Of a DNA stretch of 64,000 nt, positions 1-64,000 are shown in pieces. The position numbers and the translations under genes are program-made. The DNA lies in the NCBI GenBank assembly GCA_964247055.1, contig OZ176054.1:9486001-9550000 (forward strand). Direction: 5' to 3'. Below the pieces are notes generated by a model. It was not told the DNA's origin. It did no database searches and worked only from the letters and a program-made list of their open reading frames with translations. How positions within the stretch are numbered: the first letter of the stretch is position 1; every line of letters starts with the position of its first letter. This stretch comes from Paragordius varius. Lineage: Eukaryota; Animalia; Nematomorpha.

Positions 1-63
1 AAATAATTATCTTTTAATTTTTACACTTTGTATTTATAATTTCAATTTTTATATAAAAATTAC

Positions 64-12493
<12,430 letters not shown>

Positions 12494-12505
12494 ATCAAAA
12501 AACGA
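12494..12505. promoter_or_regulatory. 12-bp gap between divergent start codons of DHX38 and SART3 (putative shared or overlapping bidirectional promoter)
   Basis: CAT at 12491-12493 and ATG at 12506-12508 are separated by ATCAAAAAACGA. The minus strand over 12503-12513 reads TTCATTCATTC, an Inr-like TCATTC repeat. Confidence 0.6.
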
Positions 12506-15500
12506 ATGAATGAATTACAATTATTTAAAATGCAAAACCACGACCAAAAACTTCAAGAAGAAATAACTGAAATGTTGGAAACTGAGGGAGAAACAGAACA
12601 AAGAATAAACGATTATATTAAAATAATTGAGAGTAATCCGTTCGATTATAATGCTTATATTTATTTGACAAAAGTATTAAATAGCTCTATTTTAAGATTT
12701 ATCGAGAAAATGGACATTTGGATGAATTAAGAATGACTAGAGAAAGATTTAGTTTTATATATGCATTACCAATAACCTTTTGGATAGATTGGATTAAAGT
12801 TTTGTAAAAATAAAATTTAGGATGAAATGCGTATTGCAGAATCGGAAATTACCGACGAATTACAATCGATAGATAAAGACCAATCTATTCCAAATTCGGT
12901 TTTATTATCTATATTTTTTGGTTCATATATGTATATTGCTGTGAATAAAATATTGGACTTAAATAATTAATGCTATCTATTTAGAAATTATATTATAACA
13001 AATTAATCGTCAACTGAAAACATTTTCCATATATCTTTCGTAACTTCAAATAAAAGTTAAATTTTAATTTTAAAGTAATTTGGATTTAACCATTGGACGG
13101 TATGAATTACCGACAATGTTGACCGATAATAGCTCCGAATGTTGTTTTTTCGGTATATTAAATGTTTGTTGTGATGTTATTTTAATGCACCTTTCTATTT
13201 ATTTTAATTGCATATTCTTCAGAACTCGTCACCTAGTAAATTGTATGGTTTGTGTATCGGAGTGTTATATTCCAACCGCAACAATTTAATTTTTTCAATC
13301 TTTTATACCTGCCAATAAGCAGTCCGATCATGAATGCAGTAATCATAAGCAGTTATTTACTATCGCAAATATATTTTGTGATGTTAAGCGTTTAAATTAA
13401 ATTGTGTCACATTGCTATAATGAATTAATAACATTACTAAAAGTTATGCACTTTTGCATATTTAATTAATATACCAATATATTAAATTTAATCACGTTAT
13501 AAACATATTTGTGAAAAATTTTGACTCCTTATTTTTAAAAATTCTTAGTGACAATCAGATTGCACTTATAACCGATGAAAACCAATCCCAGTTACAAAAT
13601 GGATATTTTAAATTTGAGTAAATAAAATACTAATTAAAATATAATAAATGTCCGTCATCCGCTTTTTACAACATAAATTTTGGTAATGATGAATGCCCCA
13701 GACCAAGAATAATAATTGCATTTTTATGCCGTCAGATTTAGAATCTCGAAACTGCGTATTTTTTCTTTTTTGACTGTCACTCCTAAACAGGTAATTATAT
13801 CAAAGCCTTTACAAGTCTAGATAAAATATACGTCATTACCCTTTATATGAAAAAAGGGAAAAACTAGACTCTACAAAAGGGATCAGATAGCTGCCAAAAT
13901 TCGTATTTTATACCTTAACAATTAACTCGATGTTTTAGGTTACTTCCATTCTAAATCTTTTTGATCGAGCTATCCATGATTTCATGAGCATTGATGTTTG
14001 GCTCGATTATGTTCAATACGTTATTGGTCAAATGGGCCCTCTAGGGTTATCACGCGTTAGAGATACGTTTGAAAATGCTATTGCTAATTGTGGCTTGCAT
14101 GTCACGCAAGGCAGTATAGTATGGGAAGCTTACCGAGAATTTGAAATGGCTCTCATTGCTTCTTACGAGAACCGGTTGGAGTCGATACGTGAAGAGTGTA
14201 ACTTTTTTTTCTTTTTTAGGAAATCATTATTTGGCTTTAAAGTTTAATTTAGTGTAAGATAATTAGTTAGTTCCCTAAAATTATTAGTATTTTGTTTTAA
14301 AGCATATCTATACAGTAATTAGCGAAGGACCAAAAATATAATGCTTATACTTTTTTCGCACCACAGCATAATACATAATTTTGTTAATATGTGGTAAGTT
14401 ATGATAATTTTGCAAAAATTTGAGTTTTAAATGTTTAAGATTTGGCTTTCTGCTAATAAAGATTTAGTCGTCTATTTTAGAGTATGTTGGTATAAAACAT
14501 TTAATGTTTATAAAGGTTAGTTAAGTTTTAATTGGAGTATATTCCCATATCTAATATTACTACTTTTTTTCTTAACACAAATCCATGATATTGTCGAGGC
14601 ATTTAGTGACATTAGAAGAACCCGCTCTAGACACAAATGAAACTGAGCTTGCTTTAAAACCATTGAAGGATGAATGCATAAATCAATACATGCGAGTGTT
14701 TTCACTTTTTAAACGGCAACTATCTGTCCCGCTACAAAGTATGGAAGAAACTGTCAAAGAATTTCGAGATTGGATTCAAATCATTGATCATCGACACAAA
14801 AGTCTTGGGATAAATTGTTCCGGGTAAACAATTGCTCTTTTTTTTAAAAAAAAGGTAGTTTGGTTTTATTTACTACTAAATGTAGTAGATTATTTACTTT
14901 TAGAGGTTATTGGATTATGTGGATCATATTAAATATAATTACAGTTAAATGTTTAAAATTTTATTGCAAAATTTTATATATCATTGCAATAAATTATATA
15001 TATATATATGATAACCATTCAATATGTAACTCATCCTACTTTTTTAAGATTAAACTGGTCAAATTTTCTTTTAATGCATACTAAAGACTAATTTTTTTAA
15101 AACCAACTCCCCCAATTCGTATATCAAACAATCTATAAAATTATTATTTAATTCATATTCTGTTTTATTTTTTTGTAACTTAATAATTTTACATTTAGTG
15201 GTGACACCAAAATCTTGACGTTCTTGGACCCAAAAGAAATTGACATTATTGAAAAACAATTATATCCATCAGCCTTTTCCAAACTTACCGAAATTAGCCC
15301 TTTTGAAACAGCCATTGAGAATGCACATCAAGCTATTATTGCACATCAAAATTCTGAAAAGTTGCATTTAGAATATAGAATTTCAATAAATGAATAAATA
15401 TTTTTTTAAAGAAATTTAAATAATTTGTTTATGACGCCCAATATTAATAATCCTACATTTGTATATTATAGCAATCTTTCCAGAGATGAGATGAAAGGTA

Positions 15501-18500
15501 TTTTATTCTTTCTATCAATTATCAATCAATAAATCGTATTTGTTAGTCTTTCATGGTTAATATTATGATTTTATGTTATTTCAAGGCATATAAATGGCTA
15601 AGCCATTCTTTAATTTTTTAAAAAGTATTATTCAAAAATAAATGCGAATCCAAAAATTTGTGTGATATAAAAAAACGGGGTTTCTCATTATTTTAAATAG
15701 CCAAAAAAGTCTTTTTTGGAACATCGAATTGAATTATAATGTTATATCAAATTTAATTCAATTAATCACAATTAATACTATTTAACTAAATTTTAGTATT
15801 CTCGTGTGCGATCCCCACTATTTTTCATTAAAAGGGGCTCTACATCTTACGAATAATTTTTTATTTAATTTATGATTTTATTATTCAGAACATAAAGACA
15901 TGTTAAATAACTTGAGATTCAATGAAAGGCAATGTTACGTGGCATATATTAATCACGAAATGCAAAAATGTTTTGGTTCGTCTCAATCCGGTGGTCAAGA
16001 TACAAAATCTCGAAAAAGTTTTTTCTTTATATTTTTTGTACATACATAATAAGTTAAGGAATAAATTTATCGATATAAACTTGGCTTGTTTTATTATGTT
16101 GTCAATGGGTTTCGAAGATATTTGTAGCTGCTTAGTTAATTGAAATATTTATAAGCTATTGCTAATCTATCGTTATCAATTATTCTTATTATGATCCTAT
16201 ATTGAACTAAATTTATTATTGCGTTATAATCGATCATTTAATTTCCCATATAGTTTGCATTTTTCCAGGACATTTATCCAATATTAAGAGCAGAAAAACC
16301 AAATTAAATACAATAGCCTAGTTATGCGTGATTGTCTAAAACTTTCATTAATTAGCTCTATATTTTACTTTTTTTCCTATTTTATATTTTCATTTTGATT
16401 TTAATGACAGGCGTAAAATAAATCCATTAATTTTTTTGTTTTTCATATTTTTTTAACAAGCCGTAAATAGTTCATCATTTAATACAACACCTTCACGCAT
16501 AATTTGCCTGTATGAACGGGCATTATGTGAAATGTCCAATGATCCAGAACTATGGATTGCTTATGCCCGACTTTATATTGACAAATTACGAGATATCACT
16601 AGGGCTCAATCTATTTTAGCCCGAGCAGTTCGATGTTTTATTGGTAAAGCCGTCGTGGCTTATGGTTACACCATCCCAATCGATAACACTTCTTTTGCAG
16701 AGGCACCAATAGATATGGGTGGGTAAATATTTTTCATTTGAAAAAGATTTAAATTTTGTATTTGTAAGAAGTATATTATCTTTGCTATCGGAATATTTAG
16801 ATATTATAATGTTATGTTTATATAATATTTAAACATTTTAGGTTTTTAGTACTTGTGTCATATGCGGCGGTAAATGTTTTTCGTTTTTAATCTTTTTTTG
16901 TAAATGAAATCGCAGTAGATCTCTTCTTTCCCTTAGATACTCCCAATATAATGAGTTTTTTTAAAAAGGCGCTATTTAACTGAAATGAACTCACTTTTTT
17001 GATTGAAGTATTTGGTTTTTTAGTCATATTCGTCCAAACTTGAGTTAACGTTTGTGTGATTTTATAAGCCAACTCTAAAAAAAATCTATGATCACTTTTT
17101 AAATATTCATATAATTCTATCATAAAATTGTATATCATCGAAAAAATTGTGGATATTAATTGAAATTACTCAAAAATATTTAATTTTGTTTTCCACAAAA
17201 AGAGTGCGGGTGCAATATTGAACCATATAATTTTTTTCACACAATGGGAATCATTATACGGTGGGTCCACTCTGTACTTTTTTATAATTTTTATTTTTGC
17301 TTTAGAAAATTTTAATAAAAAATCGCATTTTTTACACAAAATAAATTATATTTGTTTAGGCCAAAACGATATAAAACAATTCGATAAAAAAGATGTACTA
17401 AATTCTATTGCAAAACTATGGATTGGCTTGTTGGAATGTTTTGAGAGAATTCATTTGGAAACTACAACTCATGAAGATAATGGATCTCAAACACAACATA
17501 ACATTGAAATGGATTCTGTGTAATGATCAAAATAAATTTTTAATATAAAAGTTTTAAATACAATGTAATCCATTTATTTTTAGTTGTTAATCTATATTTA
17601 CTATGATATATAATTGTAAAAACAAAATATAAAAAGTTAATGGCATATTATTAAAGATAAAACCATATTTCACATCATTTTTTTTTACATAATCTATCGT
17701 TGCGACGGGTAAATATATAAGTTGGTAACTTACTAAATAATTTATTTCACTTTTATAATTTTTAAAATTACCCGAACAAAATCAAGCTTAAAAATAAATG
17801 TTTTTTTTGGAAATAATATATTGTTTTGGCTTTTATCACTTAACTTTTTTTACATAACTTTATATATAAATTAATAGCAACAGTGAATGGGGGGAATATA
17901 ATGATCAACAAAATCCATCCAGTTTTAGTAAAGATTCAATCCAAAGTATAATAAAATATTTTGTGTTTTTATAAGTAAAATTTTTTATGGTCTTATAATC
18001 CAAATATATATTTTAAATTTTATAATGGATAATAATAACTTTTGAATATTTAGATTTAACAATCTTTTTTGTAGTTTAAAAGTGCTTGATATTTTTTCTT
18101 ATCAAAACGCTTTTCACATAATACTGTTAATGTTTTGTCAGTCATAATATCAAATATCGCTTATATTAATTTCTTTCAATACATTTTTTTAATCAATCAG
18201 TTTATAATTATTAAAATTAATTCCTTAATAGATATTCATTTACCACACAAAATACCCAATGATGAGTTAAATAATGAGAAAAAAACTCATTTGTCTAAAG
18301 GGAGCGCATTACTTCAATCTATCAAAAAATTCAAAATTCCTGATCTTATTGATGCGACCGATATATACAATTGGGTAATATATTTGATGCTATATTTTTA
18401 TTTTATTTTTTTAATCAATTAATACGGTACAGTTTATATTTGATAAAAATTTAAAATTGATAAAATAACTATAAAAATAAAGATTGGCGCACATACTACT

Positions 18501-21500
18501 ATTTAATTTAATAGTATTTTTCCTTTATTAATACTTAATTTTTTTGTGAAAAAAATACTATATTTTTAAATCAATAAAAAATATGAATCAAAATTTTTTT
18601 ATTACACGTAAAATAATTCAAATAACAATAGCTAAAGAAATATCATCAATCATATTTGAACATTAACACCGGCAGCTTAAATCATTGGGATGAATATGTA
18701 CGATATGCAGAAAGTTGGTTGGGTTTAGCCCTTAAATATGTCACCCTACTACCTTACATTTTGCGATATTTTAGCCAACAAAGTGGTGCAATTATGTAAT
18801 TATTTTATAATTTGGTATTATGTAAATTTACCATAATGGATTTCATTTAAAACATAATTTTTTGATAACTTATATTTGTTAAGCATGAAAATATTTTAAT
18901 AAAATTATATATCTTAAGGCATTGATAATATTTATGTAATTTGATTATATTATATGAATTATTTTTTAAATTTAAAGCATCAATAGATAATTTTATTTAT
19001 TCTTAGTAATATTGATCAATATAATCGATTGGAGAATTTGGTATCACACCATAGTATAAGCAAAAGGCAACGTGAATTCCTTACTGATTCTCTAAAATGC
19101 GCTCTTACCCTTTGGATGACTTATCTTGGATTCATAAAGCGTTTAATTGGTTCGTCGGCCAAATTATTTTAGTTTCTTATAATTTAGTTATGAAATTAAA
19201 ATCTGATTATTTTTCTATTAAATTAATTCCCATTTTAAAAGAAATATGGACAATGTGCTATAAATGTCATTAAGTGAATTAATCATAAATCAAAACATAT
19301 GTGCGAAATGGTAATTTTTTCAAAAATAATTTTTAACAAAAAAAAACATTGAAACGAAACTTTTTCGACAATTTTTTTTATTATAACCAATATATTTTTG
19401 GTAAATTTCCATTGCAAAATAATTTATAATCATATTGGTTTTTTCTTTAGACCGTTTCACAACTAATTCAGGGATGGATGTTAACATTGAGGCTATTAAA
19501 GCTCTTTTTTGTCAAAGATTGTGTGATGCCCTGACATTTATACAGTCACCCATGTATAGAGATGCACTAAATCAATCAAGAGCATTTAATGATACCCTTT
19601 TCACATTACTGGAATATAAAGCAAAAATGTTGGCACATCCTGTGTTTAAGTAAGTAGTATTTTTAATACCTTTGTCAAACTTTTTAGGATGCCCTAAAAA
19701 TGAACCAAAAACACTAAAGAATTTTGAAGACTTACTATGTAAAAATTGTTGAATTTAGAAAATTTAACGATAAATTTATATCCAGATTATTCGCTATAAA
19801 TAATCTTTATGATCGGCTTCATTATGAGAGCCGTTACTTAAATACGTTAAACTTTTTAAGGACGAGTTTTATAGATAAAATTTTTCTTTGAGTAAATAAG
19901 TTTAGATGGTGTCTGCCAATTAGTGTGACATAACAAATTTTATGATGGATTATTTTTAGTGTTTTATATAATAATTTTAATTTTTTATATTTTTATACGT
20001 CGTTTTATATCTGTTTAATACATGGTGCCAAAATATATGGCTTAAAAAATTAGGTTTTAGCTATCAGCGTTCATTACTACAATAATATTTTCAATTTGTT
20101 ACCAAACAACTCAATTCATTATATAAAGACTATAAATATATTATAATTTTATAATAATAATAATAATATAATATGATTCATTAAAAAATATTGCATGGAA
20201 AAATTCATGATAAAGTAAATAATTTATATTGAAGGCGTTTGTTTACTCGGTTTTTTAAATATAAAATAAACACTTTTTGATATTTAGTAACATGAAAGAA
20301 AGTAGAAACGCTTGGGAAACGATAATAAAACAGGGCGGAAGTTATTCTTCAACCGTTTGGTTGGAATGGTATTATACGGAATGTATGGCTTCTAATTCAA
20401 TCACCCATAGCACTAATGATTCCAAAAAGGATGCCCGAAAGATTTTGATTGTAACTTTTTATTAGTTTACTTTGTAAATTTAAATAATTAAAATACATTG
20501 AATTGTTAGCATGTAATATTATTTAAATAAAATTTGTTATTTAATTGGTCTACCATTTACAATTCAATTTCACCCTTAAACAATTCAAATTTACCCTTGA
20601 ACAATTCAAATTCACCCTCAAATAAAATATATGTTTTTTAAGATTAAAAAACACCTATATTTTATATATTTTTTTAAAAATAAAAATTTTGTTTTAAATT
20701 AATATAATACTGAAAAAATAATACACTATATTATAAACATATATTTCATATTAATAATGAGTTATATTAGTTCAAAAACACGTAATTGATTTTTAGGGTG
20801 AATTTGAATTGTTCAAGGGTGAATTTGAACTGTAAATGGTATATTACAGTATATGTACAGTAATGTTGGTCAATCCACGTTATTGTTTGCTAATTGGTAA
20901 TACAGTAGCATATGATAAAAAACAAATTTTGTTCATAATTAAAATTGATGTTGTAAAATATGGAAAAAATTGTATTTCAACTATTTGTTGTTTTTACCCA
21001 TACAATTGACCTACATCAATGTGCATACTATATATTCAGGTTCTTATAAAGGTTTTCTTGATGTCATCGTATATATTAAAAATACTATCAGTTGTTTCGT
21101 TTATGTAATTGTTCGTTCCAATTTTATATGACATGTAATATTAGTAGTTTATACTTTATATTTACTAACATTTTATTTCAATATTTTAGTCCTTTTATCT
21201 TTGAAAAATTAATATATTTGCATTTAATTAAAAACTTTTATTCATTTTTTGCGTAAGAGAGCCTTATCAAACAGCAATGTTGAGAGGCCTGAACCATTGG
21301 TAGATGCATTACGATGGCATGATCGCATATATTATAATTGTGACATTGATAATGACAATAAATTATCTTGGTGGGATTTACAAAATGACACTGAAACTTT
21401 GTGCACGAATGTGTTAAAACGACACACTAAACGAAAACAAATGGAAGTAATAACTATATAACAATATTTTATAAGTTTTACTTTATCTGATTACATGGAT

Positions 21501-24500
21501 TGATAATTCTTTTACCAGTGATTGGAATTTAAATTGGAATCATGCATTTTTTTAGTTGTTGTGAATAGGGTTGTGCTGACCAAGTCATGACCATGGTCTT
21601 TCACTTTTTTTATTGCTAGTAAAAAAAATTTTTGAAAGAGAGATAGTAAGATATTATTGTTTTTTATATATTTTTTATTTAAATATTCTCAAATATATAT
21701 ATTTAAATATGTTTATTTAACAATATATTAAAAATGTTAAGCATGCATCCTTATAACTATCCAGTTATTTTGAATACATTCGAGACTTGTGCAAAATATG
21801 CAATTACATATATGTGAACCAATAAAATGAAAAAACATCTTATATTTGGATATTAATTGATTGATGAAAGATAGTGTAAAACAAACTAGGTAATTTTTTT
21901 TGAAAAATCCAGCATTGAAAGCTATGTATTTTATGATTTAGAAGACCACAAACTTGTGGCGAAATACAATTGAAAACAAAATTTATTTGATTAATATTTG
22001 TAAATAATAAATATCAAAAAAATGTATTATACAAGCTTTTAAGAAAAAAACATCCCAATATTAGTGGGACGCAAGTTTCAGCATTATTTTTACAATATCC
22101 AATATCGCATGATATTTACTTAAGTAAAAAGTAGTCATGACCATGATCTGACTGGTTCTGACCGGACTCTATTGAAAAAGCAGTCAAATGCACAACCCTA
22201 GTGGTGAAATTAACTGTTTTAAAATTATTTAGTGTTTGAATTTTAATTAATATAGAAAAATGTGATTTATATAAATGGCATATTTATACCATTTGGAAAT
22301 AATTAGGCTCTCCAAATTTTTTAAATATGGAAGCCAGAATCATTTGACCAAATTTTTTTGCAAAATATTCACTTAATTGACCATTTTTGAAACATTTTTT
22401 TCTGAAAATATATTTGTAACCTAAACCATGGACATGGAACCGCAAAAACGATTCCGAATCCAATCATTTAATTTACATATTCTAATTAATTATCAAAAAT
22501 TTTATTACGTTTTATCCAATTATTTTTGAACTAAGAATGAATCTGTGGAGTCAAAATCTAAGAAACGAAAGGGAGAAACAAACCGTTTTGAACCAACTAG
22601 AGATACAAATGGTAATTTTTGTTGTTCTATTTATTCATTTAGTTTAAAAAATTTTGTTTTTAATACAAACACACCTTTCTTACACCACGTGTTACTTTTT
22701 GTTATTCAAATTAATCATTTTTATATTTTATATGCATTTGCGCATATCTTTATCAGTATCTAAACGACCATCGAAGAAAGAAACATCCCGAGAATTCGAT
22801 CAAAACAAGATAGATAATGATGGTATTTTTAAAACACTTTTTACAATTATTTTAAGATTAAATTTTTATAATAAGGTTTATTAATTTTTAATGAATTTAA
22901 TCATTATGTTATAGGTTTCATTATACCCGCCATTCCCAAATCAATATCCAATGAATCCAAAGTATATAATTATTTACTTTTTTGCTTTTATAACAAATAA
23001 GGATTCTTTAATTTAATAAAATAATACTTTTGCCTTACGTTTCATTTTTGATTCATTAATTGTTTTACAAAAAAAATACGTATAAAATAAATGATATTTT
23101 CATTTTCTAGCAAAATTAATAAAAATATTTAGTTTTCCACCACCAGAAACATTAATCGAGAAAACGAAATGGAATATATGGAACAAGCTCCACAACCGTC
23201 CTCTTTCTCCTTGTATAACAGTGGACAAAATGTTGATTTTTCTTTAGTGCCTGAACGCACGCTTTTTCTTAGCAATTTATCATTTAAGGCAACAGAAAAG
23301 GATATTGGTGATTTGTTTAGTCAAGTAATATCAAAAAATTTTCGTTAGAATTTAGAATTTTATTCCAACTTTTTTTTTGAAAACAACTATTAGCGCATTA
23401 GAAATTTTTGCATTTAACAATTTTGACTTTATTTTCAGATTTTAAATTATTTAATAAAAATATTAAATGGACTTTTGAGTTGTATTTAAGTAGGGATCTT
23501 TAAAACATACAAATCACATATAATAATTATAATATACGTGCTTTAATAGATATCAAATAAAAGAAAACAGAAAATGAAAGCAAAAAATTATTGCTTTGAA
23601 ATCTATTAATTATTATTATTTTTTTATTACTATATTATGCAAAAATTGACTTTGAAGTTTATCTTTCAACTACTTTATTGGTTAGCAAATGTATTACAAT
23701 TTTTGTGTTGAATCAATACATTATAGTGTTTTTTACATATTTTGATTTTATGTATTTTTTAGTCAAATAACATTTTTTTAACCAAGCGCAACATTTTTTA
23801 AGCAAACGCAACATTGTTCCGTTTGGTTGTATGTTGCTCTTGACTGAAAAATGGTATAGTTAAATAATAAAATAATATTTAGTTTGGGGAGATTTCCCAC
23901 ATAAGTCTTGTTAAAACGCGTAAAACTCAACATTCACGTGGTTATGCTTATCTGCTGTTCAATAATGCACAAAGTGCACAAAAAGCATTGGCTAATGACA
24001 GGATTTTACTGTTGGAAAGACCTGTTTTCATATCTGAATATGGGATTAAAGGACATGCACAAACGTATATTATTTAGTTTACTTTTTTTATTAAGTAAAA
24101 TTAAACAAAATTTAATTATAACATTATATATGCTTTTATAAATTACATATTTCTGAAATATTTTTTTCATCATATTTGGTTGATAAAATATCCAAAAGCA
24201 ACAACAATATTATGAATCATACTTTTTAAATATAAACACTTTTATCAACATTATAAGGAATTTATATGTTAGATCTAAAACACGTATATTGCATGGTATT
24301 TATTATGTTATTTGTTTTGAGTAACTATTATATTTAAATTTTTTTATATTTTTTATTCATGCAGACTCAAAACTACTGATAGTGGTGTAAAACGAGATTT
24401 TATTAAAGAAAGCATTCAAAAACCATACGTCTCCAAATCTAAACTACGTGTAACTTCACAAAATGCTGACAATTTATCACAAGAGGTAGATGGTAAGGAT

Positions 24501-25201
24501 ACCTTCACTCAAAATCAAATCGATAACAAAGAATCGTTCAAAACAAAAAGAGTTGTTTCACACAAAAAGGATAAGGATTTAATAGCGTCTAAAATGGAAC
24601 ATCCAAAGAAACGATTGGACATTGGGAAGGTGCACAAAATATAATAATTTTGAGCAACTACCGTTAAAAATTTTATTTAACAATTAAATTTTGAATTATT
24701 TATAATTATTTTTCATATCTAATTTTGGCAGAACGAATGCATTAAACCAACATTTTTTTGTGTTTTTGATATATAGTGTCAGTTTTTAACCGAGTGAAAA
24801 ATAATAACCGGTTAGACCACTCATGAAAGTCATTTAAAAAATTTAAATAAAAAATGATTTTTGATTTTCATTTCATGTTTCAATCATTTCTTTTAGACGA
24901 TTAATTTAGAAATTTCAAATGGTTGTAAAGAAGGCTTCACACGCCTACTTGTCGCATATTTATTAAAATAATATTTTGTTTAAGAATCAAAAAAGACAAA
25001 AATAGAAATATAAAAAGCACCATCCATTCATAATAGGTGACAAGTTTTTTACCGCGTCAATTGAAATCATTGCATGTGACCTCTAGTATGGAGAGTAGCG
25101 ATAACCATGTTGTGGACTCAAAAAAGCTTCTGCAAGAACCTATGAGCCAAGATGTTGTGTTACCTGAATATGATGAAATACATAAAGAAACCGAAAATTA
25201 A
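12506..25201 (+). CDS. SART3: SART3/Tip110 (Prp24-like U4/U6 recycling factor): HAT repeats plus RRM, about 20 exons
   Basis: Spliced translation gives NPFDYNAYIYL..LRMTRERFS..LPITFWIDWIKDEM, GLHVTQGSIVWEAYREFE, LFKRQLSVPLQSME, YERAL..DPELWIAYA, RNAWETIIKQG..VWLEWY and an RRM (TLFLSNLSFKATEKDIGDLFSQ/FGEISHISL..SRGYAYLLF). Last exon 25037-25201 starts VTSFLPRQL. Some internal boundaries (e.g. 14197/14607, exons around 24630-25036) are ambiguous. Confidence 0.92.
20553..20839. mobile_element. MITE family B: TIR CCATTTAC, TA TSD, 21-bp subterminal repeats
   Basis: TA|CCATTTACAATTCAATTTCACCC ... GGGTGAATTTGAACTGTAAATGG|TA. Confidence 0.85.
21566..22200. mobile_element. hAT-type MITE in a SART3 intron
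   Basis: TIR TAGGGTTGTGC..GCACAACCCTA with 8-bp TSD GTTGTGAA/GTGGTGAA (7/8 match). Internal repeat AGTCATGACCATG. Confidence 0.85.
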
Positions 25202-25434
25202 TCATATATTGCCGACAATTTATTTCTTTTTGTTATGTGATTAATATTCTGTACATATGTCATTAAAATAGTTCAGCATATATTGTGTATATAGTTTTGT
25301 AGTTAAAGTAATTTAAAATAAATTTTGATTCATCTATTTGACCAAATAGATGAAAAGAATACTTAAAAATATTATCGTTTATAATATACAGTTTAGAGTC
25401 TCTTTTTTCCTTTTTTATTAAAGGGTAAGAACTT

Positions 25435-25570
25435 AAATTGTATCCGGGCTTGTGAAGGCTTTAACACTCGCCTGCCCAGGCTGACAGTGATGATGGAAAA
25501 TTTGTGTAGTTTCGGGGTTCGAACTCAGGCACGCAGTGTGAGAGTCCGGCCCTACCTACTATACCATAAC
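25435..25570 (-). mobile_element. tRNA-derived SINE candidate (tRNA-Glu-like head)
   Basis: Minus strand ATGGTATAGTAGGTAGGGCCGGACTCTCACACTGCGTGCCTGAGTTCGAACCCCG contains an A-box, a CTCTCAC anticodon-loop-like stretch and a B-box. No acceptor stem; followed by a GC-rich body. Confidence 0.6.
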
Positions 25571-26769
25571 TTTATAATAAACATATATTCTTATTATACT
25601 TGTTTTATATATCAATAATTATTAAAGAAATTTTATAAAAGCGGTCAAATATTACTAATTTTTAACTATATAATTGTGACAGTATATACCTGGGGACTTT
25701 TTTTTCATTTAAAAAAATCTTGTTGGAACCTTAAAAGAATCTATCCAGAATTGCTATTTATAAAATTTTTATCGAACACTTAAGAATTTTTTTTATTAGG
25801 GTTTATAGAAAGAATTTGGCCCCGATTTTATAGTAAACTCAAAATTTTCAAATTAACATTTTCGGATGTAGAGCTTTGTATTATATATAATTCGAAAGAG
25901 CCCAAAAAACTATGTTTCAAATGGTAATTTGTCATTTAGAACAATCTGATGTAAAAGTTATTTGGGTTTATATGGGCAAAATATTCAATCCTCAAATAAG
26001 TCACGAATTTTCAAAGACAAACTAATTTAACAATCATATAAATTATTTTAATATAGTTATTGGGTTACATTAATATAAAAAAAATCTTTGAAAGCTTTTG
26101 GTTTGCTTTTTTCAATAAAAATTATTATTAAAATATTTTACCTGTAGATACTAAAATGCATATTTATAACAGTAAATTTATTACATAATGGTTATAAAAA
26201 ATCAATAATATCTTACACTTTGTTTTTGTCTTTAAAATTATAATAAAAAAAATAAATTAATGAGATGATAATTATTTATAAAACAAAAAACTTAAAAATG
26301 GCTGTTTTGAGTATCATAAAAGCAATAAAAAAATGTATTAAGCAAAAAACTTTCTTGTGTTATCTTTTTTGGACATTCATCACGATCTAAACAAAGTTTC
26401 TATTTTCATCCATTAGTTTTAAAAATATATTAATTAAGAAAAACGTTCTCGCTTGGCGCGTTTGTGGCTCTCTATGTCCAATATTAACTATAGATGTAAA
26501 TTAGTATGCATTTTATAGAGTTTTTATTACTCTTTCGAATGATATTTACAAATGGGCATTTCTTGTATATTTTCAGAGAAAAACATTTTTTAGTCAAATT
26601 TTGATAAAAAGGGCGCATGATCAAAAAAATCAAATTATATAAAATTCTTAGGTGACTCTGTATTTTTATTCTTACTGTTAAAATGATGGTAAATATCAGA
26701 AAAATGTAATGTGATACTAAAATTAATAACGATAGTATTATAATCAAGTTTTTTTCTAAAATATTTTAG

Positions 26770-27350
26770 GTTTCTTGGGTAGTTGGAGTTTGATGCACTG
26801 TTTAGCCACAAAAAGGTTGTGATTACTAAAGTGGTCAGAGCCAGGATAACTTCTAACGTTTTGGAATGAACTTTTATATTAATTCATACGAATATTTTTA
26901 GCAAGGTGAACGCCATGTGTAAAGGCGTCTTTTGGGTTGTTTAAAAAAGGAGTTTGCTAAAACAAATTTATGGCCTTGGCAAAATTCGATGAGTCCACTC
27001 TTTCATTTGTTCCCAATCCTTTGCCGTCATCCTCACCAATAATACGATTAAAATTACCAAGTTTCTAGCTTATTGTAAAACGTATTCGTCATTGCTGTAT
27101 GAACTGGTTGGAGCGTAGATGGAGTTGTTATGGGTTAGGGTGTAGTTTGAATACGTTTTAATATCATACGTTCATCAATAGGATTGTAGATGTCGGATAA
27201 ATTTGCTATTCTTGTTCATTTTAATACCTGTATGATTGTATTTGAGAATGTTGTAACCCAAATAAAATATTACGTGATTTTAGAATTCTAAGATACCATT
27301 ATATAAATTAATTCTATGGTTGAAGCAAGTAGGGATTAACTGTCAGCAGC
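26770..27350 (-). mobile_element. Old LINE endonuclease fragment (RTE-like)
   Basis: Frameshifted SIYAPT, LGNFN..IG, LANSFFKQPKRRLYTWRSP and FQNVRSYPGSDH..NHNLFVA. Confidence 0.75.
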
Positions 27351-27757
27351 TTTTATGATAGGTGTTATTACTATAGGTTATAGATAGAACTATAAATATG
27401 TAGCATAAATGTCTTTAAAAATATAAAAAAAGAGGGTGTGGGAGGTAGAAAAAATTGTGTATTAGTAATAGTTTGGAAACCATATTTGAACACCTATATC
27501 AGATATTATGAATCATTAATTAAACTAACAAGCAATAGAAAGACTTTGTTAATAAATAAACAGTATATGCTTAAATCTAAAGCCAAAGATAAAAAAAATT
27601 TAAATAGAAATCTAAGTGGATATAATTTACTATTTTGTCACAACAGAATCTTTTAATTGCAAATTGTGCCCAGATATTTCAATCGCCATGATAATATTAT
27701 AAAAAAAATAGTTTAAGGAATGCGTATTTCTATTTCTTTAAATTTCTTTATTAATTA

Positions 27758-28725
27758 CTAGCGTTAATCTCGTGTTGCTACGCAGCCCGAGGAAGTCCTT
27801 CGGACTTCTGATGGGAGGGGGGGGGGTATTCGAAAAAAGGGACAATAAAATGACAAACATATGTGGATTATTTCGAAACATTATTTAATAATGATCTCAT
27901 AGGAATTTTAAAACGGTGCATACTAATATATTGTTTACTTGGGCGAGAAATAGAATTAAAAAATTATTTTTGTGGACTTATTTTTTGGAAAAAACTGGCA
28001 TTTTACGGGGGGAGCTGGTAAAAAGAGGGCCTAAATTAAAAAAGCGAGCCGACTATGTGCGGCGCAATCGAAAATAACTAAACAAACATTATATTTGAAA
28101 TTGAATGGTCCGACACGTTCTCCGGAAAATTGTCTCAAAGACACGATTTTTGTGGATTTCTGTTTTCAAATAAAACCCATTTTTCACACGGGGTAGGCCC
28201 AAACTGGGGGCCTATTTTAAAAAAAGGGCGAAGCTATTGCCAGGTATTCATTAATGATAATATTTTTTCGATATTTGGATTTGAATGGGTCTACCGGTTT
28301 TCCGGTACCAGATCACAAATTTACATGACGAATCAGTTTTTATTGGGTCTTCCCAGGAGCTATCATCAAAGAAACGCTTTACTAAAATTTTTGCCTTTTA
28401 ACAAGGAATACGTATAATCCTTCTTGAATTTTTACGGTCTCATACCTTGGGCGAAAAATAGATTTAAAAAATTATTTTTGTGGACTTATTTTTTGGAAAA
28501 AACTGGCATTTTACGGGGGGAGCTGGTAAAAAGAGGGCTTAAATTAAAAAAGCGAGCCGACTATGTTCGGCGCAATCGAAAATAACTAAACAAACATTAT
28601 ATTTGAAATTAAATGGCCCAACACGTTCTGCGGAAAATTGTCTCAAAGACACGTTTTTGTGGACTTCTGGTTTAAAAAAAACTGTTTTTTACACGGGGTG
28701 GGCCCGAACTGGGGGAAACAGCAGA
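27758..28725 (-). mobile_element. Non-autonomous Helitron fragment related to the element at 51220-53378
   Basis: 3' end has an imperfect hairpin (CTCGGGCTGCGTAGCAACACGAG) + 7 nt + CTAG|T at 27758. The interior (gggcctaaattaaaaaagcgagccgactatgttcggcgcaatcgaaaa) matches 53030-53340 and is tandemly duplicated with a period of about 509 bp. The 5' end is uncertain. Confidence 0.7.
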
Positions 28726-29042
28726 TATTAATTTAATAAATATCAAAAATTTCCTGGAATGTTCATGAACTGTTAAAAGTTAATTATTTTTATTATCATC
28801 CATTATAAAATTATTCTGTAGTATTACTCTTTAAAACCTTTTGAGGTAGTTTTATATCCCTGAGCAAATTGAAATTTAAATATCTTAAAAAGTATTTAAG
28901 GTATTAGGCCGTATTTCAAAATATGCTTCTTTAGCCTTTTAGGGGCATTATACAAAAAATTTCTAAATGTAAAATCTAAATCATCTCAAACTTTTTCCCT
29001 GCCATTTTTTTCTTTAAATATAACCCCCTAATACAAAAAGCA

Positions 29043-29068
29043 AATATATATATATATATATATATATA
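29043..29068. repeat. (TA)n microsatellite; similar tracts near 7810, 41047, 56487 and 58667
   Basis: Seen directly in the sequence. Confidence 0.95.
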
Positions 29069-29070
29069 TT

Positions 29071-32000
29071 AGTTACAACTGTTGTTACGCGCGCGCGTTC
29101 GACCACTACACAAACGAAAAATTCTAAATTCTTATTTATTTTATATTATATCTATTTATCTTCAAAGTTTATTCTATCTTTTATCACTTATCCTATACTT
29201 TAAATTTTGTTATAACATACCTATTCCCATTTTTGTTTTTGGACGTAGGACTTACCGTTGGCCTTTTCCTATAATTTGCCTATTAATATTCTCTTAAATA
29301 TATAGATTGTATTCTTGGATAAGTATTGTAACATTATTTATTTTATTTTTTACTATGACACAAAAATAACCCTTGATTTATATTGTTTTATACATAAATT
29401 TTGCTTTAAATTTTTTTATTGCGAAATATAATTTCCGTTTTTACCTATAGCCTAGGTTTTTTTTAACATCTATCAATTTGTCATAATTAGTTCGACACTT
29501 CAATTTTATTATTTTTATTTTGTTTGTTTAAAGCTGTCAAATGAATATTGATGTGTATAGTAATAACCGGTCAGGCCTGACCAGCCGCGGTTTTGGTGTT
29601 GTGGCCAATAATACAAATAGAATGCAAAGGAATACGGGATGCCTGTATTTTGCTAGTTTAAATGTTGGTTCATTAAAAAGTAAGTTAAATGATATTGTGA
29701 GAATAATGAAAGTTAAACATATTGATATTTTGGCATTACAAGAGACTCGTTACCGCGGAAACGGAGCAAGGACTTTGGAAGAGAATTATCGACTATATTA
29801 CTCAGGTGAAAGTGGCGGACGAAATGGAGTGGCAATTATCATTAATCCCAAATTGTCCAATCAGGTTAAAGAAGTAAGACGCTATAGAATCATGAATTTA
29901 GATATTTTGGTAGGTAACGAGGTCATAACGGTATTTAGTATATATGCCCCGCAAATAGGTTTACCGAAATAAGAAAAGGAGCAATTTTACGAGACTCTAG
30001 ATGAAAAATAGTCGCTCTCCCTCAGCTCAGAGTCAAGTTTTTATGTGGGGATTTTAATGGTCATCTTGGTTCAAAAAGGGAATCTTTTGAAATATGGCAC
30101 GGGGGACATTCTTATGGAGAAAGAAACGAGGAAGGAATTAATTTGCTCAGATTTGCACAATCTCACAATTTGGCGATAGCGAACACGTTTTTCGAAAAAA
30201 GAGATTCTAGTAACTTTTAAGAGCGGCATAAACAAATCTCAAATAGATTTTATACTTGTTCCAAGAGACTTATTGAAGCTTGTAATAGATTGTAAGGTCG
30301 TGCCAAACTTAGAGGTTAGTTCGCAACATAATTTACTTATTTGTAAATTTTTCGTGAAAGAAAAGTCTAAACAAAGTGGTTCTTATTCAAAGAGATTAAA
30401 AAGTATTAAGTGGGAGAAATTATCCGAAAAAAGGCAGGCTTTTATAAAAGAAATACGGTTATCCGAGGATGGTGGGTTAAATGGTGATTGGGATAAAGTA
30501 AGTCAGTTAATCAAAAAGGCAGGAACTCTAGTTTGTGGATTAAAAGGCGGAAAATATCAAGTATACAGAGAGGCTTGGCTTTACGATGAAAGAATAATAT
30601 TGATGTCACGAGAAAAAGGTAAGGCTTTTGACAAATGGAGACATACAAGGAATGATGATGATAGAGATAAGTATAAAAGTTTAAATAAGGAATTGAAAAA
30701 ATTAGTCGGCCAGGTTAAGAAAGAAAAAATGAATTTATTTTATGATGAGTTAATTAGTAAGCAAGGTTTAAACAAAGTGTATAAAGTTGCGCAGCAAAGG
30801 AAAGGATGGATTTGCCAGGTTATGCGACTGCAATAAAAGGAAAAGATGGAAGCTTGCTGTGCGAAAATGTAGCAATATTAAAAAGATGGAAAGAGTACTT
30901 TGTGAGTATAGATGAAGGGGTAGGCGAGATATTTTTGCCAAATACAGTTGAAGCTACTGATAGACAAATAGAAGCAATTACACAAAAGGAAGTAGAATCT
31001 AATTTGTTAGAAATGCCAAACAACAAAGCTGTAGGATCGGACGACATAAATATAAATTGTTGGAAAGTGCTTGGAAATTCTGGATTAAATTTTTTGGAGC
31101 GTGTATTTAATAAAGTTGTTTCAACGTATGAAATCCCGGTTGAATGGAAGGAAAGTTTAACTGTGCCTTTATTTAAAGGAAAAGGTGATATAAATGAATG
31201 TAGTAACTATAGAGGGATAAAACTTATGTCTCACACTATGAAATTGTTTGAAAAAATAATTGAAAAGCGAATCAGGAAAATGATATCTATAAAAGGAAAT
31301 CAATTTGGTTTCATGCCAGGAAAGTCAACAGTAGATCCTATACATGCGGTTAGGAGGTTGATTGAAAAACACATTGAAAAAAAGAAAGAATTACACGGGG
31401 TTTTGATTGATATAGAGAAGGCGTTTGACAGGATTCCTAGAGAAACTATTTGGTGGAGTCTCCGTCGTAAAAAGGTGCCAGAAAGTTATATTAAGTTGTT
31501 ACAAATAATGTACGAATCACACACCTCCAGGATTAAAACTCCACAAGGTTTATCAGAGCCCTTTTCAATAAAGCATGGAGTCTACCAAGGCTCATCACTC
31601 AGCCCCTTATTGTTTATAATTTGTATGGACGAGGTAGCCAAGGTTGTTAATGTGAGTTCAGGATGGTACTTAATGTATGCAGATGACATAATCATCTTGT
31701 CTGATTCATTAATTGAGTTAAAGCGAACGGTAAACAGATGGGTTGTTATGCTGGATCAATATGGTCTGAAAGTAAACAAAGCAAAAACCGAACTTATTAC
31801 TTTTGGGGGTCCACAACATGAAATGGTAGTTGATGATAGTTGGGTTCTGAAGGGTAAAGAAAGTTGCAAATATCTGGGAGCTATGTTAAGTGCAGATGGT
31901 TCGTTAACTGACGATATTAATTTAAGAATAAAGAGCAGCTGGGTAAATTTGAAGAAAATTTCGAGCGTATTATGCGATCGAAATATTGATGTTAGAGTGA

Positions 32001-32470
32001 AAGGTAAGATTTACAGTTCAGTTGTCCAGCCCTCAATGATGTATAATTCACAGACAAGAGGGGTCAAAAAATCCGAAGAAAGACAATTTAACGTGACTGA
32101 AATGAAAATGCTCAGAATGATGTGTGGGGTAACTAGAAAGGACAGAATCGATAATATATTTATTCGTGGGAGCACAGATATTAAACCAATAGTGGAAAGA
32201 ATGTCAAAAAATAGCCTACGTTGGTTCGGGCACATTGAAAGGAGAGATTCTAATTATATTGCAAAAATAATAGATGGTTATATAGTTGAGGGAAAACGAG
32301 GACGTGGGCGACCTAAAACAAAATGGATAGATACAGTAAAAAGAGAGCTAGCAGAATACGAGCTTAATGCAGAGGACGCCATAGATAGAGTTTTATGGCG
32401 AGACAGGTTGTATAACATGACCGCTCTCACGAGTGAAAAAATGCAATGTAATAATAATAATATTGGTTAG
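29071..32470 (+). mobile_element. RTE-clade non-LTR retrotransposon, near full length; endonuclease part disrupted, RT ORF open
   Basis: APE endonuclease motifs (ASLNVGSL, LALQETR, SIYAPQ) with a stop at 29970 and frameshifts. The 554-aa ORF 30806-32470 has NYRGIKLMSHTMK, QFGFMPGKST, DIEKAFD, GVYQGSSLSPLLF, YADD, RWFGHIERR and GRGRPKTKW. It ends in an (AAT)n run. The 5' boundary is approximate. Confidence 0.92.
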
Positions 32471-32981
32471 AAAATATAAATAATTAACTGAAGAGATTTT
32501 TCAGTTTACATTTTATTGATATTTATTGATTTTTAATTAGCTGTTTATATAAATCGGATTTCGAGGCGTCCCCAATTTTAGTCTAGAATTTTAACTGTCA
32601 AAAATACAAGCTTTTAACCAATACAGGAGAATATTTATTAATTAAATTTTAACTTAAATATTTAAAACAGCTGTTTATTTAAACATAGTGATCTGGGATA
32701 CAAAAATACTTCAATGATTAGAAAATTTAAAATTAACTTTAAAGCTTTCCGACAACATTTTATAAGCATTGGATTTTAATTTTAATATCAACTGTACGCT
32801 TCAATTGTGTTTTGGAGCTGTTCCTTTAGACTCAAGAAGTCACAACACTGTATAAATTATAAAGTTTTTTATCTAATACATAAGAATAAAATATAACAAT
32901 TAATTTTAACTAAAATAATTTTTAAAACAGTAATTAATAGACAAAATTGAACTTTGGAATGTTAAACTCCCCATATGCTAA

Positions 32982-33546
32982 CACTTCAATTAATATTGGG
33001 TTCTCTAAATACCCCAGATTTTAGTTAGGATTTTTCTAAATCTAGTGAATGAAACGGCCCCAATTTGAATTTATGCGTTTATCCTAATAAAAATTATATA
33101 AATATGCCAAAATATCCAAATAAAATTTTTTGAAAAAAACTTCCATGAACTACTTTGATGCCATTTTTATTTTACAAAATTTTTGCAAAATTAGTCTTCA
33201 TTTAATTTTAAAGATAGTACTAAAGCTGATTTAACATTGATAGAAATAGAAAAAGCGGTTTAGTTTGTAATATTTCAATTTTACCATTGCACAGTCACGT
33301 TGAGTAAATTTTTACCTTTTGGTTTTAGCTTAAAATAAGTTCTATAAAGCATTTTTGAATAAAATGTTTTATATATTTGGGTTTATGGATGTTATATAAG
33401 TGAAAAATTTTGCCATGGTTTCGATTCCTACCATATTTTTAAAAGAATTTAATTTTAAACAGGCCTGGAGTATTTATCTACCCCAATTCAAAGGACTTAT
33501 GTATATGTTATACCAAGTGACTATGAAATGAAAAGGGCATGAAGTG
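32982..33546. mobile_element. piggyBac-like MITE (TTAA|CACTTCA..TGAAGTG|TTAA)
   Basis: Left (C)TAA|CACTTCA, right TGAAGTG|TTAA. An inverted related copy lies at about 63060-63630. Confidence 0.65.
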
Positions 33547-33764
33547 TTAAATAAGTAATATCAAGTCATTCCTAATAAATATATTTTTATTTTGTTTAAG
33601 TACTTGTAAAATTTTAAAGCATTTTACATTTTATATAATTTATTTTATTCAGCCTCGTCTACCACAATTCGAGTCGTATGTCTAGAATTGTTTTAGTTAA
33701 AATATTATTTTTAAACTATCGGAATATACTATTTGACGTACGTTTGTCATGTTTTTCATATGGA

Positions 33765-36700
33765 ATGATTACTCTAGTCTTCTTTTCAATATTTAACCTT
33801 GTAAATGGGCTAACACCAATATCTATTTATAAATCATCACAATCTTTATCAGAATGTATCGAAAATATTATGTCAGATGGCTCAAAATATCAAGAATTAC
33901 AAAAGATTTATGAAGATATCCAATATCAACATTTGCATATTGATTGGTTAAAAAAAGTCCAACAAATACATGATAATTTAGGTTTTTTAAATTATAATCT
34001 TAGGTATAAGTTTTCTAAACAAACGAGCCGAACTTGATAGATTGGCTAATCGAGCAGCTAGTTATTATGATAATGCCTTATCTCATGGTTTTCCTCAACA
34101 TATAAACCATATCAATCAATTAAGTGAATCAATTTTTATCGACTCTGACAAGATTTCAGAAATTTTTAATACATCAAATAAGTATTTTAAAATATAATTA
34201 ATAGTTATTATAATGATTTAAAGTTTACAATTAACAAAAGTTCTGTTAAAATTCCACTGCAAATTCCAGAAAATAATACAAAAATTTTAAATACGATATG
34301 GTGGACAGCTAATTTAGATAAGGTGTTTATGGAGAATGCACAAAATGATAAGGATTTAATGTAATATTTTATATATGTTACGATCTTGATAAGATTATTA
34401 TTAGAACCATATTTTTGATAAGCATATAAAGCGATTATATCATTACTTGATTAAACTTAAATGGTTTCTATTTTTCACGGCATCGTTTTTAAATAGTTAA
34501 TTAACACTTCATTGCAATTTTATTTTTATACAGTGATGACATTTTGGGGTAGTTTTATATCCCAAATCATAATGTAATTAAACTACTGTTTATAAAGTTT
34601 TAGTTAAAATTTAAATATCAAACATTGTTCTTCTGTATTGGATAAATTAGCTTGTATTTTTGACAATTTTTCAAATTCTAAAGCCTTATATTGGGACAAT
34701 CCAAAACACGATTTATATAAACAGCTGAATATAAAATAATTCATGTTTTTGTTAGGTGAAAGCTTTCTAAAATTAATTATTGACATTTTCTAACCAATAT
34801 ATTGATATATTTGCCTGTTGTATTAGCGAGTTCAAAAAATGTAAAGAAAAATGGCCGTGAATAAGTTTGAGATGCAAATTAACAATTTTACATTATATTT
34901 TTTTTTGAAGATGCACTTAAAAAGCTAAAATAAGCATATTTTTAAATTTGGTACTTTAAATATTTTTTTAAGATTGAAGTTTCAGATCGCTCTAAAAATT
35001 ACCCCAAAAGATGACATTTAAATAATTATAGAATTTTTTGGCAAGCAGAAAGATTTTATTTCAGTGTCTAATGATGTATCGCCTTTGTGGAATGGTTAGC
35101 CATTGTATCCGTATAGAAGCTGTCTGTAATATTTGCGATCATGCCAGGCGTTATCATCAATGTTGGCAACACATAAATCTTTATTTATTGTTTTTTTCCA
35201 GTTAAATGTTAGTCTGCCCCTGCGATGGTTATCGGGATGTAGGGATAAAATTTTATTTGTCCATTGTTCTGGAGCACGTTTGATGTGTCCGAAATATCTA
35301 AGCCTATTTTTTCTGAGCATAATATTTAAAGGTTCGATTTGGTACAGTTTATGAAAATTTGAATTTGACTTATCGGGGTGGAATTTAGCATCCTCTTTTC
35401 CATGTTCATTAGTTTTTTTCTTAGTTGAATCTGTAATCGGCCACGTCTCGCTTCCATAAAAGAGTATGGGACGTATGCCGGCTTTGTAAATCAAACCTTT
35501 GTTTTTTGCTGATATGTGTTTATTTTTGAGCACAAATTTAAGTTGATGATATTTTACCCAAGCCTGTTGAGATCTATATTTAACTGATTGGTTTATTCCA
35601 CCTAGGCAATGTATGACATCGCCCTAGTATTTAAAATTATTTATTAATTCGATTTTGGCGTCTGCCATATAAAAGTATTTTATTGAAATGGGTGATTTAT
35701 TGTTTTATTTTTGAATGATTCACATATAAATTTATCATTGTTGATTAATGTCCCTTTTATAAGCGAGCACTTTTTGTGTACCCACTTATTGCATGATGTA
35801 CATAGGATTGAATTGAGTTTAACATCTAAATCAGTGGTACTCACCAAAAAAATTTGACGGGCCAAATAAAATATATTATTTTTTCGAGGGCCATAAACCA
35901 ATGGCAAATATTCCATAGCTATTTAACATATATGCACATATTTAGACTCTAAATCAGCACAATGAATTTTTTGCGGATCGCATTTAAATCCAGCTAAAAA
36001 CTTATTTTGCACCATTTAAAAAATTAAAATATTTCGTTAACATTTATTTTGATATTAACCAATAATTTTTGACAAATTTGGTTTCGCCTCATGACAGGCC
36101 AATTTTAATACGTCATCCATATAATCATCGGTTAAGCGATTTCTGTATGTATTCTTGACACATCATTTTTGAATATGCCGCCTCACACGTGTAAGTTGAA
36201 GGAAAAACAGTTGAGATAACTTGAGCACATTTTCTTATATTCTTACATTTATTTGGCACATCTTGCCAAAACTCTACATATCTTTCTTCCCCACGATTCT
36301 CCTTGAATATAGCCTCCTGAAATCATTTTTAAGATCTATGAATTCTTCAATGATATGCGCCTTTCAAAACCAAAATCAAGTTGCTTTATATTGGATATAT
36401 CCATAAGCCATGGATTTTCAACGAGTATTAAGCAATTTTTAATATTTCTAATTCTGAATTTCATCTCATTAGATAAAAATGTTAGATAACCTCTGCGGTA
36501 ATGTCGCAAAGGTAGGCTAATAAAACCCTCTGTTTGTCACTATAATTTGCTCGACAAACTTTCTGTTATCATTTATAAAAAATGGAATTTCATGCCTTAA
36601 AACAAAAAATCTATTCAATACTTTGATAAGGCTAAGCCATCGCACAGCGGTATACAAATATGGTCAAATTCACTGTGGATATCTTTCAGAAGGTTTTTGA

Positions 36701-39700
36701 ATTTACGGCCGTTCTTTGCCACGGATGTGGTGAACTATATCCACAACCGTTTTAATTACTGAGAGTGATTCATCTTTTATACGCGAAACCAAGTTGCTGA
36801 TGAATAAAGCAGTTAAAGAATATTTTGCAAATTATATTTGTTTATCAAAAGGGGAATAAATCCTTTGTTTATTTCAATTATAGAGGGACACTCATCTGTG
36901 CACAAAACCAATTTTTTTATAGATATGCCATTATTATCGAAAAAAATTCTAATTATTTCTAGGAAATTACTTCTTTTCGTGGTATCATTGGTAAAAATAA
37001 ATACTCGTTGATTATGTTGTAGTTGTGAAATCTCACGAGCGCAAATTGAGATGTCTTTCCATATTGTATTTTTTATATTATGTGGTCCTTACATATAAGG
37101 CAGGTAACAACATTATTTAAAAACGACAAAAAAATTTTCTTCCAATTCTTTATTAAAGGAGCGATTTTATCGGATAATTTACGTTTTTTGGCATTAGATG
37201 TCATCCTTTTAATTTATGTTTAAATATTATGTAATTTTTTTCAAAAAAATAGGAATATAATTTAATATGTTATAAAAAAACTGGACGAAATTTCATGATG
37301 TTGATTTGAAAACTATTTTATGGAAATGAGTATTAGAAAATGATGTATAGCAATGAAAATAATATGCAAGTTTGGGTGAAAGGCTTGCTTTACAAAAAAG
37401 GAATGCAATAAAAATTTTAAAATAGTAAAGAAAATAAAATACAGAAACAACTTGTGCCAAAATTTTAAAATCCTTTTAATTTATGAAAATTTTTCTACAT
37501 TTCAAATTGGGTAAAAAATAAAAATTACCAGTTATTGAAGAAAATAAATTAATATTAAAATACGCGAAAATCCGCTTATGTGTATTTTGAAAATTCATCA
37601 AAAAAATAACTTATGTATCTATATGGTCATAGGGCAATTTTAAAGTACTCTTAGGGCCGCATGCGGCCCGCGGGCCGCGGTTTGAGTATCACTGATCTAA
37701 ATCAAATACTCCACATGGAAACCTAGGTCGTTCATATACAGTTTCACCCGTTATCAGCACCTTTGTTTTGCTTATATCTTCATTCCACCCTTATCTAAGT
37801 GTGATTTCCATGTGTTGTACTTTTGATTTAATTCTTCCATTGATGTTATGGTGAGGACAATGCGTCCGCATAGATAAGTTCCCATGGTGGGCCTTGTTTT
37901 ATATCTTTCGTTAGGTAACCATTATTAAAATGAAAAGTAGAGGGCTTAGGATGGAGCCTTGATGAAGATCAGATTCGTTTGGAACAAAAGTTGTGTTGCC
38001 TAGTGTTAATCTGACGCAGTTTGTTGTTTTATAGCACAACATTTCTATTGATTTAATTATCCAATCATCTACGTTGTTGGATCGTAGTGTGGATGTGATT
38101 AACTTCCTGGGGATTCAATCAAAGGCCCTTTGTAAATCAATAAAAACATGACAAAGTTTTATATTTTTCGCTAAATAATTCTCTTGCAATCTTCTCAAAA
38201 TGAAGATTGCATCAATTGTGCTACTGTTTGGTTTATAGGCATATTTTGATTCCTGTATACTAATGACTGATCTTAGTTTTGATCCAATAATGGATTCAAA
38301 AATTTTTAACGGGTGTTCCAACAACTTTAGTGGTCTGAAGGAGGAACAAACGAGTATGTTTCCTTTGTTTTTATAAATGGGTATGATGGTGCTTTTTGAC
38401 CAATCATTGCGATTTGTTGACAAGATTTGATTAAATATATGAGTTACATACGGAATGCATTGGGGTAAAGCTTTAATCATATCGGAGCTGAGTTCAGATA
38501 AACCAGTTGCTTTGTTATTCATCTTGGCCAAGGCATCTCTTACATCGTATGTTGTTATCAATGGTCGGGAACTAATCGCTGGTGGTTGGTTTATTGTTTC
38601 AAAATCATGTTTTTGTGCGAATTGTTCTTGGTAATATGTGGTCCAGACATTGCTTATGTCTCTCTAAGTATGCTAGATGTTGGTATTTATCAATATAGGA
38701 AATTTGTTTAATGTCCTTTTTATAATTGTTAACTGAATTAATTGTTCGATCTTAAGATTTTTCATGTCTTGTTCTAGTTTTTTAGCTAAATCCAAAGCTT
38801 TTTTGTTGGCTGAAACATTGATGGCTTGTTTGTTTTGATATATGATTCCAAGTCTCTTTTATTGTTTGTTTCCATCTTTTGTAGTTATTGCGTTTAATTT
38901 TGATTAAAGGTTTTATGGATTCTGACCACCACATATTTGATTGTTGTTTTCTGTATATTTTCTTTCTGCCACAAAAATTAAGCACATTTGTGATAATGCT
39001 GTTTTTAAAATTATCCCAAGCTTGTTCAGATGTTTTGTGGTTGAGGCTGAGCGTTGCATTGACAGTTTCTGAGAGTTGAAGTTTAAGATCAGGAAGGTGT
39101 AGTTTTTCTAAGTTTGTTTTGGAATTCTGGTTACTATGGTAATAGGATTTGTATATTGTTATTATTGCAATCAATTTATGTTGTGAATCAGTGAGATATG
39201 TTTTAGAATCTATGATGAATTTTCTATCTTGTATAGGTGTTAAAATGTAGTCTACCATAGAGTTTTGATTACCACTTGTATAAGTTATTAATTTCTTTGC
39301 TGGTTTCGTTAGAGGGTATTGCCGATAGTAAGTCTAAGAGATGCGCAGTTGTATCACCTTATTTGTTACGGTTGCCAAAAGCGTTTCCTCCATGTATTCT
39401 CATATAGTCTTGACCATTAGTGCCAACGTGGGAATTAAAATCTTCACCTATAAAATTTTGTCATTTGGAGGTATTGCATGGGAAATGTCTTATAGTTGGT
39501 TCCAAAAGGTTTGTTTGGTTGCTTCGCTTAATCCAAACTGAGGGGCATAGATAGAAAGTATGTCAAGAATTTGTTTTTAAAGCCGATACGTATTTGGATA
39601 ATTCTTTCGTTGTGTCTGTTTATTTATATTATATTATCACAATATTAATTTTTAATAGTTATAGCCACATGTTGACCTTTTATTTAACCTTTGTAGAATT

Positions 39701-41041
39701 GTATAGTTGTCAATATTCAGCTTTCCCTCAGATTTACATCTTGTTTCCTGGAGGCAACAGATGTCAATGTTTTTCTCTTTTATTTGGTCCATAGCTAAGT
39801 TTCATCTACCGACTAGTGTCGAGATATTCCAAGTGCCGATCTTAAGTGGTTTTACCATATTGTTGGCTGTTTTTTGATGTTTGTGGTTTTTTAGGAGCGC
39901 ATTAATATTTTTATCATGTAAATTAATATTTATAAAAATCAACTCTAAACGAAATATTTTTTTATAAACGAAATTTTTTTAAACATTACATTTGCATTTG
40001 CATATAGGTTTTAAATATTGAAAATTATAAAACAACTTTGCATAACTTGTTTTAATATATATCTTTTTACTAATTGATAGTTACCAATATTTTGGCTCAA
40101 AATATGGAGTATATCGTTCTTTTCCCATCCGACCACTTGAAGCCAAAATTAAGGGATCTACTCAGGAATACGATCCTCGTCTCCGCCCTTGGTATATAGC
40201 CGCTATCACAAAACCTAAAAATATCATTATAATATTTGATGCAAGTTCCACCATGGAAGCAAGGTATAAATTTTGATTTTTGCCCTTATTTATGGTGTTT
40301 TCAACAAATTTAACTTTACTGTATTTTTTCACACTTTATTTTGGGGTAGGAAAAATCATGTATTTTAAAACATTACATACGTATCAAGCGTTATAAAAAA
40401 AATTTCAATTTTTTAGGACTATCCTATTCAGATACATATCACTATCTCTTCCAAAAATTAATTTCTTTATGAATTTAGAACCACGATTGTATTACTTTTT
40501 AGGGCATTTTATTTTCAAAAAAATTATTTTACCATTATAAATTCTACATTTTAATTTTGTAGTATAAACCGTGCACGGAGTGTAACACTATCAATCCTAA
40601 ACACGCTGACGAATTTGGATTACCTCTCCATCATAATCTCCAGATCCCCCTACTATGATTTGAAAGGGAATGTTCATGAAACGCACCCATATGTTTTGGG
40701 TTGTGATAATCAAACAACTCTTTTACCAGCTAATCCCAGTTTTACTAGCAAACTTTATTTCTTGCTCGAAAAAATTAAACCGGATGGTGGTTCCAATCAT
40801 TCGTAAATTTTTTAATGCATTTTAATTAATTATATTTGTTTGAAGTTTTTAATTTTATATTATTCAAAAACCTTGTTTATCCTATAAATATGCATATGCA
40901 GGGCTGCTTTTTCTCTTGCCTTTACCATGTTGGAAAATGTGAACAATAGTTTATGCCATAATCTTATTTTATTTGTTACTGATGGAATAACATTAGATGG
41001 GTAAGCAAAATTTGATATTGTTAGTTATTTTATCCAACCTC

Positions 41042-41079
<38 letters not shown>

Positions 41080-44000
41080 GATTTTCGACTCTATACAAAA
41101 TAATTGAAAATTTTTTTACGTACCGATTATTGTATAAATACGTTTAATTAAGTCGCTTTCATACATTTTAGATCACAGCGTTGCAGTTTCGGGCAGTACT
41201 ATTATGAATATGACGGTTCTAAAAAATTTGTCCCTGGAAACATTTGTACTTTTGATCATAATGCCCTGTTAAAACTTGTGAAAACTCGTCAAAAACAATT
41301 AAAAAAGCGAAAAATTCCAGAAGTTTACTTTAATATGCGATTAACATTTTCCGCCTAAAAATATTTAACAATTTTTTACGTTTATTATACTATCGGGTAA
41401 TAAATGAATAAAAAAAGTATTGTTAATTCTTTCTGTTTACAACTACCTTAATTTGTTCACAAAACCATATATGTGTGATTTATGCACATTTAAATTATGA
41501 ATAAAATTTTCTTTAAATGTTTATTTTTACAAATACATGTAAACTAAATTAATTAATTTATAATATTTATATATAGTTTTAATTATAAGTCCTCTTTTCT
41601 AATATGTATATATATATATTTATTAGGCTTTTATATTTGCTTTTGCCACGTCTCAACACGACCACTCATACCTCAAGTCTCTGTGCTGTGAAAATCATGG
41701 AATAAGAATTCCCATATTTTCATCGATTCCAATATTCAAAGCATTAGCTCCATACTATAAATTTTTGCGCAATCTCTCCGAAATCTATATGAAAAATCAT
41801 GCTCAAGACATTGTTTGGATTGCTCCATACTTAGATGCCATCAATCATAATCTTGTGATCACTGCATCTAAAGCTGTATACAGTGGGAAGGGGGTGTAAG
41901 TTATTTTAAAAGCGTCATATATAAATAAATTTGGTTAGTTAAATTTTTTGTGGTATATTATTAGTGTTTTAATTAGTTAAAGCGAGATAAAATTCTATTT
42001 TAAGTTACTAACTTTGTTAAAATATTATTATACCATATATATCAGCAATAGAACTATAAATGGATACCAATTAACTGCTTTTTTATCAATAATATAAAGA
42101 AAATTTAGCTCATTATTCTCCATATAATCATATATTGATTAATTTGCCAGCGTTATTAGCGATTTTGCAAAAAAGAAACTATAAAACCGGAAAAATTAAC
42201 ACCAAAAAGATATTTAAGTTTTAGAGACAATTTTCTTTATACTATTTCCAAATCATTTATTTTTGATATTTAATTAATGCTTTTTTAGATTCTTGGGTGT
42301 AGCAGGCATCGACATTTCTTTGGATTCGCTGGAAAAAGCATTGGCCATGGAAATTTGGAATTCGGTTTCCTATTTTATAATTGACAAATATGGTCATGCA
42401 ATAATACATCCATTAATTAGACCAAGAGAAGAGGTTTATTTTCTAACATAATGTTTCATTAAATGTTAATTGTTTTTATGTTTGGTTAACCGGTTAAAAA
42501 ATAATCCATCGGACTTTTTATATGCGCAGTCATTTAAGGTTAATACTATTCTAGTACCACAAATTTAATAATATGCTGTCAAAGAATTAATTAAATTGGT
42601 TTTAGTGGTAGTAACTAATAATAATTGAAAAGTTGGTAAAATTTGAATTTTCACATTTTTTCCATGATTTTAGTTTTATACCATTATATATATTTTTTAA
42701 ACTCGTGATAAGTGGTTATTTTTTTAAATAGTCACTGGCACGCATAAAAATGCATTTATAACCGGTCAATCCAACCCTATATCCAATAAAATGAAACAAA
42801 GTTAATTTATGCTTGTTATATAGTTAATAGGGGATCCGATATTTATTCATATTACCTTATTGGAACAAAATGAGGGACAACCATCCCAATTCGATTCTGT
42901 TTTACGTAAAATGTTATCTCGTGAAATTGGAAACGTTACTATAAATGTAATACATATGAACTATTTTTTTCTCAAAAAAATTAAAGATTAATTCTAATTC
43001 TTTTTTTATATCATTTAAATCTGCCTTTATTTTTTAGAAAAATGCATATGTAGCCATGTATAATGGGGAATATCAAGAGGGTTTGATTTGGAAACCCATA
43101 TATAAAATGTCTTATGCATTTGGTCCCTTACAGGGTTCTGATTTTAGTTTTGCCTTTAAAATACCATTTGGAGATAACTTGTTTAATTTACCGCAAGCTC
43201 AAATGTCAAATAATTTACGACATCCCGTCTTTTTATCTGATCACGATGGATATTCCAAAATACTTGAGGTTAAGTCGGTTCCGAACAACTTTTTAGTCAG
43301 TATCAAAAGCTTTGTGGATTCGTTCACTTACATCTCGCCATTAAGTTTAATACCTACAATTACTATATATATAATCTTTAAAAACTTTTTTTGATTCAAC
43401 TTTACATGGGTGTTCCATCACATTTTTACTGTTATTAAAGATTGTTATTAAATATGGAATATTTTTATATACATGTAAATGGCAAAATATTGGTCAAAAT
43501 ATTTTAAATTAACAATGATAAGTTTTTTTAGTGTAAATATAATTGAAATTTCACATAAAACCGTAATTAAATTTTTAGAATTTGTTTCGCACAACTATTC
43601 AACTATTCATTTGTCATCTAAATCATTCTGCAAACCAGTCAATTATTTACACAATAATAAACCGTCACTTGAAACATTACATTTCATTTTGAATAGTGAA
43701 GCGCCTCTTGTAACGTGTCAAGAAGATGGTATTTTGAAACCCTATATAAAGTATTAAAATTATAGAACTTAGATTTAAATAAAATATAATTAAAAAATAA
43801 AAACCTATCAATGAAACATATAATGAATGTTTTGTTTTAATCGTCATTATTCTTGCAAATTTCATTTTAAATATATTATCATGAAACGCATGAAATATGG
43901 TAACATTATGTTTTATTTTATAGCAAAACGGTAGAAATATGCTTTGTTAACTTTACAAATTACTTTGCTTCTTAATAACAACCAAATTTTATACGGTTTA

Positions 44001-47000
44001 TTGTGTAAAATAATAGGTGCGGTGCATATAAATTAAGACTTATCTTTTCTTGAAATTATACAATATATTTTTTACCATTATTGATAAATAAAGATCGGAT
44101 GTAATTTTAACTTCCGGAATGGAACCTATATGGATCGCAAGACCAAAGAGTATCCAGAAAAATGTCATATCATCATTCATTAGTACATTCAATGGTGTAA
44201 CGCGCTTGTTTCCTGCTTTGCAAATACCACGAAGAATGCAACCCATAAGGCAAATATTAATTTCTTTAATTTTTTAACATAAATCCAAACTCCATATTCC
44301 AAGTTTTTTTTTAAATCTTACTTACATAACTATATTTAAAAAAAACTAATAATATTGTTTTCCCTATACCTAAAAATAAACTAAAGGGTATAATTGGTTT
44401 AGAAATCAAAAAATATATAGTTTAATCCTTAGATGCCAATTGAATAATATTTAAAACGATTTTTTATTACCAATAACACCTAATACTCTTTGAATTAATA
44501 AAAAATATTTTTATTTATCTTATGTTAGACAAGCTTGGTTTAACAAAGCACTTTTGAATGTTGGAAAGAATGTTATAACTCCTATCTTTCGACCATACTT
44601 TACACATACGCCGGATAGAGTTTTAACGTTTTCACGAGCAATTACTGCCAAAAAACCTGTGTGTTTGTCAGGTTAATTTGCAATAAACTTTTACACAAAT
44701 CAAAAAAAATTTAAAGTGAGAAAAATAAAAAATACTACCTAATCAATATAAAGTTCAAAAATTAAACAGTTGAGGTTTTAAGAATTTAAAAATAATTGTT
44801 ACGGATATTTGGCACATTTAAAGTTTTATGGATTGTTTCTAATCTAATTTGTAACAAACAGTCCTTAAATTTTGGTGTAATCACTTACAGCCGCAAAATA
44901 TAATCTAACATAGATACGAATAAAACTTAACTAAGTATAAAATATATATTTAAAATCACACTTGATATTCGAAAAATACATATTTTGCATAAAAATGAAA
45001 AAATAGCTATTTATTTACTTAAATTCATTTACTATGAAATATCATTGCAAACCAATTTTAATGATAAAAAAAGATATTTAAAATATCTATCATTCAAACG
45101 TGTCATTTACTCTTACATATATGTGCTTCAAAAGTTTTTCTTATTTAATTGACAATATATCAAACAATATTTTCATGATTTATACAAAAAGCATTAATTA
45201 CTGTTTACATCACTATAATGCCTACTTTGAATGTTTTAAAATTAACTTTTGAGTGGAATAATTGATATGATATCTATTGTAACTTTTGTTTAATAGTTCC
45301 TGGGAATGAGGGATGTTCTTGCACTAAAAACTCTGACTGTTCCTCCAATTATTGTTATATGCAGTCGTGTTCTAATTCCATGTCCCTTGCTGTCATTGGC
45401 ATGAATTATAGGTATGAGGCACTTAAAGAAGATATGTATAAAGCCATCAATAAAAACTTGGGAAATAATCAAGCTTGTGGTGCCATATATCCTTGCCCTA
45501 TAGATCCTACTGTTGGATGTACCATAAAGTTAACTTTATTTCATAACATTTTTACCAAAAAAAAACGTTAGGAGTTTGCTGTTTTTTTTTAAAATATTGC
45601 GTTAAACCGTTTGTAATTAAATTCTTATTATTTATATTTATTGGATAAATTAGATAACCAAACATAACGTCAAATAGCATTTAATATTATCAATATTTTA
45701 TAAATACTTTTAAAAATTCATATTTGATGTTGTAATAATTGATTTGTATAATATTTACCATTAAATATGCTCAAACTTAATCCGTGTAAAGTTTTAGCCA
45801 AAAATTATGCGATTTTAACTTAAAAATGGCATTATGTTTATTAATTTTATGTAAATATTATGGTTTTTTAGCTGTATAATTATCAACAATGCCACTCAAA
45901 TTATTATTCACCCTAATTTTTCGTCTCATTCTTTGCCCTACAACCATCCGCCTGATGAAAGTGAAAAAATATGGTTAAAAGTAATATACAGTACATTCAT
46001 TATAAATTTTTTGTGTCTAGAATCGTAAAAAATTTTTATTATAATATGTTTTGTTAATTATAGTCATTATTTAATATGTCTTATATATCAAGCGTAAAAT
46101 TTTTCCTTATTTTTTTTATATCTTTAAGTCTCAAAAAGAAGGCAACAATGAAATTAATTATGTACAGTACAATGGAGATGGCAATAAAGATTTAGTGGAG
46201 GACGAGGAGGAAGATTTAACCGAAAATTATTTGTTAGAAAAAAATGAACCTTTTGTTTTTTGGCATCTTGTACAAAAACAAATTATTTATTCTTTTGTGA
46301 CAACCGATTTTCAAGCCGTGTGTACACAAAGACATAACTATCCTGTAATTTTTTATCTTTCTTATTTTTTTATAGCAACAAAATTTTAAATTCCTGAACA
46401 TAGCTCGAAACGCAACAAATGATAGAGAGATATATATATCGTAAATTAATCCATAGAATCCCAATAATTGGGCCCAACTAATAATACCTATTTCAATTAT
46501 TTTATCAGCAGTTTTAACCATCTTTCCTAAAATTATATTCTAAAATTATTGTTTATATTTGTATTGGTTTTTAATAGCATTTCAATTATCCCGATTCTCA
46601 AACTAATCAACCCATGAATGTTTCAACAATGGGCGTGAGGAAATTTAATTGTATAAAAGAAATTAAATTGTATGCCGTAAACCATACTCATTTACAAACC
46701 CATTCCTATGGAGTGTATAATCATTATGTTAATCATACACGTTGTCTTTTCAGGTAGGCACCTATCTACCTTTTTTTACTGTTTAGTTTTAAAATTAGAT
46801 TTACTAATAAATTTGTATAGAGTTTTGAATAAAAGATTAGTTAATTATTAATATAATGGAATTAAAGTATTTAATCTACAGATTATTTTTTGCTCACATT
46901 CCAAATTCTAACTTGTATATGGTATTAATGGAAGATGTTCCGCTAATGAATGATTGCAATTTACATACCAAGTAACTATTTTTCTAAAAAAAATTATTTA

Positions 47001-47362
47001 TTACATTAATAAAACTTATTTTGATAAATTTTAAATTTAACTGATTTGTTATATATTTTAATTATGTATTATTGTAATAGACGGTATTTATAACATTTTA
47101 GTTTAAGAAACTTTTTATTATTTTATAACAATTTTATTATTTTTTTAGTTTGAATGTGAGCCAATTAGTAAAGAAAAAAGAATTTTCCCTATGCAAAGAT
47201 TACACGTACGCCACTCTAGCCAAAAGGGATGTGACGAAAAAACATCATAAATGTTTATCAATTAACGATGATTACAATAAGGATATTTGTTCAGGATCTC
47301 AATCAAGGATATCTATTAAACCTATATTTGTCTTACTTAATTTAATATTTTTAATGACGTAG
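33765..47362 (+). CDS. VWA- and Cache-domain protein of the calcium-channel alpha2delta (CACNA2D)/CACHD1 family, secreted and probably GPI-anchored
   Basis: Signal peptide MITLVFFSIFNLVNG; VKIP..ILNTIWWTANLDKVF; YQYFGSKYGVYRSFP..YDPRLRPWYIAA..KNIIIIFDASSTM (VWA); LFVTDG; VWIAPYLDA..LVITAS; FLGVAGIDI..YFIIDKYGHAIIHP (Cache); a second Cache domain (FISTFNGVTRLFP..RQAWF); C-terminal CSGS followed by a hydrophobic tail and stop at 47362. Exons start at 33765, 34004, 34205, 40081, 40563 and continue to about 47149. Confidence 0.88.
34505..35055. mobile_element. Second TTAA|CACTTCAT-starting repeat family; related pieces at about 28780-29030, 32530-32900, 50050-50760, 55245-55850 and 62340-63010
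   Basis: Copies at 34505 and 55245 both follow TTAA. Shared blocks such as TTTGCCTGTTGCATTAGCGA and GTATTTAAGGTATTA(G/A)GCCG occur in subsets of the copies, in either orientation. Confidence 0.6.
35060..39900 (-). mobile_element. Degenerate RTE-like LINE with a PHD-like insert, antisense in intron 3 of the alpha2delta gene and interrupted by a hAT
   Basis: From ATG 39858: KIGTWNISTL..ICCLQETR (APE); SSFRPLKLLEHPLKIFE, IDLQRAFD, LHQGSILSPLLF, ELIYAD, LRYFGHIKR, RRGR. Many stops and frameshifts. Confidence 0.88.
35832..37694 (-). mobile_element. hAT (Buster/SPIN/Charlie-like) internally deleted DNA transposon
   Basis: Termini CAGTGGTACTCA..TGAGTATCACTG with perfect 8-bp TSD ATCTAAAT (35824-35831 and 37695-37702). 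Subterminal GCGGCCCGCGGGCCGCATGCGGCCC. Transposase remnants MTSNAKKRK, TCLICK, KLVLCTD, TAVRWLS..VLNRF. Confidence 0.92.
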
Positions 47363-47575
47363 AATTTTTAACAGCCATGACCTTATTTTTTACAATTATA
47401 ATTTTATTTAAATGAAATGAAAAAATGACACAGTGACAAAGTAATACGGGTGTTAAATAGCAAATTTTTATTATTATTTCATGTATAATCAAATCATGTA
47501 ATATTGCAACCAATTGTTTAAATACTATGCATCCATTTAGTCAAAAACTATTCAATAAATATATCCTAAATGCTA

Positions 47576-49618
47576 TTATACATCGTAAATAGGTTTCATT
47601 ACTATCATCATTTTGATTTTTTGGTTGTTAGAATCCAGATTCCAATCCTTATAAAAATCACATAATTCAAAACTTTCACTTTCACTAAAATTATGCGTAT
47701 ATTTGTATTGTTTGTAATAGTATCCATCCTTCTTTTTCAAACCGATAAGGAAAGCGATTTGAACGTTCTTTTGGATTGGGCTTAAGTTTTGATTGGCATA
47801 CGTAGCACTTGAGGTGGTATTATTCCACGCATAAGCTAATAAAACAAATCAATCAACGGATAAGTTGTTTTTTCAGTTTGGCAAAAATTAAATATTTATT
47901 TTTAGAGTCTAAATTTTATATTACGCATTTTTACCATTAGCCAGTTATCATGATGACTAACAACTCCTATCATTGAGATACATATAATATACTAATACGT
48001 TCATTTTAGGATATAAACGTATCCCTTATTTTTTTATTCCATTAAATTGAGCCTAGTATAAAAGTTTAACTTAGTATCGATTCGAAACGATATTATGCTT
48101 ATTATTTTATTTAAATAAAATAATAATTGACTAGTTATTTTAAAAGAAATATTAGAAACAAACATTCTTATAAATTGGTTGATCGTCTTTATATTTTACA
48201 ATGAAAAAATATTTTTATCATTAAAAATGCATATTATACGGCAAAATCCATAATTTTATAAAATAACATATAATAATATCTAACATATATTCAAAGATCA
48301 AATATCGTTTTTCAAAAGTCTTAATTATAAGTCATGTCAACCATGATTTTCAATATCATTATATAAAAAATTTAGCACAAATTATCTTTTGATAAATGTT
48401 ATTGTTACCTTGTTTGTTATAGACGTCCGAAACGGCTATACGTAATTTGTTGTTTGCGCAATTATTAGGATTGTAATAAAGTTTAAAGTTCCAGCTCCAA
48501 GCGGCCTGATCCAAAAATGAAGATGATTTTGACGTTGCAAACGTTAATGGGCCATAATGATCCCCATCTTGTTTGAGTTCGAGGTGAAAACAAAAATTTT
48601 TATTCGTGTACGTTCTCATTTTATACTTCATATCATTGTACGTAAACGATGTTGTAGGGATATCGGTTGATATAATTTCGCTCGATGAATATGAATCTGT
48701 AGATTCTGTATCGTTTATACTGTTTATGCTTGTGGCAACATTTAACGTCAAGGTATTGTTGTTATTTGCGTTATTTGTTGTATTATTATTAGTGCTAGAC
48801 AAAATTATACTACCGCTTTGGGGTAAGAAATTGATTCTGCTTTCAACTGGTAGCGATTGAAATCTATAAGCATCAAGTAACTCTGGGATAAATAGCTTTT
48901 TAAATCTTTGCATTAATTCCGAGTGTTGTTCATGTTGACTCAAGGTAATTGGCCATATTTGTGGAAGCCTAAGGTAGGATATTATGCTTTTTAATAAAAA
49001 CCCAATGTTCTCAACCTCTTTGTTTGAAAGCCATTTCTCTACCGCCTCTAGAACTTCTAATTCTTCCCTGACTACTAAATCAGAAGATTGTAAGATTGTT
49101 ATCAAATTATTGCTGTCCAAATCCATCCAATACTGACTGTTACTCACTATGTTAAAATTGTTTAATATAAAATTCAAACATTTCTTTTCAAACTCCGTAT
49201 TTTCATTGACCTGAGCCCAAATAAGCCAATTCAAACTTTGATTTGTTCTACTATTGGTAGCTATGTGATCTGACATATATTGCATAGCACATGCTCTTAA
49301 ACACGCTATATTGTATTTATCCGACAATGTATAAATACCAGCCACATTATTCATGGTCAAATTAACTTGTCCACTGTAAATGTATAGCAAGAAGTCATGG
49401 AAATTCTCTAGTGCATCCAAATTTTCTTGCAAATCCAATATTTTTACGTCTCTGTCGTTCCATTTTTCTGACAGCATGGCTTTGAACACTTCACTCCTTG
49501 AGGCTAAAACTAAGCGATGAGCATGAAAATTCATGCGAGAATTCACACATATTATGATGTCGCTTAGTTCGGGGTTGTTGAAAAGCATCGCAAAACTCGC
49601 ATCCTTATTGTTATTAAT
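47576..49618 (-). CDS. BTB/POZ-BACK domain protein (BTBD17-like); exons 49618-48409 and 47835-47576
   Basis: LFNNPELSDIIICV..FHAHRLVLASRSEVFKAML (BTB), followed by BACK-like CLNFILNNFNIV..WMDLD..LQSSDLVVREELEVLEAVEKWL. The phase-1 donor at 48408 joins the phase-1 acceptor at 47836 and gives a C-terminus ending IKMMIVMKPIYDV*. The start is either ATG 49588 or an upstream exon. Confidence 0.85.
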
Positions 49619-50301
49619 CTAATTTGATGTATAGACAGAATATCCAATTTTATTTGATATAAATTAATTACATTTTTTACTGCCTATTTGCACGTTTTAA
49701 TTTATTTATTAGATATATTTTAGGTTTGGTGAACCCGGAAGGGATGTAAAATTTGATGGAATAGGTATTATTGTTCCATAATCAAACTGCTTCTATTATA
49801 TGCAAAAAAGGGATGACCGGTTCTGATAATTTGGGTTTATCATTTAATTCGAATTTGGAAAAAAATATTATACCTATCAGAATCACGTGCAACAAAAATT
49901 TTTCTATGTTTTTTTTTGCATTTCATTACCTTTTCACGTTTTTTCCTTGTTTACATATTGGAGGAGTTTTATTTCCAAGAATTTTGTAATTAAACTGCAA
50001 TTATGAAAGTTATTCTAGTTAACATTTAATTAAAAAATATTGCCCTCATGTGTTAAAAAAACCTAATATTTTTTACAGTTTTGTGACTTTTAGAGTCTAA
50101 AATTGGGACAGCTCCAAAACACGATTGGAACGAACAGCTGATATTAAAATTAAAATATATCATTTGCCTGTATATAGCCTGAAAGCTTTTTAAATTCAAT
50201 TTTTTACATTTTCTAACCATAATCTACATTTATTTGCCTGTTGCATTAGCGATTAAAAAAATAATAAAAAAATATGTCGGCAAGTTTAAGATGGTGATTA
50301 T

Positions 50302-50567
50302 CAGATGCTTAGTTTGAGAGAGGAAAGTGGGGCTCAAGCACCGGTCTCACAGTTGAAGGGGCGCCGGATTTTAAAAATTTTGAATTTTATTTCAAAAAAA
50401 TAGTTTAGTTATTATTTTAAATAGTACATTAAAAAATCACCCATTTATGAGGGTTCATGATCAAGGTTTGAATTTGATTATTTTTTAAAATGCAAGGGTT
50501 GCATGGGGAGAGGGGGTGCCATCACGGATTCGTGCACCGGGGACCAGAAATGCAAGCTACGCTTTTG
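50302..50567. mobile_element. GC-rich hAT-like MITE nested in another repeat
   Basis: Degenerate CAGTGGCGTAGC-type ends (..GCAAGCTACGCTTTTG) with approximate TSD GTGATTAT/AGGATTAT. Confidence 0.5.
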
Positions 50568-51219
50568 AGGATTATTTTACAATTTTGCATTTTTTAAAAA
50601 ATATTTTTAGAATGCGCCTAAAAGGCTTAATAAACCATATTTTTTAATACGGCTTAATACCTTAAATACTTTTAAGTTATTCAAATTTTAAAATGCTCTT
50701 GTAAAACTACCCCAAAAGGTAATAAAGTGTTAATATCGAGTCAGATCTAAGAAAAGAGGAAAAAATGGATACAAAATCATGTTTGCTACTTGCTAATCTA
50801 AATTCTATATTGACATTTATTATTTGTAAAGGACTTAAAATTGTAATTAATTTAGTTCGAAATTGATTTTGGATTTGGCTAATTTTCAAAATTTGTTTAA
50901 ATATAATCCTTTGCTTCTAATCAATATGTATTTAAACTTTATTCAATGTCCGATTCCATTTAAAACAAAATCAAACAATTCGTTATATATGACAAAATAA
51001 ATTATTTAAAAGATTATAAATTTTGATACCTGTCCTTTTAAAAATGTTATTAAATTCCATAAATATTGTTAATTCATATCAAATTGATTAAAATTTTATC
51101 ATAATAAGAGATGTACTTAAAAAATAACGTCATTTTCGATATGCATACTAAAACTAATATAGACGATTATAAGCATTTATTTATAAAGGTTAAATCTATT
51201 TTGTATAATTTATTAGATA

Positions 51220-53378
51220 CTAGCTGACCCTGTCACTTTGCTGTGACGTAGTCTCACCGATAATTATTCTTAAATTTGCAATAAATAGAGGTAATGGAAA
51301 TAAAATTAAATAAAAAAATTTTTAATTATTCTTTTACGGGTTTTTGCATAGGCTCAAATATTGTTTACTCGAAATTGACCATATTTAAACTGTCCCTTAT
51401 TAAAGTTAATAAACTATCATTGGATTTATTTTAAGATTTTTGTTTAACGAAATTATGGTTAAAAGTATTATTTTGAAATAATGTTTAAACAGCTGGGACC
51501 AAGGGATATAAAAAGTAAATTATTTGGTCCCTTTTTAAAGGAAAAAATGGTATTACATAAATTCCCCAGAAATGCGTTTAACTGAACTCGTATGGTTTGG
51601 GTTTTTTGAAAATTAGCTCCAAAACCACGCCATTTTTGCAGGGCGTCTCAGTTTTAGACCGGTAAACCACCACCCATAGAGCTATATGGAAAAAGCGCTG
51701 AGTTAAATACCAGGGCAAATATTTGGAATCATCTTTGATACCATGGTCTCATGGGTTATTCGAAAAAATACTTCAACATTAAATAATTATATGATGGCGT
51801 ATTTTTAGAGCATAAAGACCCCAACGGCTAATAAAAAAACGCCTGACCTTTTTATTTAGTTACGGGTAATATTTCAAGCTTTTAATGAGATCATATGGCT
51901 TCATAAATTTTCTGTAAATTAGCTCCAAAACAACGCAATTTCTATAGAGTGGCGCATTCGGCGGGTAGTTTCTAACCCAGGGGCAGGTGTAAAAAAGCGC
52001 TGGGCAAAATTTTTGCCTTTATATGGGGAATATCTGGAATTATCATGGATTCCATATGTTTCTATTAAACTCATAGGTTTTCTGAAATTCTCCAAAGGCA
52101 TGCTGTATCGATATGGGGATGCAGTTTTACGCGGGTGGCCCCCTAACCAGGGGCGAAACCAAAGAACGCTCGATTAAAATTATTGCCTTAATTCGGATAA
52201 TACCTGGAATCATGATTGATTCCATATGCTCTAGTGGGATTATCGAAAATTGCCTCGAAACCAAAAAACTATTCTATGGTGGCGCATTTTTTTGGTCAAG
52301 GGCCTAATTAAGGAGTAATTTAATAAAACCGCTCTACCTAAATTTTTGCCTTTTTACGTATAATATTTCAAGCCCTTATTGAACTCATATGGCCTGAGTT
52401 TTTTAAAATTTGCCTCTAAAGTCACGCTGTAATGATATGGTGGCGCAGTTGTTGGCGGGTGGGGCCCCCTACCTAGAGGCCAATATAGAAAAGACGTTTG
52501 ATAAAAAAATTTGCTTTATAGGGGAATACCTGGAATCATCATTCAGTCCATAGTTAATAGTTTTTGGAAGTATGGCTTCAAAACTAAATAATAGTTCAAT
52601 GATAGCGCATTTTTTAGGGCGTAAAGGGCCTAATTAGCCGGTAATTCAAAAAACCGGTTGACTTGTATTTTTGCCTTTTACGGGTAATATTTCAGGCCCT
52701 TAAACTTATATGGCCTGATAAGTTTTCTGAAAATTAACTCCTAAACAACGCAATTTTGATATGGTGGCGCAATTTTAGGCGGGTATACCCAGATGCTGAT
52801 ACAAAAAAAGCGCTTGATTAAAATTTTTGCCTATTTACGGAGAATACCTGGAATTATGATTGATTCCATAGGCTCTCATTAGTTTTTGGAAAAATTGTCT
52901 CAAAATTAAACATTCCTTCTATGGTGGCGCATTTTTCAGGGCGTGAAGGGCCTATTAACAGCTAAAAAACCGTACGACTTTTTGCCTAACGGGGAATACC
53001 TGGAATCCTTTTAAATTTTAACGATCTCATACCTTGGTCGAAAAATAGATTAAAAAAATATTTTTTTTGGTTTTTTTGCAAAAAAGGGCATTTTATGGGG
53101 GGAGCGGGCAAAAGAAGGGCCTAAATTAAAAAAGCGAGCCGACTATGTTCGGCGCAATCGAAAAAAGTAAATAAAAATGATATAAAATCGAATGCAACAT
53201 TTTTTCCGGAAAATCGTCTCAAAGACACGATTTCTGTGTTTTCAAAAAAACCGTTTTTTACACGGAGGGAACTGGGGGCCTAAATCAAAAAAAGGGCGAT
53301 GCTAGGCATTCATAAATGATAATATTTTTCCGGTTTTCCGGGAACAGATCACAAAGTCACAACTTAAAAATATATAGA
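51220..53378 (-). mobile_element. Complete non-autonomous Helitron with internal tandem repeats
   Basis: Minus strand reads A|TCTATATAT.. at the 5' end and GTCACAGCAAAGTGAC hairpin + 8 nt + CTAG|T at the 3' end, i.e. an insertion between A and T without a TSD. Confidence 0.85.
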
Positions 53379-54427
53379 TTATTCATAATAGCTTCTTGCC
53401 GTATTTAGAATCAAAAAGAAAGTGATAGGCATAAAAAATATGCGATATATGATTCCCATAATCATAAGCAATTTTTACCGATTTAGTTTTAGACCCCTTA
53501 ATATTTTAGCCGTTAAGCCGACTCAAATTTGACCATATGAATAATCGTGAATTAGAAATCCCATACTAATATTTTTTATGGTTATAAGATTTAAAATTTT
53601 GGCCCACAAAAATGGTGGCACAATATTTTTCATACATTTTGCTATCGAAAGAAAAGTATGGGATTATACCCCTAAATATAAAATAGGACAAATAAGTTTA
53701 CCCATATACTTTGAATTAATTGAGCAAGGGAAATTAATGTGTTCAGAGTGGTAAATTCAAACGCTGTTAATCGTAAGAAATCCTGTCATAGGGTGGAGTA
53801 TATAAATAACCTTTACAAAATTTATAAGCTAAGGTATCAAAAAATACCATTTGGTACTTTATTATAATGATAACGGCTGGTTAAACTGTTTTACAAGGAT
53901 GTTTTTTCATACATATTTAAAAGAAGTAATTTAGAAGAATTGTTTAATGCTTAACACTGTTGAAATACATATCGCAGTATTTCGATAACGATATCACTAA
54001 TTTTGTGATTGCGTCGGAATGGATTATATAATCAGAGGATATTTTTTACAAAAAAGATTGTCATATATCAGGAGTCTTTAGCACAAATGCCTCGCGAGGT
54101 GCATTTTTGACCCAAAAAATCTGACGGACCGCATTCGAAAATGGCTATAATAGGTTTATTTTTAAATATAAAACTGTAAAATGCAAACACAATATTTTCT
54201 AGTTCCTGTCTGGATAGATTATTTAGAGAAATTGTTTAAGAAATATTAATATAATTTTTATCTGGGACAGATCAATGTAAAAATGTTTTTTCATGTCCTT
54301 ACTTATAACTCTGATGATTAACCAATTTTCTTAAACATTTTTTTGCAGGTTAATGCGATAAAATTATATTTAAATATAAATAATCATATGTTTAAATTTT
54401 GGGTTTAAGAAAATAAAAATAAATTAC

Positions 54428-54469
54428 CTTTTCAGAATGATTTCCCTCAAACGATTCATTTTCATCCAT
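54428..54469 (-). CDS. Candidate first coding exon of the BTB gene (MDENESFEGNHSEK)
   Basis: ATG followed by 14 codons ending AAG|gtaatt at phase 0, which matches the phase-0 acceptor at 49619. No homology support. Confidence 0.3.
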
Positions 54470-56483
54470 TATTTGAGATTATTTGCAAATCAAAAAATAA
54501 ATTTGTATCAAGGACAATTCCAAACATTTGTTAATTTAACAATATTTTTTATTACCGGACTTTCAAATTGAATATTGATAACATTATATTTAGATTGAAT
54601 TATGTTTTTAATTTATGATAATTGTAATATACTAACTCATCTTTTGTTTTTATAAATCTGTATATTTTTAAATCTCCTATTCGTACAAATGCTGATGAAT
54701 TAAACAAATCTTTAATATATGTATGTTATTGAAATTAGCATTGTGCATTTTTATTAATTAATTTTAAAATCATTTGTGTTGGAAAGATCAAACCATTTAT
54801 TTTCAAAATTTGCAATGATCTCGAATAAAAACTGATATGGGATACCTAGAGATTTATTTTACTAAATTATTTATCAAAGACATTATAAAAATTTACCGCC
54901 AAATAATTCTAAATTGGTTTTTAAAAGTTAACCATATATAGATATTGCATGATGTTAAATATCGCGGCACTAATTATTATTAGTCTAATTATAGCAGGGA
55001 TTTTTTATAAAAAACATAATGGGGTATCTTTCTCTTCTTTATTTATATAACATTTATTTTTCAATCCATTACATTTAATTTTCCGTCCAAATCATATTTT
55101 ATCAAATCAGGACTTTACCCATGTTTTTTCTTTTGTTCTCTGCGGAATGAAATCAAAAATTAAACAACTAATAATTGGAAACCGAATAATTAAGGCTATA
55201 TTGATCTGATTTAAAAAACATAAATCTCTCTTTACTTTAATTAACACTTCATAATTTTGGGATTGTTTTATATAGAGCGATTAAATTTAATTATCGTATA
55301 TAAGATATTAGGCGAATTCAAAAATATGCCTTATTTAGGTTTTAACATCATTCTTTCTTTGTCCTAGACATATTAGGGTAATTTTTATATCCCAGAGGTC
55401 AATTTCTTTAAACTACAGTTTTAAAAGTTTTTTAGTTAAAATTTAATTATCAAACATTGTTCTCATGTAATAAAAGAAACTTATATCTTTGTGACTTCTA
55501 TCTAGAATTGGTACAGGTCCCACGATGGAAACGAACAGCTGATATTAAAATCAATTTGAAAACTTTTGAAAGTTAATTACATCACCATAATATACACTTA
55601 TTTGCCTTTAGCATTAGCGATTCAAAAAATTTATAGAAATAAAATGGCGGTGAATAAGGTAAATTTTTTATTTTACATCTTATTAAAATATTTTTAAAGG
55701 CGCCTATAAGGCTATGGAAGGCATTTTAAATTCGGCTTAATACCTTAAATACTTTTTATAATATTCAAATCTCAAATCGCTCTGGGATATAAAACTACCC
55801 CCAATTGACATGCTTCATATTTTTTAAAATGTAACTGTAAAAACCTCATCTCGAACCTTTTCTCTGCCATTTTTTTCTATAAATTTTTGGATCGCCTATA
55901 CAACAGGTTTAAAATCTAAATAATTAACATTCAGCTTTCAGCTTACATATTACCAGCAAAAACTTGAAATTATTTTATAAGTTTATTTTAATCGTGCTTT
56001 GAAGCTAATATAAAACTCTTTTAGTTGCTTAATTGTAAATATAAGCTTTAATACAGGAAAAAAATGTTTGATAATTCAATTTTAACAAAAATAAATCAAA
56101 ACAGTAGTTTTTTACGAGATTGAGCTCTAGGATATAATTCTAAATATATCATAGTAAGCAAAAAAGTCAAAACATGAAGTATTAATAAAAAATGGATAAA
56201 CCTAATTAATGGCGATACGTAAAGAATAATTACCGAAACAATTAAGTTAAATGTTAAAAATATATCTGGGAAACAAGCGAAAGTATCTTCTAGATAGAAA
56301 TTGAAATGGTATATTAAATGTAAAGTAAAGTTACATAAAATAATTAATAATGGTTAAATTATTATTATTACATACACCAGGGGCTAGTCTTAAGTCTCTA
56401 TTGCTTTTATGGTAAATAACACGTTAAGAACAAATATTTGTTTTATTAAAATTAGGGATCTACTTATTTTTCACATTTCTAGG

Positions 56484-56514
<31 letters not shown>

Positions 56515-56517
<3 letters not shown>

Positions 56518-57480
56518 TTGCCAAAAAACAGATTTTTTTGCGGCTAACCATTTGTCAAGCCATTTTCCAACGTCTTCGAAATTAAAGTGCTGCTCTGCGA
56601 GTATGTGCCCCATTGATGCGAAGAGGTAATAACCAGACGGCGCCGGGTCCGGGGAGTATGGCGAATGTGGAAAGGTCCCACCGAAGCGATTTTAAGCAGT
56701 ATATTACAAGTTGTAGGAAACCAGCATTGTCTGCCATGTCTTCAGCGTCCCGTATTTCGATTTCATATTTAAACATTTGTTGGCGATTGGAATGCATATT
56801 AATGGCTTTATCGGGCTTCAAAAATTTATACACAATGCTATGGTCCCATCAGACACAGAACATGGTCTATTTGTCCAAGCGATTTGTCCTTGGTGTTGAT
56901 GGCAAACTAAAAGCCCCGGTTTTTCCACTATGGATTTACAAATTAGGGCCACTTCTCATTACCAGTTACAACTCGATGCATAAATGATTTAATTACACGA
57001 CGTTAAAGCAGGATTTCACATATCACTTTGCGATTTTCTTTTTTATGTTCATTTAAAAGTGTGTTACTTGATCCTTGGTATCAACTGATTGTTAAGATAC
57101 TTCTAATTTTTCTGTCAACTGCCAGTGAATTTGAGATGCATCCTTCAATAACTCTTTCGTTTACAGGTGTAGGCTACCAAGCGCCGACTCTTTTTCACAT
57201 TAAAATCAAAACTGAGTTGTTGACACCATGTTTATGTTTAATTCAAGGGAGCATGTTCATTATATATCTCTACCAGAAAACAATGTTCAATAGCCCTTTT
57301 CTTCTGATGGAAAAAAAATGCGGTCTCAAATAATTCCAAGGACAAAATTAGACTTGATTGCAAAATAATAGAAGTAGAGCGCTAGATTTTGGCGAACTTA
57401 GCGTGTTTATCGTTTGTCAGATAAATAAAATGAGTGTTATAAAAAGCTATGTCTTCTCTTAGTTAAACCGATATGACTAA
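56515..57480 (-). mobile_element. Decayed mariner transposon, Mos1 (mauritiana-subfamily)-like
   Basis: Frameshifted remnants: LLNEHKKENRKVICEILL, HRVVTGNEKW, TMFCV*WD, PHSPYSPDPAPSGYYLFASMGHILAEQHF..KWLDKWLAAK. The 3' end is cut off by a (TA)n tract and no intact TIR pair is visible. Confidence 0.85.
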
Positions 57481-57689
57481 TTACTACTAATAATAATGTA
57501 AAACAAAATTTAATTATTGGGTCACTCTTGTAATAAAAAGTTTAATTAGGAGTTTGCCAAAGTAAGGTAAAAAATTTATTCTTATGAGTTGATTATTTAT
57601 TAATGCTTAAAAAAATTTATTTTTAAACCACGTGTTAAAGTGCCATATCATTAAATCATAGATTAATTTGCGTATTATTCAATTTTCAC

Positions 57690-58478
57690 ATGTCTCACAA
57701 CCCAATAGATTTTTATTTAATGCGGGGTAGCGGGCCCTGCAGAGCAGTATGGATGACGGCCAAAGCATTAAACATTCCTTTAACATTGCATGACGTAGAT
57801 TTGATGAAGAAGGAGCAAATGAAACCTGAATTCTTAAAGGTATGCGTTTATACACAATAATAGTTATATTTTAAATTATAACATTGTTATCTCATGCAGA
57901 TCAATCCTTTTCATACCGTGCCTACTATAAGCGATAACGGATTTAATTTATGGGAAAGGTAATTTTTAATTAATTTAAGTCGCGCCATAATGACGTATCT
58001 TGCTAATAAAGCTAATGATGATAAGTTGTACCCCAAGGATATACAAAAAAGAGCCATTGTTGATAGTCGCCTTGATTATGACTTGGGGACTCTATATCCT
58101 CCATTGCGAGATTATGCAGTACATTTAAATATTTAATGTAAGTATGGACCGGCTCTTTTTGGCAAGGAAAAGGATACCGAAAAGGAAAAAATTATGCACG
58201 AAACGATTTCTAAGTTGGAAGAGTTATTGAATCATTCTAAATACGTTGCAGGTTTACCTAAATAATTTATACCTATTTTCTTTATTACAAATTTAGGTGA
58301 TCATATGACTATTGCTGATTTTTCTGTTTATTCAAACATCTCGTTTTTACGCATGGTTAGCTTTGATTTTGACCGTTATCCAAAGATAAGTGCTTGGATG
58401 AAAGAAATTAAAGCATTACCTTTCTACAATGAAGTTAATCAAGGTTTTGAAGACTGGGTCAAGCACGCTAAAAAATAA
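57690..58478 (+). CDS. Cytosolic glutathione S-transferase, Delta/Epsilon-like, 5 exons
   Basis: Exons 57690-57839, 57900-57958, 57980-58118, 58143-58251, 58297-58478 give [101 protein letters not shown]. Missed by the ORF track because of its short exons. Confidence 0.95.
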
Positions 58479-59241
58479 ATGCATTATATTTATTATTAAT
58501 CTAGGTCAGCTTATTATACACACCTTTGCGAATAATTATTTATTATTATTATTATTTATATCACCTAACATATTTACGCCTTTTGTAGCACGCAATTAAC
58601 TTTAGCACAACATTTAGCTATTTAATATAAAATAAATATTATATATAATTTATGAAGAGGATATTATATATATATATATATATATACCCTTGGAACACGG
58701 CATTTTCTAATAGATACTAAATTTTTCTAATAAGCATCGTCACTTGATGAAAGAACAATCAATTTATGTTTTTATGTTATATTGTTTAAATTTACAACGG
58801 TTTCGCTATGAATTCATGATAGGCGTTTTTATATTTAAATAGGAAGAAATCACGAAACTACTAATATTTTGTGGTTTTTAATTCAAACTTGCTATTTTAT
58901 AATATGGGTATTACGTTATATTGGATTAACAGCCTCTCGAATCTAAAAATAGTCGCGGCAGTTTGCATTTGGAGAGATACATATAATCACCTAGCAGTTA
59001 ACTGTTTTTAAATTTTATTAACCATTTTTCAAGCACAAACAACAATTTTTTTGAAAATAAAAAAACCTTTTTTATTTTAGACATATTAAATTTTAAGTTA
59101 ATGTAATTTAATTTTAGCGTATAATTATAAATTTTATTGTTTTATCAATATTTAATGGTAAATTAAAACATTTTAATTTTGCTCATAAATTCCATTATCT
59201 ATTTATATTGTTTTACAAAAGTTTCACCTAACCAATATATA

Positions 59242-59520
59242 CGTTTTGCGCTTCAAGATTGTCCTTTAAATTTAGAGTTGTTCCTAGAACACTTCAAGTT
59301 GGTCCTTCAATATTTTAATTTTGATCCTAACTTTTATTAATAAAGCGATAAAATATTCATCCCTCCTATCATTTTTAACCTATTTTCTTTATTTAACCTA
59401 AAATTTTAAGTGAATACCATTTCTTTCATAAGAACCGTATATCCTTACTATTTTCTTAAAAAATTAACTATATTAAAAAATATCTTTGATCGTAATATTT
59501 AGTGTAAAACATTAATAATT
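59242..59520. mobile_element. MITE family A-like partial copy
   Basis: The left end TTTTGCGCTTCAAGATTGTCC..CCTAGAACACTTCAAGTTGGTCC matches 4035-4140. The right boundary is approximate. Confidence 0.55.
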
Positions 59521-59914
59521 TATAATATTAAACATAAAATAAGTTAGAAATAAATAAAGGTAATTTTATTATGAAAATATTAATTTTGATACAAAAAATA
59601 CTAATAAATAAAGTTATTAGTTTAGATATAAAACAAATAATTTACATATAAAAATACAAACTGCAAAAAATGTAAAGAATTTTGAGTGAAGGATAACTTT
59701 AAACTTTCAAAAGCGGAAATTGTATATATTGATTAGGTGAAACTAAAGTTGAAAAGAAAAAATAATACTATAAATAAATAATGCAATTTATTCGCAAAAT
59801 TTTGATGAGATAAAACAATAAAAATCATTGAATGTCAAACTTTTATTATTTCCCCAATCAAATAAATGCAATCGTTTAAAATAAAAAAATTCTATTAAAT
59901 TTAAATAAAATTGT

Positions 59915-60055
59915 TGTTTTTGCTTAAAAAAATGTTGTCTTTGGTTGAAAAAATGTTGCGTTTAGTTGAAAAAATTTTGTCTTTGCTTGAAAAAATGTTG
60001 CGTTTGCTTGAAAAATGTTGCGGGTTGGAAAAATGTTGCATTTGGTTGAAAAAGG
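59915..60055. repeat. About 22-bp degenerate minisatellite (AAAAAATGTTGCGTTTAGTTGA)
   Basis: About 6 units are visible; a reverse-complement relative occurs at about 23770-23820. Confidence 0.8.
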
Positions 60056-60502
60056 ATGTTTTTGCATTAAAAATGGTATATATAAAAATTTATTAATATT
60101 AGACAATTAGCAAAAAAGTTGCAAATAGATATTAGAAATATGTATTATATATAATATATATTTCGCCTTGAATTGCTCAGATAAAATTTTAAAAGCCAAA
60201 AATGTGAAAACTAAACGCTTTTTCCCAAAAATATCAAAATATATATAATCTTTATTTTAAAGGCGAAACAATAATTTTAAAAAAAATATTTAGATAAGGT
60301 ATCCGATCTTAAATTTTTCTCCCTCAATAATAGGCCAGGTCTCTTAAAATAAACGCAAAAATGCCGAGATTTTGCGATATATTAATTGCTATATTATGGC
60401 ATCAAAAAATGTATTTTTGAAAAAAATGCTTACTTTGTTCAAAAATTAATTTTATTTTGTTGCAACGTACTTCATGTTATATCAAAGCATAACGGTATAA
60501 AG

Positions 60503-61606
60503 CAGTGGTACTCACGCGGTCCTAAGAGTTAAAAATTGCCCTATGACTATATTATTGATGAATTTTTAAAATACACATAAATGAATTTTCGCTTATTTTA
60601 ATATTATTTTATTTTCTTTAGATTTAATTATGGTAATTTTTATTTTTTGCCCAATTTGAAATGTCGAAAAATTTCCCTGCATTAAAATGATTTCAAAATT
60701 TTGGCACAAGTTGTTTCTGTTTGTGTATTCTATTTTCTTTTCTAGTTTGAAATTTTTATTGCATTCCTTTTTTGTATTTAAGCAAGCCTTTCACCCAAAC
60801 TTGCATATATATATTCTTTTCATTGCTATCCTGCATCATTTTTTATAACACATTCACATAAAATATCTTTCTAATCAACATCATTAAATGTCAGCCTGTT
60901 TGCATAATTTAAATTATATTCCTATTTTTTGAAAAAATAATATTTAAACATAATTTAAGGATGACATCTAATGCTAAAAAACGTAAATTCGATGAATATC
61001 GCTTCTTTAAAAAAGAATGGGGAGAAAAGTCGTTTTGAATAAAAATTTTGTTACCTACCTTATATGTAAGGACAACATAATTATAAAAAAATATAATATT
61101 AAAAGACATCTCAATGTGCGCTCTTCGTGAGATTCGGCAACGACAACATAATCAACGAGTATTTAAATTTTTACCAATAAATAATACCATGAAAAGAAGT
61201 GATTTTCTCGAAATTATTAGCACTTTTTTCGAAATAATGGTGTATCTATGAAAAAACTGGTTTCGATCTGCACAGATATCTGTCTCTCTGTGATTGGAAT
61301 AAATAAAGGATTTATTCCTCTTTTGAAAAACAAATATAATTTGAAAATATTTTATCATTTCAGCTTTATTCATCAGCAAAACTTGGTTTCGCGTGTAAAA
61401 GATGAATCACTCAATTTATTAATTAAAACGGTTGTGGATATAGTTAATTACATGCGATCCGAAAAAAAATCATTGTGTTGATTTTGAGTATAAATATGTG
61501 CATTTGTGTCAAATAGCTATAGAATATTTCCTATTATAAGGTTCATAGCCCTCGAAAAAAAATATATTTTATTTAGCCCGTCAAATTTCTTTGGTGAGTT
61601 CCACTG
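60503..61606 (+). mobile_element. hAT element of the same family, further deleted (1104 bp)
   Basis: Termini CAGTGGTACTCAC..GTGAGTTCCACTG with perfect TSD GTATAAAG (60495-60502 and 61607-61614). MTSNAKKRKFDEYRFFKKEW at 60961; KLVSICTD..IHQQNL..VVDIVNYMRS at 61248. Confidence 0.92.
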
Positions 61607-63059
61607 GTATAAAGCATTATATATTTTAAAAAGACTAATAATTCAATAATGCTGATTACTATAAAATATTTTAGTTAAAGTTTCGTTTGCTTTCAAAATT
61701 GGATGAAAGAAACAATTTATATCTAATATAAATTTTAAGACAAGCTAATTTTTTAATGAAAATTATATGGTTATAGAACAGCAAACAAGTGTTTTGAGAA
61801 TATTTTAAATACTGTTTCAATCCTAAAAATAGCATGAAATACGATTCGATGAATTTTTGATAAAAAAATTTTTTGAATATTAAAAATATTATTTTCATAT
61901 AACATAGCTTTTAATAAAATTTAATGTCGGCATTTTTGAGTTTTTTACAGGAGAGCTAACCCATTTTAGAAGGGGAAAAAATTTGGGGCTTTCGAAACTT
62001 ATATTTATAAATTTATACTTTATAAAAACAATATTGATTTTTATATGTGATATATTTTAGTGTTATTTTTTCAAACCAGCATTTGGCTTCATAAAAAAAT
62101 TTATTTGACAAAATATGCGCAAATTAGGCCATTTGATATGGAGCAGCTACTAGATAAGTTTAAATTATTTCCTAATATCATTCGTAAGTGTCAATCAGAG
62201 GTACTATGATGATCCTGATACATATTCCCATTAGAATATATGTACGTATATAAAATCAGGAATTTTTATCAAAAGCAAATTATTTTTTTAAGCATTAATT
62301 TGAAGTTTATAATCATAACTATATAATTTTTACTTTTATGACCTTTTAGAGTAGCTTTACCGAAAATTTGGAATTTGAATATCTCAAAAGGTATTTAAGG
62401 TATTAGGCCGAATATAATCTTTTCTTTATAGCCTTTACCACAACACTTCGTAATCGGGGATTATACAAAAACTGAGGAAAGAAATGTATCAGGACGATCT
62501 GGTGTTTTTGGTTTTTTGGCCCTGATGTGAGAAAGTTATTTACATATTTAATTACATATCAGAAAATGACAAAATTCGCGCACATTTTTTTCAAATTTGG
62601 TGAAAACAATATGCTTCTTACCAAAAAATATCACTAAAATATATTATAAACCACCTATGAAAATTAAAACTATAAAAAATGGGGATTTTCGGAGATAACA
62701 TCTGAAAATTAAAAATTGTAAAATTATTGTTTTGCTTTTTACTATTTTATGATGTATCTATTAGGGATATTTTTGGAATGAAACATTAGCTTTCACCAAA
62801 AAAAATTTTAAAAGCACGAATTTTGTTATTTTGTAATATGGAGAACTTATCATAAAAGCGTAAATAATAAATTTTTTATCGCTGTATAAGACTTTACCAT
62901 TTGGTGTAGTTTTCTATCAGAGAGCGATTAGAAATTTGATCTTTAATTTAAAGTAAGCCGAATTTTAAAATATGCTTTGATTAGCCTTTTAGAGGCATTA
63001 TACAAATAAACTTTCCAAAAATTTAAAATTGTAACAAAATCTGATCACTTTTTTACCGT

Positions 63060-63630
63060 TATTTTTTCTATAAACTAATACTTGGATAAAACACATTCAT
63101 TTTAGTCCTTCGATTCAAAACCCCAGGTCTGTTTAAAATTAAATTCTCTAAAAAATATGGATGGAATCGAAACAATCTCAAAATTTTGCACTTATGTAAC
63201 ATTAATAAACCGAAATACATAAAAAAATTTAATAAAAAATAATTAATATTACTTATTTTAAGCTAAAACCGAAATAAAATTTCGTCAACGTCACATGTGT
63301 ACAATGGTAAAATTGAAAAGTAATACAAAATAAACGGCTTTTTCTATTTCTAACAATGTTATATGTATTTTAAATATAAAATTAGCTTTAACTATACCCT
63401 TAAAATTAAATGAATACGATATTTTGCAAAAATTTTCTAAAATAAAAATGGCGTCGAAGTAGCTTGATATAGAACTTTTTTACAAAACCAAATTTTATTG
63501 GGCTTGTTTATATAATTTTTATTAGGATAGAAGGATAAATTTGAATTGAGACCGTTTCTTTCAGTAGTTTTTTAAAAATAACTCAAATTTAAGTCTGAAG
63601 TATTTAAATACCCCAATTTGAATCGAAGTG
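63060..63630. mobile_element. Inverted copy of the MITE at 32982-33546
   Basis: 63100-63220 and 63540-63630 match the reverse complement of 33380-33520 and 32980-33070. Ends GAAGTG|TTAA. Confidence 0.65.
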
Positions 63631-64000
63631 TTAAATCACTAATGCATTATACAAATAAATGTATATTATGTTTAGAAAATAAATATTAACTTTAAAAAGC
63701 GCCCAGACTACATTTTCATTAAAATCTTATTTTGATTATAATTAGCTGTTTGTTTCAATTTTATGCTATAGAGCTGTCCTAGAATCCTGAAAGCGCTGAA
63801 AAAAATATAAGCTCTTTTTCTAATATATAAGAACACTTGAATAACTTTCAAAAGAGTAGTTTATTCACAAGATTGTGCTCTGGAATAAAACAATACAATA
63901 ACTGATCGTGGAAAAGTTTTATAAAGTGATATGCTTATTTTTAGGTTTTAATAATGTAAGCATGTTATTATGATTCTGTAAAATAAATTACTGCAATATT

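What the first reader, a model, noticed from the sequence alone, without database searches (positions are those of the whole stretch)
12491..12532. Two spliceosome genes (PRP16/DHX38 and SART3) head-to-head with 12 bp between start codons
Seen: DHX38 starts at CAT 12491-12493, its only Met before the conserved LPGSD..GGL motif. The first in-frame ATG of SART3 is at 12506; the next ones, at 12530 and 12572, still leave only 36 or 78 bp. There is no room for two normal 5' UTRs plus a promoter. The minus strand across the SART3 ATG reads TTCATTCATTC, an Inr-like repeat. Established: both proteins act in spliceosome remodelling or recycling. Inference: either the 5' UTRs are nearly absent, or each transcript starts inside the other gene, or trans-splicing supplies the leaders. 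This may be a co-regulated splicing-factor pair in a genome that must splice both 21-nt and multi-kb introns.
Basis: partly seen in the sequence, partly recalled or inferred. Interest (0 to 1): 0.8.

Follow-up and report, generated by a model that had tools for sequence, protein, structure and literature searches.

The report
Two splicing genes starting back-to-back
Two intact, single-copy spliceosome genes (PRP16/DHX38 and SART3) of a very AT-rich animal genome point away from each other with start codons only 12 bases apart. Each message must therefore begin inside or right next to the other gene's first codons, and where they begin could not be shown because no RNA data could be reached.

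Summary
PRP16/DHX38 (minus strand) starts at 12493. SART3 (plus strand) starts at 12506, or at the in-frame ATGs 12530 or 12572. That leaves 12, 36 or 78 bp between start codons.

Both genes are intact and single-copy in the 110.6-Mb genome.
- **DHX38 start:** well supported. A profile of seven orthologues' N-termini hits only this exon in 264 kb (E 3.5e-9). An in-frame stop lies 8 codons upstream, with no AG in between.
- **SART3 start:** an in-frame stop lies 7 codons upstream, with no AG in between. Exon 2 aligns to human SART3 just after the first HAT motif. Which of the three Mets is used stays open.

Transcription starts are therefore inferred only.

My best reading is a minimal bidirectional promoter with overlapping, very short leaders. 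Initiator-like YYA motifs sit 14 nt upstream of each ATG, on top of the partner's start codon. A rival reading rests on the 224-nt ATG-free stretch upstream of DHX38. Trans-splicing cannot spare SART3 its two upstream ATGs.

The scan has already flagged at least 11 such pairs, of unrelated functions, in this genome; I rechecked two. This looks like a genome habit, not splicing-specific co-regulation.

The parts
12491..12493 (-). Start codon of PRP16/DHX38
   Evidence: in-frame stop TAA at 12517-12515, no minus-strand AG between 12494 and 12550; N-terminal profile of 7 orthologues, E 3.5e-9, the only hit in 264 kb
12494..12505 (.). 12-bp spacer ATCAAAAAACGA between the two start codons
12506..12508 (+). 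First in-frame ATG of SART3. Alternative in-frame ATGs lie at 12530 and 12572; an out-of-frame ATG lies at 12510.
   Evidence: in-frame stop TGA at 12485-12487, no plus-strand AG between 12470 and 12551. The choice among the three Mets is not resolved.
12321..12493 (-). DHX38 coding exon 1. The donor GT is at 12320-12319; a second in-phase donor at 12311 is possible.
   Evidence: My reading. The frame continues into exon 2 only with a phase-2 donor. N-terminal motif shown.
12214..12320 (-). DHX38 intron 1, about 107 nt and extremely AT-rich
   Evidence: Reading (GT...AG boundaries, frame restored)
12038..12213 (-). DHX38 coding exon 2. It is followed by a 1.9-kb intron (10117-12037) and exon 3 from 10116 downward.
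   Evidence: Reading. The sequence resembles the ETPxxxGGV region of the orthologues.
12506..12673 (+). SART3 coding exon 1. It contains the FDYNAY motif of the first HAT repeat.
   Evidence: One search places exon 2 directly after the human YDYNCH motif.
12674..12696 (+). 23-nt GT-AG intron of SART3
   Evidence: Removing it restores the frame into exon 2, which matches SART3.
12697..12798 (+). SART3 coding exon 2
   Evidence: the only PDB hits are SART3 chains (E 0.037-0.076)
12799..12820 (+). 22-nt GT-AG intron of SART3
   Evidence: by frame reading only
12504..12514 (-). Initiator-like TTCATTCATTC on the DHX38 strand. The A residues at 12507 and 12511 lie 14 and 18 nt upstream of the DHX38 ATG. 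The motif is the complement of the SART3 ATGAATGAA.
   Evidence: Its function is inferred.
12490..12497 (+). Initiator-like CCATATC (fits YYANWYY; A at 12492, 14 nt upstream of the SART3 ATG, over the DHX38 start codon), plus TCA with its A at 12497 (9 nt upstream)
   Evidence: Its function is inferred, and a match to so loose a consensus is near chance level.
12484..12489 (+). Two out-of-frame upstream ATGs (ATGATG). They open a 9-codon reading frame that ends at TGA 12511-12513, across the SART3 ATG.
12494..12716 (-). 223-nt stretch upstream of the DHX38 ATG with no ATG on the DHX38 strand. It runs antisense through SART3 exon 1, the 23-nt intron and the start of exon 2.
   Evidence: Probability 0.018 for coding-like windows and 0.04 by dinucleotide shuffles of the stretch itself.

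Best explanation
This is a real head-to-head pair of two essential, single-copy spliceosome genes that share one minimal bidirectional start region.

Shown:
- Both start codons are the first possible ones in their exons.
- They lie 12 bp apart, or 36 or 78 bp if SART3 uses a later Met.

Inferred:
- Each gene is transcribed from an initiator-like pyrimidine-pyrimidine-A motif 9-18 nt upstream of its own ATG.
- For DHX38 that is TCATTC, with the A at 12507 or 12511.
- For SART3 it is CCATATC or ATCA, with the A at 12492 or 12497.
- The two mRNAs would then have very short leaders and overlap by roughly 10-20 bp.
- The rest of each promoter would lie in the partner's first exon and intron.
- Because TCAT is the complement of ATGA, the SART3 start codon would double as the DHX38 initiator core. 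CCAT over the DHX38 start codon would serve SART3 in the same way.

The arrangement is one case of a habit of this genome. It is not a device special to splicing factors.
For: Gene identity and integrity:
- Gene identities rest.
- Both genes are single-copy in the genome.

DHX38 start:
- Exon 1 aligns over its whole length with the N-termini of seven orthologues at 34-44% identity.
- Their profile hits only this frame among 7981 six-frame pieces (E 3.5e-9; next best 0.54).

Both starts:
- In-frame stops lie 7 and 8 codons upstream.
- No AG lies between either stop and its ATG.

SART3 leader length: upstream ATGs at -19 and -22 cannot be spliced away, so a clean leader must be 18 nt or shorter.

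Initiator-like motifs lie at -14 on both strands.

Among 17 gene starts I picked by gene identity:
- TCA with its A at -9 to -11 is the most enriched trinucleotide-by-position cell (6 of 17, background 4.9%, nominal p 1e-4).
- It occurs in 5 of 7 starts that belong to head-to-head pairs, against 1 of 10 others.

Recurrence:
- TRMT10/PRMT5 share one CATG, or lie 16 nt apart.
- PNPT1 and its partner lie 9 bp apart.
- More pairs are in the scan's notes.
Against: - No RNA evidence at all.
- The TCA signal is post hoc. Its family-wise p rose from 0.002 with 10 starts to 0.085 with 17.
- A genome-wide count of TCAAWTTT followed by ATG at the start-like spacing showed no excess over another spacing (2413 against 2692).
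- The YYANWYY consensus is loose in a 75% A+T genome.
- The ATG-free stretches of 224, 182 and 310 nt upstream of DHX38, PNPT1 and PRMT5 fit longer leaders better.
- From general knowledge, scanning ribosomes of animals read ATGs less than about 15 nt from the cap poorly.
Confidence: 0.45

Rival explanations
1. Long, asymmetric overlap. DHX38 is transcribed from 60-220 nt inside SART3 (exon 1, the 23-nt intron or exon 2) and carries an ordinary leader kept free of upstream ATGs. SART3 starts close to its ATG, or further back inside DHX38 exon 1 or intron 1. In the second case it tolerates a short upstream reading frame, with re-initiation at 12530.
For: - The minus strand has no ATG from 12494 to 12716.
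- Such a run occurs in 1.8% of coding-like windows and in 4% of dinucleotide shuffles of the stretch itself.
- The same one-sided pattern appears in the two other pairs checked: PNPT1 182 nt (P 0.036) and PRMT5 310 nt (P 0.0085). Their partners have upstream ATGs at -11 and -32.
- The one His codon of SART3 exon 1 is CAC, where this genome prefers CAT 3 to 1.
Against: - Only three pairs were examined, and the better side of each was chosen after the fact. The combined p of about 0.005 is my own arithmetic.
- Lys/Glu/Asn-rich N-termini are poor in C, which lowers CAT counts.
- Initiator-like motifs lie much closer to the ATG.
- No RNA evidence.
Confidence: 0.25
2. Spliced-leader trans-splicing. 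Primary transcripts start far upstream inside the partner gene, and a common leader is spliced on close to each ATG.
For: - A pyrimidine-rich AG (cttcttgaag) lies 57 nt upstream of the DHX38 ATG on its strand.
- Another gene start I looked at (L024:1427) has TTTCAG one base before its ATG.
- The scan noted a 59-nt same-strand gene gap elsewhere; this is an unchecked lead.
Against: - For SART3 there is no AG between the upstream ATGs (12484, 12487) and any of the candidate starts 12506 and 12530, so trans-splicing would not give a clean leader.
- The same holds for the short-side genes of the two other pairs.
- Rfam SL1 finds nothing in the genome, though only 50 of about 38,000 candidates were scored.
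- No Rfam family matches within 10700-16000.
- No paper in the library links hairworms and trans-splicing. That is absence of report only, and the organism's identity is itself unproven.
Confidence: 0.08
3. The SART3 exon is not the first coding exon. An upstream exon, lying in a DHX38 intron or beyond, is spliced into the frame downstream of 12506 (for example after the AG at 12552-12553). DHX38 exon 1 would then sit inside a SART3 intron, and the 12-bp figure would be meaningless.
For: - Human SART3 has an acidic N-terminal extension of about 90 residues that this model lacks (my knowledge of the human protein).
- Exon 1 alone is not detectably similar to solved SART3 chains.
- Which Met is used is unresolved.
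Against: - The frame is open for 22 codons upstream of the third Met and contains three in-frame ATGs.
- No AG lies between 12470 and 12551.
- No convincing plus-strand exon appears among the ORFs of 9000-12490.
- The FDYNAY motif and exon 2 place exon 1 at the very start of the HAT domain.
- The same tight geometry recurs in other gene pairs, which argues against a one-off annotation error.
Confidence: 0.12

Closest known systems
Bidirectional (head-to-head) promoters of animal genomes, as described for human gene pairs with transcription starts less than 1 kb apart
   Same: Two diverging protein-coding genes, often housekeeping, share one short start region with no gene between them.
   Different: In the known cases the leaders are of ordinary length and the start codons are hundreds of bases apart. 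Here the start codons are 12 bp apart, so the promoter of each gene must lie inside the other's coding exon or intron. The transcription starts are not mapped here.
Very short leaders set by an initiator next to the ATG: TISU genes of mammals, and initiator-driven genes of Trichomonas and Giardia (from my own knowledge)
   Same: An initiator-like motif lies 9-18 nt upstream of the ATG, which would give leaders of about 10-18 nt. Housekeeping genes are the ones concerned.
   Different: The TISU consensus is not met: DHX38 has only ATGGC of SAASATGGCGGC. The protist cases are in tiny, intron-poor genomes, whereas this is a 110-Mb animal genome with multi-kb introns. No transcription start has been shown.
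Outron removal by spliced-leader trans-splicing in nematodes, flatworms and tunicates
   Same: It allows start codons of neighbouring genes to lie very close, and hides where transcription starts.
   Different: No acceptor lies in the needed place for SART3. No SL1-like RNA gene was found, though the search was shallow.
The other tight head-to-head pairs of this same genome: TRMT10/PRMT5, PNPT1 with its partner, and pairs known only from the scan's notes (DR1/POLG, RING1/VPS16, fucosidase/RNase H2A, RPL32/BUD31, RPF1/COQ5, FAM114/REP, ETHE1/RSU1)
   Same: Diverging intact genes with 2-29 bp between start codons. One partner has a long ATG-free upstream stretch and the other has upstream ATGs close by (checked in two pairs). 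Tiny introns lie near the 5' ends.
   Different: The functions are unrelated to splicing. Only two of these pairs were rechecked here.

Membership tests
PRP16/DHX38 (DEAH-box spliceosomal helicase) | DHX38-specific region before the helicase core ([22 protein letters not shown]) | tested here: met
   E 1.2e-13 to human PRP16 residues 393-435; 253 library proteins at E<=0.001; the long ones read are DHX38 orthologues.
PRP16/DHX38 (DEAH-box spliceosomal helicase) | N-terminal motif L-E/P-G...GGL-I/V...S-L-L/F-GLDKLA within the first 60 residues | tested here: met
   (alignment A1: invariant M1 L9 G11 G20 L21 S37 G40 L41 D42 L44). (profile E 3.5e-9, the only hit in 264 kb).
PRP16/DHX38 (DEAH-box spliceosomal helicase) | Walker A (GETGSGKT) and DEAH motifs of the helicase core | tested here: met
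   Read directly in ORFs 3407-3685 and 1821-1958, minus strand. Pfam hits to these short exons stay below cut-off.
SART3 / Prp24-related U4/U6 recycling factor | N-terminal half-a-TPR (HAT) repeat domain | tested here: met
   E 1.4e-16 to human SART3; HAT_PRP39_N, 31.5 bits, over cut-off; exon 2 hits only SART3 chains.
SART3 / Prp24-related U4/U6 recycling factor | C-terminal RNA recognition motifs | tested here: inconclusive
   ORF 23169-23348 gives RRM_1 at E 0.048, below cut-off, because only the first 21 model positions lie in that exon. Later exons were not examined.
Bidirectional promoter pair | Diverging transcription starts less than 1 kb apart with no gene between | not testable with these tools
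Spliced-leader trans-splicing | An acceptor AG between the transcription start and the ATG that yields a leader free of upstream ATGs | tested here: not met
   SART3: no AG between 12470 and 12551. For DHX38 an AG 57 nt upstream leaves it open.
Spliced-leader trans-splicing | SL RNA genes in the genome | tested here: inconclusive
   Rfam SL1 (RF00198) has no match in G000, but only 50 of about 38,000 candidates were scored and only the nematode model was tried.
TISU (translation initiator of short 5' UTR) | Consensus SAASATGGCGGC around the start codon | tested here: not met
   DHX38 reads TGATATGGCATC and SART3 reads ACGAATGAATGA.
Initiator (Inr) core promoter element | TCAKTY or YYANWYY at the transcription start | tested here: inconclusive
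   Motif matches lie on both strands, 14 nt from each ATG. TCA at -9 to -11 is enriched in curated starts, but family-wise p is 0.085 with 17 starts. No transcription start is mapped.

The most novel reading that the evidence does not exclude
This animal may run many housekeeping genes from protist-like promoters: an initiator only about 10-18 nt upstream of the ATG and near-leaderless mRNAs. In head-to-head pairs the start codon of one gene (ATGR) would be, on the other strand, the initiator core (YCAT) of its partner. That coupling would lock the two start codons 9-16 bp apart and force each promoter into the partner's coding exon and its tiny 5' introns.
Probability: 0.2. Interest if true: 0.8.

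Novelty: new variant of a known kind. Interest (0 to 1): 0.55.

Why it matters
If the starts are as close as they look, two essential genes are transcribed and translated with almost no leader. Their promoters would be written inside each other's protein-coding sequence, in a genome that is otherwise roomy, with introns of several kb.

That would give a natural test bed for three questions:
- How little DNA does a bidirectional animal promoter need?
- How do ribosomes handle leaders of about 10-18 nt?
- How do coding and promoter constraints share the same bases?

Because the pattern recurs across the genome, a single 5'-end RNA library would settle it for hundreds of genes at once.

Tried and rejected
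- **Close relatives:** the word search with the 74-aa SART3 frame found nothing. Exact look-ups of the nearest DHX38 fragments found no contig or gave no DNA. The nearest named relatives are only a monogenean fragment and a mermithid nematode protein. Synteny in close relatives could therefore not be tested.
- **Solved structures:** exon 1 of either gene alone is not detectably similar to solved structures.
- **Genome-wide survey:** In the 264 kb held, diverging open frames show no general excess of small gaps.
- **Candidate pairs rejected:** the pair at window 52101/52113 lies in a degenerate repeat. The other small-gap pairs do not look like genes.
- **Shared 17-mer:** a 17-mer (TCAAAAAACGAATGAAT) shared with another locus has 3 exact copies in the genome. 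It is no more frequent than its control and lies in an intron and in a coding repeat elsewhere, so I take it as chance.
- **Genome-wide motif count:** TCAAWTTT-N3-4-ATG shows no excess over N13-14.
- **Other scans:** no Rfam family in 10700-16000, and no meaningful repeats or palindrome at the junction.
- **Organism:** other agents guessed a horsehair worm. Published hairworm genomes are 200-300 Mb against 110.6 Mb here, although the 27% G+C of one of them fits. I leave the organism unnamed.
- **Spliced models:** exons were searched one by one by reference.

Full report
**What is there.**
- The window is 22-35% G+C, measured in 2-kb bins.
- On the plus strand, CAT sits at 12491-12493, the spacer ATCAAAAAACGA at 12494-12505 and ATG at 12506-12508.
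- Further plus-strand ATGs lie at 12510 (out of frame), 12530 and 12572 (both in frame).
- The minus strand reads TTCATTCATTC at 12514-12504.

**Gene identities.**
- The minus-strand gene is PRP16/DHX38. Window 6951-7265 matches human PRP16 residues 393-435 (E 1.2e-13). GETGSGKT and DEAH are readable in further minus-strand frames. The C-terminal exons lie left of the window.
- The plus-strand gene is SART3. Window 13984-14247 matches human SART3 (E 1.4e-16) and HAT-repeat families. An RRM start lies at about 23260.
- Each gene has only its own match in the 110.6-Mb genome. Both must therefore be expressed from this locus.

**Are these the true starts? DHX38.**
- Exon 1 alone finds nothing among solved structures. 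I therefore fetched orthologues with a DHX38-specific exon.
- Seven of them carry full N-termini, and exon 1 aligns with them end to end at 34-44% identity. Invariant residues are M1, L9, G11, G20, L21, S37, G40, L41, D42 and L44.
- A profile of the seven N-termini was searched against all 7981 six-frame pieces of 264 kb. It hits only this frame (E 3.5e-9; next best 0.54).
- The in-frame stop TAA lies at 12517-12515, and no minus-strand AG occurs between 12494 and 12550.
- No coding exon can therefore be spliced in ahead of this Met. The DHX38 start is as safe as sequence alone can make it.
- Exon 1 ends at a phase-2 donor at 12320 (or 12311), not at 12340. Intron 1 is about 107 nt. Exon 2 is 12213-12038. 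A 1.9-kb intron follows. These are my readings.

**Are these the true starts? SART3.**
- The stop TGA lies at 12485-12487, and no plus-strand AG lies between 12470 and 12551.
- Exon 2 (12697-12798) is reached by removing a 23-nt GT-AG intron. In the whole Protein Data Bank it hits only SART3 chains (E 0.037-0.076). It aligns directly after the YDYNCH motif, whose counterpart FDYNAY is in exon 1.
- Exon 1 is thus the start of the HAT domain.
- Homology cannot choose among Met 12506, 12530 and 12572.
- An upstream exon spliced in downstream of 12506 cannot be excluded. I give it about 0.12.
- Exons were searched one at a time by reference.

**RNA.**
- The run search listed five holders and none is on record as RNA.
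- Everything below about transcription is inference from DNA.

**Trans-splicing.**
- For SART3, the two upstream ATGs at 12484 and 12487 open a 9-codon frame that ends across the main ATG.
- No AG lies between them and 12506, nor between 12511 and 12530. Trans-splicing could therefore not give SART3 a clean leader.
- A clean leader must be unspliced and 18 nt or shorter.
- DHX38 has a pyrimidine-rich AG 57 nt upstream, so trans-splicing stays possible for it.
- Rfam SL1 finds nothing, but the search was shallow. No Rfam family lies in 10700-16000.

**Two DNA signals that pull in different directions.**

*(a) ATG-free upstream stretches.*
- The DHX38 strand has no ATG for 223 nt upstream (12494-12716).
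- This happens in 1.8% of coding-like windows and in 4% of dinucleotide shuffles of the stretch.
- In the two other tight pairs I rechecked, one partner again has a long ATG-free upstream stretch: PNPT1 182 nt (P 0.036) and PRMT5 310 nt (P 0.0085). The other partner has upstream ATGs at -11 and -32.
- This fits one long leader running antisense through the partner.

*(b) Initiator-like motifs.*
- Such motifs lie 14 nt upstream of both ATGs, exactly over the partner's start codon: TCAT opposite ATGA, and CCAT opposite ATGG.
- Among 17 gene starts chosen by gene identity, TCA with its A at -9 to -11 is the most enriched of all trinucleotide-by-position cells. It occurs in 6 of 17 against a 4.9% background.
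- It is present in 5 of 7 head-to-head starts against 1 of 10 others.
- The family-wise p was 0.002 with the first 10 starts and 0.085 with all 17.
- A genome-wide count gave no excess. The signal is suggestive only.

I rank short overlapping leaders first (0.45) and the long-leader reading second (0.25).

**A genome habit.**
- The scan's notes list at least 11 diverging pairs in this genome with 2-29 bp between start codons.
- I confirmed TRMT10/PRMT5: one shared CATG, or 16 nt if PRMT5 uses a later Met. I also confirmed PNPT1 with its partner at 9 bp.
- The partners are functionally unrelated, so the shared role of DHX38 and SART3 in splicing is probably coincidence.
- In the one other animal genome whose DHX38 locus could be read, the upstream neighbour is an adenylate cyclase.
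- In the 264 kb I hold, this is the only clean tight pair. The habit is therefore frequent but not universal.

**Verdict.**
- The mechanism is open.
- The arrangement is an extreme variant of the bidirectional promoter.
- One 5'-end RNA data set would decide among the readings.

Noticed in passing
L002:1501-1564 (G000:C7:2368912-2368975, minus strand): A 63-nt piece of DHX38 exon 1 (window 12355-12417), coding for [17 protein letters not shown], recurs on another chromosome with 58 of 63 bases identical (94% over the aligned part). It lies in an open frame with unrelated flanks. It may be a stray exon fragment or a shared motif exon.
   Followed up: partly
window 7416-7647 and 4011-4163: Tandem repeats of a 21-nt unit, reading NLNCSRV and its antisense TLEQFKF in open frames, lie inside DHX38 introns.
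   Followed up: no
window 29541-32470: Retrotransposon-like frames lie just after the last SART3 exon examined (the RRM start near 23260). They are a 143-aa endonuclease-like ORF and a 554-aa ORF with reverse-transcriptase-like wording. More such frames lie at 38400-39800.
   Followed up: no
window 51500-52700: A degenerate tandem repeat of about 190-300 bp mimics a head-to-head ORF pair at 52101/52113, with TATCGATA in the spacer. It is not a gene pair.
   Followed up: yes
L024:1378-1430 (G000:C6, near 9043400): An exosome RNase PH gene starts at L024:1427 with TTTCAG one base before its ATG. A diverging signal-peptide-like frame starts 48 bp away. This is another close pair, and a possible acceptor right at the start codon.
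   Followed up: partly
L013:5397-5410 (window coordinate about -94603 to -94590): The palindrome TATCGATA, which matches the DRE motif of insect promoters as I remember it, lies 6-13 nt upstream of the ATG of a type II membrane protein-like frame.
   Followed up: no
window 12536-12547: The Asn, His and Asp codons of SART3 codons 11-13 are all C-ending (AAC CAC GAC), in a genome that prefers T-ending codons about 3 to 1. Using CAC here avoids creating an ATG on the DHX38 strand.
   Followed up: partly
window -171362 to -156000 (L005-L007): A myosin heavy chain gene with many exons lies here, with imidazolonepropionase-like exons next to it. Two single-exon GPCR-like genes lie at about -122955 and -37534. 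None of their starts carries the TCA motif at -10.
   Followed up: partly

What the first reader, a model, noticed from the sequence alone, without database searches (positions are those of the whole stretch)
12674..12820. Ultra-short 23- and 22-nt introns at the 5' end of SART3
Seen: GTATTAAATAGCTCTATTTTAAG (12674-12696) and GTTTTGTAAAAATAAAATTTAG (12799-12820). The unspliced frame stops at 12730. Removing both restores the SART3 HAT sequence YLTK|IYRENGHLDELRMTRERF..WIDWIK|DEMRIA. The next intron is 1040 nt. Established: introns this short are typical of ciliates, nucleomorphs and microsporidia and are rare in animals. Inference: this spliceosome handles introns too short for the usual U1/U2 footprint, with no evident polypyrimidine tract or branch consensus, and also handles kb-scale introns.
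Basis: partly seen in the sequence, partly recalled or inferred. Interest (0 to 1): 0.8.

Follow-up and report, generated by a model that had tools for sequence, protein, structure and literature searches.

The report
Two tiny introns in hairworm SART3
The only SART3 (splicing-factor) gene of this AT-rich, horsehair-worm-like animal is interrupted near its start by two very probable introns of 23 and 22 bases, shorter than the roughly 30-base minimum long assumed for animals, at the exact codons where a related hairworm has introns of 39 and 12,725 bases; no RNA was available to show the cutting.

Summary
GT..AG segments at 12674-12696 (23 nt) and 12799-12820 (22 nt) interrupt the single-copy SART3 gene. 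Removing them is the only way to keep the frame and the conserved HAT residues.

Searched exon by exon, exon 1 ends at residue 33 of Gordionus SART3 and exon 2 covers residues 34-67. The Gordionus gene has phase-0 introns at exactly these two codons, 39 nt and 12,725 nt long. A tick has its introns elsewhere.

Independent DNA contigs contain both segments. A second haplotype carries a 24-nt version of intron 2, a +2 change that only non-coding sequence tolerates.

U1, U2, U5, U6, U6atac, U1-70K, U1C, SF1 and U2AF65 are all present, and U1 and U2 keep canonical recognition sequences. U1C and U1-70K themselves contain 23-24-nt introns.

An A lies 8 nt before the 3' end in 10 of 11 such introns, usually within TAAY; this rests on a small sample.

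RNA proof failed: three RNA-labelled runs laid nothing on the stretch.

The scan has noted this intron class many times elsewhere in this genome. In the literature, introns under 30 nt are published only for myxobolid myxozoans and Dicyema. I class it as a new member of a known kind.

The parts
12506..12673 (+). SART3 exon 1 (56 codons from the ATG, ends in phase 0)
   Evidence: ORF. Residues 24-56 align without gaps to Gordionus SART3 residues 1-33. Residues 9-54 match positions 11-56 of a profile of 49 SART3 N-termini.
12674..12696 (+). Intron 1: 23 nt, GT..AG, phase 0, 5 G+C of 23, A at -8
   Evidence: It lies at the same codon as the 39-nt intron of the Gordionus orthologue (L009 4154-4192). 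It is present in DNA contigs of run X1, with no joint skipping it.
12697..12798 (+). SART3 exon 2 (34 codons, HAT helix)
   Evidence: 50% identical without gaps to Gordionus residues 34-67. Human SART3 chains are its only matches among solved structures. It matches profile positions 60-92.
12799..12820 (+). Intron 2: 22 nt, GT..AG, phase 0, 3 G+C of 22; a second haplotype has 24 nt
   Evidence: It lies at the same codon as the 12,725-nt Gordionus intron (L009 4295-17019). One X1 contig of the ~180-depth haplotype has one extra base after 12802 and one after 12815 (table 4).
12821..12898 (+). SART3 exon 3 (26 codons, variable linker; starts with the conserved D-E)
   Evidence: The frame opens only after the stop at 12818-12820. 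The alignment is weak beyond the first residues.
12899..13938 (+). Intron 3, 1040 nt if the first in-phase GT is the donor; no counterpart in Gordionus
   Evidence: The acceptor is fixed by the stop at 13936-13938. Gordionus residues 68-181 form one exon. The 3' end has a TTAAC-like element followed by a T-rich tract.
13939..14187 (+). SART3 exon 4 (HAT repeat); its 3' boundary is not fixed
   Evidence: Human SART3 5jpz/5ctq, E 5e-17. Pfam HAT_PRP39_N, 36.5 bits. Profile positions 106-183, E 3e-34.
12506..24050 (+). SART3 gene as far as traced: further exons near 14606-14779, 15230-15352, 16481-16633, 19098-19151, 20280-20447, 21213-21440, 23184-23327 and 23883-24050, separated by introns of hundreds of bases to about 1.7 kb
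   Evidence: tblastn and profile hits exon by exon. RRM_1 is split between 23184-23327 (profile 1-21) and 23883-24050 (profile 22-57). The gene is single copy in the genome.

Best explanation
Both segments are genuine U2-type GT-AG spliceosomal introns of the only SART3 gene of a nematomorph-like animal. They are ancestral hairworm introns, shared codon for codon with Gordionus, that are now 22-23 nt long. The same machinery also removes this gene's long introns. I infer, but have not shown, that they are recognised across the intron by a minimal signal set: GT plus A or T at +3, an A about 8 nt before the 3' end (often in TAAY) acting as branch point, and a (T/A)AG 3' end. That leaves about 15 nt between 5' splice site and branch, and almost no polypyrimidine tract. 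U1 and the branch/3' factors therefore probably act in quick succession rather than side by side, and length itself (21-24 nt) is probably part of the signal.
For: (1) Sequence and frame.
(2) Exon-by-exon homology is contiguous across both junctions. Exon 1 ends at Gordionus residue 33, exon 2 covers 34-67, and exon 3 starts with the D-E of residues 68-69. In the profile of 49 SART3 N-termini the exons join at 58|59 and 92|93.
(3) The Gordionus gene (L009) has phase-0 introns of 39 nt and 12,725 nt at exactly these codons. A tick orthologue has its introns at other codons.
(4) DNA contigs of run X1 cover the site in two haplotypes, and one contig carries +2 nt inside intron 2. No joint skips either segment.
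(5) SART3 is single copy and stays readable through HAT and RRM exons to 24050.
(6) Machinery: U1 with an intact 5' ACUUACCUG and U2 with an intact GUAGUA. U5, U6 and U6atac are present, as are SF1, U2AF65, U1-70K and U1C.
(7) The same kind of segment splits the near-invariant U1C zinc finger and the U1-70K N-terminus.
(8) A at -8 in 10 of 11 mini-introns and TAAY in 8 of 11.
Against: There is no RNA evidence. Three runs guessed to be RNA and carrying the same species label laid no contig on 6 kb that contain exons of two housekeeping genes, so excision has not been seen. The branch-site reading rests on 11 introns. The motif test was post hoc (22 of 5000 shuffles), and a single column as uniform as -8 arises in 17% of shuffles. 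Exon 3 aligns poorly beyond its first residues. The Gordionus introns come from an automatic annotation that I could not check against RNA.
Confidence: 0.88

Rival explanations
1. The segments are real introns, but a specialised early pathway removes them instead of the standard U1 + SF1/U2AF complexes. One candidate is 3' recognition independent of U2AF, as by SPF45/RBM17 for human short introns with truncated pyrimidine tracts. Another is a ruler-like mechanism that measures length.
For: Only 4-5 nt lie between the candidate branch A and the AG, too few for a normal U2AF65 site. The 5' sites pair with U1 at only 2-3 intron positions. Lengths cluster at 21-24 nt in the 11 examples. SPF45-dependent, U2AF-independent splicing of short human introns is published (PMC8363638, listed).
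Against: All standard factors searched for are present and nothing shows they are bypassed. I did not search for an SPF45 orthologue. Myxozoans with 22-27-nt introns also keep U2, U2AF1 and U2AF2 (PMC13644364).
Confidence: 0.3
2. The gene is decaying or mis-assembled, and the two segments are frameshifting insertions or indel artefacts rather than introns.
For: Left unspliced, the frame stops at 12728-12730. No RNA was seen.
Against: Both segments have GT..AG ends and sit at the exact codons of two Gordionus introns. All downstream exons remain open and conserved over 11 kb. It is the only SART3 copy. Independent contigs of X1 contain the segments in both haplotypes. The same architecture recurs in the U1C, U1-70K, GST, alpha2delta and Hakai genes.
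Confidence: 0.03
3. The segments are removed or bypassed by a non-spliceosomal route: programmed DNA elimination like ciliate IESs, ribosomal frameshifting, or translational bypass.
For: The segments are short and AT-rich, about the size of ciliate IESs.
Against: No DNA contig of X1 skips either segment (table 5). The boundaries are GT..AG, not TA..TA. Each segment holds a stop in the incoming frame, and two consecutive events of different net shift (+2 and +1) would be needed. The positions are homologous to ordinary introns.
Confidence: 0.01

Closest known systems
Ultra-short introns of myxobolid myxozoans (Henneguya, Thelohanellus, Myxobolus) and of Dicyema japonicum (Hadjez et al. 2026, PMC13644364; Lu et al. 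2019, PMC6736024)
   Same: They are animal GT-AG introns of 20-27 nt. The 5' signal is reduced to about GTa, there is little or no pyrimidine tract, and weakly conserved A residues lie before the AG. They sit at positions that hold ordinary introns in relatives. U2 and U2AF are retained.
   Different: In those lineages the short class is the bulk of introns (medians 22-27 nt; Dicyema mean 38 nt) in compact genomes of tiny parasites. Here two 22-23-nt introns share a gene with introns of hundreds to over a thousand bases, in a repeat-rich 110-Mb genome of an ecdysozoan. In myxozoans the A patch moves away from the AG as length grows; in the 11 examples here the A stays at -8 or -7. Those cases have long-read RNA support and this one has none.
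Ciliate, nucleomorph and microsporidian mini-introns (for example Stentor at 15-16 nt, Paramecium at about 25 nt), as summarised in PMC13644364
   Same: Length-constrained, AT-rich GT-AG introns removed by a canonical set of snRNAs.
   Different: Those are unicellular lineages with uniformly short introns. They have no kilobase introns in the same genes.
Human ultra-short or short introns spliced with SPF45/RBM17 instead of U2AF (PMC8363638)
   Same: A truncated pyrimidine tract forces a different way of recognising the 3' splice site.
   Different: The human cases are 43-56 nt or longer, about twice the length here. Dependence on SPF45 is untested in this genome.
Orthologous SART3 introns of Gordionus montsenyensis (XP_065313538.1; locus L009)
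   Same: Same two codons, same phase 0, GT-AG.
   Different: Their lengths are 39 nt, with a TTAAC-like element and a 10-nt T-rich tract before the AG, and 12,725 nt. Intron 3 of this window is absent from Gordionus.

Membership tests
U2-type (major) GT-AG spliceosomal intron | GT at the 5' end and AG at the 3' end | tested here: met
   for both segments and for the 24-nt allele of intron 2.
U2-type (major) GT-AG spliceosomal intron | Removal restores a continuous, conserved reading frame | tested here: met
   Exon-by-exon alignments are contiguous at Gordionus residues 33|34 and 67|68 and at profile positions 58|59 and 92|93.
U2-type (major) GT-AG spliceosomal intron | Position and phase shared with introns of orthologues | tested here: met
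   Gordionus has introns of 39 nt and 12,725 nt at the same codons, phase 0. These positions are not shared with a tick.
U2-type (major) GT-AG spliceosomal intron | Branch-point adenosine able to pair around U2 GUAGUA | tested here: inconclusive
   Both introns have an A at -8, as do 10 of 11 mini-introns, and 8 of 11 have TAAY. The sample is small and no lariat data exist.
U2-type (major) GT-AG spliceosomal intron | Excised from the transcript (spliced RNA observed) | tested here: inconclusive
   The three RNA-labelled runs laid no contig on 12000-17999, so there is neither support nor contradiction.
U2-type (major) GT-AG spliceosomal intron | The organism has the major-spliceosome parts | tested here: met
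   U1, U2, U5 and U6; U1-70K, U1C, SF1 and U2AF65.
U12-type (minor) intron | Extended 5' consensus (A/G)TATCCTT and a TCCTTAAC branch box | tested here: not met
   The 5' ends read GTATTA and GTTTTG, and neither intron has a TCCTTAAC-like box.
Animal ultra-short intron class (under 30 nt; Myxobolidae, Dicyema) | Length under 30 nt with reduced splice-site motifs | tested here: met
   Lengths are 23 and 22 nt. In 11 examples position +3 is A in 7 and T in 4, with little beyond that, and the 3' end is (T/A)AG.
Animal ultra-short intron class (under 30 nt; Myxobolidae, Dicyema) | The short class dominates the genome's intron length distribution | tested here: not met
   In SART3 only 2 of at least 10 introns are under 30 nt; the rest run from hundreds of bases to about 1.7 kb. 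No genome-wide histogram could be made.
SART3 / Prp24 family (the host gene) | N-terminal HAT repeats followed by C-terminal RRMs | tested here: met
   HAT_PRP39_N at 36.5 bits and RRM_1 at 30 bits. Human SART3 structures match at E 5e-17. The best overall match is Gordionus SART3-like, 388 bits over 7 exons.
IES-like programmed DNA elimination | Segment absent from some DNA molecules; TA-type boundaries | tested here: not met
   No X1 contig skips either segment, and the boundaries are GT..AG.

The most novel reading that the evidence does not exclude
This hairworm lineage has a discrete, length-defined class of about 21-24-nt introns, made by shrinking ancestral introns (39 nt to 23 nt; 12.7 kb to 22 nt). 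A complete, standard spliceosome recognises them by a fixed-distance rule: a minimal GT(A/T) 5' site and a branch A 7-8 nt from the 3' end. This happens in a large-bodied animal with a repeat-rich genome and kilobase introns. It would be a third independent origin of introns under 30 nt in animals and the first in Ecdysozoa. It would also separate ultra-short introns from genome compaction. Default aligners and gene finders would then break many gene models in this species, which could inflate apparent gene loss.
Probability: 0.45. Interest if true: 0.75.

Novelty: new member of a known kind. Interest (0 to 1): 0.6.

Why it matters
A 2026 survey of 51 animal genomes found introns under 30 nt only in myxobolid myxozoans and Dicyema. 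Its authors linked them to parasitic miniaturisation and predicted that more cases would appear (PMC13644364).

A hairworm-like ecdysozoan with 22-23-nt introns next to kilobase introns in one gene bears on that idea in two ways. The lower length limit would not be set by loss of spliceosome parts, and it would not require a compact genome.

The system is also tractable. Orthologous introns differ more than 500-fold in length between two hairworms, and natural 22/24-nt alleles exist.

There is a practical side too. Common tool settings treat gaps this short as deletions or forbid them. Genes such as SART3, U1C and U1-70K would then be mis-annotated or scored as missing in this genome. The nematomorph genome papers held here never use the word intron.

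Tried and rejected
RNA proof: the single read-laying run used three RNA-guessed runs with the same species label plus one DNA run. The RNA runs laid nothing even at 85% likeness. This is uninformative, perhaps because the label covers another species.

Genome-wide length histogram: ORF-pair statistics compared GT..AG with seven control dinucleotide pairs. I tried them with and without an AT filter and a TAAY filter, on the window and on 264 kb. They showed no usable excess, because chance ORFs in this repeat-rich DNA swamp the signal. The method was rejected. More genome could not be fetched.

Exon 1 alone does not find SART3 among solved structures. Exon 3 alone gives no significant alignment.

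The RefSeq Gordionus protein had no locus on record. Its GenBank (CAK) twin did.

U12 snRNA was not found, but the tool warns that this does not show absence.

The invariant-A column is not significant on its own.

Full report
**What is there**

The window is about 27% G+C throughout. On the + strand an ORF starts at ATG 12506 and stops at TAA 12728-12730. A 23-nt GT..AG segment lies at 12674-12696 and a 22-nt one at 12799-12820.

With both removed, three open pieces join in phase 0:
- 12506-12673 (56 codons)
- 12697-12798 (34 codons)
- 12821-12898 (26 codons)

The frame of each downstream piece opens only just before its AG. The preceding stops are at 12682, 12818 and 13936.

One search listed every GT..AG removal that keeps the frame open. 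The other options delete conserved residues. One 11-nt option at 12674-12684 would insert four residues instead.

**Identity of the gene**

The exon at 13939-14187 matches the HAT domain of human SART3 (5jpz, 5ctq; E about 5e-17) and Pfam HAT_PRP39_N. For exon 2 alone, the only matches among solved structures are human SART3 chains.

A search of protein representatives with exon 4 gave 150 SART3 homologues. tblastn and a full-length profile trace further exons to 24050. An RRM_1 domain is split between 23184-23327 and 23883-24050.

The best overall match by far is P0013 (388 bits over 7 exons, against 229 for the next). P0013 is the SART3-like protein of Gordionus sp. m RMFG-2023, a horsehair worm. 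This agrees with earlier scan notes that call the genome hairworm-like. At about 46% identity the relationship is distant. The gene is single copy in the 110.6-Mb assembly.

**Are the two segments introns?**

I searched exon by exon, by reference.

- Exon 1 residues 24-56 align without gaps to Gordionus residues 1-33.
- Exon 2 residues 1-34 align without gaps to residues 34-67, at 50% identity.
- Exon 3 begins with the D-E that follows at residues 68-69.
- Against a profile of 49 SART3 N-termini, exon 1 projects to position 58, exon 2 covers 59/60-92, and exon 4 starts at 104/106.

I then fetched the Gordionus locus (L009) and mapped its protein onto it. It has a 39-nt intron after residue 33 and a 12,725-nt intron after residue 67. 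Both are phase 0 and sit at exactly the codons of the 23-nt and 22-nt segments here.

The tick Ornithodoros has its N-terminal introns at other codons. The two positions are therefore shared only with Gordionus among the three orthologues compared, rather than being universal. Intron 3 of this window has no counterpart in Gordionus.

**DNA check**

Contigs of run X1 cover the whole 6-kb stretch in two haplotypes, at depths of about 200 and about 180. Both segments are present and no joint skips them, so they are not assembly indels or DNA-level deletions.

One contig of the second haplotype has an extra base after 12802 and another after 12815. That makes a 24-nt intron 2 that still has GT..AG ends. 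A +2 change would destroy a coding frame, but an intron tolerates it.

**RNA**

The three runs guessed to be RNA and labelled as the same species laid no contig at all on 12000-17999. This says nothing either way. Excision in RNA remains unobserved at this locus.

**Machinery**

- U1 is present in many copies, and the copy examined keeps its 5' ACUUACCUG.
- U2 is present in many copies, and the copy examined keeps GUAGUA.
- U5, U6 and U6atac are present.
- U12 gave no hit, with a tool caveat that this does not show absence.
- SF1, U2AF65, U1-70K and U1C are present.

Nothing points to a reduced spliceosome.

The genes for U1C and U1-70K carry the same kind of segment themselves. A 23-nt one (L037 1552-1574) splits the near-invariant zinc-finger motif THDS|PSVRKTH. 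Segments of 23 and 24 nt split the U1-70K N-terminus (L036 1639-1661 and 1722-1745).

**Signals**

I compared 11 mini-introns:
- two from SART3
- two from the alpha2delta-like gene
- two from the GST gene
- one from U1C
- two from U1-70K
- two from Hakai

Their features:
- Lengths are 21-24 nt.
- The interior is 91% A+T.
- Position +3 is A in 7 and T in 4.
- The 3' end is TAG or AAG.
- An A lies at -8 in 10 of 11, and at -8 or -7 in all 11.
- TAAY, with its Y at -6 or -7, occurs in 8 of 11.

On the first nine, a look-elsewhere shuffle reached the motif count in 22 of 5000 trials. A single column that uniform arises in 17% of shuffles. The branch-site reading is therefore suggestive only. Both SART3 introns have the A at -8 but not the full motif.

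The 39-nt Gordionus orthologue and the 3' end of the 1040-nt intron show a TTAAC-like element followed by a 10-12-nt T-rich tract. The mini-introns look like the same layout with the tract and the upstream spacer removed.

**Mechanism**

Shown:
- The termini, frame and homology.
- The conserved intron positions.
- The allele length variation.
- A complete machinery.

Inferred:
- Recognition across the intron.
- A branch point at -8/-7.
- About 15 nt between the 5' site and the branch.
- Almost no U2AF65 binding site.
- Therefore successive rather than simultaneous occupancy by U1 and the 3' factors, with length as part of the signal.

An alternative 3' recognition such as the SPF45 route (PMC8363638) is possible and untested.

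**Comparison with what is known**

PMC13644364 (2026) reports introns under 30 nt in animals only for Myxobolidae (medians 22-27 nt) and Dicyema. Those introns have reduced splice motifs, a weak A patch, and retained U2 and U2AF. Dicyema has a mean intron size of 38 nt.

The hairworm genome papers held here do not mention introns.

The present case matches the known kind in size and signals. It differs in that the tiny introns coexist with long ones in the same gene, in a repeat-rich genome. The scan has noted the same class many times elsewhere in this genome.

**Verdict**

I class this as a new member of a known kind, and RNA proof is outstanding.

Noticed in passing
L037 1552-1574 (G000:C7, about 3651595-3651617): The U1C gene has a 23-nt GT..AG segment inside its near-invariant zinc finger. 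The Pfam zf-U1 match is split into positions 1-20 and 18-38. Removing the segment restores THDS|PSVRKTH.
   Followed up: partly
L036 1639-1661 and 1722-1745 (G000:C2, about 1736814-1736920): The U1-70K N-terminal domain is interrupted by 23-nt and 24-nt GT..AG segments. The exons on either side read as the conserved U1-70K N-terminus.
   Followed up: partly
window 14189-14219: A possible 31-nt GT..AG intron with a long T-rich tract lies at the end of SART3 exon 4. The exon 4 to exon 5 boundary could not be fixed, because the next conserved exon starts near 14606.
   Followed up: no
window 12000-17999 (run X1): The DNA sample holds two haplotypes, at depths of about 200 and about 180. The differences and indels shown fall mostly in intronic stretches (for example 13196-13205, 14390-14470, 16279-16397, 16854-16989). 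Only part of the list was shown.
   Followed up: partly
window 12000-17999 (runs X8, X9, X10): Three runs guessed to be RNA, with the same species label as the genome, hold no contig at 85% likeness or better on exons of two housekeeping genes. The label may cover a different species, or a filter may have dropped the contigs.
   Followed up: no
PRP16 exons are spread over 1-12493 with long introns.
   Followed up: partly
window 7419-7607, 4014-4166 and 20534-20654: Tandem repeats that translate as reiterated 7-residue units (of the type ..NLNCSRV..) occur in introns of both PRP16 and SART3.
   Followed up: no
window about 30170-32470: A stretch richer in G+C (0.35), with strong GC skew (+0.33) and very long open frames on the + strand (about 200 and about 560 codons around 30770-30800). 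It may be a mobile element or a large exon.
   Followed up: no
G000 whole genome: U6atac is present (66 bits, C2:4857045-4857187) but no U12 match was found. The tool warns that the negative result is not evidence of absence.
   Followed up: no
L009 (Gordionus OX940783.2:25171411-25238823): The Gordionus SART3 gene spans about 59 kb, against at least 11.5 kb traced here. The intron after residue 67 is 12,725 nt there and 22 nt here.
   Followed up: yes
window 57959-57979 and 58119-58142; 33982-34003 and 34182-34204: GST has 21-nt and 24-nt segments, both 3n in length and each with an in-frame stop. The alpha2delta-like gene has 22-nt and 23-nt GT..AG segments. All have the same AT-rich build and A at -8. 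I used them only for the motif table. For GST I judged restoration of the conserved sequence by eye from memory of insect GSTs.
   Followed up: partly
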